Assembly: GCA_963739455.1 (NCBI GenBank)
Contig: CAVUAK010000003.1
Span: 192,001-256,000, forward strand
Reading direction: 5' to 3'
Source: an uncultured Gemmatimonadales bacterium
GTDB lineage: Bacteria; Gemmatimonadota; Gemmatimonadetes; Gemmatimonadales; GWC2-71-9
DNA length: 64,000 nucleotides
Shown here: in pieces, positions 1 through 64,000 of the stretch
Layout of the letters: every line of letters begins with the position of its first letter
Numbering within the stretch: position 1 is the stretch's first letter
The notes under the pieces: generated by a model
The model's database searches: none
The model's input: the letters and a program-made list of their open reading frames with translations, nothing else
What the model was told of the DNA's origin: nothing
Translations under genes and position numbers: made by a program

Positions 1-1518
1 ATACTCGGCACGGTCACGATTCCGTCACCCTACTTTCTCGAGCTCGTCAACACCCCCGATTCGACCGGGACATGGCTGCCGGCGACACAGCGCTACGAGT
101 GGCAGGGACTGCCCGAGGGAATTGAGGGTGCGCGGCCCGCGCTGCGCATCACCGGGCGATTCCTGCACCGGGCCACCACCACCCTCGAGCCCGGCGCTTC
201 CGCCTCCTTCAACGACAAGCCGCGCTTCGAGCTGTCGGGAGTCTCGCGGGACTCGCTCTCCAAGTTCAACGACTACGACGAGCCGCTCGGCTACGAGACG
301 GTTCATTTTCATGCCTCGGATTTCGCAGACCTCGGTTCCCGGCAGCCGATCCTGTCGGGAAAGGGCCGGTTCATCTTCTTCAAGGCGATCAAGGACGAGG
401 ACATCGTTCGGTTCAACCGCGTCGAGGGGATCTACACCGGCATTCCAGTGACGTATATCCCGGGCGACAAGCTCCCCACGGCGTTCCTGCACGCCAACGC
501 CGGCGTGGCGTGGTGGACCGGCAACGTCATGTATGACGGTGCCGCGGGCCGGGACAACGGCAAGACGCTCCTCGAGGTGAAGGGGGGCCGGTTCCTGACG
601 GTCACCAACAAGTTCCGCACCCAGTTCGACAACTTCATGCTGGGCGCGCTCTTCGCGCGGGACAACTGGGACTATGTCGACCGGTACAGCCTCATGCTCC
701 GGGCAATGCAACGCCTGAGCAGCACTCGCGGGTCGCGCCTCCAGGTCGAGGCAGGCTGGACCGAGGATCGGTACCTCGAGCGCGTGATGCTCACGACCCC
801 CTGGGTCGGATACCTCCGGCCGAACCGCGGCATCTACAGCGGGAGCTACTTCCGGACGGTCGCGACGCTCGACATCAACCCCGACATCAGTCCGCAGTTC
901 GTGCGCCAGGGGTGGGGCTTCCAGGTCATGTATGACGGCGGATTTGGCGACCTCAACTACTCGCGCATCCAGGCGCGCGCCGTGGCACGGAAGGACTTCT
1001 CCCGGGCATTCATCGGGGCCGTGGTGGAGGCAGGCACCACGCTGGGCGACAGCATCCCGCCCCAGCAGCTCTTCGAGGTCGGCGGTGCGGTCGGGCTGCC
1101 GGGCTACGAGTACAAGCAGTTCGCCGGCAACAAGGGCATCCTGGCGCGTGTGCGGCTCACGCTGCCCATTCCGCTCTTCACCCTGAGTGGGGGCGCCATC
1201 AACCGGGCGCTCTCGGTGCCGCGCTCACTGCCGTCCATCTCCTTCGGCTACCAGGGTGCGTGGACCAGTATCTCGAATACCGGCACGCAGGCCGCGGTGA
1301 CGGCGCTGGGCTATGCCTTCAACACCGGCACCGGCCAGACTGCGGTCGACTCGCTCACCGGCGTTCCGCTCCCCGCATCCACAGCAAGCAATGGATGGAA
1401 GAGTTCGGTCGACGTGCGGGTGGGCTTCTTCGGCGGGGCGCTCGCGGTCGGTGTCGCCAAGCCATTCTTCCAGGGACAGGGGCTCAGCTGGTTCCTGGCG
1501 ATCGGCGGGCAGTTCTAG
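1..1518 (+). CDS. Outer-membrane beta-barrel protein (DUF5686/BamA-like), 5'-partial
   Basis: Frame 1 is open from base 1 into the 448..1518 ORF; RFNRVEG motif, alternating beta-strand pattern, C-terminal Phe. Confidence 0.6.
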   Translation: MLGTVTIPSPYFLELVNTPDSTGTWLPATQRYEWQGLPEGIEGARPALRITGRFLHRATTTLEPGASASFNDKPRFELSGVSRDSLSKFNDYDEPLGYETVHFHASDFADLGSRQPILSGKGRFIFFKAIKDEDIVRFNRVEGIYTGIPVTYIPGDKLPTAFLHANAGVAWWTGNVMYDGAAGRDNGKTLLEVKGGRFLTVTNKFRTQFDNFMLGALFARDNWDYVDRYSLMLRAMQRLSSTRGSRLQVEAGWTEDRYLERVMLTTPWVGYLRPNRGIYSGSYFRTVATLDINPDISPQFVRQGWGFQVMYDGGFGDLNYSRIQARAVARKDFSRAFIGAVVEAGTTLGDSIPPQQLFEVGGAVGLPGYEYKQFAGNKGILARVRLTLPIPLFTLSGGAINRALSVPRSLPSISFGYQGAWTSISNTGTQAAVTALGYAFNTGTGQTAVDSLTGVPLPASTASNGWKSSVDVRVGFFGGALAVGVAKPFFQGQGLSWFLAIGGQF

Positions 1519-1536
1519 CCTGGTGGATGAAAAGAA

Positions 1537-1567
1537 AAGGGGCCCGCATCGTCGATGCGGGCCCCTT
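1537..1567. terminator. Probable bidirectional intrinsic terminator
   Basis: AAGGGGCCCGCATC-GTC-GATGCGGGCCCCTT inverted repeat between convergent genes, with an A-run on the left. Confidence 0.8.
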
Positions 1568-1581
1568 CTGCGTTCTGGTGC

Positions 1582-2217
1582 TTACTTGGGCACCCGCGGC
1601 AGCGTGTTGAAGATCCTCGCCATCGTGGTGTTGATCTCCTGCTCGGTCGGCGCCCTCGAACCGGGCGAACCCTGCCACACACCGCGCCATGCGGTGTTGC
1701 CCGACTTCTCCTCCTGAAGGTCCACCACGAACGAGGCGTCGGTGTTGGTGACCGGCGTGGTGTTGGAGACGGCCATGCCGCCCATCATCCCCATGCCGCC
1801 CATGCCGCCCATGCCCCAGCCCATGCCCCAACCCGGACCCCACATGCCTGGGCCCATCATTCCCATTCCGCCCATGCCGGTCGTGGTGGTGACGAGTGAG
1901 GTGCTGCTGGTGACGCCAACGAAGTAACGCACCCGGAACGTCGCGTCCTGGGTGCTGTCAACCATGGTGTAGCCCCTCTGCGTCAGCTGCGCGATGATCG
2001 CAAGCTGGATCCGGCGGTGCACGATGTTGTTCTGCACGGCGGGATCCAGTTGGTTCGTCCCCTCGAGGACACCGCCCTCGAACTCCACCGTGGCACCGGC
2101 TGGAATGGGGATGGAGCTGTCACGGTCGGACGTGATCTTGGGACCGCATGCAGCGACCAGTACGACGGCAGCCGTGGCAAGCATTTGGGCGCGCAACAGG
2201 AGCGGAGCAGGTGACAT
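1582..2217 (-). CDS. DUF4136-like lipoprotein, paralogue 1 (Gly/Met-rich insert)
   Basis: Lipobox LVAAC; C-terminal FVVDL...NTAWRG...IF pattern. Confidence 0.75.
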   Translation of the reverse strand: MSPAPLLLRAQMLATAAVVLVAACGPKITSDRDSSIPIPAGATVEFEGGVLEGTNQLDPAVQNNIVHRRIQLAIIAQLTQRGYTMVDSTQDATFRVRYFVGVTSSTSLVTTTTGMGGMGMMGPGMWGPGWGMGWGMGGMGGMGMMGGMAVSNTTPVTNTDASFVVDLQEEKSGNTAWRGVWQGSPGSRAPTEQEINTTMARIFNTLPRVPK

Positions 2218-2302
2218 GCGAACGACCTCAGTTGGCTTGAAGAATGGCCGCCGGTCATGCCGACGGAAGCGGCTGCAATATACTAGCGTGGGGACGATGG
2301 AG

Positions 2303-2343
2303 GCGAAAAAAGGACCACATCGAGTGATGTGGCCCCTTTCGCT
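2303..2343 (-). terminator. Intrinsic terminator after paralogue 2
   Basis: Imperfect hairpin AAGGACCACATC/GATGTGGCCCCTT followed by a U-tract on the minus strand. Confidence 0.6.
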
Positions 2344-2362
2344 GGCGTGACCGGATGGTGAC

Positions 2363-2986
2363 TCAGGGCACCTTTGGCGCGGACGAGAAGATCTTCGCCA
2401 TCGTCATGTTGATCTGCTCCTGGCTCGGTGCCTCGCGCCCCGGCTCCCCCTGCCAGACACCGCGCCACGCGGTATTGCCTGACTTCTGGTCGACGAGGTC
2501 CACGACGAATGACACGTCGGTTGTGGTCACCGCCTGCGTCGAGGTGACCGCGCCGCCGTACCCGTAACCGTAGCCATAGCCGCCCCAGCCGTACCCGTAC
2601 CCGTAGCCCCACGGGGTGTAGTAGGGTGCCGCCATTCCGGTCGTGGTCGTGACGTAGTCGGTGTCCTTCTTGATGCCCACGAAATAGCGCGTCCGGAAGG
2701 TGGCCGGCGCGCCGCTGTCCACCACCTTGTAGCCCTTCGCCTGCAGCTGCTGGACGATGGCCAGCTGGATGCGGCGGTGCACAATATCGTTCCGGACGCC
2801 GGGATCGCCCTGGACCGGCGGTCCCTCGACGGATCCGCCCTCGAACGTCACGGTGGCGCCGGCCGGAATCGGGATCGTGCTGTCGCGGTCGGATGAAATG
2901 GCGGGCCCCCCGCAGCCGACGGCGACGAGGATTCCGGTTGCCGTGGCGATCAGGCGCAGGGGCAGTGGACGAATGACGAGAGACAT
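2363..2986 (-). CDS. DUF4136-like lipoprotein, paralogue 2 (Gly/Tyr-rich insert)
   Basis: Lipobox VAVGC; many blocks identical to paralogue 1 (IPIPAGATV, IVHRRIQLAI, KSGNTAWRGVWQG). Confidence 0.75.
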   Translation of the reverse strand: MSLVIRPLPLRLIATATGILVAVGCGGPAISSDRDSTIPIPAGATVTFEGGSVEGPPVQGDPGVRNDIVHRRIQLAIVQQLQAKGYKVVDSGAPATFRTRYFVGIKKDTDYVTTTTGMAAPYYTPWGYGYGYGWGGYGYGYGYGGAVTSTQAVTTTDVSFVVDLVDQKSGNTAWRGVWQGEPGREAPSQEQINMTMAKIFSSAPKVP

Positions 2987-3130
2987 GCGAACGACCTCAG
3001 TTGGCTTTGGATGGCCCGCCTGAGCAAGCCCCCGGCGGCGGCGATCAATATACCGCCCGGCGCGCCGGTTGTCCCGGGGAGGGTAGCTTGTAACCCCGAC
3101 ACGAGTGGATTATCCTGTCCGGTTCTGCAG

Positions 3131-3204
<74 letters not shown>

Positions 3205-3338
3205 CTGACCCAACTGATGACCCGCCCGGGCGCCAACGCTCAGGCGGGTCGTCGTGTCATGGGGCCCTCCGGCGTGCAGTTGCCGCCGCCCAGCCCGGGG
3301 CGCACACTCTACGTCGGGAGGTGCGACGAATGCCCGAT

Positions 3339-4172
3339 ATGTCATGGACCTGCCCGTCCTGCGACCGAGCGGTGGACACCCCGTACTGCCCCGGCTGCGG
3401 GGAGCGACCGCTGCGCGATCGCGAACTCACGCTGCGCGGCTTCGTGGACCAGCTGGTCCAGGCATTCACCAGCATCGATGGCCGCCTGATCCGGAGCTTT
3501 CGCTACCTGGTGACGCGCCCCGGCTTCCTGACCGTCGCGTTCCTGCAGGGACGGCGGAAGCCGTACCTGAGTCCGATCCAGCTGTTCCTCCTCGCCAACG
3601 TGCTTTTCTTCGCGGCTGAGTCCATGACGGGCGGGCAGATCTTCACCACGCCGCTTGAGTTCCACCTCACCAACCAGCCGTGGAGTCCCTTGGCGCAACG
3701 GATGGTGCCGGCGTGGCTGGAAGCCAGCAACCGGACACTCGAGGCTTATGCACCGGTGTTCAATCGCGCGATGGCGCTGCACGCGCGGTCACTCATCATC
3801 CTCATGGCACTGGCCTTCGCCCCCGTACCGGCACTGGTGTTTCGCGCCGCCAGGCGCCCGACGGTGACGCACGGCGTATTTGCCCTGCACACCTACGCCT
3901 ACCTGCTGCTGCTGTTCGTCATCGCCACAGCCATTCCCGCCGTCGACCACTTGTTCGGCGGGGCGGGCTTTGCGTCCGTGCCCCTGGATCACGCCATTTC
4001 CATGGCCCTGTTGCTGGCGTGCGGGGCCTATCTGTTCGTTTCAACCGGAGTCGTCTATGGCGCGAGCGGAGTGAGTCGTGTGCTCAAGACGCTCGTCCTC
4101 ACCACCTCAGTGGGGGCTATAGTGCTGGCGTACCGCTTCGCGCTGCTCATCGTGACACTGTACACCACCTGA
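3339..4172 (+). CDS. DUF3667-like membrane protein
   Basis: N-terminal CxxC...YCxxCG, LVTRPGFLT...GRRKPYLSPIQLFL, several TM helices. Confidence 0.8.
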   Translation: MSWTCPSCDRAVDTPYCPGCGERPLRDRELTLRGFVDQLVQAFTSIDGRLIRSFRYLVTRPGFLTVAFLQGRRKPYLSPIQLFLLANVLFFAAESMTGGQIFTTPLEFHLTNQPWSPLAQRMVPAWLEASNRTLEAYAPVFNRAMALHARSLIILMALAFAPVPALVFRAARRPTVTHGVFALHTYAYLLLLFVIATAIPAVDHLFGGAGFASVPLDHAISMALLLACGAYLFVSTGVVYGASGVSRVLKTLVLTTSVGAIVLAYRFALLIVTLYTT

Positions 4173-4181
4173 AAGGACACA

Positions 4182-4781
4182 ATGCGCCTGATTGACATGG
4201 GGACGCTGCCGGTGACGCTGATGGTGTCCCTCTGCGTGGCGGTGGTGCTGCTCATCATTCGCGTCACGATCATGCAGCGGGTGCAGAACATCCGGCAGCG
4301 CGAGAACCGGCAGGATACCGAGCGGCTCAAGTCACTCGCCGGCGCCTATCGGGCGCTGGCGGGATCATTTACCCCGGCGGGCCCCGGGGACCGGCGCCAA
4401 CTGGAAGAGGCGCTCTCCGACATCATCCTCTTCGGGGACCGTCCGCTGGTAGAGCTGGCCGCGAAGGCCGCGCACGACCTCGTTCGCACCGGCAGCGCGA
4501 ACATGGAAGCACTGGTCGAGGAACTGCGAGTCGACCTTCGCGCTCAGCTGGGGCTCGAGAAGTACCCGGCGGGACTTACGATCCCCGTTGCCGGACCCGG
4601 TCGTTCGACACGAGGCGACGGCGAACGCGCTGGCCGTGGTGAGGGCGGTGGGGGTGGGGGTGGGGGTGGCGGAGGTGGTGGGGGAGCTGGCGGCGCCGGG
4701 CTCGGTGGCGCTGCTATTGGGGGGCTCGGCGGCCACGCCCTCTCCGAAGCAGAGAACTCGGAGGGGCGCGGCGAACCTTAG
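4182..4781 (+). CDS. Hypothetical membrane-anchored protein with poly-Gly tail
   Basis: RBS AAAGGA, N-terminal TM helix, helical domain, Gly-run C-terminus. Confidence 0.7.
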   Translation: MRLIDMGTLPVTLMVSLCVAVVLLIIRVTIMQRVQNIRQRENRQDTERLKSLAGAYRALAGSFTPAGPGDRRQLEEALSDIILFGDRPLVELAAKAAHDLVRTGSANMEALVEELRVDLRAQLGLEKYPAGLTIPVAGPGRSTRGDGERAGRGEGGGGGGGGGGGGGGAGGAGLGGAAIGGLGGHALSEAENSEGRGEP

Positions 4782-4782
4782 C

Positions 4783-6834
4783 CTACCACACCTTCACGCG
4801 ATCCTTCGGCGCCAGATAGAGCGCCTGACCCGGCTGCACGTCGAATGCCGGGTACCATGCATCGATATTCCGCACGGTAAACGCGCGATACTCGTCGGGC
4901 GCGTGACCATCCGCCAGGATGCCGCGCCGCAGGATCGGCTCCCGCTCCTTTTCCCGCCAGCTCTGCCCGTACGCAATGAAGAACTGCTGGTCACCGGTAA
5001 AGCCCTGGACCTCGGGCGCAGGCTTGCCCTTGAGCGACACATGGTACGCATCGAGTGCCGTCGCAAGCCCTGCCACGTCCGCGATGTTCTCGTTCAGCGT
5101 CTGCGCCCCGTTGACCGCCAGGTCGGGGAATGGCTTGTACGCATCGTACTGCGCGATGAGCTGCTTCGACGATGCCTCGAAGTGTTTCAGGTCATCGGGA
5201 GTCCACCAGTTCCGGAGCTTGCCGTCGGAGTCGAACTGCGCACCCTGGCTGTCAAAGCTGTGGCTGATCTCATGACCGATGGTCGCACCGATGGCGCCGT
5301 AGTCCATTGACTCGGGCCGCTTGGAGTCGAACCAGGGCGACTGGAGGATGGCCGCGGGAAAGTTCATGGCGTTGAGCGCCGGCAGGTTCACCGCATTCAC
5401 CGTCTGCGGCGTCATGACCCACTGCCCGCGGTCCACTGGCTGGCTCAGCATCGCCAGGTTGCGCTGGTACTCGTACGCATCGGAGCGCTCGGCGTTGCCA
5501 TACAGGTCGTCGGCAACAACCTTGAGTCCCGTGTACTCCGGCCACTTGTCCGGGTAGCCCACGCCCACCTTCAGTACCGCCAGCTTCGCCTTGGCCTCCT
5601 TCTTGGTGGCGGGGTCCATCCACGCCAGGCTGTCGATGCGAACGCCGAAGGCAACAATGAGGTTCTGCACCAGCTGCTCCACCCGCGCCTTGTCGGCCGC
5701 GGGGAAGTACTGCTCGGCGTACAGCTTGCCCACCGCATAGCCCAGCGCGTTGTTGGTGACGTTGACCCCGCGCTTCCATCGATCCCGCTGCTTCTGCACC
5801 CCGCTGAGCGACGTACCGAAGAACGCGAAGTTCTCCAGGCTGAACGCCCGCGGCAGGACACCGCCGTGCGACTGGATGGCGTGAAAGGTGAGGTAGTCCT
5901 TCCAGGTATCGATCGGCTGGCTCGCCACCAGCGCTGAAATGCCGGTAAAGGCACTCGGCTGCCATACGATGAACTCCGCAGGCTTGCTCAGCTGTGCGGC
6001 CGCGAAGTACGTCTCCCAGTCGAGGCCCGGGGCCTTCGAGGAGAAGTCCTTCCGCGACCAGTGATTGTTGCCGCGGGCTACGTCGCCCGATTGCTCCCTG
6101 CTCCAGTGGGCCTCGGCGATCCTCGTTTCCAGCTGCATGATGGACGCAGCCTTCGCATCAGCATCGGCGATGTTCGCCAGCTTCAGCATCGCGGCGATAT
6201 GTGCCTGGTACTTGACGCGAACCTCTGCCATCGCCGCCGAGCTGTCGACGTAGTAGCTGCGATCCGGCATGCCGAGACCGCCCTGGAGCAGGAACGGGGC
6301 GTACTTCTTCGGGTCGTTGAGGTCGGATGCGACCCAGAGGCCAAAAATGTTCTCGGTGTAGAAATTGGTGGAGTTGAGGGCATCGACATCGGCCTGCAAC
6401 GTCGATCCCAGCACCCGGGACAAATCCTTTCGCGTCTTGATAGCAGCAATCGCCGTGAAGGCCGGTTGCAGCGGCTTGGTGCCGGCGGCCTCGATGGCGG
6501 TCGTGTCCATGAAGCTGGCGTAGTAGTCGCCGATCATGCGTTGGGTTGATCCTATCGGCGCATTCGCCTTCGCCGCCGACTGGATCAGTTCCACCACCCT
6601 CTTGTCGGTCAGGTCTGCGAGCTGCGAGCCCGCCCCGATGGCACCCTTGTCCGCCGGGATCGGCGTGTCCCTGTACCAGGTGCCGTTGGTGAAGAGAAAG
6701 AAATTGTCGCCCGGCTTGACCGAGCGGTCCATGCCGGCCAGGTCGAGTCCGTCGTGCGTGGCAGATGGGACGGCGCCCATCAGGAGCACTGCGGCGACGG
6801 CTGCGATGACAATTGGGCGCTTGTTGCGGATCAT
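4783..6834 (-). CDS. M13 family metallopeptidase (neprilysin/PepO-like)
   Basis: VNA, HEISH zinc motif, ENIAD, signal peptide. Confidence 0.95.
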   Translation of the reverse strand: MIRNKRPIVIAAVAAVLLMGAVPSATHDGLDLAGMDRSVKPGDNFFLFTNGTWYRDTPIPADKGAIGAGSQLADLTDKRVVELIQSAAKANAPIGSTQRMIGDYYASFMDTTAIEAAGTKPLQPAFTAIAAIKTRKDLSRVLGSTLQADVDALNSTNFYTENIFGLWVASDLNDPKKYAPFLLQGGLGMPDRSYYVDSSAAMAEVRVKYQAHIAAMLKLANIADADAKAASIMQLETRIAEAHWSREQSGDVARGNNHWSRKDFSSKAPGLDWETYFAAAQLSKPAEFIVWQPSAFTGISALVASQPIDTWKDYLTFHAIQSHGGVLPRAFSLENFAFFGTSLSGVQKQRDRWKRGVNVTNNALGYAVGKLYAEQYFPAADKARVEQLVQNLIVAFGVRIDSLAWMDPATKKEAKAKLAVLKVGVGYPDKWPEYTGLKVVADDLYGNAERSDAYEYQRNLAMLSQPVDRGQWVMTPQTVNAVNLPALNAMNFPAAILQSPWFDSKRPESMDYGAIGATIGHEISHSFDSQGAQFDSDGKLRNWWTPDDLKHFEASSKQLIAQYDAYKPFPDLAVNGAQTLNENIADVAGLATALDAYHVSLKGKPAPEVQGFTGDQQFFIAYGQSWREKEREPILRRGILADGHAPDEYRAFTVRNIDAWYPAFDVQPGQALYLAPKDRVKVW

Positions 6835-6857
6835 GAATGTTTCAGCTTTCAGTCGGG

Positions 6858-9404
6858 TTACGGGGTGAGCCCGAAATTGAAGTAGAATCTTGCGGCCCCC
6901 GCGCCGCCAGCAACCGATACGGTGGCCCGCGTGCGTTCGTTCAGGAAGGCGAACCAGATGCCTCCGCCGTATGACGGATGCCAGGTTCGGGAGGATTCAC
7001 CCTCGATGAACACGCGGCCGACATCGACCAGGCCCAGCACTCCCAGGTCACTCGCCAGCGCCCGGGACACCCGGGCCAGCTGGAGCCTCAGTTCAGCGCC
7101 TCCGTACAGTGATGCGTCGCCGGCAAACCTGTTGTACCGCAGGCTCCGGACGGTGACCGCCCCACCAATGAAGGCGGCATCCATGAAGGGGTAGTCGCCC
7201 CAGACCTTCATGCCGCCAACCCTGAATCCAAGCGTCGGCTTCACCCCTCGCGGGTACAGGTTCCACGACCAGTTCACCACTGCATGCAGCTCGGCGTAAG
7301 TGCTCGGTACGCTCCAGACGGGCGCGTAGATGGAACCCCCGATGCTTGCATCGACGCCGGTGCTCGTTGGAGACGCCGCCCTGTTCGCGCTCCACGCTAC
7401 CACCGCGCTGGCGCCAAGCTGGCCGAAGTCGCCGGTTCCAAGCACCGTCTGTGTGCCGATGTAGCGATCCTGATCGTCCGACGTCACCGAGTAGACGCCC
7501 TTTGCACTCAATGAGAGTGTGCTGCGCCGGGTCAGCTGGAAGGTGATCCCCGGTTCGAGGGTGAACTGATTCTGGCGCACACGGTAAAACTCGTTCGGCT
7601 CGGGATCGGTCGTGTTATTCCCGAAGCCGTAGAAGTTGAGCGTCGCAATACCCGACGCACGCGCGAGGATGGTGAAGTGCGTGTTCGAGTTGGCGAGCCT
7701 GATGTCGCCCAGGATGTCGCCATTCAGGGTCTGCGCGCCGGTGGCATAGCCCACCCGGACGCGCCAGTTGCTGGAGTAGGCAACCTTCCTGAATCCATAG
7801 CGAAAGTAGGAAGCACTCACCCCGAAGAGGACGCCGATATCGGGGCCACCGGCTATCAAGGGGGTGTAGTCGCTGCGGGCTCCCCAATCGCGCGCCGAGC
7901 TGTCGCGCGGACTGCTGGTCGGGGGCCACCGCTTGCTGTCGAGCGCGTGCCCGATCGCCGTTGTGCCGTCGTCATCATAGAAATGGACCTTCCGGTTTTT
8001 CTCCGGATCCAGCAACTGGTCATTGCCATCACCACCAATGGCGCGCACCGTGACCGGAAATGTTCCCGCGCCGATGAATACCACGCGATCATCGCCGCCC
8101 AGCAGGTAAAGCCGGACGTCGCTGGTCTCCCTGCTCCAGAAAGTGCGGTCGATGTAGGCGCTCCCGCCTGACGCAGTCGCCGATTCACTGAAGAACTGCA
8201 CGCGCACATGCTCGTCGTCGACGCGTGTCACCGCGGTACTGTCGTTCACGCCGGTGGCGTAAAGATCGACCTGTCCAGCGAGCAGCCGGTAGTATTTGTC
8301 AGCTTGCTTCGGCAGCCGGTCACGACGGCTGATGAGTGCCGCGCGAAGCCACGCTCCATTGAGTGCCCGATACTCGGCGGGCATGCGGGCCACGGCCGAG
8401 TCGATCACGCGGTCAGTCAGGAGCGATGCCAGCTCAGCGGCCATGGAATCCCAGGCCGGTCGGCCGAGTGGCGCCAGGAAACGCCGGTCGAGATTGCGCC
8501 CGTTCCACGTCGACGCCACCACCGGTCCGTACCGGGGGCCGAACGTGAGCAATTGCGGAAACGTGTTCCGGGCAATCTGCGGGATCATCCCTCCGAACTG
8601 TACGAATGCCAGTTCGCGATGCTGGGAGACCGGCATCCAGAGCACCCCGTCCCCGTCCGGCTTCCCGGCCCAGCGCCACTGGTCCTGCTCCAGGTCCCAG
8701 TTGCCCAGATAGACGTCGAGCAGCCGGGCGCGGAGGAAATAGTCCGGGTCGACATGATTTCCCGGTCTTGTATTGATCTGGAGGAGCATTTCATCGGTAG
8801 TCACCAGTTCCGGGGCACCAGTGCTACCGGGAGGCGCGTCGCTGCCGTCGGTCGGTAGCTGCTCCAGGAAGCCAGGCACGCCGCCGAAATCGCGCTGAAA
8901 TTGCCCCAGTCGCGGAGTCTCGGGGAGATACACAAGGGTCAGGCTGCGGTGGAACACCCCAGCCGCCGCCGCGATGGGGTCCGCAACTGCGGGGGACGCC
9001 GGGTGAGAAGCACTGACCTGATCCTGCAATATCCTGGCAGCGAGGGTGCCGCGCAGGTCAGGCGGCAAGAGCCTGATGACGTCCCTGTTGACGGTGCGGA
9101 ACTCATATTCCCGTCCGTCGGCACCAGCGAAGCGAAGCGACCGGGGCTGTATGTCTCCCGTACTGTCATGCTCGACCGGATGCAGGCCTCCGGCAAAAGT
9201 GTCAAGGTCGAGAACCTCGATCCGCATGGGAGTGGTCCAGAGATCCCGGTAGTTGCTCCCCAGCAGCCAGCGATGCAGCCAGCCGGCACCGTAGCGAGGG
9301 CCGGCAACCACCGTCGCGCTGTCTGAGACAAGAGGGGCCGGGCTTTGCGCGTACACGGGCTGCGGCGCCAGACCTTGGGTCAAGACGGCCATCAGCACGC
9401 TCAA
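6858..9404 (-). CDS. Outer-membrane protein with BamA/TamA-like surface-antigen barrel (start uncertain)
   Basis: Aromatic C-terminal strands, VRSLRYNRFAG loop motif, N-terminal GSNYRDLW domain. Confidence 0.65.
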   Translation of the reverse strand: MSVLMAVLTQGLAPQPVYAQSPAPLVSDSATVVAGPRYGAGWLHRWLLGSNYRDLWTTPMRIEVLDLDTFAGGLHPVEHDSTGDIQPRSLRFAGADGREYEFRTVNRDVIRLLPPDLRGTLAARILQDQVSASHPASPAVADPIAAAAGVFHRSLTLVYLPETPRLGQFQRDFGGVPGFLEQLPTDGSDAPPGSTGAPELVTTDEMLLQINTRPGNHVDPDYFLRARLLDVYLGNWDLEQDQWRWAGKPDGDGVLWMPVSQHRELAFVQFGGMIPQIARNTFPQLLTFGPRYGPVVASTWNGRNLDRRFLAPLGRPAWDSMAAELASLLTDRVIDSAVARMPAEYRALNGAWLRAALISRRDRLPKQADKYYRLLAGQVDLYATGVNDSTAVTRVDDEHVRVQFFSESATASGGSAYIDRTFWSRETSDVRLYLLGGDDRVVFIGAGTFPVTVRAIGGDGNDQLLDPEKNRKVHFYDDDGTTAIGHALDSKRWPPTSSPRDSSARDWGARSDYTPLIAGGPDIGVLFGVSASYFRYGFRKVAYSSNWRVRVGYATGAQTLNGDILGDIRLANSNTHFTILARASGIATLNFYGFGNNTTDPEPNEFYRVRQNQFTLEPGITFQLTRRSTLSLSAKGVYSVTSDDQDRYIGTQTVLGTGDFGQLGASAVVAWSANRAASPTSTGVDASIGGSIYAPVWSVPSTYAELHAVVNWSWNLYPRGVKPTLGFRVGGMKVWGDYPFMDAAFIGGAVTVRSLRYNRFAGDASLYGGAELRLQLARVSRALASDLGVLGLVDVGRVFIEGESSRTWHPSYGGGIWFAFLNERTRATVSVAGGAGAARFYFNFGLTP

Positions 9405-9472
9405 TAATGCAAAGCACCCCGGCGCCGGAGTGGCGACGGGGTGCTGCTGTTTCGACGTGGGGCTTCCAGGGA

Positions 9473-10033
9473 TTAGAACCGCCGGAACCCACCCTGACCG
9501 GGGTTGTAAACCCGATTGATCGCGATGGCGCCGCCATGGTGCGGGGCGCAGTTGTCATCGGGCATGCGGACCATGACACCGCTGCCGCCATGTGCGATGG
9601 TCTGGATCCTCGGGGGGTCGCCGCTGCCCATGGCTACAGCCGGGATGCTCGCGACCGTCTGCCCGGGGGCGAGCGCGTGCCCACCCCCTGCATGTGATTC
9701 CGCGGGTGGCGCGGCCGGCGCGTCGGGAACGACTTCCGGTGCCGGCGCCGGAGCCAGGTCCGTCGCCACCGCAGTTTCTTCGGTGGCGTTCGGACGCGGT
9801 ACCGCTGTCTTCACCTCGGTGACCAGGTGAACCTTGCCGCGACCCTTGCTCGCGGGCTTGGTCATCGACTTGCGCTCCACCGCCGAAAGAACCAGTGGCT
9901 CCGCCGCCGGCTGCGACGCGCCCAGATTCAGGTCGCGACCCGCACCGGCGCCTGCCGAGTTGACCGCTTCACGGTCGTTGCTGCATGAAACGAGAAGCAG
10001 TGCTGCAATTGCGGCGGGAAATAGCTTGCGCAT
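9473..10033 (-). CDS. Hypothetical lipoprotein, Pro/Ala-rich
   Basis: MRKLFPAAIAALLLVSC lipobox; GGAGG upstream. Confidence 0.6.
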   Translation of the reverse strand: MRKLFPAAIAALLLVSCSNDREAVNSAGAGAGRDLNLGASQPAAEPLVLSAVERKSMTKPASKGRGKVHLVTEVKTAVPRPNATEETAVATDLAPAPAPEVVPDAPAAPPAESHAGGGHALAPGQTVASIPAVAMGSGDPPRIQTIAHGGSGVMVRMPDDNCAPHHGGAIAINRVYNPGQGGFRRF

Positions 10034-10119
10034 GGACCGACCCTCCCAACGAATCATTCGTACTAAGTGCATTAGCAAGAATGGGGACGTCTCGAGTCCC
10101 GCGCAAGCACACAGCCGCG

Positions 10120-10509
10120 CTACACCAGTCGCAAGTCAGCCTCACGCACCCGATCCGCCGCAACGTCCAAGTGGCCACACCAGTCGTCGATCGCCCGCAG
10201 CAACTCGTTCGCGACCAGGGTGAACTCCGTAGCCTTCTGGTGAAAGGTTGTGAGCCAGGCCAGGCGCTCGCACCGGGCCTCCACCACGTCGCCAGCGGCA
10301 CGCAGCGCGGACCAGGCCTCGGGTTCGAGCAGCGCGGCGAGCCCGCCGGCCGCCTCGCGTTCAGCCCGGAACCGCGGCAGGAACCGTTCCCTCAGGTACG
10401 TCACCGCACGCGCGCGATCCCACACTGTCGCCGACTCGGCGCAGGCGGGCCTGAAGGCGTGTCGGGTCTCGGCGAGCCACAGGGCATGGATGGCCGGCAT
10501 GGTGGTCAT
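10120..10509 (-). CDS. Hypothetical helical protein (possibly degenerate hemerythrin-like)
   Basis: 4-nt overlap with the upstream small membrane gene; amphipathic helices. Confidence 0.5.
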   Translation of the reverse strand: MTTMPAIHALWLAETRHAFRPACAESATVWDRARAVTYLRERFLPRFRAEREAAGGLAALLEPEAWSALRAAGDVVEARCERLAWLTTFHQKATEFTLVANELLRAIDDWCGHLDVAADRVREADLRLV

Positions 10510-10712
10510 ATAGCCGGCCCTCCACTCCCGATGTCACGCTGCCGCACGACGTGCCAGTTCGGACAGAACCCACAGATGCCCGTCGCTACAAAGACGAGCC
10601 CGAGCAGGGTGAGATAGCGCCACGGTACCGGCAGTGCCCCATAAAAACCGAGCAGCCCCACGCCGACGACCGTCCTGAAGATTCGTTCCAACCACCTCAT
10701 GTCCGGCGTCAT
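10506..10712 (-). CDS. DUF2892/YgaP-family small membrane protein
   Basis: ERIFRTVVG...LGLVFVATGICGFCP motif; GGAGG RBS. Confidence 0.75.
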   Translation of the reverse strand: MTPDMRWLERIFRTVVGVGLLGFYGALPVPWRYLTLLGLVFVATGICGFCPNWHVVRQRDIGSGGPAI

Positions 10713-10852
10713 ATCTTGCCTCCACAGCCAATGCCCAGGACATGTTAGCACGGAGGGTATGAAGCACCGGTGGGGCCATCGTGAAGGACTATTGGGTGGA
10801 TCGCTCGCGACCGCGAGGGTCGTTGGTCTGGTGATCGCGCGCAGCTAGCGCG

Positions 10853-11062
10853 TCAACCGACAATGTCGACGTCGCCGGGGGCGACGACGACGTCCCCGTG
10901 GCCCTCCACCTCCACCGTGATGCGGTCGATCAGCGGATCGCTGCTGTGCCGCTGAATACGGCTGACCTCCACGATCGTGCCGGTCTTCCCGCTGACGCGG
11001 GGGACCCCCGTCTTCACGATCTTGACCGTGGTTCCCGGAATACAACGATCGATGTGCGCCAT
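10853..11062 (-). CDS. Small hypothetical SH3/KOW-like beta protein
   Basis: PGTTVKIVK...GKTGTIVEV pattern; GAGGGG RBS. Confidence 0.55.
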   Translation of the reverse strand: MAHIDRCIPGTTVKIVKTGVPRVSGKTGTIVEVSRIQRHSSDPLIDRITVEVEGHGDVVVAPGDVDIVG

Positions 11063-11109
11063 GGGCCCCTCGGATAGGAGGATCTGGGCGAAAACTCGTC
11101 TTGCGTACC

Positions 11110-11152
11110 TGTCAATTATATGATACATCTTTAGTGTCAAGTCAACCTGACA
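11110..11152. promoter_or_regulatory. Tandem PpsR/CrtJ boxes upstream of hemB
   Basis: Two perfect TGT-N12-ACA sites: 11110-11127 and 11135-11152 (TGTCA-N8-TGACA), 7 bp apart. Confidence 0.85.
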
Positions 11153-11163
11153 CTAGGGGTAAC

Positions 11164-12189
11164 GTGACGGCCTTTCCTCCCATCTCCAGCGATTCCCTGA
11201 TTTCCCCGGCACCGGTCATCCGCCCAAGGCGGCGCCGGAGGTCGGAGGCCATTCGCGGCCTGGTCCGCGAGCACCGGCTGCACCAATCGCAGCTGATTGC
11301 CCCGCTGTTCGTTTGTCACGGGCGCAACGTGCGGCGTGAGGTAGCCTCGATGCCGGGTGTCTTCCAGCTGTCGCTCGACGCGCTCGAGGCGGCGGCGGAC
11401 GGGCTGGTCGAGGCGGGAATTCAATCGGTCATCCTGTTCGGGCTGCCCGAGTTCAAGGACGACGTCGGGTCGGAAAACTTTGATCCAGAAGGGATCATCC
11501 CCCAGGCGCTGATGCGACTGAGACGCCGTCATCCCTCGCTCTGCCTCATCACCGACCTCTGTTGCTGCGAATACACCGACCACGGACACTGCGGCATCCT
11601 CCGGGGCGAGGAGGTCGACAACGACGCGACGCTCGAGATCCTGGGCCGCGCCGCTGTCGCGCACGCCGAGGCCGGTGCCGACATCGTGGCGCCGAGCGGC
11701 ATGATGGATGGGATGGTGCGCGCCATTCGCGCCGCGCTCGACGGAGCGGGACAGGCGGAGTGTGGCATCCTCAGCTATGCGGTGAAGTACGCCAGCGGCT
11801 TCTATGGACCATTCCGCGATGCCGCCGGCAGCACGCCCTCCTTCGGTGATCGCAAGCAGTACCAGATGGACCCTGCCAATGTGCGCGAGGCGATCCAGGA
11901 GGCACGGCTCGACGAAGCCGAGGGTGCCGACATGCTCATGGTGAAGCCGGCGCTTGCCTATCTCGACGTGCTCGCCACGGTGCGGCGCGAGACCACCCTT
12001 CCACTGGTGGCATACAGCGTGAGCGGCGAGTACGCGATGATCCGTGCGGCCGGCATCAACGGCTGGATCGACGAGCGACGGGTGGTGCTCGAGACGCTGC
12101 TCAGCATGCACCGCGCCGGCGCGGACGCCATCATCACCTATCACGCTGAAGCGGCGGCGAAGTGGATCGCCGCGGACGCGCGCGCATGA
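11164..12189 (+). CDS. hemB: Porphobilinogen synthase
   Basis: [14 protein letters not shown] zinc site, [20 protein letters not shown]. Confidence 0.97.
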
Positions 12190-13507
12190 CCGCTGCGCTG
12201 CAGGACAGCCTCACCGCCGTATCAGAGGCGCTCTTCGAGCGGGCGCAGGGCCTGCTGCCCGGTGGCGTCAGCAGCCCGGTGCGCGCGTTTCGCGGCGTGG
12301 GCGGTACGCCCCGCTTCATCGCGCGAGGCGAGGGGCCATACCTCTTCGATGTGGACGGCACCCGATACCTCGACCTGGTGCTCTCGTGGGGCCCGCTCAT
12401 CCTGGGACATGCCGCGCCGCCGGTAGTGGCTGCGATCGCAAACGCGGCGCAGCGGGGCACCAGCTATGGCGCACCTTGCGAGGCAGAACTGGAACTCGCC
12501 GAGCGCATCATCGGCACCTTCCCGGCGCTCGAGATGCTCCGCTTCGTCAATTCCGGGACGGAGGCCACGATGAGCGCGCTCCGCCTGGCGCGCGCGGTGA
12601 CTGGGCGCTCGATCATCGTGAAGTTCGACGGCTGCTATCACGGACATGCCGACGCCCTGCTGGTGGCCGCCGGGTCGGGCGTCGCGACCCTCGGGCTCCC
12701 GGATTCGCCCGGCGTCACCGGAGCCGCCGCGGCGGACACCGTCGTCCTGCGCTACAACGATCTCGAGGCCGCCGAGCAACTCTTCCGCGCGCGCGGTGAT
12801 GCCATCGCCGCGGTGATCGTGGAGCCGGTGGCCGGCAACATGGGAGTGGTGCTTCCACGACCCGGCTACCTGCAGGGGCTCCGCGCTCTCACGGCGAAGC
12901 ACGGCGCACTGCTCGTGTTCGACGAGGTGATGACCGGGTGGCGTGTGCACCGGCAGGGAGCCCAGGTGCTCCACGGCATCGAGCCCGACCTGACATGCCT
13001 CGGCAAGGTGCTCGGCGGCGGGTTGCCTGCGGCCGCGTACGGCGGACGCTCGGCCTACATGCGCCAGGTTGCTCCCGTCGGGCCGGTTTACCAGGCTGGC
13101 ACACTTTCGGGTAATCCGCTGGCCATGGCGGCAGGGATCGCGACGCTGGATGCACTCGCGCAGCCGGGCACGTGGGAGCGTGCCGAATCGCTGGGCGGCG
13201 TCCGCGTCCAGGCTGCTCGAGTCCGAGTGCGCCCGCGCCGGCATTCCGGTCGTGGTCAATCGGGTGGGCACGATGTTCACGCCGTTCTTCACCGCGGAGC
13301 CGGTGACCGACTACGACAGCGCGCGGCGCGCCGATCGCGCGACCTACGCGCGCTTCTTCCACGCGATGCTGGCCGAACGGGGTGTACCTCGCGCCCTCCG
13401 CCTTCGAGGCGGCGTTCACCTCGGTGGTGCACGGCGAGGACGAACTGGACCAGTGGAAGGCCGCGGTGGAAGCGGCCGTGGCACACCTTCAGGATTGCAG
13501 GACATAG
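12186..13507 (+). CDS. hemL: Glutamate-1-semialdehyde 2,1-aminomutase, two apparent frameshifts (about 13188 and 13380)
   Basis: [43 protein letters not shown]; the C-terminus continues in two other frames to [12 protein letters not shown]...TAG at 13505-13507. Confidence 0.9.
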
Positions 13508-13508
13508 C

Positions 13509-14907
13509 GTGGCGAACGTGGCCGTGGTCGGTGGCGGACTCGCCGGGCTCACGGCGGCTCACGCGGTGCGCGCGGAACGGCACGATGTGCAGGTGTTCGA
13601 GGTGGGAGGCGACGCCGGCGGGGTGATTCGCTCGGTTCGCGAGGGCGGGTTCCTTGCCGACCTGGGTCCCAACTCGATGATGGTGCCGCCGCCGCTGGTG
13701 ATGAGCCTCTTCGGCGACCTCAACCTGATGAGCGGAGCGGGTCGATGCGAACCCGCAGGCGCGCCGGCGCTATGTGGTGCGCGGTGGTCGTCCCTGTGCC
13801 GTGCCCAGTTCCCCGATGTCATTGTTCACGACGCCGCTGCTCTCGATGGGCGCGAAGCTCCGGCTGGTGACCGAGCCGTTTCGTCGCGCGCCTGCACCGT
13901 CTTTCGAGGAGAGCCTGGGTGAGCTGGTGCGCCGCCGGCTCGGGCAGGAGATCGTGGACTACCTGCTCAATCCCGTGACGGCGGGCGTGTACGCCGGCGA
14001 TCCCGATCGCCTGTCGGCTGCGCACGCCATGCCGTCGATCGGGGCGCTCGAGGCGCGCTATGGCTCGCTGGTTGGGGGTGGCCTGCAGATGATGAAGGGC
14101 CGCAACCACTCGTCGGGCGAGCCGGAGGGGAGGCTCTTCAGCTTTCGCGAGGGAATGGCCGCCATTCCAAGGGCGCTGGCTCGGCGCCTGGGCTCGTCGC
14201 TGCAGCTGCGTACTCGCGTCACGCGCATTGCCCGCGCAGGGTCGAGCTGGAGTGTCTCCAGCCGTGGTCCGTCGGGCATGGTGACCCAGCGATTCGACGC
14301 CGTGATCTGCGCCGCGCCGGCACACGCCTTTCCACTCATCGAGTTCGTGGGCGAAGCCGACGAGCAGTGGGAGACGCTGGCGGACGTGCACTATGCGCCG
14401 GTGGCGGTCGTCGTCACCGGCCTGGCGCGGTCCGACGTGGCGCATCCGCTCGATGGGTTCGGGGTGCTGGTTCCTGCGGTCGAGCACGGCCGGACACTGG
14501 GAACGCTCTTCTCATCCACGCTGTTTCCCGGCAGGGCGCCTGAAGGCTTCGTGACGCTCACGACCTTCCTCGGCGGGGAGCGCCAGCCGGAGATCGCCCT
14601 GGGTGACGAAGCGTCGCTGGCTGCCGCCGCCGATGCCGACCTGCTCGACCTGCTGGGTGCGCGGGGCACGCCGGCGTTCCGGCGCGTCCAGAAATATTCG
14701 CGCGCGATCCCGCAGTATCAGGTGGGCTACGGCCGGCTCAAGGCGGCGGGGGATGCGCTCGAGCGGGCCAACCCGGGGTTCGTGCTCGCGGGGAGCCATC
14801 GCAACGGCGTGGCGCTGAGCGACGTCATGATGTCCGGGCTGCTCGCGGCACAGGAGACCTGCGCCAACTTCGTTCCAGGACGCCAGCCGGCGGCGGTGGC
14901 GGGATGA
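13509..14907 (+). CDS. hemY: Protoporphyrinogen oxidase (HemY/HemG type), apparent frameshift at about 13733
   Basis: [14 protein letters not shown] motif and DLGPNS in one frame; [18 protein letters not shown] in the next frame. Confidence 0.88.
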
Positions 14908-15815
14908 TCGCCGCACCGGGACGAATCGATACCATCGACAGCGCCACATGGGCGGCGGTCGTGCGGTCGGGGCACGCCTTGCTTGCCCAGAAGGCCCGCA
15001 CCTTCCGTCTCGCCACGGCGATGCTGCCGGCGGGGCTGCACGATGACATCGCGGTGCTCTACGCGTTCTGTCGCACTGCCGACGACCTTGTTGACGAAAC
15101 CGGAGACGAGGTGGCGCTGTTGCGGCTCGAGCGCGAACTCGGGAATACCGAGCCGGCATGCCCACTGGTGCAGGCGCTGCAGGATCTCTCGCGCCGACGC
15201 GGGATCTCGCTGGCCCACGCGCAGTCGCTGCTGGCCGGCGTGCGACAGGACCTCGGATGCGTCCGCATGGAGAGTGATGGCCAGCTGCTCGGCTACTCGT
15301 GGCAGGTGGCGTCCACCGTAGGGCTGATGGTGAGCCGCCTGCTCGGCGTGGAGGACCCCGCCGCCATGGGCCATGCGGCGGACCTGGGCCTTGCGATGCA
15401 ACTCACCAACATCGTCCGGGACGTGCGCGAGGATGCGACGCGAGGCAGGGTGTACCTGCCGCGGACCCGCCTCGAGGCGCACGGACTTTCCGCCGATGAT
15501 GTGTTGCGGGGTCGCCAGCGCGAGGGCATTCGCGCCGTGTGTCTCGAGTTGCTGGACCTGGCCGACCGCTACTATGCCAGCGGAGAAGCGGGCTTCCGCT
15601 ACATCCCGCTGCGGGCGCGTGTCGGCGTCGCGGTGGCGCAGCGGGTCTACGCTTCCATCGGCTGGCGGATCCGGGCCACCGGGCATCATCCGCTGGATGG
15701 CCGCCTGGTCGTCCCCCGTTCCGAGAAACTCGGCCGTGTGGGCGAAGCGGTGGCCGTCTCCGTGCGCACCTCGTTCAGCCGGCTCCCCACGGCGCAGCAT
15801 ACCTCTCCCGCATGA
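14904..15815 (+). CDS. crtB: Phytoene synthase
   Basis: YAFCRTADDLVD and LGLAMQLTNIVRDVREDA..GRVYLP motifs. Confidence 0.88.
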   Translation: MIAAPGRIDTIDSATWAAVVRSGHALLAQKARTFRLATAMLPAGLHDDIAVLYAFCRTADDLVDETGDEVALLRLERELGNTEPACPLVQALQDLSRRRGISLAHAQSLLAGVRQDLGCVRMESDGQLLGYSWQVASTVGLMVSRLLGVEDPAAMGHAADLGLAMQLTNIVRDVREDATRGRVYLPRTRLEAHGLSADDVLRGRQREGIRAVCLELLDLADRYYASGEAGFRYIPLRARVGVAVAQRVYASIGWRIRATGHHPLDGRLVVPRSEKLGRVGEAVAVSVRTSFSRLPTAQHTSPA

Positions 15816-16798
15816 CGCCAGCCGTCCTGGTGGATCAGTCGCGTTCGGCGCTGCCATCCACCGCCGGGGGGTTCCTCGAACACGCCGCGTGCGTCAGTTG
15901 TGGCGCCGATGAGCCGCGACCGCTGCTCGAGACGCCGGTCCAGATGACCGACGAACGCAATGAGTCGTTTGCCTGGGTGACGTGCGGCCAATGCGAGCAG
16001 GTGTACCTCAGTCCGCGAGTGCCACCCGCGCGGATCGGTGAGTACTACGAGAACTACCTTCCGCACCGCGGGTCGGCCGCGTGGGGGCGCTGGGCCTTCC
16101 TCGTCGATTACGACCAGTGGCGGCTCGACCGGGCCCGCCTTCGCACGGTCCGTCGCACTGGTGCACTTACCCGCGAGACATCGCTGCTGGATGTCGGCTG
16201 TGGCTGCCCGACGTTCCTCGCCCGCGTATACCGGGACAGTGGCGCCCGGTCCGTCGGGATGGATTTTGATGCGAATGGCTGGACGGTACCGAGCCCGAGG
16301 TGGAGGGGATTGTCGCTGCACGAAGGTGACCTTGATGTGGTGGCGCCTCTCGCGCCCTTCGATGTCATCACCATGTGGCACGCACTCGAGCACCTCTATG
16401 ATCCCGTGGCCTCACTTTGCCAGCTCCGGTCCATGGCGGCACCGGGCGCGCGCCTGATCATCGAGGTCCCGGACTACGACAGCATCACGCGGCGCCGGCA
16501 CGGCGTGCGCTGGGCGGGATTCCATACGCCGCGCCACACGGCCGCCTATACGCCAGCGACATTGCGACGCCTGGTCGAGCGGAGCGGCTGGCGCGTGCGG
16601 ACCCAGTACCAGCGGGGCACGCTCCATCCCTACATCGTCCACTGGCTGGGCCGCCAGGAAATCGAGGGCCGCACGTGGCGTGGCTCGCTCCAGGGACGCA
16701 TGATTCCCTTCATCATCGGGCGGGCCCTCACGTTCCCCATCACCATGCTGCAGCGGTGGTTGCCGCTCGGAGTGCAGACGCTCGTCGCCACCGCCTGA
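15812..16798 (+). CDS. Class I SAM-dependent methyltransferase with N-terminal CxxC/CxxC
   Basis: LLDVGCG, FDVITMWHALEH, IIEVP; ATGA overlap with crtB. Confidence 0.85.
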   Translation: MTPAVLVDQSRSALPSTAGGFLEHAACVSCGADEPRPLLETPVQMTDERNESFAWVTCGQCEQVYLSPRVPPARIGEYYENYLPHRGSAAWGRWAFLVDYDQWRLDRARLRTVRRTGALTRETSLLDVGCGCPTFLARVYRDSGARSVGMDFDANGWTVPSPRWRGLSLHEGDLDVVAPLAPFDVITMWHALEHLYDPVASLCQLRSMAAPGARLIIEVPDYDSITRRRHGVRWAGFHTPRHTAAYTPATLRRLVERSGWRVRTQYQRGTLHPYIVHWLGRQEIEGRTWRGSLQGRMIPFIIGRALTFPITMLQRWLPLGVQTLVATA

Positions 16799-16818
16799 CT
16801 CCCCCAGAAAGGCCCTTC

Positions 16819-17838
16819 GTGCCACCGAGTTTTCCCTTCTCCGCCATCGTAGGCCAGCACGAAATGAAGTTGGCACTGCTCGTGGCCGCCGTGGATCCGG
16901 GGATCCGCGGGGTCATGGTGTTTGGCGACCGCGGCACCGGCAAGTCCACGGCGGTGCGCGCGATGCCAGGGGTGCTGCCGCAGATGATGGCGGTATCCGG
17001 GTGCCGCTACGGCTGCGACCCGGACGATCCCTGCGAGGAATGCACGGAGCGTCGCACGCGCGGCGAGCGGCTGCGCGCGGTGAAGGTGCCGGTGCCGGTG
17101 GTGGACCTGCCGCTCGGTGCCACGGAGGACCGGGTGGTGGGCTCGCTCGACCTCGAGCGCGCGCTGACGTCGGGGGAGAAGCGCTTCGAGCCGGGCCTGC
17201 TCGCTCGCGCCAATCGCGGTTTCCTGTATGTGGACGAAGTGAACCTGCTCGAGGATCACCTCGTGGACCTGCTGCTGGACGTGGCGGCGAGCGGCGTGAA
17301 CGTGGTGGAGCGCGAGGGCCTGAGCCTGCGACACCCGGCACGGTTTGTCATGGTGGGGAGCGGCAACCCGGAGGAAGGTGACCTGCGCCCGCAGCTGCTC
17401 GACCGGTTCGGCCTGTCGGTGGACGTGCGAACTCCAACCGCTGTGGCGGAACGGATCGACGTGATTCGCCGGCGTGATGCGTTCGATCGCGATCCCGATG
17501 CGTTCATGGAGGAATGGAAGGCGGAGGACGCCAAGGTGCTCCGACGCATCCAGCAGGCCCGGAAGCGCATCGACGGCGTGATCATCGATGACGAAATGCT
17601 GGGCCGGGCCACTGCACTCTGCGTGGCGCTCGGCACCGACGGCCTGCGGGGCGAACTGACGTTGATGCGCGCATCGCGCGCCACGGCGGCCCTCGATGGT
17701 GCGAAGCAGGTTGCGCTCCAGCACCTGCGCCAGGTGGCACCCCTCGCCCTGCGTCACCGGCTGCGCCGCAATCCACTCGACGACACTTCGTCCACCACCC
17801 GAGTGGAACGCGCGGTGGCGGAGCTGCTGGTCGCGTGA
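16819..17838 (+). CDS. bchI: Mg-chelatase ATPase subunit I
   Basis: FPFSAIVGQ, GDRGTGKST, LPLGATEDR, NPEEGDLRPQLLDRFG. Confidence 0.97.
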   Translation: MPPSFPFSAIVGQHEMKLALLVAAVDPGIRGVMVFGDRGTGKSTAVRAMPGVLPQMMAVSGCRYGCDPDDPCEECTERRTRGERLRAVKVPVPVVDLPLGATEDRVVGSLDLERALTSGEKRFEPGLLARANRGFLYVDEVNLLEDHLVDLLLDVAASGVNVVEREGLSLRHPARFVMVGSGNPEEGDLRPQLLDRFGLSVDVRTPTAVAERIDVIRRRDAFDRDPDAFMEEWKAEDAKVLRRIQQARKRIDGVIIDDEMLGRATALCVALGTDGLRGELTLMRASRATAALDGAKQVALQHLRQVAPLALRHRLRRNPLDDTSSTTRVERAVAELLVA

Positions 17839-19493
17839 TGCGACGCGCGCTGGCGCTGCTGGCGGTTGACCCGGTCGGCCTGCGCGGGGCGGTCCTGCAT
17901 GGGCACGCCGATGACCGGCGCGACGAGGTGCTGGCCCTGTTCGATGGATTGCTCGATGTGGACAGGGTGCGCCGCCGTCTTCCTCCCGGCATGGCGGCGG
18001 AGCGACTGCACGGCGGCCTCGACCTGGCCGCGACGCTCGCGACCGGTCGCCCGGTGCAGGAGCGTGGGTTGCTGGCGGTGGCAGAGGGTGGCGTGCTGAC
18101 CTTGCCAATGGCGGAGCGCGCCGCAGGACCGGTCGTGGCCGCACTGCTCGGAATGCTCGACCACACCGGCGGAACGACCCTCCTTGCCCTCGACGAAAGC
18201 ATGCCCGACGAGCCACCGGTCGCGACGGCGCTGCGCGAGCGCCTCCCGTTCCTCCTGAAAATGGATGGAGGCGAGGATGAGGCGTGCGCATGGCCGACGC
18301 CCACCGAACTTGCGGCGGCGCGTGCGCGCCTGCCCGGGGTCACAGTGGGCGACGAGGCAATGCGCGTCATCTGCCATACCGCGGTGGCGCTGGGCGTCGG
18401 GTCGAGCAGGGCCGACGTCCTTGCGGTGCGCGCCGCGCGGGCGCATGCGGCGCTCGAGGGTCGCGCGGAGGTAGCGGAGGCCGATGTCGCCGTCGCATGC
18501 GCGCTCGTGCTGGCGCCGCGCGCCACCCGACTTCCCGAGACGCCACCTGAACCGCCTGCGCCCGCGCCTGAGGAGCAAGCGGCGTCGCCTGAGCAGGGCC
18601 AGGAGGATCAGGCCGTGGGTGAAATGGCCGATCGCGTGCTCGAGGCGACCCGCGCGGCACTGTCCCCTGAGATGCTGGAGGGACTGCGGCAGCAGGGTGG
18701 TGGCAAGGCGAGGGGCAAGAGTGCCGCAGGCACGATGACGCCGCGGCATGGCCGGCGCATCGGTTCGCGCGCCGGGGACCCGCGCACCGGCGCCCGGCTC
18801 GATCTCGTCGATACCCTGCGCGCGGCGGCCCCATGGCAGCGCCTGCGCGGTGCCACGCCTGGCAAGGTCGCTGTTCGCCGCCAGGATTTTCGGGTGCAGC
18901 GATGCAAGGCGAAGAACGGCACCACCATCATCTTCTGCGTCGATGCCTCGGGATCGTCGGCATTGCACCGCATGGCCGAGGCTAAGGGAGCGGTCGAGCT
19001 GCTCCTTGCGGAGAGTTACGTGCGCCGGGATCGCGCGGCGCTCATCAGTTTCCGCGGTACTCGCGCCGAGATCCTGCTGCCGCCCACGCGATCGCTCGCG
19101 CGGGCGAAGCGCGCGCTTGCCGCGCTGCCGGGTGGTGGGGGGACCCCACTCGCCGCCGCCCTTGTTGCCGCCGGGCAGCTCGCGTCACAAGTGTCGGCGG
19201 AACGCGATGGCGGCTCGGTGCTGCTGGTGCTGCTCACCGATGCTCGCGCGAACGTGGCGCTCGACGGAACGGGCGGTCGCCCGCGCGCCGAGGCCGACGC
19301 CGAGACGGCGGCCCGCGCCCTGCGAGCGATGGCCGTTCCGGTCCTCCTCATCGACACCGCGCCGCGACCGGGCGCATTCGCGGCATCGCTTGCAGCGGCG
19401 ATGGGTGGTCGGTACATCGCGCTGCCCACGGCTGATGCCGCGGGCGTGAAGGGGGCGGTGCAGGCGGCGCGCGAGGGACTCAAGGCCTCATGA
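17835..19493 (+). CDS. bchD: Mg-chelatase subunit D
   Basis: Degenerate AAA domain, Pro-rich linker, vWA VDASGS and GGGTPL. Confidence 0.93.
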   Translation: MMRRALALLAVDPVGLRGAVLHGHADDRRDEVLALFDGLLDVDRVRRRLPPGMAAERLHGGLDLAATLATGRPVQERGLLAVAEGGVLTLPMAERAAGPVVAALLGMLDHTGGTTLLALDESMPDEPPVATALRERLPFLLKMDGGEDEACAWPTPTELAAARARLPGVTVGDEAMRVICHTAVALGVGSSRADVLAVRAARAHAALEGRAEVAEADVAVACALVLAPRATRLPETPPEPPAPAPEEQAASPEQGQEDQAVGEMADRVLEATRAALSPEMLEGLRQQGGGKARGKSAAGTMTPRHGRRIGSRAGDPRTGARLDLVDTLRAAAPWQRLRGATPGKVAVRRQDFRVQRCKAKNGTTIIFCVDASGSSALHRMAEAKGAVELLLAESYVRRDRAALISFRGTRAEILLPPTRSLARAKRALAALPGGGGTPLAAALVAAGQLASQVSAERDGGSVLLVLLTDARANVALDGTGGRPRAEADAETAARALRAMAVPVLLIDTAPRPGAFAASLAAAMGGRYIALPTADAAGVKGAVQAAREGLKAS

Positions 19494-20275
19494 ATACCGA
19501 CGAATCGCGACGTGACCGATGGATCAGTGCCCTTCAGGCACTGGGCCTGGTCGTGCTCTTCTGGTGGCTCGTCACCGGCCTCCTGTTTGGACTTCCGGCC
19601 ACCGTCGAGGGGCGCCGGGCCGCCGCGATTGTGGCGTCTCTGCTCGGGGGATCGGCGCTCGCGCTTGCCATTCTCATTCGACAGGACCGTTCTCCGCGCG
19701 CCGCCTGGCTCGGCTTCCTTGCCGGCGGAACACTCTGGGCATGGGCGCAGGCGGCACTCTATGGTGGGTGGCTGGTGGGGCCGGGAGCGAGCGGCGCGCC
19801 GATTCCCGACAGCCGCTGGGCGGTGGCGATGGAGGCACTTCGTGAGACGTCCTGGAGCGAAGCGGCGGCGCTGGGCGTTCTGGCCCTCTCGGCTCTCCTG
19901 GCGGTTGGTGCCCGGAACAAGGTGGCGTTCGGGACAGTTGCCCTGCTCTGGGCCGCCCACCAGGTGGCGCGGATCAACGTGTTCCTGGGAGTGGCGAATG
20001 CGAGCCCTGGCCTGCTGCCAGATCACCTGCAGTTCATGACCCGCTTTTTTGGACCGCCCGAAAACACCCCATTCCTGGCCGTAAGCGTCGTTTTCTGGGT
20101 GGTTGCTACCCTGTTCCTGCTCCGAACCGGGTGGCGGGCACAGGATGCCTTCACCCGCCGGTCGGCCATGGTGTTTGGGGTGCTCGCCGGACTCGCCGCC
20201 CTCGAGCACCTCTTTCTGGGGCTCTCGGCACGGCTGGCCCTGTGGGACTTTTTCCTCCGCTCGCGGTCCGGCTAG
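19490..20275 (+). CDS. puhE: Photosynthetic complex assembly protein PuhE (DUF3623-like)
   Basis: WWLVTG N-terminal motif, ARINVFLGV, LPDHL, LAALEH; multi-TM. Confidence 0.8.
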   Translation: MNTDESRRDRWISALQALGLVVLFWWLVTGLLFGLPATVEGRRAAAIVASLLGGSALALAILIRQDRSPRAAWLGFLAGGTLWAWAQAALYGGWLVGPGASGAPIPDSRWAVAMEALRETSWSEAAALGVLALSALLAVGARNKVAFGTVALLWAAHQVARINVFLGVANASPGLLPDHLQFMTRFFGPPENTPFLAVSVVFWVVATLFLLRTGWRAQDAFTRRSAMVFGVLAGLAALEHLFLGLSARLALWDFFLRSRSG

Positions 20276-20339
20276 CCCCCTTTTCCAGCAGCCAGTAAAA
20301 GAGGAGAGCCCCCGGCGCGCGGAACTTTACGGACCTAGG

Positions 20340-20383
20340 TGTACCAGATGCTTGACAACATTGGATGTAAGCCGCACTTTACA
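20340..20383. promoter_or_regulatory. Tandem PpsR/CrtJ boxes in the bchC promoter
   Basis: TGT-N12-ACA at 20340-20357 and 20366-20383, 8 bp apart; TTGACA lies inside the first box. Confidence 0.9.
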
Positions 20384-20413
20384 ATCGTCTCGCCCCATTG
20401 AAGGTTCCCCCGG

Positions 20414-21373
20414 GTGCCGAGGAGTGAATTGCACACAACGGCGGTTGTCATCGAAGAGCCCAGGCGTCTGGCCCTTCGCCGAGTCTCGCTAGTCGAGCCG
20501 GCGGACGCCGATGTCGTTGTCGCTGTCGAGTGGAGCGGCATCAGCACCGGCACCGAGCGGCTCCTCTATTCAGGGGCAATGCCTCCGTTTCCGGGGTTGG
20601 GCTATCCGCTCGTCCCTGGCTATGAAGCGGTGGGCCGGGTGATCGCGGCGGGCTCGACCTCGGGACGGTCGGTTGGCCAGCGCGTCTTCATTGCCGGTGC
20701 CCGTTGTTTCGATGGGGTGAAGAGCCTGTTCGGCAGCAACGCGGCCCGGCTCATCGTGCCCGGCGCCAAGGCGTTCCCACTGGTCGACGAGGTCGCGATG
20801 GACGGGGCGCTGCTGGCGCTCGCTGCCACGGCGCGGCATGCCGGCTGGCAGCCCGGAGCCACGCCGCCCGACCTCATCGTCGGGCACGGGGCATTGGGAC
20901 GCTTGCTCGCGCGCCTCGCGGTTGCGCTCGCCCCCGGCGGGAAGCCACCAACGGTGTGGGAGGTCAATCCGGCGCGGCGTACGGCGGCGGTGGGTTATGA
21001 CGTGATCCACCCCGACAGTGATGACCGACGCGACTACAGGTCGATCTACGATGTCAGCGGAAATGCCGGACTGCTGAACACGTTCATCGATCGCCTGGCT
21101 CCTGGTGGTGAAGTGGTTCTCGCCGGTTTCTACGACACCCTGACCTTCAACTTCGTCCCTGCCTTCCTGCGCGAGGCGCGCCTGCGCGTCGCCGCGGAAT
21201 GGCGCGCGGACGACCTGCAGGCCGTGGTCGACATGACCAACGCCGGTACGCTGCGGCTCGACGGCATCATCACTCACCGTTCCGACGCGGCAGATGCCTG
21301 TCAGGCATACCCGGTGGCGTTCAGTGATCCCGAATGCGTGAAGATGGTTCTCGACTGGAGGGATGCAGCGTGA
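20414..21373 (+). CDS. bchC: 3-hydroxyethyl bacteriochlorophyllide a dehydrogenase
   Basis: WSGISTGTERL, MPPFPGLGYPLVPGYE, CVKMVLDW. Confidence 0.95.
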   Translation: MPRSELHTTAVVIEEPRRLALRRVSLVEPADADVVVAVEWSGISTGTERLLYSGAMPPFPGLGYPLVPGYEAVGRVIAAGSTSGRSVGQRVFIAGARCFDGVKSLFGSNAARLIVPGAKAFPLVDEVAMDGALLALAATARHAGWQPGATPPDLIVGHGALGRLLARLAVALAPGGKPPTVWEVNPARRTAAVGYDVIHPDSDDRRDYRSIYDVSGNAGLLNTFIDRLAPGGEVVLAGFYDTLTFNFVPAFLREARLRVAAEWRADDLQAVVDMTNAGTLRLDGIITHRSDAADACQAYPVAFSDPECVKMVLDWRDAA

Positions 21374-22383
21374 TTGCACCGGCAGGCACGACATCGGGAC
21401 CGATCCAGCTCATGCACAGCGCGCTGCGCGATGAGGCGGCTGCTGAGCCGGACGCCCCCACCCCCGCGGCGGTCACGAGCGGCACGCAGATCATCGCCAT
21501 CTATGGCAAGGGCGGCATCGGCAAGAGCTTCGCGCTGGCCAACCTCTCGTACATGATGGCGCAACTGGGCAAGAAGGTGCTCCTCATCGGGTGTGACCCG
21601 AAGAGCGACACCACCAGCCTGCTGTTCGGAGGCAAGGCGTGCCCCACGATCATCGAGGTGTCATCGAAGAAGAAGCTGGCCGGGGAGCAGGTAAAGATCG
21701 GCGACGTCTGCTTCAAGCGTGACGGCGTCTTCGCGATGGAACTGGGTGGCCCTGAAGTCGGCCGCGGCTGCGGCGGCCGCGGCATCATCCACGGCTTCGA
21801 GACCCTGGAGAAGCTCGGCTTCCACGAGTGGGGCTTCGACTTCGTGCTGCTCGACTTCCTGGGCGACGTGGTGTGCGGCGGCTTCGGCCTCCCGATCGCG
21901 CGCGACATGTGCCAGAAGGTGATCGTGGTGGGTTCCAACGACCTCCAGTCGCTCTACGTCGCGAACAATGTCTGCTCTGCGGTGGAGTACTTCCGCCGGC
22001 TCGGTGGCAACGTTGGCGTGGCCGGAATGGTGGTGAACAAGGACGACGGCACTGGTGAAGCAGCGGCCTTCGCGGAGCGCGCCGGCATCCCGATCCTCGC
22101 GGCCATTCCGGCACACGAGGACATCCGCCGCAAGAGCGCCAACTACGAGATCGTCGGCCGTCCCGGTGGCGACTGGGCGCCCCTGTTCGAGTCGCTGGCC
22201 ACCAATGTCGCCGAGTCACTTCCGGTGCGCCCGAAGCCCTTGACGCAGGACCAGCTGCTCGGGCTCTTCAGCAGCGACACCGTGGGACGGAACGTGGTGC
22301 TCCAGCCCGCGACCCTCGAGGACATGTGCGGTCGTTCGGAAATCGTGAAGCCGTCGCTGGAGGTGGTGTACGATGCCGTCTAG
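21370..22383 (+). CDS. bchX: Chlorophyllide a reductase iron protein
   Basis: [31 protein letters not shown]. Confidence 0.97.
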   Translation: MIAPAGTTSGPIQLMHSALRDEAAAEPDAPTPAAVTSGTQIIAIYGKGGIGKSFALANLSYMMAQLGKKVLLIGCDPKSDTTSLLFGGKACPTIIEVSSKKKLAGEQVKIGDVCFKRDGVFAMELGGPEVGRGCGGRGIIHGFETLEKLGFHEWGFDFVLLDFLGDVVCGGFGLPIARDMCQKVIVVGSNDLQSLYVANNVCSAVEYFRRLGGNVGVAGMVVNKDDGTGEAAAFAERAGIPILAAIPAHEDIRRKSANYEIVGRPGGDWAPLFESLATNVAESLPVRPKPLTQDQLLGLFSSDTVGRNVVLQPATLEDMCGRSEIVKPSLEVVYDAV

Positions 22384-23944
22384 TCGTGAGTCGTCAGTCG
22401 TGAGTCGTGAGAGTGGGTCGCTGCCGATTCTGGAAGCACCCGCTGCCGACTCACGACTCACGACTCACGACTCCCCAGGCTGCCATGGTGGCGCGGATAC
22501 CATGCACGCCGCCGCGCGAGCCGCCGGCAAGAGCGACGTGCTCGACCAGTACGCCGCCGACTATCCCAAGGGACCGCACGACCAGCCGCAGTCGATGTGC
22601 CCGGCCTTCGGTTCGCTGCGCGTCGGGCTGCGCATGCGCCGCACCGCGACGATCCTCTCCGGCTCCGCGTGCTGCGTGTACGGGCTCACCTTCACGAGCC
22701 ACTTCTACGGTGCGCGCCGCACGGTGGGGTACGTGCCGTTCAACTCCGAGACGCTCGTCACCGGCAAGCTGTTCGAGGACATCCGCGACGCGGTGTACGC
22801 CACCGCCGACCCGGCCCTCTACGACGCCATCGTGATCACCAATCTCTGCGTGCCCACGGCGTCCGGCGTGCCGCTCAAGCTGCTGCCGAAGGAGATCAAC
22901 GGCGTCCGCATCATCGGCATCGACGTGCCTGGCTTCGGCGTGCCGACGCACGCCGAGGCGAAGGACGTGCTCGCCGGCGCGATGCTGCGCTATGCGCGCC
23001 AGGAAGCGGAGCAGGGGCCGGTGCAGCTGCCGCGGGGTGGCCGGCACGATCGCCCGACGGTGACGCTGGTGGGCGAGATGTTCCCGGCGGATCCGGTTGG
23101 CGTCGGGATGATGCTCGAGCCGCTTGGCCTGGCGGCGGGGCCGTCGGTGCCGACGCGCGAGTGGCGTGACCTCTACGCGGCGCTCGACTGCGCTGTGGTG
23201 GCGGCCGTGCACCCGTTCTATACCGCGTCATTCCGCGAGTTCACCCTGGCCGGGCGGCCAATCGTCGGGTCGGGCCCCGTGGGTGTCGAGGGCACTGATG
23301 CGTGGCTGCAGGCCATCGGCGACGCCGCAGGGGTGGGCCAGCGCGCCATCGACCTGGCCAAGGGCAAGGTGCTCGACGCCATTCGCGACAAGCTGCGGCA
23401 GCATCCCATCCAGGGGCGCATCACGATGTCGGGCTACGAGGGCTCCGAACTGCTGGTGGCGCGCCTCCTCGTCGAGAGCGGCGCCGACCTGCGCTACGTC
23501 GGCACCGCGTGCCCGCGCACGGAGTGGAGCATCGGCGATCGCGACTGGCTCGAGGCGCATGGGGTACGGGTGCAGTATCGCGCGTCGCTGGAGCAGGATC
23601 TTGCCGCGATGCGCGAGTTCGACCCGCAGCTCGTCATCGGCACCACGCCCGTGGTCCAGGCGGCGAAGGAACTCGCGAAGCCGGCGCTCTACTTCACCAA
23701 CCTCATCTCCGCCCGTCCGCTCTTCGGGCCGATGGGCGCCGGTTCGCTCGCCACGGTGATCAACGCCGCGATGGGCAACACCGCGCGCTTCGGCCAGATG
23801 CGCGACTTCTTCACCGGTGTCGGCGCTGGGGCCAGCGCCGGCGTGTGGGAAGAACTGCCGAAGGACATTCCGGAGTTCCGCGAGCACTATCGCCGCCACC
23901 TGGCCAAGGTGGCCCGGCAGCGCAAGGCGGAGGAGATGGTCTGA
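22373..23944 (+). CDS. bchY: Chlorophyllide a reductase subunit Y
   Basis: [30 protein letters not shown]. Confidence 0.97.
22382..22474. repeat. Inverted heptamer tandem-repeat element inside the bchY 5' end
   Basis: (AGTCGTS)x4 at 22382-22409 and (CGACTCM)x4 at 22447-22474. Confidence 0.85.
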
Positions 23945-25401
23945 TGCTCGTTCTCGACCATGATCGCGCCGGCGGCTACTGGGGGGCGGTATACGTCTTC
24001 ACCGCGGTGAAGGGGCTGCAGGTAGTCATCGATGGCCCGGTAGGGTGCGAGAACCTGCCCGTCACGTCGGTGCTGCACTACACCGACGCGCTGCCGCCGC
24101 ACGAGCTGCCGATCGTGGTCACTGGGCTTGCCGAGGAAGAGCTGGGGCAGAAGGGCACCGAGGGCAGCATGAAGCGGGCGCACAAGACGCTCGATCCCGA
24201 GTTGCCGTCGGTGGTGGTAACGGGCAGCATCGCCGAGATGATCGGCGGGGGCGTGACGCCGGAGGGCACGAACATCCAGCGCTTCCTGCCGCGCACGATC
24301 GATGAAGACCAGTGGCAGACGGCAAACCGCGCAATGTCGTGGCTCTGGGCGGAATACGGCCTGAAGCGCGGCGTGCGTCCCGACCCGAAGCCGCGCGAGC
24401 CGGGTGCGAAGCCGCGGGTCAACATCATCGGCCCGTGCTACGGCACATTCAACATGCCGTCCGACCTGGCGGAGATCCGCCGGCTGGTGGAGGGCATTGG
24501 TGCCGAGATCAACATGGTCTTCCCGCTCGGGTCGCACCTCGCCAACGTGCCGCGCCTGGTCGATGCCGACGTCAACGTCGTGATGTATCGCGAGTTCGGC
24601 CGGCAGCTCTGCGAGGCGCTGGAGAAGCCGTACCTGCAGGCGCCCATCGGGCTCCACTCGACCACGACGTTCCTGCGGACCCTCGGCGAGCTGCTGGGCC
24701 TCGATGCGGAACCGTTCATCGAGCGGGAGAAGCACACCACCATCAAGCCGATCTGGGACCTGTGGCGCAGCGTCACCCAGGACTTCTTCGCAACGGCGAG
24801 CTTCGGCATCGTCGCGAGCGAGACCTACGTCCGCGGCATCCGGCACTTCCTCGAGGACGAAATGGGGCTGCCGTGCACGCTGGCGGTGCCGCGCATTCCC
24901 GGGGCCAAGACTGACAACGCCGCGGTTCGGCAGTCGCTGAAGGAGCGGACACCGCTGGTGCTCTTCGGGAGCTACAACGAGCGGATGTACCTCGCCGAGC
25001 TGGGCGGGCGCGGATCGTACATCCCGGCGTCGTTCCCCGGGGCCATCATCCGCCGGCACACTGGCACGCCGTTCATGGGCTACGCCGGCGCCACCTACCT
25101 GGTGCAGGAAGTCTGCAACGCGCTCTTCGACGCGCTGTTCAACATCCTCCCCCTGGCCACCGACATGGATCGCGTCGAACCGACGCCCGCGCGCCTCACC
25201 GCATCGCTGCCGTGGGATGTGCCGGCGCAGGAGCGGCTCGAGTCGCTGGTGGAGGCGGAGCCGATGCTGGTGCGCATCTCGGCGGCGAAGCGGCTGCGCG
25301 AACGGGCCGAGCGGGTGGCGCGGGGCCGCGGCGACGTGGAAGTGACCCTGGAGCACCTCGACGGCGACGGGTTGGCCGACCCGCGCCTCGCGCATCGCTA
25401 G
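23944..25401 (+). CDS. bchZ: Chlorophyllide a reductase subunit Z
   Basis: [25 protein letters not shown]. Confidence 0.97.
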
Positions 25402-26285
25402 GGGGAGAGGCGCCCGGCGGATTCGGTGAGGAGCCGTGCGATGGCGGCGGGTTGTTCCTCATGCAGGAGGTGGCCGCCGGGCAGGGTGTCGAGGGTGCAA
25501 CCGGGTGTGCGTCGCGCAAGTGATCGAAGGTCGTCGAGCGCAATCCAGGGATCGCGGGTCCCGGCGACGAGGTGGAGCGGCACGATGAGTCGCGGCATGT
25601 CGGCCACGAGTCCGGTGAGTGACCAGTTGGCCATCATGCCGAGGACATTGCGGACCCGCTCGTCGGAGCCAAGCATCTGCTCGTAGAGGTGCCGGTTGCC
25701 GGGTGTCACCGAGGACTGGGTCGCGCGAAGCAGTGACGCGATGACGCCCTCGCGACGGGCCAGGGCCGCGGCGGGAGCCGCGACGAAGCGGGCAGTGACG
25801 AGGCGGTGCATGAACGGCGCGATGAGCTCGCGATAGAGCGCCGGCGGCGGGACCAGCGCGGGGTTGAGCCCCACGAGCCGCGATCCGGCAGGGTCACCGT
25901 CGAGCGCCATGCGAATGATGATCGCGGCGCCGGCGGAGTGACCCGCCGAGAGCACCGGGGTGAGGCCAAGGGCAGTGAGCAGCGCGCCGCATGCGCGCGC
26001 CATGCCGGGCAGGGTCAGGGTAGCGCGGTCGGGTGCCGAGGTGAATCCGTGGCCCGGCAGGTCGGGAGCCACCACCGTGAAGTGCCGCGCGAGCAGGGGG
26101 AAGAGGTCGCCCCAGGAGAAGCTCGCCGCACCGGTGCCATGCAGGAGCAGGATTGCGGGACCGGTGCCCGCCACCTGCACATGCCACCGCAGCCCGGCGG
26201 CATCGACGAAGCGGCTCGACGAGGAATTGGGCCAGTGCGGGGCGAGCGATTCCCAGCCTGGTGGAGTGGTTGAAGGGCTGTTCAT
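25398..26285 (-). CDS. bchO: Alpha/beta hydrolase BchO
   Basis: [24 protein letters not shown] nucleophile, GHLLHEE. Confidence 0.88.
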
Positions 26286-26373
26286 GGGTTTACGCGGTCG
26301 TATGCCCGAGTGCGGGTGACCGCCCCAGCCGCGTGGGACGACGCGGCATGTATTACAACTCCCGGAGGAGTGT

Positions 26374-26505
26374 ATGGCAGACAACGGCTTGAGCGACGAA
26401 GAAGCACGGGGTTTTCACCGGTATTTCGTGTTGGGATTTGTCTCGTTCACTGGCGTAGCCATCGTCGCGCATTTCCTGGCGTGGCAGTGGCGTCCGTGGC
26501 TCTGA
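26374..26505 (+). CDS. pufB: Light-harvesting beta polypeptide (43 aa; absent from the ORF track)
   Basis: [18 protein letters not shown]...[23 protein letters not shown]. Confidence 0.95.
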
Positions 26506-26533
26506 TCACAACCCTTTTCCCAGAGGTTGACTG

Positions 26534-26695
26534 ATGTACAAGATCTGGCGCGGATCCGATCCAGTGACAGTACTGGCGGGATTGTTCTTCTCACTTGGCG
26601 TACTCTCGATCGTGCTGCACCTGTTCGCGTTCAGCGCGGTGGGCTACCCGAAGAGTGCCAAGATGAAGTACAACCCGCCGGCGGCGACCCAGTAA
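26534..26695 (+). CDS. pufA: Divergent LH alpha polypeptide, probable outer-ring (LHh) alpha (53 aa; absent from the ORF track)
   Basis: MYKIWRGSDP...SIVLHLFAF..YPKSAKMKY; BChl-binding His; GAGG RBS. Confidence 0.88.
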   Translation: MYKIWRGSDPVTVLAGLFFSLGVLSIVLHLFAFSAVGYPKSAKMKYNPPAATQ

Positions 26696-26705
26696 GGCGC
26701 CCTGA

Positions 26706-26762
26706 CGCAGGTGCGTAAGCCAGGGTGCCGGCTATCACAGGTGCCCAGCTTGCGACCCTGCG
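26706..26762 (+). other. Intercistronic hairpin between the two pufA genes
   Basis: CGCAGG..GCGTAAGC..GGGTGCC pairs with GGTGCCC..GCTTGCG..CCTGCG, using G-U pairs. Confidence 0.55.
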
Positions 26763-26790
26763 CCGCTCTCTCCTCACCAAGGACCAGCGT

Positions 26791-27006
26791 ATGTATCGCA
26801 TCTGGCTTGCGTTCGACCCACGACGGGTGATGGTCGCACTGACGGTGTTCCTCACAGTGCTGGCCGTCACGATCCACTTCATCCTGCTGAGTTCCAGCCG
26901 GTATGCATGGATCGAGAATGGTACGCTATCGGCAGAGAAGGCGCCGGTAGGGTCCGGGCACGCCGCCGCAGTGGCCGAGATGGCCCCGCTGCCGGCCAAC
27001 CGGTAG
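26791..27006 (+). CDS. pufA: LH1 alpha polypeptide with extended C-terminus
   Basis: [12 protein letters not shown]...[12 protein letters not shown]. Confidence 0.95.
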
Positions 27007-27031
27007 TCGCACGAATCGAGGTCAGGCGGCA

Positions 27032-27058
27032 GCGGTCCGGACCCGTTGGTCCGGCCGC
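27032..27058 (+). other. pufA-pufL intercistronic stem-loop
   Basis: GCGGTCCGGACC-CGTT-GGTCCGGCCGC. Confidence 0.65.
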
Positions 27059-27136
27059 AGCCCCGACTTCACCCTGATGTCCTGAACGGTCCGACACGCG
27101 CGCCTGCCTGACGCCGCGCCTGGAGACATGAATCAA

Positions 27137-27961
27137 ATGGCGATGCTCACGTTCGAACGAAAGTATCGAGTCCGTGGCGGGACCCTGATTGGCGGCGATC
27201 TGTTCGACTTCTGGATCGGGCCATTCTACGTCGGGTTCTTTGGTGTCACGGCCATCTTCTTCGCCGTCACCGGCACGCTCCTGCTGGTATGGGGCGCCGC
27301 AATGGGACCCACCTGGAACCTGTGGCGCATCAGCATCGCGCCGCCCGACCTGAGTTACGGCCTGGGCATGGCACCGCTGGCGAAGGGCGGGCTCTGGCAA
27401 CTGGTCACCGTCTGCGCCATCGGCGCCTTCTCATCCTGGGCACTCAGGCAGGCGGAGATCGCCCGCAAGCTCGGCATGGGCCTGCACATTTCGTGGGCCT
27501 TCAGCGCCGCGATCCTGGCGTACGTGACGCTGGTGTTCATCCGGCCGGTGCTGCTGGGCGCGTGGGGACATGGCTTCCCGTACGGCATCTTCAGTCACCT
27601 CGACTGGGTGTCGAACACGGGATACCAGTACCTGCACTTCCACTACAACCCCGCACACATGATCGCGGTGACGTTCTTCTTCACCAACTGCCTGGCGCTG
27701 GCCATGCATGGCTCCCTGATCCTCTCGGTGACGAACCCGAAGAAGGGTGAGCCGGTCAAGACGAGCGAGCACGAGAACGTGTTCTTCCGCGATTTCCTCG
27801 GCTATTCCATCGGGGCAATCGGCATCCACCGGCTCGGCACCTTCCTCGCCATGAGCGCCGCCATCTGGAGCGCGATCTGCATCGTGATCTCCGGGCCGCT
27901 GTGGACGAAGGGATGGCCGGAGTGGTGGAGCTGGTGGCTCAACCTGCCCATCTGGAAGTGA
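27137..27961 (+). CDS. pufL: Reaction centre L subunit (alternative ATG at 27128)
   Basis: [30 protein letters not shown]. Confidence 0.98.
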
Positions 27962-27973
27962 GGCGCCCCGGCC

Positions 27974-29395
27974 ATGCTTGAATACCAGAACATCTTCACG
28001 CGGGTCCAGGTGCGCACCGCGCCCGACCCGGGGCTGCCGATCGACCTCTCGACCGGTGCCCGCTATGGCAAGGGGACGTTCAACTACTGGATCGGCAAGA
28101 TCGGCGATGCGCAGATCGGGCCCATCTATCTCGGATGGAGCGGGATCGCCTCGATCATCTTCGGCTTCTTCGCCATCGAGATCATCGGGCTCAACTTCCT
28201 GGCGCAGGTGCACTGGAGCCCGATCCAGTTCATCCGGCAGCTGCCGTGGCTGGCGCTCGAGCCGCCGCCGCCACAGTTCGGCACGCACCTCTTCCCGCCG
28301 CTGCAGCAGGGCGGGTGGTACCTGCTCGCCGGCGGGTTCCTCTCGGCCGCAATCCTGCTCTGGTGGGTGCGCACCTACCTGCGCGCGCGGGCCCTCGGAC
28401 TGGGGACGCACCTCGCGTGGGCCTTTGCGTCGGCGATCTTCCTCTACTCCACCTTCTTCTTCCAGCCGCTGCTCGTCGGCAGCTGGAGCGAGATGGTGCC
28501 GTTCGGGATCTTCGCCCACCTCGACTGGACCGCGGCATTCTCGATCCGGTACGGGAACCTCTACTACAACCCGTTCCACGCGCTCTCGATCGCGTTCCTC
28601 TACGGCTCGGCGGTGCTCTTCGCCATGCACGGGGCCACGATCCTCGCGGTGAGCCGGGTGGGTGGCGAGCGGGAGATCGAGCAGATCACCGATCGCGGCA
28701 CCGCGGCCGAGCGCGCGGCGCTCTTCTGGCGCTGGACGATGGGCTGGAACGCCACGATGGAGTCGATTCATCGCTGGGCCTGGTGGTTCGCCGTGCTGAC
28801 GACCTTCACCGGCGGGCTCGGTATCCTGCTCACCGGCACCGTGGTGGACAACTGGTATCTCTGGGGCCAGAAGCACGGCCTGGTGGCCGACTACCCGGCA
28901 CAGAATCCGGCCGCCGCCGCTGACATGGAGAAGCTGCGCGGGCAGTACGCGGGTGTGCAGCCGTCAGGCTTCCCGGGCGTCGGCATCGACGACACGATCC
29001 CGGTCGTCATCGTGGCGGAGCAGATCTACGAAAGCGTGACGAAGACGGGACGCGTGGTGACCCAGGCGATCCTCTTCGACGTGGCACAGGCCACTATCGT
29101 CGCCGATTCGAAGGCGCAGCTCGACGAGATCGGCAAGGTGCTCTCCGAGCATCCCGAGCTGACGTTCGTCATCGAGGGCCACACCGACAACACCGGCGAT
29201 CCAGCCGGTAACCAGTCGCTCTCGGAGCAGCGTGCCAGTGCGGTGCGCGACTACCTGATCACGAACTACCAGGTCCTGCCCGGCAGGCTGTCGACGGCGG
29301 GATACGGGGCGTCGCGACCGGTCGCGTCGAATGATTCGCCGGGTGGGCGCGCACACAACAGGCGCGTCGAGCTCGTCACCGGGAGCCAGCCATGA
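27974..29395 (+). CDS. pufM: Reaction centre M subunit fused to a C-terminal OmpA-like domain
   Basis: [32 protein letters not shown]; then [25 protein letters not shown]. Confidence 0.97.
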
Positions 29396-30651
29396 CACCC
29401 ATCGTTCCAGGCGCCGCGCGGCTGCTGGTGGCCGGCGCCTGCGTCCTCGTGGTTACCGGCTGCCAGCCGGGCAAGAAGGAATCGGTGCAGCGCGGCTATC
29501 GTGGCACCGCCATGGAGGAGATCTACGACAAGTCGGACCTCGCGAAGAAGGTGGCGGAGGTGGCGGCACGCATTCCCGAGCCGATTGCCCCGGCGGGTCC
29601 ACCGACGGCCGGCCCGTCACCATGGAAGAACGTGCAGGTGCTTACCGACGTAAGTCCGGGCGAGCTTACCCGCACCATGCTGGCCATGAGCACCTGGGTG
29701 GCCGGCACGGGCAACTGTGGCTACTGCCACAACCTTGCCGACATGTCCGCGGATACACTCGCCGGCGGGAAGCCGATCTACACCAAGCTGACCGCGCGCC
29801 GGATGCTGCGCATGGTGCGGGACATCAACGGCAACTACGAGGCGCACGTCAAGAACACCGGCGTCACCTGCTATACCTGCCACCTCGGGCAGCCGGTACC
29901 GAAGACCACGTGGGTGTACAACGGCAACCCGAACCAGGTGGAGCGGTACTTCCTCGACCGGTCGGCGGTGCGGGTACAGACGCACCAGGTTGCGGCCAGC
30001 AATGACAACCGGTCGTCGGTGAAGCAGACCGAGTTCACGTACGCCGTGATGATGAAGATCTCGACCGGGCTCGGGGTGTCGTGCAGCGAGTGCCACAACA
30101 GCCGCGCGTTCAACTCCTGGGAACAGGCGCCGCCGCAGCGGGTCCAGGCACTGCACGGGGCCGAGATGGTGCGGCACATCAACTACCAGTACCTCTTGCC
30201 GCTCAACGCCGTGCTGCCGGCGAGTCGACTCGGTCCAATGGGCGACTCACCGAAGGCCCTGTGCACCACCTGTCACAACGGGGCCTACAAGCCGCTCTAC
30301 GGCTACGCCATGGCAAAGGACTACCCGGCGCTGTGGGGCCGGAAGGACTGGAACGGCCAGCCGTTCCCGGCGATTCCAGCGGCGGAGCCGGTGGCTGCCC
30401 CGGCGCCCGCGCCGACCGGTGGTATCGGCACGTCGCCAACCAGTCCGAGTGCTGGCGCGACGGCCGCCGCCCCGGCCGCAACACCAGCCAGGTCGCCGTC
30501 GGGCAATGGCGGAACGGGCGCCATGGGAGGACAGGGACCAACTGGAACGCCATCCCCCGAGGCGGCACCGCGCACGCCGAGAACCGGTGCGATGGGGGGT
30601 CGCGGTCCGAGCGGCAAGGCGAAGCCGGTCGTTCCGCCGCCGGCGCACTAG
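29392..30651 (+). CDS. pufC: Tetraheme RC-bound cytochrome c with low-complexity C-tail
   Basis: Lipobox VVTGC; CGYCH, CYTCH, CSECH, CTTCH. Confidence 0.95.
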
Positions 30652-30676
30652 CATCGGCAGGTCGCTGCACCACGCG

Positions 30677-30710
30677 AAAGGGCCCCGCGATCACGATCGC
30701 GGGGCCCTTT
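30677..30710. terminator. Bidirectional intrinsic terminator between puf and puh
   Basis: AAAGGGCCCCGCGATC-AC-GATCGCGGGGCCCTTT. Confidence 0.88.
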
Positions 30711-30731
30711 TGCTGTGCGGTGCTGGTCGCG

Positions 30732-31202
30732 CTACTGGAAGAGCTGGGAGAAGGACTGGACCTGCGTGGGCCCGAACGAACTCACCGCGATGTGCATGCC
30801 GGTGCTGGGATCGTCCAGAGTCATCCGGCCGTCCTGCCACTTCGTGATGCGGAACGGCGTCGCCGGGTCGGTCTGGGCGACATCGCGCTTCTGCTTGATG
30901 CCGCGCAGCATGCCGAAGATGAACCCGTTCTTGTCGGAGCTGAGCCGCGCGATCTCCCGTGCCTGGCCCACGTCGAACACCGAAAGCGTCCCGTCGCCCT
31001 GCATGTCGAACCGGACCTCGCGCTGCAGTGCCACTGCCGTCACCGGTTCCTGCGAGGCCGTGTGGCCACTGACGCGCGCCTGGATGGCCACGCCGAACAC
31101 CAGCACAACCAGGAGCGACGCCCCGATGAGCGGGCCGCGCGGGACGTGAATGGTGGAGTCGGCAGGGGTGCCTGGTTCCGGTTCGACGAAGATCTCAGCC
31201 AT
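30732..31202 (-). CDS. puhC: Photosynthetic complex assembly protein PuhC
   Basis: One TM, GFIFGMLRG, WQDGRMTLDDP, SFGPT. Confidence 0.88.
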   Translation of the reverse strand: MAEIFVEPEPGTPADSTIHVPRGPLIGASLLVVLVFGVAIQARVSGHTASQEPVTAVALQREVRFDMQGDGTLSVFDVGQAREIARLSSDKNGFIFGMLRGIKQKRDVAQTDPATPFRITKWQDGRMTLDDPSTGMHIAVSSFGPTQVQSFSQLFQ

Positions 31203-31860
31203 GGGCGCCAACGATCGGTCGGAGGTGGGTGGTGGGCTTGGGCGCCTCCGCGCTCGGGTTATCGAGCTCCAGCACGGAGGCCTGCACCCCATCGCCCGCC
31301 GCGACCTGCATGTGCTCCGCCACGAGCGCCATCTCCACCAGGCCGCGCAGCATCGGTTCGGGATACCGAAGGCGCCAGGGTCGCACGTGGGGCCAGAGAT
31401 GGAAGAAGCCGATGCGGTCGGGCCGCGTCAGGCGGAGTGAGATCTGCCCGGTGCCGTCGCTGAACTGCCGGCACTCGGCGGCCTCGATGAGGCGGAACGG
31501 AATGTTGATGGTCGTCGGCAGCACGAGCCCCGCCTTGAGCACCACGCGCCGGTCGGTGATGGCGTAGACGGTGCTCTTCGCGGTGAAGTGAGCGTACGCC
31601 AGGATGCCGATCACCACGAAGGCGGCCAGGGCAAACTGGATGCCCGCCGCGGTCAGGATCTGCGAGGTGGTTGCACCCTCACGAAGCGCCCCGGCCAGGC
31701 CCAGCAGGATCAGCAGCGCGAAGTAGCCGGCGACGAGACGCACATGGAACGCATGGCGCGCCAGCGGCCGGCTTGCCGGGGCACCGCTCCAGAGGAGCCG
31801 CTCCCCGGCCGGCAGCGGCTGCGAGACGCCGCGGATCCATGTGCGGTCGTCGATGGTCAT
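31195..31860 (-). CDS. puhB: Photosynthetic complex assembly protein PuhB
   Basis: LPAGERLLW, FHVR, YAITDRRV, LWPHVRPW..PEPMLR. Confidence 0.9.
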   Translation of the reverse strand: MTIDDRTWIRGVSQPLPAGERLLWSGAPASRPLARHAFHVRLVAGYFALLILLGLAGALREGATTSQILTAAGIQFALAAFVVIGILAYAHFTAKSTVYAITDRRVVLKAGLVLPTTINIPFRLIEAAECRQFSDGTGQISLRLTRPDRIGFFHLWPHVRPWRLRYPEPMLRGLVEMALVAEHMQVAAGDGVQASVLELDNPSAEAPKPTTHLRPIVGAHG

Positions 31861-32399
31861 ATGATCGGCTGCGACCGGGCCGCCGTTGCGTACAGGTGGC
31901 CCCCGGCGTAATACGCCGAGATCCGGTCCTCCTCGCGCAGCGTGATCTGCGCGGCGTCCTTGATGCCGGGCACCTCGGCGAACTGGGCCGCGGTGATCGA
32001 CTTCACCAGCACATGATCGGTCTTCGTCAGGCCGAAGTTTGGCCACTGCACGAAGGGCACGGGCAGCAGCACCGTCCGGCCGCCGTTGATGAGCTGCACC
32101 TCGTAGTAGCGCACCTGGGGTTCGGAGCGATCGATCCAGACCTCGACGATCCGGCCGGCGATCACGCCATCGCATGCCTTCACCGCGAGGCCGCGCGGAT
32201 CGGGATCGCCCTCGGCGATGAAGAACCCCGGCGCAGCGCGCAGCGGGACGATCTTCACCAGGCCGTGGGCGGTGAGGTCGGGCACCTCGGCGCGATCGGC
32301 ATATGACGCAGGGCCAACGGCGTCCACCAGCGGGTTGCCGGTCGGGATGTGGGGCGAGCCGACGTTGCGGTCAGCTCGCACGAGCTTGGGCGCGGTCAT
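31857..32399 (-). CDS. puhA: RC H subunit, cytoplasmic PRC-barrel part
   Basis: [38 protein letters not shown]. Confidence 0.93.
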
Positions 32400-32599
32400 G
32401 AATGCGACTCCTGGCCAGTGTGATGCGCGGTATTGAACACCTTCGTCTCGGGAACCGCCGGGAAGCCCTGCACCGGTCCGCGCTCCGACTCGAGCGGGTA
32501 GCCCTCACGCTTGTCTTCCCGGCGCAGGTAGTAGATCAGCCCGAAGAAGAAGAGCCAGAAGGCGTACAGGACGATTTGCGCACCGTCGAGATGTCGCAT
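32396..32599 (-). CDS. puhA: RC H subunit, transmembrane part
   Basis: [33 protein letters not shown]. Confidence 0.93.
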
Positions 32600-32621
32600 G
32601 AGTCAGGTTCCTCCGTGCAGG

Positions 32622-34067
32622 TTACGCCGGGATGTCGGCGAGGCCGAAGCCTTCACCGCCCGGCCGGGGCGTCACGCGGGCAGGCGCCACGAGGGGTCCG
32701 AGGGCAACGAGCGTGGCGAAGAGCGCCGCGATCTCGAGGTGGTACACGACACTGTAGGGCACCGATGGCAGGTTGAAGCCGGCACCGAGCGCATCCTTCG
32801 CCACGAGATGCGCCACGCCATCTTTGATGACGCCGCTTACCGCGAGCGCCAGGCCTTCGGCTGTCGCGAAGACGGCACCCCAGGCGCCAAGGGCCATCCC
32901 GTGTTCCTGCCGATCCTTGAGCGCCATGATGGCCGAGAGGGTGCCGACACCGAAGAGTCCCTCGCCCATGCCGATCAGGAAGGTGCCGCCCCGGAAGAGC
33001 TGGGCCGACTCGAGCGGTGCGGCGAAGATGACGCAGGCAAAGGCCACGACACCGAGCAGTGCGCCATATGCGGCAAGGCGCACGGCGTCGCGGCCCGCCT
33101 CGAGTGCCTTCGCCGCCAGCCAGAAGGCGAGGATGGCACCCATCGCCATGATGCCGGTGAGCGAGGTGGTCTGCCCCACCGTCTGGTGCAGGATCTCGCC
33201 GCCGTACGGCTCGAGCAGCACGTCCTGCAGGTTGAAGGCGAAGAATCCAAGCCCTACCGCGGTGAGCAGCCGCACGGCGCGGCCGCCGCCGGTAAAGGTG
33301 CGCCAGGCGTCGCGGAAAAGCGGCCGACGCTCGTGCTTCTCGTACGGGGTGACACCGCGCTGCCGCGCCTCCTGCTTCCAGAGGCAGAGGGTGTTGAGCG
33401 CCATCGTCACCACCGCGGCACCCTGGATGACCTGGATCAGGCGGATGGGCGAGAAGTGCTCGAGCAGCCGGCCCAGCACAAATGCGCTCACCACCGTGCC
33501 AACGAGCAGCGTGAGGTACATCATGGCCACCACGCGTGGCCGGGCATGCTCCGGTGCGATGTCACTCGCCAGTGCCAGGCCGGCGGTCTGGGTGGTGTGT
33601 GCGCCGGCCCCGACAAGGAAAAAGGCGAGCGCCGTCCCGACATAGCCGCTCCATCGCATGGTCGTCGCGGCATCAGGTGCCAGCACGAGCAGGGCAAACG
33701 GCATGATGGCGAGCCCGCCAAACTGCATCAGGGACCCGAACCAGATGAACGGCACCCTGCGCCAGCCGAGCACGCAGCGGTAGGTGTCGGAGCGGAAGCC
33801 GATCAGGGCCCGGAACGGCGCGATGAGCAACGGAATGGCGAGGCCGATGGCCACGACCGTCGCCGGCACGCGCAGCTCGAGGATCATCACCCGGTTGAGG
33901 GTGCCGACGAACAGCGTCTGTACCATGCCCACCGTCACCTGGAACAGGCTCAGCCGCCAGAGGCGCGAGAGCGGCACCTCGGGTGTGGCCACGTCGGCGA
34001 AGGGCATGAACCGCGTGCCGAGCCGGGTCCAGGCCTTCGTGGCGAAGTTGTTCAGGGACGAGGCCAT
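32622..34067 (-). CDS. lhaA: LhaA/PucC (BCD-family MFS) LH assembly protein
   Basis: MPFAD, RLSLFQV, GTLNRVMILEL, QDVLLEPYGG. Confidence 0.9.
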   Translation of the reverse strand: MASSLNNFATKAWTRLGTRFMPFADVATPEVPLSRLWRLSLFQVTVGMVQTLFVGTLNRVMILELRVPATVVAIGLAIPLLIAPFRALIGFRSDTYRCVLGWRRVPFIWFGSLMQFGGLAIMPFALLVLAPDAATTMRWSGYVGTALAFFLVGAGAHTTQTAGLALASDIAPEHARPRVVAMMYLTLLVGTVVSAFVLGRLLEHFSPIRLIQVIQGAAVVTMALNTLCLWKQEARQRGVTPYEKHERRPLFRDAWRTFTGGGRAVRLLTAVGLGFFAFNLQDVLLEPYGGEILHQTVGQTTSLTGIMAMGAILAFWLAAKALEAGRDAVRLAAYGALLGVVAFACVIFAAPLESAQLFRGGTFLIGMGEGLFGVGTLSAIMALKDRQEHGMALGAWGAVFATAEGLALAVSGVIKDGVAHLVAKDALGAGFNLPSVPYSVVYHLEIAALFATLVALGPLVAPARVTPRPGGEGFGLADIPA

Positions 34068-34074
34068 CGTCAGT

Positions 34075-35133
34075 TCACCAGACCGGGTCGAGGCGGACGT
34101 TGGCCGGCAACTCGTGGCGTCGCACCGGCAGCAGGAAGAGTCGCACGAACGTCCAGGCGTTGGCCGCCTGGAGACCCAGCGCCCGCAACTTCGAGCCGCC
34201 GTCGCGGCGGTTCTCCTCCAGGGCCACGGTGTGCTGGTACATCTGCTCCAGCAGCGTCCAGAACCGGGGGTTGTCGGTGTCGATGGTATGCGGGAACACC
34301 TGCTCGCAGATCGTGTTCGTCAGCTTGATGACGCGCTGGTCGAAGTCGTTGACGTCGAAGCCGAGCTCCCTGAAGAACCCGGTGCGCAGGTGGTCACGCA
34401 CGTACATGGTGGCGAACACCGCCAGCATGAAGAAGCGGATCCACAGCCGGTTGATCCCGGTGAGGAACTGCGGGTTCGAGCGCATCAGCACGGCGAACGC
34501 CTCCCCGTGGCGGAACTCGTCGTGGCACCAGTTCTCGAACCACTTGAAGATCGGGTGAAACCGATGCTCGGGGTGCTGCTGCAGCTGGCGGTAGATCGTG
34601 ATGTACCGGGCGTAGCCGATCTTCTCGGACAGGTAGGTGGCGTAGTAGATGAACTTGGGCTTGAAGAAGGTGTACTTCTTGGCCCGCGTCAGGAACGACA
34701 AGTCCACCTTCACGTCGAAGTCGGCCAGGGTGTGGTTGATGAATCCCGCGTGGCGCCCCTCGTCGCGGCTCATGTAGCCGAACAATTCGCGCACGTCGGG
34801 GTTCTGGACCCGCCGCTTGATCTCGGCGTACAGGATGCACCCGGAAAATTCCGCCGTCACCGAGCTCACCAGGAAGTCGATGAACGACGCCCGGAGCGAG
34901 GGCGACATCGACGAGAAGTCCGCCTCGAACTCCTCGTTCCGCTTGAAGTGGTTCGAGTTCGGGTCGCGGCGGAACTCCTCGATCAGTGTGTCCCACTCCT
35001 TGCGAAGCGCGCTGATGTCGAGCCGGTCCATCTCCGCGAAGTCGGTGGTGTAGAAGCGCGGACTCAGCGTCGCCTCCTGCTGGGCGGCGCGGGTCACCTC
35101 GTTCACCGGGGCGCTGGTCTGGGTCGGGTACAT
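34075..35133 (-). CDS. acsF: O2-dependent Mg-protoporphyrin IX monomethyl ester cyclase
   Basis: LSPRFYTTDF, AEFSGC, DEGRHAG, SEKIGYARY, DEFRHG di-iron motifs. Confidence 0.97.
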   Translation of the reverse strand: MYPTQTSAPVNEVTRAAQQEATLSPRFYTTDFAEMDRLDISALRKEWDTLIEEFRRDPNSNHFKRNEEFEADFSSMSPSLRASFIDFLVSSVTAEFSGCILYAEIKRRVQNPDVRELFGYMSRDEGRHAGFINHTLADFDVKVDLSFLTRAKKYTFFKPKFIYYATYLSEKIGYARYITIYRQLQQHPEHRFHPIFKWFENWCHDEFRHGEAFAVLMRSNPQFLTGINRLWIRFFMLAVFATMYVRDHLRTGFFRELGFDVNDFDQRVIKLTNTICEQVFPHTIDTDNPRFWTLLEQMYQHTVALEENRRDGGSKLRALGLQAANAWTFVRLFLLPVRRHELPANVRLDPVW

Positions 35134-35135
35134 GG

Positions 35136-35462
35136 TCAGCCCTCGAAGCCGACGTCGTAGAGTTCGGTGATGCCCGTGGTGCCGAGCACCCGCACGAGCA
35201 GGCGGCGTGGCAGGCTCACCTGGATCACCGTGGCTTCCGTCCGCACCAGGCGGCGCTCGCCGATGTCGATATGGTCGGGGGCGTCGTGCACCAGCACTTC
35301 GTCGCCCTCGTTCACCTGCACGCCCTCGAGCCGCGCGTGGGCGTGGAAGTGCTCCTGTGTCGCCTCCAGATCCAGCTCGCACGGCACCCGGGTGGTGCGC
35401 CGCCAGGCGAACCACACCGCGAGGACCACCGACGCAGCAGCGAAGATCATTGCGGCTAGCAC
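35136..35462 (-). CDS. bciE: Conserved PGC small protein, probable BciE homologue with an N-terminal TM helix
   Basis: Immediately upstream of acsF; VPC..HAH..GDEVLVH.AP..ELY pattern recalled from BciE/Rsp_6110-type proteins. Confidence 0.6.
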   Translation of the reverse strand: MLAAMIFAAASVVLAVWFAWRRTTRVPCELDLEATQEHFHAHARLEGVQVNEGDEVLVHDAPDHIDIGERRLVRTEATVIQVSLPRRLLVRVLGTTGITELYDVGFEG

Positions 35463-35473
35463 ATCATGCTCCT

Positions 35474-36177
35474 TTAGCGTGTCAGTTCCATCGCCTGCGA
35501 TGTGTAGAAGCCGCTGTGGATCCGCTCGCTCCGCCCCGCGTGCCAGTGCTGCAGTGCGCGATGCTGCTCCATGGCCCGTCGCAGCCCCGGCTCCGCCACC
35601 GGGACAATGCGGGGAGCCCGGTTGCCGCGCGGCAGCAGCGTGCCAACCGCGTGCATGGTCGCCAGCAGGGGCGTGCGCGGTGCGAAGGTGAACAGCAGCG
35701 ACTCGCCTGCGCGGCGCGACAGCCGGTCGAGCGTGTCGACCAGGTCGCTGGCATCGTAGTGAATGAGCGAATCCATCGCCACCACATGGTCGAAGGCGCC
35801 GAGCGACTCGCTCAACATGTCGCCCGACTCGAAGGTGACCAGTCGCCGCAGTTCGACGGGCAGCCGTTCCGCCGCCACCCGCACCAGGTTGGGCGACAGG
35901 TCCACTCCCACTACATGCGCCCCGCGCCGCGCCAGGTCAACCGCGAGCGCGCCGGTGCCACAGCCCGCGTCGAGCACCCGCCGTCCGGTCAGGTCGGCCG
36001 GGAGCCATCCGGCGAGGGTGGCCCGCATCCGGTCGCGTCCCTCGCGCACCGTGGAGCGGATCCTGCCGACCGGCGCCTCGGAGGTGAGCCGCGCCCATGT
36101 CTCGGCCGCCGTGCGGTCGAAGTACTCCTCGATCCACTCACGGCGTGCCAGGTAGGAACTGGTGCGCGGTGCCGCCA

Positions 36178-36178
<1 letters not shown>
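35474..36178 (-). CDS. bchM: Mg-protoporphyrin IX methyltransferase
   Basis: YFDRTA, VLDAGCGTG, AMDSLIHY, FTFAPRTP. Confidence 0.96.
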
Positions 36179-40686
<4,508 letters not shown>

Positions 40687-40712
<26 letters not shown>

Positions 40713-42285
40713 CGTAGAGCGTCGCAAGCGAGATCTCAGCCAGTGAGTTCTCGATGGCATAGTTCTCGGTGTTCCGCTTCGCCTTTCCGCGCACGAAGAA
40801 GGGGATCTTCTTGAGTTCCTTCTCGGCTTCGAGCGACCAGGCAGGAGGAGTCGGCAGTCGGCTGTCGGCAGTCCGCAGTGAGTCGTCAGTCGACACATCC
40901 GGAGCAGCTGCCGACTCACTGACGACTGCCGACTCACTGCCGACTGCCGACTGACGACTGTCTGCTGCCAGGTGACTCGGTGCGGCTCCATCGTGGAATT
41001 CAAAATCATCCCGGAACATGTGCAGCAGGTGCTCTTCCAGCCCCATCATCAGCGGATGGACCCACGAGTCGAAGAGGACGTTGGCGCCCTCGAGGCCCAT
41101 CTGGGGCGAGTAGCGCGCCGGGAAGTCCTGCACGTGCACCGGGGCAGAAATGACGGCGCTCGGTACACTCAGCTTCTTGGCGACGTGTCGCTCCATCTGG
41201 GTGCCAAGCACGAGCTCCGGTGCCGCTTCGGCGATGGCCTTCTCGACCAGCAGGTAATCGTCGGTGATCAGCGCGGTGAGTCCCAGCTTCTCGGCCGCGG
41301 CCCGCACATCACGCGCGCGCTCACGGGTGTAGGTACCGAGCCCCACCACCGTGAAGCCGAGCTCCTCGGTGGCAATGCGCGCCGCGGCCAGGGCGTGCGT
41401 GGCGTCGCCGAAGATGAAGACTCTCTTCCCGGTGAGATACGTCGAGTCGACGGAGCGTGAGTACCACGACGCGCGGGCGTCGATGTCTCGCGACGCCCCG
41501 TCCGCATCGAGACCGGCGAGCTCGGCCACCTGGCGCACAAAGTCGCGGGTGGCACCGAGGCCAATGGGCACGACGGTGGTGTATGGCTGGCCGAAGCGCC
41601 GCTTGAGCCAGTCGGCGGTGGTCTGCGCGATCTCGGGATAGAGCACGACGTTGAAATCGGCATCTCCAAGGCGCGACAGGTCTGCCGCTGAGGCACCGAG
41701 TGGTGCCACGACCGCGACCTCGACGCCAAGCTTCTCCAGCAATCCCCGGATCTCGGTCACGTCATCGCGATGCCGGAAGCCGAGTGCGGTGGGGCCGAGA
41801 ATGTTGCAGCGGGGCCGACGTGGCTCGGCCGGCTTGGCCGCGGCGTCGCGTACCAGCGCGCGAACGAGGTGATACAGCGTCTCGCTGGCTCCCCAGTTTT
41901 CGCGCTTCTGGTAGGCTGGCAACTCGAGCGGTATCACGGGAATGGTGAGGCCGAGCGACTTGGCCAGTCCACCTGGGTCATCCTGGATCAGTTCAGCGGT
42001 GCACGAAGCTCCAACCAGCAGCGCCGCAGGCTCGAAGCGGGCCACCGCATCGTGTACGGCGGCCTTGAACAGGCCGGCGGTGTCCCCGCCAAGGTCGCGT
42101 GCCTGGAACGTCGTGTACGTCACGGGCGGCCGGCGATCCATCCGCTCGATCATGGTGAACAGCAGGTCGGCGTAGGTGTCGCCCTGCGGCGCGTGCAGCA
42201 CGTAGTGCACGTCGCGGAGTGCCGTGGCGATGCGCATCGCGCCGACGTGCGGCGGGCCTTCATAGGTCCAGAAGGAGAGCTGCAT
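40687..42285 (-). CDS. bchB: DPOR subunit B
   Basis: [27 protein letters not shown]-terminal KIPFFVRGK. Confidence 0.97.
40849..40959. repeat. Inverted heptamer tandem-repeat element inside the bchB linker
   Basis: AGTCGGC-like units at 40849-40894 and CTGCCGA/CTGACGA units at 40908-40959. Confidence 0.85.
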
Positions 42286-42287
42286 CG

Positions 42288-44153
<1,866 letters not shown>

Positions 44154-44173
44154 CTACGGCGCGGATGCGGAGG

Positions 44174-44244
44174 CGTCAAGCACTCTTGACGTAAATAGTT
44201 TCTGACACCAAGTTGACGGTGTCGGATGTGGCTGCCGCTTGACA
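44174..44244. promoter_or_regulatory. PpsR box cluster in the divergent bchF/aerR promoter
   Basis: Perfect TGT-N12-ACA at 44227-44244; variants CGT-N12-ACG at 44174-44191 and CGT-N12-ACA at 44190-44207. Confidence 0.7.
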
Positions 44245-44355
44245 GGCGCCCGTTTGACGTCCATTTCAGACGCTGCTCACGAAGGAGTTCGCCCCACACC
44301 GGTGTTTCAGGAGGGCGTCCCGTGCCGGATCTCTTTTTCGGCGACAATTCCTCAA

Positions 44356-45149
44356 TGACGGCCATGGTGGCGGCCAGCATTTCCCGCACAGCCAGGTCGC
44401 TGGCCAGGCGGGCGCCCCCACCGCCGGCTGAACCGGCCCTACCGGTGGATGTCTCGGAGGTGATCCCCGAGGATGTCCGGCGGTGGGCGTCGATGGCGGA
44501 TCAGGAGGCGGAACAGTGTGTGTGGCGGTTGCTGCAGCGGGGAATGACCGCGGAGGAGGTTTGCCTCGACGTGCTGACCACGGCGGCGCGACGGCTTGGG
44601 ACGCTCTGGGTCGAGGACCGCTGCACCTTCGTCGATGTCACGCTAGCCGTTACCCGCTTCCAGAACATCACTCACCGCCTCGGGCCGCACTTCAACAGTG
44701 TTGCCGAGCCGGGCTGCCGGGGCAGGGCACTGGTGGGCTCGGTTCCCGGTGAGCAGCACACCTTCGGTCTCAGCATGGTGGCGGAGTTCCTGAAGCGGGA
44801 CGGATGGGATGTTGTGCTGGCCGATGCGTCGCGCGACACGGCGGCCTTTGTGGCGCCACTCGCGGACAGCTGGTTTGACGTCGTGGCGATCTCGGCGGCC
44901 AACGACCGCGCCGAGAAGGGGCTGACGCGACTGCTGTCGAGCATCCGGCGCCGTGGACGGAACCACCAGGTGCGCGCCATCATCGGCGGAAGACTGGTCC
45001 AGGATCGGGATGGGCTGGTGGGGAGGGTGGGGGCCGATGGCTGGGCGGAAGACGCGAAGGCGGCGGTTGAACTGGCCCGTTCGCTAGGGCAGGCAACGCC
45101 ACGCACGCGGGGCCGGCGGGAGAAGGTGCAGGTAGACCGCACTTCTTGA
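44356..45149 (+). CDS. aerR: Cobalamin-binding antirepressor AerR/PpaA (start uncertain)
   Basis: ARRLG.LW.ED..F.DVT, GEQHTFG (ExHxxG B12 motif); located upstream of ppsR. Confidence 0.88.
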
Positions 45150-45169
45150 CGGCATGTAAACATACTAAT

Positions 45170-46648
45170 ATGAGTCGGTTAGCTAAGCCGTTCGGCGTTC
45201 GAGTTGACACCGTGAACGAGGTACCCAATCAGGCAATGACGTCGATCCTGACCGCAGCTTCGGATATCGCCCTTGTGCTTGATCGTGCCGGAGTCATCCG
45301 GGACATCACGCTGGGGCAGTCCGATCAGCCACTTGTTGAGTCGAAGGCGTGGCTAGGTCACGGCTGGATCGACACCGTTACCATCGAGTCCCGCGCGAAG
45401 ATCACCGACATGCTGGCCGAGGCAGCGTCGCAGGGTGTTTCGCGACGTCGCCAGGTCAATCACGTGTCGGCAAGCGGTGCCGACATTCCGATCGTCTACA
45501 CCGCCGTGCGCATGGACGAGGCGCCCGGCAAGGTGGTGGCGATCGGCCGCGACCTGCGGGCCGTCTCCGCCCTGCAGCAGAGCCTGGTGGAGGCGCAGCA
45601 GTCGCTCGAGCGCGACTACTGGCGGATGCGCCACATCGAGACGCGCTATCGCCTGCTGTTCCAGGTGTCGACCGAAGCGGTGCTCATGATCGACGCCGGT
45701 ACCCAGAAGGTGATCGAGGCGAATCCTGCGGCGGCACAGCTGTTCGACCAGCCCGTCAAGCGCCTCGTCGGGCGGACCTTTCCCTTCGATATCGAGACGG
45801 CCAACGAGCCGGCAGTCGCCGAGCAGCTCGCGACAGTGCGTTCGCATGGGCGGGCTGATGATCTTGTCGTGCGGCTGCCCAACTCCGGCCGCAGCGTCAC
45901 GTTGTCGCTGGCGCTCGTTCGGCAGGACACCTCTACGCTCTTCCTGGTGCGGTTGCTGCCGGTGGTCGATCAGTCGGGCCCGGATGCGGGTCCTGCCTCG
46001 GCCGGTGCCGCCTTCAAGCTGCTCGAGTCACTGCCCGATGGGTTCGTCATCAGCGACGCGGACGGCCGCGTGCTGATGGCCAACCGCGCGTTCCTCGACA
46101 TGGTCGAACTGCCCACGCTGGAGCAGGCGCGTGGCCGCCTGCTGGGTCAGTGGGTGGGGCGCCCCGGGGCGGACGTCGGTCGGCTGCTCGCGACACTGCG
46201 TGAGCACGGTGTGGTGCGCCTGTTCGGCACCGCCCTCCGCGGCGATCTGGGCTCCTCCAGTGAGGTCGAGATCTCGAGCGTCGCCCTGCTGGAAGCCGCC
46301 GACATGCAGGTGGGTTTCCTCATTCGCGATGTTGGCCGCCGGCTCCTGCCGAGCCCCCGCGGCGCGCGCGACCTGAGCCAGGCGGTGGAGCAACTGACTT
46401 CGCTCGTGGGTCGCGTATCGCTCAAGAACCTGGTGCGCGACACGACGGACCTGGTGGAGCGGCACTTTATCGAGGCGGCGCTCGAGACCACCGATGACAA
46501 CCGGACGTCGGCCGCCGAGGTGCTCGGTGTCAGCCGGCAGAGCCTGTACATGAAGCTGAAGCGATACGGCCTGGGCGCCGATGCTGCGGATGCATCGAAC
46601 CAGGACGGCACGAACAACAAGGGCCGGAAGAGCACGCCGAAGAACTGA
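45170..46648 (+). CDS. ppsR: PpsR/CrtJ transcriptional regulator (PAS domains plus Fis-type HTH), no Cys
   Basis: QQSLERDYWR..ETRYR Q-linker, NRTSAAEVLGVSRQSLYMKL. Confidence 0.95.
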   Translation: MSRLAKPFGVRVDTVNEVPNQAMTSILTAASDIALVLDRAGVIRDITLGQSDQPLVESKAWLGHGWIDTVTIESRAKITDMLAEAASQGVSRRRQVNHVSASGADIPIVYTAVRMDEAPGKVVAIGRDLRAVSALQQSLVEAQQSLERDYWRMRHIETRYRLLFQVSTEAVLMIDAGTQKVIEANPAAAQLFDQPVKRLVGRTFPFDIETANEPAVAEQLATVRSHGRADDLVVRLPNSGRSVTLSLALVRQDTSTLFLVRLLPVVDQSGPDAGPASAGAAFKLLESLPDGFVISDADGRVLMANRAFLDMVELPTLEQARGRLLGQWVGRPGADVGRLLATLREHGVVRLFGTALRGDLGSSSEVEISSVALLEAADMQVGFLIRDVGRRLLPSPRGARDLSQAVEQLTSLVGRVSLKNLVRDTTDLVERHFIEAALETTDDNRTSAAEVLGVSRQSLYMKLKRYGLGADAADASNQDGTNNKGRKSTPKN

Positions 46649-46689
46649 GCCCGCGGCCACTCGGTCGCGGGCTATTGCTTATCCCATAG

Positions 46690-46733
46690 TGTAAAGCCTT
46701 CATGACAGTAGCTGACGTACTAACCGTCACACA
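46690..46733. promoter_or_regulatory. PpsR boxes at the bchG operon start
   Basis: TGT-N12-ACA at 46690-46707 plus CGT-N12-ACA at 46716-46733, 8 bp apart. Confidence 0.75.
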
Positions 46734-47622
46734 GTCAGGGCAAAGCGTCAGGACTCCCGCGCCGCGTACGGTGCTGGAGCTCTTCAAGCCGGTCACCTGG
46801 TTCCCGCCGATGTGGGCATTTGCCTGCGGCGTGGTCTCGTCAGGCGTGCCGCTGGCCTCGCACTGGGGCCTCTTGGCGCTTGGGGTCGTGCTCACGGGGC
46901 CACTCGTCTGCGGCACCAGCCAGGCGGTGAACGACTGGTTCGACCGGCACGTGGATGCGATCAATGAGCCGGGCCGTCCGATTCCGTCGGGGCGGATGCC
47001 GGGCACATGGGGGCTGACACTCGCGCTCGCGGGCACGCTCATCTCGATGATTGTCGGCCTCCAGCTTGGCCGCGCCGCCGCTGGTGCCACCGCACTGGGG
47101 CTTCTCCTGGCGTGGATCTACAGTGCGCCGCCGCTTCGGCTCAAGAACAACGGCTGGTGGGGCAATGCCGCGGTCGGTTTCAGCTACGAGGGCCTCGCGT
47201 GGGTGACCGGTGCCGCGCTGATGCTGAACGGCGCCGTGCCGCGTCCCGCGATCCTTGCCGCAGCGGTGCTCTATAGCATCGGCGCGCACGGCATCATGAC
47301 ACTGAACGACTTCAAGTCGATCGAGGGCGACCTCCGCATGGGCATCGGCTCGTTGCCGGCGCGCCTCGGCCCCGATCGTGCCGCGAAGGTTGCCTGCCTG
47401 GTGATGCTGGTGCCGCAGGTCGTCGTCATTGCGATGCTTGCGCTGACCGCGCACCCCGTTGCCGCGTTCCTCGTGACGGCGGTCGCCGTGGCCCAGGTGC
47501 CGCTGATGCGCCGGCTCCTGCAACGGCCCCGCGAGCTGGCGCCGTGGTACAACCAGACCGGTATCTCCCTCTACGTGTCGGGCATGATGGTCACGGCCGT
47601 GGCGCTGGGTTCGGTCTCGTGA
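46702..47622 (+). CDS. bchG: Bacteriochlorophyll synthase
   Basis: KPVTWFPPMWA, NDWFDRHVDAINEP, NDFKSIEGD. Confidence 0.97.
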   Translation: MTVADVLTVTQSGQSVRTPAPRTVLELFKPVTWFPPMWAFACGVVSSGVPLASHWGLLALGVVLTGPLVCGTSQAVNDWFDRHVDAINEPGRPIPSGRMPGTWGLTLALAGTLISMIVGLQLGRAAAGATALGLLLAWIYSAPPLRLKNNGWWGNAAVGFSYEGLAWVTGAALMLNGAVPRPAILAAAVLYSIGAHGIMTLNDFKSIEGDLRMGIGSLPARLGPDRAAKVACLVMLVPQVVVIAMLALTAHPVAAFLVTAVAVAQVPLMRRLLQRPRELAPWYNQTGISLYVSGMMVTAVALGSVS

Positions 47623-48929
47623 ACCAGCTCTCATGGACCGGGGTGGCGCGACTTGGCCTGGTGCAGGCCTCGATCGGTGCCGTCGTCGTGCTCATGACAT
47701 CAACGCTCAACCGGATCATGGTGGTCGAGCTCGGGCTCGCAGCCGCGATTCCCGGTGCCCTCGTGGCACTGCACTTCGCGGTGCAGATGTTCTTCCGGCC
47801 ACGCCTCGGTTTCTGGTCGGATGCTGGTGGCCGGCGGACGCCGGTGATCCGGATGGGCATGGCGCTGCTCGGCTTCGGTGGGGCGGATGCGGTGGCGGCA
47901 ATCGCGCTCGTGCCGACCCACCGCGCGCTGGGCCTCGCGGCGGCAGCACTGGCCTTCGTCGTCATCGGCCTGGGCGTGAGTGCCGCGGGGACGCCGTTGC
48001 TGGCCATGCTCGCCGACCGGGTCAGCGGCGAGCGGCGCGGGCGGGCGGCGGCGATCGTGTGGCTGATGATGATCGCCGGGTTCGTGGTCACGACGCTCGT
48101 GGTTGGCCGGCTCATCGATCCGTTCTCGTTCTCCCGCCTCATGCTGGTGGCCATCGGCGTATCGGTGATGGCGTTCGTGGTGGCCTGGGTGGCGCTCGCG
48201 GGCCTCGAGGGCGCCGGACGGGCACCGATGGTGATGCCGTCGTCCGATTCATCGTCCTTCCGGTTCGCCCTCTCGACGGCATGGCGCGATCCAGCCACGC
48301 GCCGCTTCGCGATCTTCGTGTTCGTGGCGATGCTGGCGTACAGTGCGCAGGACCTGGTGCTGGAGCCGTTCGCTGGCAGCGTGTTCCAGCTGACGCCCGG
48401 GGAATCGACCAGGATCACGAGCGTCCACCAGGGCGGGATGCTCGTCGGCATGGTCCTCACCGCGGTGCTCTCGGCACGCTGGGGCAGCCTGCCGCGCTGG
48501 GCCGCGTTCGGCTGCGCTGCGTCGGCGCTGGCATTCGTGGCGCTCGCCATCTCTCCGCTGGTTGGCACCGTCGGGGCGCTCCGCGGGAGTGTCCTGGCAC
48601 TGGGCCTCGCAAACGGGACGTTCGCCATTGGCGCCATCGGCAGCATGATGGTGCGCGCGCGCGGCGGCCAGGCGGGGCTCCGGATGGGCGTCTTCGGTGC
48701 GGCGCAGGCCATCGCGTACGCGATCGGGTCGTTCATCGGCGCGGCAGGCAGCGACATCGGCCGCGCGGTCTCCGGGTCCGATGCGCGGGGCTATATGTCG
48801 GTGTTCGCGGCGGAAGGGGTGCTGTTCCTCGTGGCTGCGGTGCTGGCGTGGGATTCCTCGAGTCGCAAGCGCGAGTCGCTGGTCGACTCACGGAACGGTG
48901 GTGATGCCCTCATGGCGTCGCTCGCATGA
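47619..48929 (+). CDS. bch2: BCD-family MFS transporter (Bch2/PucC-like)
   Basis: RLGLVQ, STLNRIMVVEL, YSAQDLVLEPFAG; directly follows bchG. Confidence 0.85.
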   Translation: MNQLSWTGVARLGLVQASIGAVVVLMTSTLNRIMVVELGLAAAIPGALVALHFAVQMFFRPRLGFWSDAGGRRTPVIRMGMALLGFGGADAVAAIALVPTHRALGLAAAALAFVVIGLGVSAAGTPLLAMLADRVSGERRGRAAAIVWLMMIAGFVVTTLVVGRLIDPFSFSRLMLVAIGVSVMAFVVAWVALAGLEGAGRAPMVMPSSDSSSFRFALSTAWRDPATRRFAIFVFVAMLAYSAQDLVLEPFAGSVFQLTPGESTRITSVHQGGMLVGMVLTAVLSARWGSLPRWAAFGCAASALAFVALAISPLVGTVGALRGSVLALGLANGTFAIGAIGSMMVRARGGQAGLRMGVFGAAQAIAYAIGSFIGAAGSDIGRAVSGSDARGYMSVFAAEGVLFLVAAVLAWDSSSRKRESLVDSRNGGDALMASLA

Positions 48930-50152
48930 CGGCACTCTTTCCAGTGCGCGGCCTCCCCACGCTCGATGCGGCGCCGCTGCCGCTTCCGCGTCATCGCGAT
49001 CTCTGCACCGACTGCGGCATCTCGCGCACGAGCGCGCCGGAGCGCTGTGGCCGTGCCTGCCAGTTCATCAACCCGCGCTACGCTGAGCTGGAACTGCAGG
49101 CCCATGGTCGCGCGCGCGATGCCGCGCGGGGCGATGAGGCGCTCTTCGGCACCTATCTCGAGATGCGCCGTGCGCGCCTGGCACGACGGTCGGCGGGCGC
49201 GCAGTGGAGCGGGATCACCACCCGCATCGGCGAGCAGTTGCTTGCGACCGGGGCGGTGCAGGCGGTGCTCGCGACGGCCGCCGACGCCTCCGATCGCTGG
49301 AAGCCACGCCCGGTGCTGGTGCGCGACGCCGCCGGGATGGCGGAGTGCCGTGGCATGAAGATGGGATTCTCGCCGGTGCTGGCACTGCTCGACGAGGTGG
49401 CGCGGCTGGGCCTCACGCGCATCGCGGTGATCGGTATCCCGTGCCAGGTGCATGCGTTGCGCGCGCTCGAGAAGGAACTCGGGCTCGAGAAGCTGTACAT
49501 CATCGGGACGCCATGCAGCGACAACACCACCACGGAGAATTTCCACTCGTTCCTGCGCCGGCTCACCCCGGAGCCGGAGCGTGTGACGTACTGCGAGTTC
49601 CAGCCCGACTACAACGTGGAGCTGCGGTTTGACGACGGTCGTGTCAGCCGGATCCCGTTCATCAAGCTGCCGATCGCCGACCTGCCGGCGGATTTCTTCC
49701 CGCTCACCTGTCGCGCCTGCTTTGACTACACCAACGCGCTGGCGGACGTGACGGTGGGCTACATGGCGGGGGCGGGCGACCAGTGGCTGATCGTGCGGAA
49801 CGCGCGCGGCCGCGAGCTCGTGGCGCTGCTGGAGGACGAGCTGGTGACCTCAGACCTCGGGTCAGGCGGCCATCGCCGCGCCGCCGTGCGTGGATTCCTC
49901 GGCAACCTGCAGCGCGGCGCCAACGGACTGCCGCTGCGCCGCGCCCCCCGGTGGGCCCGACCGCTGATCGCCTGGGCGATGCCGACCTTCGGCCCGCGCG
50001 GGCTGGAGTTCGCGCGGAGCCGCGTGGAGATGAAGCAACTGGAGGGGATTGTTGCGTTGCGGAAGCACCGGCCGCGGCGGCTGTTGCGGATGGTGCCTGA
50101 CTTCGCGTGGGCCACCGCGGTGCGATACGGACTGGCTGGGGGGAACGCATGA
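48926..50152 (+). CDS. bciB: Ferredoxin-dependent 8-vinyl reductase (FrhB family)
   Basis: LCTDCG...CGRACQF, GAQWSGI, GIPCQV, GTPCSDN, CRACFDY. Confidence 0.85.
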   Translation: MTALFPVRGLPTLDAAPLPLPRHRDLCTDCGISRTSAPERCGRACQFINPRYAELELQAHGRARDAARGDEALFGTYLEMRRARLARRSAGAQWSGITTRIGEQLLATGAVQAVLATAADASDRWKPRPVLVRDAAGMAECRGMKMGFSPVLALLDEVARLGLTRIAVIGIPCQVHALRALEKELGLEKLYIIGTPCSDNTTTENFHSFLRRLTPEPERVTYCEFQPDYNVELRFDDGRVSRIPFIKLPIADLPADFFPLTCRACFDYTNALADVTVGYMAGAGDQWLIVRNARGRELVALLEDELVTSDLGSGGHRRAAVRGFLGNLQRGANGLPLRRAPRWARPLIAWAMPTFGPRGLEFARSRVEMKQLEGIVALRKHRPRRLLRMVPDFAWATAVRYGLAGGNA

Positions 50153-51339
50153 CAGAGCCGCAGGTTGACGTCCTGGTGGTCGGAGGTGGCCCTGCCGGGT
50201 CGACGGCGGCATGGGACCTGGCCCGCAAGGGACACTCCGTGCTCCTGCTCGACCGCGACGGGCGGGTGAAGCCGTGCGGCGGGGCGGTGCCACCGCAGTT
50301 GATGACCGAGTTCGACGTGCCGTCGTCGCTCCTGGTGAACCGGGTGGACTGTGCGCGCATGGTGTCGCCGGTGGGGCGAGCGGTGGATATCCCGATCGAG
50401 AACGGCTACGTCGGCATGGTCGATCGCGAAGTGTTCGACGAGTGGCTGCGGCAGCGGGCGGTGGCGGTGGGTGCCGAGCGGCGCACCGGCATCTTCACCG
50501 GGCTCACGACCAACGCCGATGGTTCCGCCACGGTGACGTATCGCGATGGTAATTCGCGCTCTGATCGTACCGTGGAGGTGCGCGCCCGCATGGTGGTGGG
50601 CGCCGACGGGGCACTGTCGGCGGTGGCCCGCACCGCGATTCCCTGTTCCAGGGATGCGCGGTTCGTGTTCGCGTACCACGAGATCGTGGAGTCACCCGCC
50701 TCCTGGAACACCGAGGAGGCAAGCCGCTGCGACGTGTACTACGACGGTGGCCTCTCGCCCGACTTCTACTCCTGGGTGTTTCCGCACGGCGCCACGACGA
50801 GCATCGGCACCGGCAGCATGATCAAGGGATTCGACATGCGCGGCGCAGTATCGCGCCTGCGCGAGCGCACCGGCCTGACGAGCGTCAGCACCATGCGCCG
50901 GGAGGGTGCTCCCATTCCGCTGGTGCCGCTCAAGCGGTGGGACAACGGGCGCAACGTGGTGCTTGCCGGCGACGCATCCGGCGTGGTGGCGCCGGCCTCG
51001 GGAGAGGGGATCTACTACGCCATGGCGGGTGGCCGTGCCGCCGCCGATGCCATCGACGCCGCGCTCGAGCAGCGGGATGCGCGCCAGCTGGCCAATGCCC
51101 GGCGCGCCTTCATGCGGCAGCATGGGCAGGTGTTCCGGGTACTCAGCATCATGCAACGCTACTGGTACAGCACGGACGGACGCCGGGAACGGTTCGTGGC
51201 CATCTGCCGCGACCGCGACGTGCAGCGCCTCACCTTCGAGGGTTACATGCACAAGCGCCTCGTGCGCGCGGAGCCACTGGTTCACCTCCGCATCTTCTTC
51301 AAGAATATCGGGCACCTGAGCGGCCTGGTGCCGGTCTGA
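50149..51339 (+). CDS. bchP: Geranylgeranyl reductase
   Basis: VVGGGPAG, KPCGGA, SPDFYSWVFP, SGEGIYYA. Confidence 0.96.
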   Translation: MTEPQVDVLVVGGGPAGSTAAWDLARKGHSVLLLDRDGRVKPCGGAVPPQLMTEFDVPSSLLVNRVDCARMVSPVGRAVDIPIENGYVGMVDREVFDEWLRQRAVAVGAERRTGIFTGLTTNADGSATVTYRDGNSRSDRTVEVRARMVVGADGALSAVARTAIPCSRDARFVFAYHEIVESPASWNTEEASRCDVYYDGGLSPDFYSWVFPHGATTSIGTGSMIKGFDMRGAVSRLRERTGLTSVSTMRREGAPIPLVPLKRWDNGRNVVLAGDASGVVAPASGEGIYYAMAGGRAAADAIDAALEQRDARQLANARRAFMRQHGQVFRVLSIMQRYWYSTDGRRERFVAICRDRDVQRLTFEGYMHKRLVRAEPLVHLRIFFKNIGHLSGLVPV

Positions 51340-52232
51340 TGGGCGCCGCCACGCTACCGTCCCGGGCGATGGTGCAGGACGCCTCGCTCAAGGCGTTCGC
51401 CGCCGCGCACCTTCCGGCCGTCGAGCAGGGTCTCGCCGATGCCTGCGCCGGGCTTGCCGGGGCCTCGCCGCGCATGCAGCACGCGGTGCTCGATGCCGTC
51501 GATCCCAACGGCGGTGAGGCGCATCGCTGGCGCCCTCTGCTGGTGCTCGCGGCGGCCGATGCCTGTGGGACGGCGCCGCATCACGCACTCCACGCCGCGG
51601 TGGCGATCGAGCTGACCCACACGGCGTCGCTCGTGCTCGACGACCTCCCCTGCATGGATGACGCGCCGCTCCGCCGCGGTCGCCCGGCCACACACTGCCA
51701 GGTGGGCACGGCGCCCGCCATCCTCATCGCCGTGGGCCTGCTGGGTCGCGCGGTGGAGCTGCTGGGTCGCTCCCCCGGCAACGTGGCGCAGCTCTCGACC
51801 GAGTGGGGCGCGGCCGTGGGACTGCCGGGCATGGCCGGCGGCCAGGCCATGGACCTGCGCGACCGGGCCGGCGAGGCGCTGAGCGGCGATGCGCGGCGAC
51901 TCTATCGCCGGAAGACAACGGCACTGGCGGCGTTCGCCGCACGCGCCGGCGGGCTCGTGGCCGGCGCACCGACCAGCCTGCTGGATGCCCTGGGTCGCTT
52001 CGGCCATCACCTCGGCTGGGCCTATCAGCTTCGCGATGACGTCGCCGATATCGAGGAGGATGGTCGCCTCGTCGCGGTGGAACAGACGGCGGCACGACGC
52101 GCGCGCCTCGTGGTGCGTGCGGAGCGCGCGCTCCGTACCGGTGGATGGAGCCGGCCGGCCAGCGCCGAGGCGCTCGCGGCCGCGGCATGGCGCATTGCCG
52201 GCGTGACAGCGGTAGGGCAGCGTGCGCAGTGA
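51339..52232 (+). CDS. crtE: Polyprenyl (GGPP) synthase
   Basis: ASLVLDDLPCMD..RRG, GMAGGQ.MD, YQLRDD. Confidence 0.85.
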   Translation: MGAATLPSRAMVQDASLKAFAAAHLPAVEQGLADACAGLAGASPRMQHAVLDAVDPNGGEAHRWRPLLVLAAADACGTAPHHALHAAVAIELTHTASLVLDDLPCMDDAPLRRGRPATHCQVGTAPAILIAVGLLGRAVELLGRSPGNVAQLSTEWGAAVGLPGMAGGQAMDLRDRAGEALSGDARRLYRRKTTALAAFAARAGGLVAGAPTSLLDALGRFGHHLGWAYQLRDDVADIEEDGRLVAVEQTAARRARLVVRAERALRTGGWSRPASAEALAAAAWRIAGVTAVGQRAQ

Positions 52233-52724
52233 TGCACGCGGACGCCTGGTGGTTCCCGGTGCTCCTGGCACTGGGGTGGGGCCTCGTGCTGGGTGCGGTG
52301 GGCGGTTGGCTGACCACGCTGGACGCGTGGTACCGTCAGCTGACGCTTCCCCGCGTGGAAGCCACCCGACTGGGCGTTCGGTCCGGTGTGGACGACGATC
52401 TTCCTCTGCGCCGGCACCGCATTCGTGCTGGCGTGGAAGGGCGCCGGCCAGTCGGGCATGTCGCGCAGTGCGCTCATGATCGTCTTCGTCGCGAACGGCG
52501 TGTGCAACATGCTCTGGAGCTGGCTCTTCTTCCGGCGGCACCGGCCGGATCATGCGTACGTGGAGTCGTACCTCCTCTGGATCTCCATCCTGGCCATGCT
52601 CATCGTCGCCGGGTCGATGTCGCCGTGGGGTTACCTGCTGATCGCGCCGTATCTCGTCTGGGTCACCATCGCCACGGCGCTGACGCGCGCCGTCGTGCGA
52701 CTGAATGGTCCCTTTACCGGGTGA
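52232..52724 (+). CDS. tspO: TspO tryptophan-rich sensory protein, apparent +1 frameshift in the C-run at 52349-52352
   Basis: WYRQL.LP continues as WKPPDWAFGPVWT...NMLWSWLFF...PYLVW after removing one C. Confidence 0.85.
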
Positions 52725-52728
52725 CTGC

Positions 52729-54015
52729 GTGCTGATCTCCGTCGCACTCGACTTCCGGCAGGCCCCGATCACGGTTCGGGAGCGCTACTTCCTCTCCGAC
52801 GCGAGGGTGGCGGCGCTCTATGATGCGCCGCCGTCACCACTGGTGCGGGAGCTGGCGCTGCTGTCCACGTGCAACCGGCTCGAGCTGTACGCCTGGTCGG
52901 AGGCCCAGTCGCCGGGCGCGCTGGAACAGGCGTGGTGCGAGCTGGTGGATCGCTGGGCGGGTCAGGACGGGGATGAGCGCGACGGCCTCGCGGCGCTGGT
53001 GGTGCGCCGGCACGGCGACGAGGTCGCATCGCACCTGCTGCGTGTGGCATCGGGCCTCGAGTCACAGGTACTGGGCGACTCGCAGATCCTCGGGCAGGTG
53101 CGGCAGGCATACCGGGACGCGTCCCGCGCGGGCATGGTGGGCACGGCGTTGCATCGGCTCTTCGGTGCGGCCCTGCACGCGGCGAAGCGGGTGAAGCACG
53201 AAACGGGTTTGGTGGGAGGGCGCCACTCGGTGGGTGCTGAGGCGGCGTCGCTCGCCGCGCGGCGGCATGGGCCGCTCGCCAAGCGCCGCTGCATCGTGGT
53301 CGGTTGCGGCAAGACCGGTGAGCGGGCGGCGCGCCAGCTGGTCAAGTTCGGCGTCGCCGATCTCGTGCTCATCAACCGCAGCCTGCCGCGTGCGGAAGTG
53401 CTCGCGCGCGACCTGTGGGGCAGGGCCGCAACGTTCGACCGGCTGCATCGTGAACTGGCCCGGGCGGACATCGCCATCATCGCCACGAGCGCGGAGCAGC
53501 CTCCGGTGCGGGCCGCGTCCCTCCGCTTCTGCCGGGATGATGCTGGCACGACGGGGCATCCACTCATGCTGATCGACCTCTCCCTGCCACGGAACGTGGA
53601 GCCCGAGGTCGGGGGGCTGCCGGGAATTACCTTGCTCGACCTCGACGCACTGCACCTGCCGATGGCGCAGGCGGAGGCGCTGCGGCAGGCGGCGGTACCG
53701 CTCGCCGAGGCGATCGTGCAGGAGGAGCTCGCGACGTACAGTGCATGGGTCCGGGCCGAGGTGGCGCGCGAGGCGCTGCGTCCCCTGCACCAGGCACTGA
53801 CGGCGGTGTGCCGCCGTGAGCTGGGCTATGTAGGGGCGAAGAGCGGGGCAGACCTCGACCGGGCGGCGGAACGGATCGTGGCGAAGCTGATGGCCCGACC
53901 GATGACGGTGCTGCGGGGTGCCACCGAGCGGGGCGAGTCGCTGGAGGCCGCGGCCCTCACGTTGCGTCACCTCTTCGGGGCGCACGGCCTGGCGATTCCC
54001 GCCGAAGCGGAATGA
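52729..54015 (+). CDS. hemA: Glutamyl-tRNA reductase
   Basis: LSTCNR, SGLESQVLGDSQILGQ, VVGCG, IDLSLPRNV. Confidence 0.93.
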   Translation: MLISVALDFRQAPITVRERYFLSDARVAALYDAPPSPLVRELALLSTCNRLELYAWSEAQSPGALEQAWCELVDRWAGQDGDERDGLAALVVRRHGDEVASHLLRVASGLESQVLGDSQILGQVRQAYRDASRAGMVGTALHRLFGAALHAAKRVKHETGLVGGRHSVGAEAASLAARRHGPLAKRRCIVVGCGKTGERAARQLVKFGVADLVLINRSLPRAEVLARDLWGRAATFDRLHRELARADIAIIATSAEQPPVRAASLRFCRDDAGTTGHPLMLIDLSLPRNVEPEVGGLPGITLLDLDALHLPMAQAEALRQAAVPLAEAIVQEELATYSAWVRAEVAREALRPLHQALTAVCRRELGYVGAKSGADLDRAAERIVAKLMARPMTVLRGATERGESLEAAALTLRHLFGAHGLAIPAEAE

Positions 54016-54968
54016 GCGTGCTGCGCATTGGCACGCGAGCGAGCGCCCTGGCGCTCTGGCAGACCAACCGGGTGTGCGAAGCCCTTGCACGCCGGGGCCG
54101 TGCCACGGAGATCATCGAGATCAGCACCACCGGCGATATCCACGCCGAGGCGTCCATCGGGCAGCTGGCCGATCCCGCGCTGTTCACCCGCCAGCTCGAT
54201 GAGGCCATGCTGGCCTCGCGCATCGACCTCGCAGTGCATTCCCTCAAGGACCTGCCGACGCAACTGCCAGAGGGCATCCTGGTCGCCGCGGTGAGCGCGC
54301 GCGAGGACGCGCGCGATGCCCTGGTGACCCGCGGTGGGAAGTTCGCCGACATCCCGGCGGGCGGAACGATCGCCACCAGCAGCCTGCGGCGGCGCGCGCA
54401 ACTGCTCCGGGCCCGGCCCGACCTGGTGATTACCGAGATTCGCGGCAACGTGGGCACCCGGCTGTCCAAGCTCGAACAGAATGCAGGTTGGAGCGCGACG
54501 GTGCTGGCAGCGGCGGGATTGATACGGCTGGGCATGGAGGAGCGCATCTCGGAGCGGCTCTCGTTCGAGCTCATGCTCCCGGCGCCGGGACAGGCGGCGA
54601 TGGCAGTAACGGCACGCTTCGATGACATCAGCTCCATCGACGCGGTCCGCCGCGCGGTGCACGACGAGCGGAGTGCGCTCTGTGTGCAGGTCGAGCGGGC
54701 GATGCTGCATGACCTCGAGGGAGGCTGCGAGGTGCCCGTGGCGGCGCTGGCGGTCTTCGAGGATGCCAAGGGATGGTCGATGCGCTGCCGGGCGCGAGTG
54801 GCATCCCTCGATGGGCGGCAGGTGGCGGAAGCGGACGTGATCCGCTCCGTGCGCGGCAGCGATGATGCCGACACCTTCGGTCGCGAACTCGCGGCGGAGC
54901 TCCGCGACAAGGGTGCGGGACGCATCCTCGACGAGCTCGGGCTGGCGGCCGGCCGGGGGCGACCGTGA
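54012..54968 (+). CDS. hemC: Porphobilinogen deaminase
   Basis: IGTRASALA, AVHSLKD, TSSLRR, IRGNV.TRL, GGCEVP. Confidence 0.96.
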   Translation: MSVLRIGTRASALALWQTNRVCEALARRGRATEIIEISTTGDIHAEASIGQLADPALFTRQLDEAMLASRIDLAVHSLKDLPTQLPEGILVAAVSAREDARDALVTRGGKFADIPAGGTIATSSLRRRAQLLRARPDLVITEIRGNVGTRLSKLEQNAGWSATVLAAAGLIRLGMEERISERLSFELMLPAPGQAAMAVTARFDDISSIDAVRRAVHDERSALCVQVERAMLHDLEGGCEVPVAALAVFEDAKGWSMRCRARVASLDGRQVAEADVIRSVRGSDDADTFGRELAAELRDKGAGRILDELGLAAGRGRP

Positions 54969-55708
54969 GCAGCCGCACGCGCGTGATCTTCACCGGTGCC
55001 GCGGGAGCGCTGGCAGGACTCGGCGCCGCAGTGGAAGCGGACGGTGCACAGTTCACTGCGTGGCCGCTGATCTCGTTCACCGGGGCCATCGACCCGACGC
55101 TGCTCGAGGAAGCGCTTGGTCGGCTCGACCAATACGCGGCGGTGTGCATCACGTCGCCCCGTGCCGCCGGGGCGGTGGCGCGCGTAGTGGCTCAGCATGA
55201 CCTCGAACTGACTTTGGCACCGGTGGTGTGGACCAGCCCTGCATGCGAAGCAGTGCTGCGGCCGCTGTTTCCCCGGATCGAGGTGCTGCCGCGCGACCGG
55301 AGCACCGACGGTCTTGGCGCCGCGCTCGCCGAGACGATGCTGCGGCACGGGGTGCAGTCACCGGTGCTGTTTCCCTGCGGTGACCTGCATCGCGATGAGC
55401 TGGTGACTCGGCTCCGCGATGCCGGTCGCGTCGTGGACGTCGTGGAGGCGTATCGTACCGTCGTGGCCGAGCCGAGCCGCGCGCAGGCGGTGATGGCCGC
55501 TGCCGACGTCGTGGTGGTAACGAGCCCCAGCGTGGCGCGACTGATCGCGTCGCTCGAGCACTGCGAGCGACCCGCCCTCGTGGTGATCGGGCCCACCACG
55601 GCCGATGAGGCGACCCGCCACGGCTGGCCGCCGGACGCCGTGGCGGCATCACCCGCGGTCCCGGCCGTTGCGGCGGCCATTCACTCCTTGCTGCCGAGTT
55701 ATTCATGA
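54965..55708 (+). CDS. hemD: Uroporphyrinogen-III synthase
   Basis: ITSP, AYRT, VTSPS, IGPTT; lies between hemC and hemE. Confidence 0.85.
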   Translation: MSSRTRVIFTGAAGALAGLGAAVEADGAQFTAWPLISFTGAIDPTLLEEALGRLDQYAAVCITSPRAAGAVARVVAQHDLELTLAPVVWTSPACEAVLRPLFPRIEVLPRDRSTDGLGAALAETMLRHGVQSPVLFPCGDLHRDELVTRLRDAGRVVDVVEAYRTVVAEPSRAQAVMAAADVVVVTSPSVARLIASLEHCERPALVVIGPTTADEATRHGWPPDAVAASPAVPAVAAAIHSLLPSYS

Positions 55709-56748
55709 TCGCGGTCGAGAAGAACGAACTGCTGCTGCGCGCATGCGCCGGCGAGCCAGTGGAGCGACCCCCGGTGTGGATGATGCGCCAGGCGGGACGA
55801 TATCTCCCGGAGTACCGCGCTGTGCGGGCGCGCAGCGATTTTCTCACCATGGTGCGGACGCCGGAGCTGGCAGTGGAGGTGACGCTCCAGCCGGTCGACC
55901 TCGTGGGCGTCGACGCAGCGATCATCTTCAGCGACATCCTGGTCATCCCGGAAGCGATGGGCATGCCGCTCACGGTCGATGAGGGCGTGGGCCCGCGCTT
56001 CGGCAGCACCATCCGCTCGGCCGCCGAGCTGGCGCAGCTGCGCGACCCGATGGCCGACGGCGCGCTCGCGTACGTCACCGACGCCATCCGGCTGGCCCGT
56101 CGCGAGCTGGACGGCCGGGTTCCCCTGATCGGGTTTGCCGGCGCGCCGTGGACGCTGGCCTCATACATGATCGAGGGCCAGGGCACCAAGAGCTTCAGCG
56201 TGGCGAAGCGAGTGCTGGTGCAGGCACCGGCGCTGGCGCACCAGTTGCTCGGCCGTCTTGCCGAAGCGGTGGGCCGGTTCCTCTGTGCCCAGGTCGAGGC
56301 CGGCGCCCAGGTGGTGCAGCTCTTCGATTCGTGGGCTGGCGCACTGGGTCCCGACGACTATCGCACCTTCGCGCTGCCGTACCTGGCGAAGGCGGTGGCA
56401 ATTGCACGGACCGCGGGCGCGCCGGTGATCGTGTTCTCCCCCGGCGCGGGCTGGGCGCTATCCGAAATCCTGGAAGCCACCCAGGCCGACGTCGTCGGGG
56501 TGGATTGGCATGTGGCACCCGCGACCGCGCGCCGGCAGCTTGGGCCGCAGCAGGCGCTCCAGGGCAACTTCGACCCATGCTGGCTCTATGGTACGCCGGC
56601 GGAGATCCGCCAGCGCGCGCATGCGATGCTCGATGCCTTCGGGACGGGGCCGCTCATCGCCAACCTCGGCCACGGCATCCTTCCCGATACGCCAGTGGCC
56701 AATGCTCGGGCGTTCATCGATGCGGTGAAGGAATGGCGCAGCCGATGA
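55705..56748 (+). CDS. hemE: Uroporphyrinogen decarboxylase
   Basis: PVWMMRQAGRYLPEY, FSDIL, NLGHGI. Confidence 0.97.
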   Translation: MIAVEKNELLLRACAGEPVERPPVWMMRQAGRYLPEYRAVRARSDFLTMVRTPELAVEVTLQPVDLVGVDAAIIFSDILVIPEAMGMPLTVDEGVGPRFGSTIRSAAELAQLRDPMADGALAYVTDAIRLARRELDGRVPLIGFAGAPWTLASYMIEGQGTKSFSVAKRVLVQAPALAHQLLGRLAEAVGRFLCAQVEAGAQVVQLFDSWAGALGPDDYRTFALPYLAKAVAIARTAGAPVIVFSPGAGWALSEILEATQADVVGVDWHVAPATARRQLGPQQALQGNFDPCWLYGTPAEIRQRAHAMLDAFGTGPLIANLGHGILPDTPVANARAFIDAVKEWRSR

Positions 56749-57695
56749 ACGAGGTGCTGGCCGAGACCACGATGCGGCAACAGGCCACGGCCTGGGCGGC
56801 ATCGGTGCACGATGCTGCCACGGCGTTCTTTGCCAGCGCCGACGAGGGCGGGATGTTCGTCGAGGAGGTGTGGGAGCGTCCTGGCGGCGGTGGCGGCGTG
56901 TCCCGGCGCCTCGACGAGGGGAGCACCTTCGAGCGGGCAGGGGTCAACCGATCGGCGGTCGAGGGAGCGCTCGACCGGGAGCTCGCCGTGCGACTGGCGC
57001 TGCCACCTGAGGCCGCCGAGGGCTGCCGGTTCTTCGGAACTGGCGTGAGCCTGGTGGTGCATCCCCGGAGTCCGCGTATCCCCACGGTGCACCTCAATGT
57101 CCGCTATTTCGAGCTCACCAACCCCGCTGGCGACGTAATCGATGCCTGGTTCGGGGGCGGGACCGACCTGACGCCGACGTACCCGACGCCAGACGACGCC
57201 CGGCACTTTCATCGGGTGCTGGCGGAGACGTGTGCCCGCCACGATGCGGGGTATTACCCCAGGTTCAAGGGGTGGTGCGACCGGTATTTCCGGAACACCC
57301 ATCGGGACAACGAGGCGCGTGGTGTGGGGGGAATCTTCTTTGACCACCTGCGAGTGGCCGAACACGGATTTGAGCCGCTGATGGCGTTCGCGGGTGCGGT
57401 GGGTCGGGTGCTGCCCGAGGCCTATGGTCCGATCGTGGACCGCTGGCGCGGAGCCCCCTACGGCGAGTCCGAGCGCCGGCTCCAGCTGTTCCGGCGCGGT
57501 CGCTATGTTGAATTCAACCTTTTGCACGACCGGGGCACTACTTTCGGTCTCCAGAGTGGAGCCCGGACTGAGAGCGTCCTCATGAGCCTCCCCCCACTGG
57601 CACGGTGGGACACCGATGCCGCGATGGAGTCCGATGCCCTGGCCCAGGCGCTCCGCGCCATGCTCGTCCCTCAAGATTGGCTTGCCCCGACCTGA
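56745..57695 (+). CDS. hemF: O2-dependent coproporphyrinogen III oxidase
   Basis: HLNVRY, WFGGG.DLTP, RGVGGIFFD, RRGRYVEFNL.HDRGT.FG. Confidence 0.96.
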   Translation: MNEVLAETTMRQQATAWAASVHDAATAFFASADEGGMFVEEVWERPGGGGGVSRRLDEGSTFERAGVNRSAVEGALDRELAVRLALPPEAAEGCRFFGTGVSLVVHPRSPRIPTVHLNVRYFELTNPAGDVIDAWFGGGTDLTPTYPTPDDARHFHRVLAETCARHDAGYYPRFKGWCDRYFRNTHRDNEARGVGGIFFDHLRVAEHGFEPLMAFAGAVGRVLPEAYGPIVDRWRGAPYGESERRLQLFRRGRYVEFNLLHDRGTTFGLQSGARTESVLMSLPPLARWDTDAAMESDALAQALRAMLVPQDWLAPT

Positions 57696-57723
57696 ATCTG
57701 CGTCATGTGTCTTGACATGACGG

Positions 57724-57741
57724 TGTCAACGCGGCATTACA
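57724..57741. promoter_or_regulatory. PpsR box upstream of the bacteriophytochrome gene
   Basis: TGTCAACGCGGCATTACA matches TGT-N12-ACA; TTGACA just upstream at 57712-57717. Confidence 0.75.
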
Positions 57742-57750
57742 TACGAGCCT

Positions 57751-60009
57751 ATGTCCGGTAACCATCCAAGCCCTGCCTTTGGCACGGCTGACCTTACCAA
57801 CTGCGATCGGGAACTCATTCAGCTCCCCGGCTCCGTTCAGCCGCACGGGGTCCTGCTGATCCTGCATCCTGAGCACCTGCGCGTCCTGCAGGCCTCCTCG
57901 AATGCCGAGGCGATCCTGGGTTCGTGGGGGGCATCGCCGCTGGGCAAGACCATCGATTCCCTGGACCCTGAGCTCGGTCTGCTGATCCGCCGCCTTCGGC
58001 ACAGCGACGAGCTGGCGGGGATCGTGCCTGCCGTGGCCCGTGCCGAGGATGAGAATGGGGTCCGGACGCTGGAGGCGATGATCCACCGGCTTCCCCGCGA
58101 GGGCATCGCCGTTGAGCTCGAGCCGGTGGCGCCCGACCCGGCAGGACGCTCGGCCGCTGAGGTGGCGCGGCAGGTATCCCAGATGCTCACCGATGGGATC
58201 GCTGCCATCAGCGTGGCGCCATCCCATGCGGCCCTGTATGGCGAGGTTGTGCGCGTCATGCGCGCCCTCTGCGGGTACGATCGCGTGATGGTGTACAAGT
58301 TTGATCCTGAGGGACACGGCGAAATCGTCGGCGAGGCGCGCCTCAACGACCTCGAGCCCTTCCTCGGCCTGCACTATCCCTCGAGCGACATTCCGCATCA
58401 GGCACGCGAGCTCTACCTGCGCAACCGGGTCCGCGTGCTGGTCGATGTCTCGTACCAGCCGGCGCAGCTCTTCCCGCGGCTCTCACCGATCACCGGAGCG
58501 GAAGTGGACATGTCGATGTCCTCGCTCCGCAGCATGTCGCCGCTGCACTTGCAATACCTCTCGAACATGGGTGTTCGCGCCACGCTGGTGACCTCGCTCG
58601 CCATCGGCGACCGGCTCTGGGGCCTGATTGCCTGTCACCACTATGCGCCCCGCTGGCTGCCGTACGAGGTGCGCGCCGCCGCCGGTATCCTGTCCGAGAT
58701 GGTGGCAGCGCGTCTTGCGGCTCTCGACAGCGTCGCGGCGACCGAGACGGAACACATCGTCCGCACCCTGGAGGACCAGGTGGTGGACTCGCTGGCTACC
58801 ACCGGCGACTGGCGCAATGCGCTGTTCGCCACGCCGCACCTGCTCCTGCAGACCGTGCGCGCGACCGGTGCTGCGCTGGTGCACGACGGGGCCCTCATCA
58901 CCACCGGCGAAGTGCCGTCGTCGGACGACATCCGGGCCGTGGTGCGCTGGCTGGAGGAGCAGCATCCCGGCGAGCCGGTGGTGCGAAGTGACGCGATGAG
59001 TCGCTCGGAGCCAACCCTCCGGCACATCGCAGGAGCGGCTGCCGGCGTGATGGCCATCGCGCTGTCGGCCAGGTCGCGAGACTACCTGCTCTGGTTCCGT
59101 CCGGAACAGCACCAGACGATCCGGTGGGCCGGTGACCCGCGCAAGCCGGTCGACCCCAATGACCCGAAGCAGCTGTCGCCGCGACGCTCCTTCGCGGTGT
59201 GGACCGAGGTGACGCGCGGCTCCTGCCGGCCGTGGACCGAGTCCGAAGAGGGCACGGCGCGCGCGATCCGCTCGTCGCTGGTGGACATGGTGCAGCAGGT
59301 GCAGGCGGTGCGGGTGCTGATCGCGCAGGAGCAGTTCTCGCGCATGATGCAGGTGGTGCAGCTCGCGTCCGAACCCACGCTCATCATGAGCCGCGCGGGC
59401 CAGGTCGTGCTGGTGAACGACGCCTTCCGGGCACTGCTGGGGCCGATGCCCACCGACCTGACGTCGGCCGAGGACCTGTCGCGGCTGCTGGGAGATGACG
59501 GCGCGGTGAACGCCATGCTCACGGCGGTGCGGGCGGAGCAGCGTCCGTGGGCCGGGGAGCTGCTCCTCACGACGCCGGACGGTGAGCGGGTGCCGCTCGC
59601 GGTGCGGGCTGATCCGGTGCCGGGCGATGACGGGATGGAACTGGGCTGCATCATCTTCGCGTCCGACGAGCGTCCGCGCCGGAAGGCGGAGGCGGCGCAG
59701 CAGCGCGTGCAGGACAGCCTGCTCGAGGCGCATCGTCGCTCGACCCGCTCCACACCCGTCGACGCGGACACGGCGCGCGGTTTCGGCGCGATGATGGATG
59801 CGATCCTGAGCACGGCGCGCCGTTCGTTCACGGACATCAGCGGCGAACCAGGAACGCACCCGCTGCCCTCGGCGCTGGCGAGCGTCGAGGACATGACGCG
59901 CCGCGCCGCCGCGATGGCGCTGCACCTCGAGGGGTATACGGCGGCGCGCCGCAAGCGGCAGTCCGTGGTCGTGAAGGATCCCGCTGGCGGGTCAGGGCAG
60001 CGCGGCTGA
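57751..60009 (+). CDS. bphP: Bacteriophytochrome, PAS-GAF-PHY plus PAS/PAC and helical tail, no His kinase
   Basis: N-terminal TNCDRE Cys, QPHG, YDRVMVY, SDIP, SPLHLQY, WAG, PRRSF. Confidence 0.93.
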   Translation: MSGNHPSPAFGTADLTNCDRELIQLPGSVQPHGVLLILHPEHLRVLQASSNAEAILGSWGASPLGKTIDSLDPELGLLIRRLRHSDELAGIVPAVARAEDENGVRTLEAMIHRLPREGIAVELEPVAPDPAGRSAAEVARQVSQMLTDGIAAISVAPSHAALYGEVVRVMRALCGYDRVMVYKFDPEGHGEIVGEARLNDLEPFLGLHYPSSDIPHQARELYLRNRVRVLVDVSYQPAQLFPRLSPITGAEVDMSMSSLRSMSPLHLQYLSNMGVRATLVTSLAIGDRLWGLIACHHYAPRWLPYEVRAAAGILSEMVAARLAALDSVAATETEHIVRTLEDQVVDSLATTGDWRNALFATPHLLLQTVRATGAALVHDGALITTGEVPSSDDIRAVVRWLEEQHPGEPVVRSDAMSRSEPTLRHIAGAAAGVMAIALSARSRDYLLWFRPEQHQTIRWAGDPRKPVDPNDPKQLSPRRSFAVWTEVTRGSCRPWTESEEGTARAIRSSLVDMVQQVQAVRVLIAQEQFSRMMQVVQLASEPTLIMSRAGQVVLVNDAFRALLGPMPTDLTSAEDLSRLLGDDGAVNAMLTAVRAEQRPWAGELLLTTPDGERVPLAVRADPVPGDDGMELGCIIFASDERPRRKAEAAQQRVQDSLLEAHRRSTRSTPVDADTARGFGAMMDAILSTARRSFTDISGEPGTHPLPSALASVEDMTRRAAAMALHLEGYTAARRKRQSVVVKDPAGGSGQRG

Positions 60010-60060
60010 CGCCAGCGTAACCGACCCGACGCGTTAGGAAGGGCGTGGTGCAACGTATCC

Positions 60061-60086
60061 GGACGGGGTCCCTCGGGACCCCGTCC
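60061..60086 (+). terminator. Hairpin or terminator after bphP
   Basis: GGACGGGGTCCC-TC-GGGACCCCGTCC followed by TTGCTATATT. Confidence 0.65.
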
Positions 60087-60157
60087 TTGCTATATTGCGG
60101 GCTCTTGCGGCGCCCCCGTGGTGCTGCCCGGTGACTATTCCATTGTGAGGCTACTGT

Positions 60158-60592
60158 ATGCGATTGACTCGAAGGGGAGCCACTGTGGGCGCGGCGCTCT
60201 TTGCGCTGACAGCGATGGTGACGCTCGCCGCCTGCAGCGATGACAACAACGGGCCGACGCGCGTCTATCTGACGGGCGACTACACGGTGACTGGCCTGTG
60301 GCAGGGTGCTCCGGGCGACACGCCGAATCCGCAGCCCGTGGGTCCGGGCGCGACCGCGGTCCTCACCACCACGAACTACAACATCAACATCCCGGCCATC
60401 GAGACCGTAACTACCGGCACCTACGCGGCCTTCAGTGACGGCACCTTTACGCAGGATGGCACCGTCACCATCGCTGGCGGCGCACCGCAGGACATCCAGT
60501 GCACCGGGACGTTCACCGATGTTTCAAATGTCGTGACGGTCAACACCATCTGTCTCGGCCAGCGCACCGTGACGGTGCTCCAGCGGGACTGA
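60158..60592 (+). CDS. Hypothetical Thr-rich lipoprotein
   Basis: LAAC lipobox; beta-rich with a Cys pair. Confidence 0.7.
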   Translation: MRLTRRGATVGAALFALTAMVTLAACSDDNNGPTRVYLTGDYTVTGLWQGAPGDTPNPQPVGPGATAVLTTTNYNINIPAIETVTTGTYAAFSDGTFTQDGTVTIAGGAPQDIQCTGTFTDVSNVVTVNTICLGQRTVTVLQRD

Positions 60593-60613
60593 CGATTGCG
60601 CAGTGGGTGCGAG

Positions 60614-62800
60614 ATGAACACGCCGCACTTCGTGGGTAACGGGCGAGGGACTTCCCTCGCCCGTGTCGCTCTGGCGCTGGGTGTCCTGCTCCTGGCTGCC
60701 TCGGGCGCCAGCGCGCAGACCGCCTCAATCAACGGCGTCGTCCGCGATGCGGAGACCGGCGTCGCCGTCGAGGGAGCGTCGGTGCAGGTCCGCGGTACGC
60801 TCCTCAGTACCGTCACCAATGGAGAGGGACAGTTTTCGCTCTCCGGTGTCCCGGTCACACCACACACCGTTCGAGTCATCGCCATCGGCTATGCGGCCGA
60901 CAGCATTCCCGGGTTGACGCTCACCGCAGGCGAGAACCGGACGCTCGCGATCTCGATGCATCGCACGCCGCTCGACCTGCAGGAGATCGTCGTCACGGCG
61001 AGCCGCCTCTCGGAGCGCCGCGCCGAGACGCCGGCGAGCGTGTCGGTGCTGCCCTTCAGCGAGATCCTCAGCCGCAATGTCACCTTCCTCAACCGGGCTC
61101 TCGAGTTCGTGCCAGGGGTGACGTTCAACGGTCCCGACCAGATGGACATCCGCGGTTCCACCGGCTTTGCGCGCGGTGTCGGGAGTCGGGTCCTCATGCT
61201 GGTGGATGGGCACCCGGCACTCACCGCCGATGGCGGCGAGATCAATTTCCGGGCGTTGCCCGTCATCGACCTCGCACGGACCGAAGTGGTGAAGGGGGCC
61301 TACTCGGCGCTGTACGGCAGCAATGCACTGGGTGGCGTGGTCAACCTGATCACCACGCCGGTGAACAGCCAGCCCACCACTTCGGCCAGGGCCAATTTCG
61401 CTGCCTATGACGTGCCGTCGGGATATCGCTGGAACGATGGACTGCTGAACTCGCAGGGGCTGGAACTGCAGCATGGACGACAGCTCGGTCCGGTGGGCGC
61501 CCGCGCGTACGTCGGGTACCAGGGCACCGACGGATACACCCAGAACGGCCAGAACCACATCTGGATGACGCGCCTCAAGTTCCAGTCGAAGCCGACGGCC
61601 GCGCACCAGTGGGATGCCTTCGCCCTCTACACCAACGAGAAGTCGCAGGAATTCCTCACTTGGCGCGCCGACAGCCTGCCATACGAGGTGTCCCCCCAGT
61701 TCCTGGGAGACTACGCCCGCGACCAGGTGTTCCTCTCGGGGGCGACGGTAGCGGCGGTGGCCACGGCGAGGACGCTGCTGAAGTTCAGCCCGTTCCTCAC
61801 CTGGAACTCGTCGCAGAACCACTTTACCGAGAACCAGGATCACCACGCCGCGATCAAGCCGGGGATGGTGGTGGCGCTCACGCAGGCCCTCAGCCCGAAG
61901 AACAGCCTCACACTGGGTGCCGACGGGGCCTTTACGTCCGTCAGCTCGAACTTCATCGGGTCGCCGCACATCGTGGACGCGGCGATGTTCGTCCAGGACG
62001 AGATGCGGTTCAGCGGCAACCTGCGGGGTGAGGCGGGCATGCGTGCCGACTATCACAACGCCAACACCGCGCTCTCGGAGTTCGTGGTGAGCCCCAAGAT
62101 CGGCGCCTCACTCCGGCTGTCGCACGCCGTCACCCTCCGCAGTTCGATCGGGGCAGGGTACCGGGCGCCCAGTGCCATCGAGCAGTTCGTGAACACCTTC
62201 CAGTTCGGCTTCCAGGTACTCCCGAACCCGACGCTGCAGGGTGAGCGTTCCTGGTCGGCGGAGGTGGGAACGAACGCGGTGCTGTGGAACAAGGTGCAGG
62301 TCGACGCCGCGGTGTTCGGGAGCCGGTACTACAACCTGATCGGCCCCTCTGCCATTCCCGGCCAGATCCCGCTCGTGTTCCAGTTCCAGAACATCTCCAA
62401 TGCGCGAGTGCTCGGCATCGACGTTGGCGCCAATGCCACGATCAATCCGCGCTGGCTCAACGTCGCGGCGACGTTCCTGTACCTGAACAGCGAGGACCTG
62501 GATACCGGTCGGCCGCTGCCATATCGGTCGAAATTCAACGTGACGGGCACCGTGACGACGCTGCAGGGTCGTGCCGGCGTCGACGTTCACTACCGGACAG
62601 TGGCGGAAGAGGTACTCGCGTTCCCGCTCGACCCACGGCAGAACATCCTCGTGTTCGATGTGCGGCTTGAGCAGAGGCTGGTGGGGGTGTTGTGGCAGTT
62701 GAAGGTGTCGAACTTGTTCAATACCTTCTACACCGATGTGCTGGAACGAAATCCGAGCGCGCCGAGGATGGTCGGGTTGACGGCAGTCTACGGTCTTTGA
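60614..62800 (+). CDS. TonB-dependent receptor with N-terminal carboxypeptidase-like domain
   Basis: Signal peptide, EIVVTASR, DIRG, EVVKGAYSALYGSNALGGVVN plug motifs. Confidence 0.92.
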   Translation: MNTPHFVGNGRGTSLARVALALGVLLLAASGASAQTASINGVVRDAETGVAVEGASVQVRGTLLSTVTNGEGQFSLSGVPVTPHTVRVIAIGYAADSIPGLTLTAGENRTLAISMHRTPLDLQEIVVTASRLSERRAETPASVSVLPFSEILSRNVTFLNRALEFVPGVTFNGPDQMDIRGSTGFARGVGSRVLMLVDGHPALTADGGEINFRALPVIDLARTEVVKGAYSALYGSNALGGVVNLITTPVNSQPTTSARANFAAYDVPSGYRWNDGLLNSQGLELQHGRQLGPVGARAYVGYQGTDGYTQNGQNHIWMTRLKFQSKPTAAHQWDAFALYTNEKSQEFLTWRADSLPYEVSPQFLGDYARDQVFLSGATVAAVATARTLLKFSPFLTWNSSQNHFTENQDHHAAIKPGMVVALTQALSPKNSLTLGADGAFTSVSSNFIGSPHIVDAAMFVQDEMRFSGNLRGEAGMRADYHNANTALSEFVVSPKIGASLRLSHAVTLRSSIGAGYRAPSAIEQFVNTFQFGFQVLPNPTLQGERSWSAEVGTNAVLWNKVQVDAAVFGSRYYNLIGPSAIPGQIPLVFQFQNISNARVLGIDVGANATINPRWLNVAATFLYLNSEDLDTGRPLPYRSKFNVTGTVTTLQGRAGVDVHYRTVAEEVLAFPLDPRQNILVFDVRLEQRLVGVLWQLKVSNLFNTFYTDVLERNPSAPRMVGLTAVYGL

Positions 62801-62826
62801 AGGGTCTTCTTCCCGCTTCCCGCCGT

Positions 62827-63735
62827 TTATAGAATCCGCAGGCCGAACGCGCTCGTAACAAGTCCCACACACAAGTCCGCAGTGCGGTTCATCGAGTCGA
62901 GTACCGGGTTGATCTCCACGATATCCATCGATACCAGCTTGCCCGCATCGGCTACCATCTCCATGGCGAGGTGTGCCTCCCGATAGGTGGCACCGCCACG
63001 GACCGGCGTGCCGACGCCGGGGGCCTGAGCCGGGTCGACCCAGTCGGCATCGCAGGACAGGTGGAATCCCGCCGTTCCGTTCGAGGCGATGTCGATGGCC
63101 TCGCGCATCACGTCCTTGAGTCCGCGCTCGTCGACATCGCGCATGGTGAAGACCTTGACCCCGAACTGACGGATATTCGCCCGCTCGGCGGGGTCGAGGT
63201 CGCGCACGCCGACGAGCACGGTGTGCTTCGCCAGGATGGCCGGGGCGGGATGGGCCAGGTTCACCATGGCGGGGTCACCGTGCCCCACGAGGTGGGCGAC
63301 AGGCATGCCGTGGACGTTGCCGGTCTCGGATGACGTGGGGGTATTGAGGTCGCCGTGGGCGTCGAGCCAGATGAGCCCGATGCGCTCCTTCCGCTCGGCG
63401 AACGCCGTGGCGACGCCAGCCACGGAACCGGCGCCCAGCGAGTGATCACCGCCGAGCACAAGGGGTGCGAACCCGTCGCGAACCGCCGCCGCGGTGCGCT
63501 CGCTCAGGACCCGGCACACTTCGGTGATGGCGGGGAGCAGGTCGAGGGCGGTGTTGATGTTGGGCAGCGCCTCGCGCTCCGGTACGCGGATGTTCCCGGT
63601 GTCCTCCACCTCGTGTCCCAGGGCCTCGAGCCGCGCCTCGAGCTGGGCGATGCGCAGGGCCGACGGCCCCATGTCGACGCCGCGGCGGCTGGCACCGAGG
63701 TCGAGCGGGACACCAATGATGCGAATGCGACCCAT
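62827..63735 (-). CDS. rocF: Arginase
   Basis: GVDMGP, GGDHS, WLDAHGD, HGMP, PGVGTPV, VEINP. Confidence 0.95.
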   Translation of the reverse strand: MGRIRIIGVPLDLGASRRGVDMGPSALRIAQLEARLEALGHEVEDTGNIRVPEREALPNINTALDLLPAITEVCRVLSERTAAAVRDGFAPLVLGGDHSLGAGSVAGVATAFAERKERIGLIWLDAHGDLNTPTSSETGNVHGMPVAHLVGHGDPAMVNLAHPAPAILAKHTVLVGVRDLDPAERANIRQFGVKVFTMRDVDERGLKDVMREAIDIASNGTAGFHLSCDADWVDPAQAPGVGTPVRGGATYREAHLAMEMVADAGKLVSMDIVEINPVLDSMNRTADLCVGLVTSAFGLRIL

Positions 63736-63798
63736 GCATGGCTCCGGGTTGGCGGGCACGTCGATTCGGGGAGGATAATAGCGTATTCTTCCCGGCGG

Positions 63799-64000
63799 AT
63801 GACCCTCGACGACCTGCTCGGATCCATCGGTCCCCTCTGGCCCACACTGCTCGCCGCGCTCGGCATCCTTGTCGCGCTGGGCACGTCGGCGCACATCGTC
63901 CTCTTCAAGAGCGACGTGCGCGCGGCGATCGGCTGGGCGGGACTGGTGTGGCTGGCCCCATTTGTCGGCGCGATCCTGTACTGGCTGCTCGGCATCAACC
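63799..64000 (+). CDS. cls: Cardiolipin synthase N-terminus, 3'-partial
   Basis: AHIVLFK.DVRAAIGW...PFVGAILYWLLGIN (PLDc_N pattern). Confidence 0.7.
   Translation, partial: MTLDDLLGSIGPLWPTLLAALGILVALGTSAHIVLFKSDVRAAIGWAGLVWLAPFVGAILYWLLGIN

Follow-up and report, generated by a model that had tools for sequence, protein, structure and literature searches.

The PufM-OmpA protein encoded by an uncultured Gemmatimonadales bacterium is a genuine domain fusion, conserved and under selection, in which the M subunit of a photosynthetic reaction centre (RC) continues in frame into an OmpA-like domain; its sequence makes a function as a wall anchor plausible. The fusion gene lies in the window, the stretch of 64,000 nucleotides of this bacterium's DNA that was analysed. 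Nucleotide coordinates below are positions in the window and residues follow the numbering of the PufM-OmpA protein. The gene occupies 27974..29395 on the forward strand, starts with ATG and codes for 473 amino acids followed by a stop codon, with zero internal stops. A Pfam scan, which the sequence-only reading of this DNA had called for, finds PF00124 and a full PF00691 within this single open reading frame and bears out that reading's observation of a stop-free run from PufM into the OmpA domain.

The amino terminal part has the features of a photosynthetic RC subunit. The five-helix Photo_RC core (residues 51–303; 28124..28882, forward strand) matches PF00124 with an E-value of 8.9e-97 and 323.8 bits against a cut-off of 27. 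Residues H182, H202, Y210 (in FLYGSAV), H219, E234 and H266 are all present, so that the core is intact in its His ligands and YGSAV tyrosine as first read. By R. sphaeroides numbering we take these residues to have the roles known for the special pair, the accessory BChl, the non-haem iron and Tyr M210. Their columns are invariant in 22/22 fused sequences, apart from that of H219, where 90% or more of the rows have the His. The best 60 PDB matches listed for the core are all M chains, headed by 7o0u_M (E 2.2e-187). The surrounding genes, all on the forward strand, are pufL (27128..27961; PF00124, E 1.4e-98) and, upstream of it at 26374..27006, pufB (26374–26505) and two pufA-like genes (26534–26695 and 26791–27006) assigned to PF00556 LHC with E-values of 1.1e-11, 3.6e-4 (21.1 bits, slightly below the 23-bit cut-off) and 2.8e-13. 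The fusion gene is followed by pufC (29392..30651; PF02276, E 1.8e-93), coding the tetrahaem RC cytochrome with a lipoprotein-type amino terminus (..LVVTGC). The opposite strand carries a split puhA and a PucC/LhaA-like gene. This puf/puh/PucC gene set identifies the locus as a Gemmatimonas-type photosynthesis gene cluster; G. phototrophica and the source of the M chain 9h19_M likewise have pufB, two pufA, L, M and C in this order, together with a split puhA. Judged from its domain, ligands and operon context, the protein qualifies by sequence as a type-2 RC M subunit.

Beyond the core, the polypeptide is composed of three segments, all coded on the forward strand. Residues 304–336 (28883..28981) form an extension common to fused and unfused PufM of Gemmatimonadota. 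They are followed by a short linker (residues 337–347; 28982..29014) whose length and sequence vary across the alignments of fused homologues, and then by the OmpA C-like domain (residues 348–470, Pfam boundaries 367–463; 29015..29383), which matches PF00691 over the whole profile (1–98 of 98) with an E-value of 2.7e-22 and 79.4 bits against a cut-off of 27.2. The gap between the two Pfam domains is 63 residues and the modelled fold begins at residue 348; the initial estimates of a linker of about 50 residues and a domain start near 29047 (residue 359) were thus roughly right. M318 is the sole methionine downstream of the PufM core and no signal-peptide-like stretch was seen before the OmpA domain, in agreement with the earlier description. 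The overlap between pufM and pufC was equally found as described: the TGA stop of pufM overlaps the pufC ATG at 29392 (CC-ATG-A, 29390–29395). A pufM stop that overlaps or abuts the pufC start is found at nearly all of the 45 Gemmatimonadales loci presented below, with or without the fusion.

The fusion recurs widely in sequence collections. A search with residues 300–473 against approximately 5.8 billion proteins gave 4681 matches; among the best 120 of these, 13 clusters have the PF00124+PF00691 architecture, with lengths of 465–473 amino acids and a tail identity to the window's protein that drops from 99% to 54%. These clusters stem from JGI, NCBI, ENA and Logan assemblies. Clusters of fused proteins at 90% identity hold 2 to 88 member sequences from many contigs, and the database name of these proteins is merely “photosynthetic reaction center subunit M”. 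Both families are present in 100% of the members of an ESM Atlas cluster of 61 sequences, mostly from Gemmatimonadota. All fused sequences (24/24) come from metagenome-assembled genomes (MAGs) or metagenomes.

An assembly or sequencing artefact, that is, a frameshift or chimera joining pufM with a separate ompA-like gene, could be suspected from the four-contig MAG in which the window lies and from the fact that no public sequencing run containing its exact stretch was found (none had more than 0.13 of the sampled words, and no RNA run was among the matches listed). Such an origin is opposed by the counterpart in genome G229, identical in frame and length at 95% identity, by the same frame in the other fused genomes of the 11 described below, and by the varied assembly sources of the fused members. 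Furthermore, short Logan contigs that belong to close relatives, come from two studies and were placed at 85% likeness tile positions 28775–29291 (pieces 28775–29003, 28831–29012, 28983–29133 and 28954–29291) and no indels or joints were seen in them. Recurrence in many assemblies together with this indel-free tiling rules out a frameshift or chimera for practical purposes, and we regard the chance of an artefact as negligible. A separately expressed OmpA gene was also rejected, as the module lacks its own start codon, signal peptide and ribosome-binding context.

The distribution within the order was assessed by a six-frame search of 401 Gemmatimonadales genomes, including that of the window, followed by extraction and Pfam scanning of all PufM open reading frames. 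PufM is found in 45 genomes and 11 of the 45 frames have a carboxyl terminal PF00691 domain (E 1.4e-17 to 7.6e-24), which answers the earlier call for a search of MAGs for the same architecture. Besides the window's own genome, the 11 comprise G229 from its genus, G399 and G183 from its family, and seven from the sister family, namely G302, G204 and five members of genus g87. A contig edge cuts off two of the 45 frames: L042, in which the domain is still visible, and L024, which stops at 356 amino acids and was counted and labelled as unfused. Leaving L024 apart, the domain is absent from 33 of the 44 frames with a readable tail, including the two for which RC-dLH structures are solved. The 34 frames free of PF00691 (L024 included) end in a low-complexity tail of 20–120 residues rich in Asp, Ser, Thr, Ala, Pro and Met. 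The extension 304–336 is kept in all 45 tails, and the general pattern of Gemmatimonadota PufM is this extension followed by a lineage-specific tail ending in ..(K/T)P. In fused proteins the spacer before OmpA comprises some 11 variable residues in the window's lineage and is about 36 residues longer in genus g87. A search for related loci on genome contigs added at least two further fused loci, L046 and L047. In a phylum-wide sample, PufM was found in 21 of 401 genomes; the three PufM from outside Gemmatimonadales match residues 1–337 only, in open frames of 370–379 amino acids, and are unfused as judged by length.

The two structurally characterised M chains illustrate where the proteins diverge. 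G. phototrophica RC-M (7o0u_M, 367 amino acids) aligns over residues 1–357 and 9h19_M (392 amino acids), which by our reading is the chain of the G. groenlandica RC-dLH of PMC12817894, over residues 1–336. Both are 77–80% identical to the window's protein over residues 1–336, lineage-specific extension included, but end in a low-complexity tail of 30–55 residues (Asp, Ser, Thr, Ala, Pro) without an OmpA domain.

The fold of the module was predicted with AlphaFold2 from the 22 fused sequences, a shallow alignment. The OmpA part (residues 341–470) is modelled with pLDDT 75–93, the blocks covering residues 301–340 with a mean pLDDT of 32–41 and the PufM core below 50. The predicted fold starts with a helix at residue 348, followed by alternating strands and helices (strands 360–363, 398–402, 439–443 and 465–469; helices 377–392, 410–432 and 456–462). 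A structure search (VIA) with this model over 48,161 PDB representatives returned OmpA-like peptidoglycan-binding domains in all of its top 33 rows. The matches include 9uu2_A (Z 15.2, rmsd 1.9 over 108 residues), A. baumannii Pal (4g4v, Z 14.4), A. baumannii OmpA (3td3_A, Z 14.2), OprF (5u1h, Z 13.9), TagL (5m38, Z 13.8), MotB (3s03, Z 13.6) and ZorB (Z 8.4–9.5). Sequence matches agree with this picture (OprF-C 5u1h_A, E 3.9e-23; A. baumannii OmpA-C 3td3, E 1.7e-19). The OprF, OmpA and Pal carboxyl terminal domains (5u1h, 3td3, 4g4v) are the closest in sequence and fold, with the diaminopimelate (DAP)-binding Asp/Arg pair kept. Their anchorage is in or on the outer membrane, so that they contact the wall from its outer face, whereas the PufM domain would come to it from the side of the cytoplasmic membrane.

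In A. baumannii OmpA, the pair Asp271/Arg286 is reported to bind diaminopimelate (PMC5974059, in the portion of the article available). In the alignment to 3td3, D405 (codon GAC, 29186..29188, forward strand) falls on the Asp of GHTDNTG and R420 (codon CGT, 29231..29233, forward strand), within a 12-residue motif, on the Arg of LSLARA. The 15-residue spacing of this predicted pair, noticed at the outset, was verified and both residues are invariant in 22/22 fused homologues. The same holds for N413, L416, S417, A421 and the NRRVE segment (N462–E466). By profile, modelled fold and predicted DAP-binding pair, the tail is assigned as a full OmpA C-like domain, and the module looks functional from its conserved residues. 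Four other PF00691 domains are encoded in the window's genome, which is consistent with a cell wall recognised by the PF00691 family.

Selection on the module was estimated by the Nei–Gojobori method for nine pairs of fused sequences. Between the window and G229, dN/dS is 0.045 for the OmpA module (112 codons, dN 0.033, dS 0.726), 0.042 for the core and 0.144 for extension plus linker. The module ratio lies between 0.045 and 0.50 in 9/9 pairs, the values for distant pairs with dS of about 1 or above being less reliable. No stop or frameshift occurs in any of the 24 fused sequences (0/24). From the low ratios and the intact frames, the module is taken to be translated and under purifying selection. 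These values speak directly to the idea that domain shuffling left the module as a passenger, decaying or neutral, without present function. Its repeated loss, seen as at least five state changes on the PufM tree, is what such a passenger might display, but constraint in all nine pairs, 24 undamaged frames and invariant predicted binding residues make it very improbable.

The history of the fusion was investigated with trees of both parts of the protein, in which the fused or unfused label was set by Pfam ahead of tree building and related rows are not independent. The PufM-core tree comprises 23 fused rows, 41 unfused rows and seven proteobacterial outgroups. It groups the g87 clade with L047 (support 100, all fused) and places the window's sequence in a 14-row fused clade (support 99). 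Fused L005 and L046 are successive basal branches of an unfused clade, and fused L006 is nested as sister of unfused L015 (support 97). At least five state changes are required, three of them forced by the starred branches. Forcing all fused cores into a single group lowers lnL by 125 and is rejected (p-AU 0.0002, LG+G4). The OmpA-module tree was built from 23 fused modules and the 107 free OmpA proteins most similar to them. In it, a 101-row clade of free proteins (support 83) excludes the fused modules, which branch at a base whose order the tree leaves open. A smaller set (LG+G4) has 19 fused rows, without P0002, P0008, P0010 and L042, and 26 free rows, for which the long branches P0013, P0029 and P0109 were removed and one in four of the remainder was kept. 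For this set, the tree holding all fused modules together lies 3.66 lnL above that of the free search (p-AU 0.59). Three or more deep lineages have preserved the in-frame linkage of the two parts. The simplest reading of these data suggests that the fusion arose once, early, and that the tail was later lost in frame or exchanged by recombination several times.

Membrane-embedded proteins that end in a wall-binding domain are known from other systems. MotB/PomB, TagL/TssL and ZorB share with PufM-OmpA a membrane-embedded amino terminal part, a linker and a periplasmic carboxyl terminal OmpA-like peptidoglycan-binding domain. Their carriers are single-helix stator or secretion subunits, whereas PufM is a pigment-binding five-helix RC subunit. 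PufM-OmpA also has none of the ion-channel or plug elements of the MotB/PomB stator, with which it has the anchoring principle alone in common.

A closer analogue is found among photosystems. Gloeobacter is devoid of thylakoids, and direct exposure of its photosystem to the periplasm and the wall is expected; the PsaB extension of Gloeobacter violaceus was reportedly the subject of Inoue et al. (2004, FEBS Lett). The Gemmatimonadales photosystem would, by inference, face periplasm and wall in the same manner. A PDB sequence search matches the OmpA module to the Gloeobacter photosystem I PsaB chain 7f4v_aB (residues 753–864 of 872, E 1e-12). According to the accessible part of PMC11565984, G. 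violaceus PsaB has a unique carboxyl terminal extension of 155 amino acids resembling an outer membrane protein. The same source states, with its reference 20, that the extension was confirmed by mass spectrometry, was hypothesised to anchor photosystem I to peptidoglycan and was not seen in the structure. Note that the precedent, its extension being unseen in the photosystem I cryo-EM structure, is itself unproven. Both systems thus have homologous OmpA-like domains at the periplasm- or lumen-facing carboxyl terminus of a core RC subunit, and an anchor is proposed in both. The carrier is the type-1 PsaB of an oxygenic cyanobacterium in one and the type-2 PufM of anoxygenic Gemmatimonadales in the other. 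As the carriers differ, the two fusions are independent, and PsaB is an analogue rather than a member of the same descent.

The M chain of every solved type-2 reaction centre spans the membrane with five helices and has its carboxyl terminus on the periplasmic side, where the cytochrome subunit binds. The 77–80% identity to G. phototrophica RC-M argues for the same topology, which would bring the OmpA module to the periplasmic side without a signal peptide of its own. In the best-supported mechanism, the fifth transmembrane helix of a functional M subunit would exit into the periplasm and the chain would run on through the conserved extension and the short linker into the OmpA C-like domain. 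This domain would bind non-covalently the diaminopimelate of the peptidoglycan peptide stem, and each RC-LH photosystem of the cytoplasmic membrane would consequently be tethered to the sacculus next to PufC. Candidate benefits are immobilisation, stabilisation of the very large double-ring complex and the setting of the membrane–wall gap above PufC. The RC-dLH of G. phototrophica is a double ring of approximately 800 kDa (PMC8849296, accessible portion). An M subunit acting through its OmpA domain as a non-covalent tether of RC-LH to the sacculus is probably the correct interpretation, favoured by the conserved pocket residues and the other PF00691 domains of the genome. The wall tether proposed by the sequence-only reading thus stands in part: architecture, periplasmic placement by homology, DAP pair, purifying selection and recurrence all fit it, with peptidoglycan binding and a reach as far as the sacculus as its predicted elements. 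The domain is dispensable for photosystem function, given the 33 of 44 tails without it, two solved RC-dLH among them.

The length of the linker matters for a different placement of the domain. With only about 11 free residues in the window's protein, the domain may sit on or beside PufC instead of reaching the wall. It could then be a structural part of the photosystem, docked on PufC or on the periplasmic ends of LH1 as a clamp resembling RC-S, and not a peptidoglycan-binding element. G. phototrophica holds its RC in the ring with the extra extrinsic polypeptides RC-S and RC-U (PMC8849296, accessible portion), which lends some substance to such docking. Complex prediction for OmpA residues 337–473 with PufC residues 24–330 gave scores of 0.35, 0.00 and 0.00 against a mark of 0.32, which weigh neither for nor against it. 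The residues conserved in the 22 fused proteins are, however, the canonical peptidoglycan-binding set (D405, N413..L416-S417..R420-A421, NRRVE), and no surface specific for the fused group was identified. Docking without wall binding is for these reasons unlikely. Proteolysis offers another fate, in which the domain would be translated and then cut off or released in the periplasm, leaving a mature M subunit like that of Gemmatimonas and an OmpA part acting separately or in assembly or targeting. The linker is predicted to be disordered (AlphaFold2) and the PsaB extension is missing from the Gloeobacter cryo-EM structure (PMC11565984, accessible part). RC-S of G. phototrophica loses 60% of its length in processing, as stated in the available portion of PMC8849296, where no passage on the fate of the RC-M tail was found. 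Release of the domain is nonetheless difficult to reconcile with purifying selection on the module equal to that on the core and with an in-frame linkage retained in at least three deep lineages, and a separate gene encoding a signal peptide would be a simpler source of a free periplasmic domain. We rate it as distinctly improbable. The wall tether remains the preferred reading of the fusion.

No published description of an OmpA-like anchor on a type-2 (PufLM) reaction centre was found in full-text searches, subscription journals lying outside their coverage. In the accessible portions of the articles, “peptidoglycan” has zero occurrences in PMC8849296, “OmpA” and “peptidoglycan” each have zero occurrences in PMC12817894 and PMC8547001, and “OmpA” has none in PMC11271474. 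The initial statement that no RC with such an anchor had been described was too strong in view of Gloeobacter PsaB (PMC11565984) but holds for type-2 reaction centres as far as searched. That reading had also left room for the fusion being already reported as common: sequence databases contain it often, whereas the literature searched does not describe it. The concept of inner-membrane complexes with OmpA-type wall anchors is known, Gloeobacter PsaB included; the new element, as far as these searches show, is its presence on a type-2 reaction centre, which belongs to one of the best-studied groups of membrane proteins.

The tether may be old. It is possible, though we advance it only tentatively, that an RC peptidoglycan tether was ancestral or nearly so in phototrophic Gemmatimonadota, was lost by the cultured Gemmatimonas and arose independently of Gloeobacter PsaB, wall anchoring being convergent where photosystems stay in the cytoplasmic membrane and not in thylakoids or intracytoplasmic membranes. 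If so, the tether would hold the RC-dLH complex of ~800 kDa in place and set the distance from membrane to wall. If peptidoglycan is bound, this would be the second, independent photosystem pinned to the sacculus after Gloeobacter PsaB, and the old anchor proposal would become directly testable in a different system. The finding bears on the positioning and stability of very large RC-antenna complexes in a plain cytoplasmic membrane. It also bears on how well the two solved Gemmatimonas structures represent the phylum, given that about one quarter of the sampled PufM-bearing genomes carry the extra domain, and on how a horizontally acquired photosynthesis gene cluster is fitted to the envelope of its new host.

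The antenna genes lie ahead of pufL on the forward strand (26374-27006), where pufB is followed by two pufA-like genes that differ from each other. They match the LHC Pfam with E-values of 1.1e-11, 3.6e-4 and 2.8e-13, in gene order, the intermediate match scoring 21.1 bits, which is slightly below the 23-bit cut-off. The same order of genes ahead of pufL is found in Gemmatimonas, where the layout of pufB with two pufA is associated with the double-ring antenna. Because of this association, the organism from which the window derives probably also makes an RC-dLH complex (reaction centre with double-ring antenna). The puhA gene, encoded on the reverse strand (31857-32599), is divided into two separate ORFs that share 4 overlapping bases. 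The 66-aa product covers positions 6-70 of the PRCH profile, while the 179-aa product covers positions 87-133 and carries in addition a PRC barrel. The Gemmatimonas H subunit is described as two parts, Ht and Hc, whose coding ORFs show the same split and overlap.

Between pufC and puhA, the reverse strand carries a 186-aa ORF (30732-31292) for which the Pfam scan gave no match at E ≤0.01. The PufC carboxyl terminus (residues about 320-419; 30350-30651, forward strand) is a Pro/Ala/Gly/Thr-rich tail of ~100 residues in which the motif GAMGG(Q/R)GP(T/S)G recurs. Similar low-complexity PufC carboxyl termini of variable length are also present in relatives.

Every unfused Gemmatimonadales PufM, namely those lacking the OmpA module (loci L007-L038; full length 358-457 aa), features a low-complexity periplasmic tail. 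These tails include repeated DS(T/A/M)xxDS motifs and, in L035-L038, Pro/Ala/Gly-rich stretches of 100-150 residues. They may be linker remnants or spacers in their own right.

The PufM cores of L006 (genome G204) and L015 (G138) are sisters in the PufM-core tree (support 97), yet L006 carries an L005/L046-type OmpA module whereas L015 has none. This contrast reflects either a loss of recent date or an exchange of the PufM tail by recombination, and the pair is well suited to breakpoint mapping.

L045 (G221), from the same genus as the window, codes for a PufM without OmpA domain that is only 68-70% identical to the window protein. L044 (G099) belongs beside it in this observation. In the core tree, the divergent same-genus PufM falls together with L061 into a distinct deep clade. 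A single genus seems to hold photosynthesis gene clusters of differing origin.
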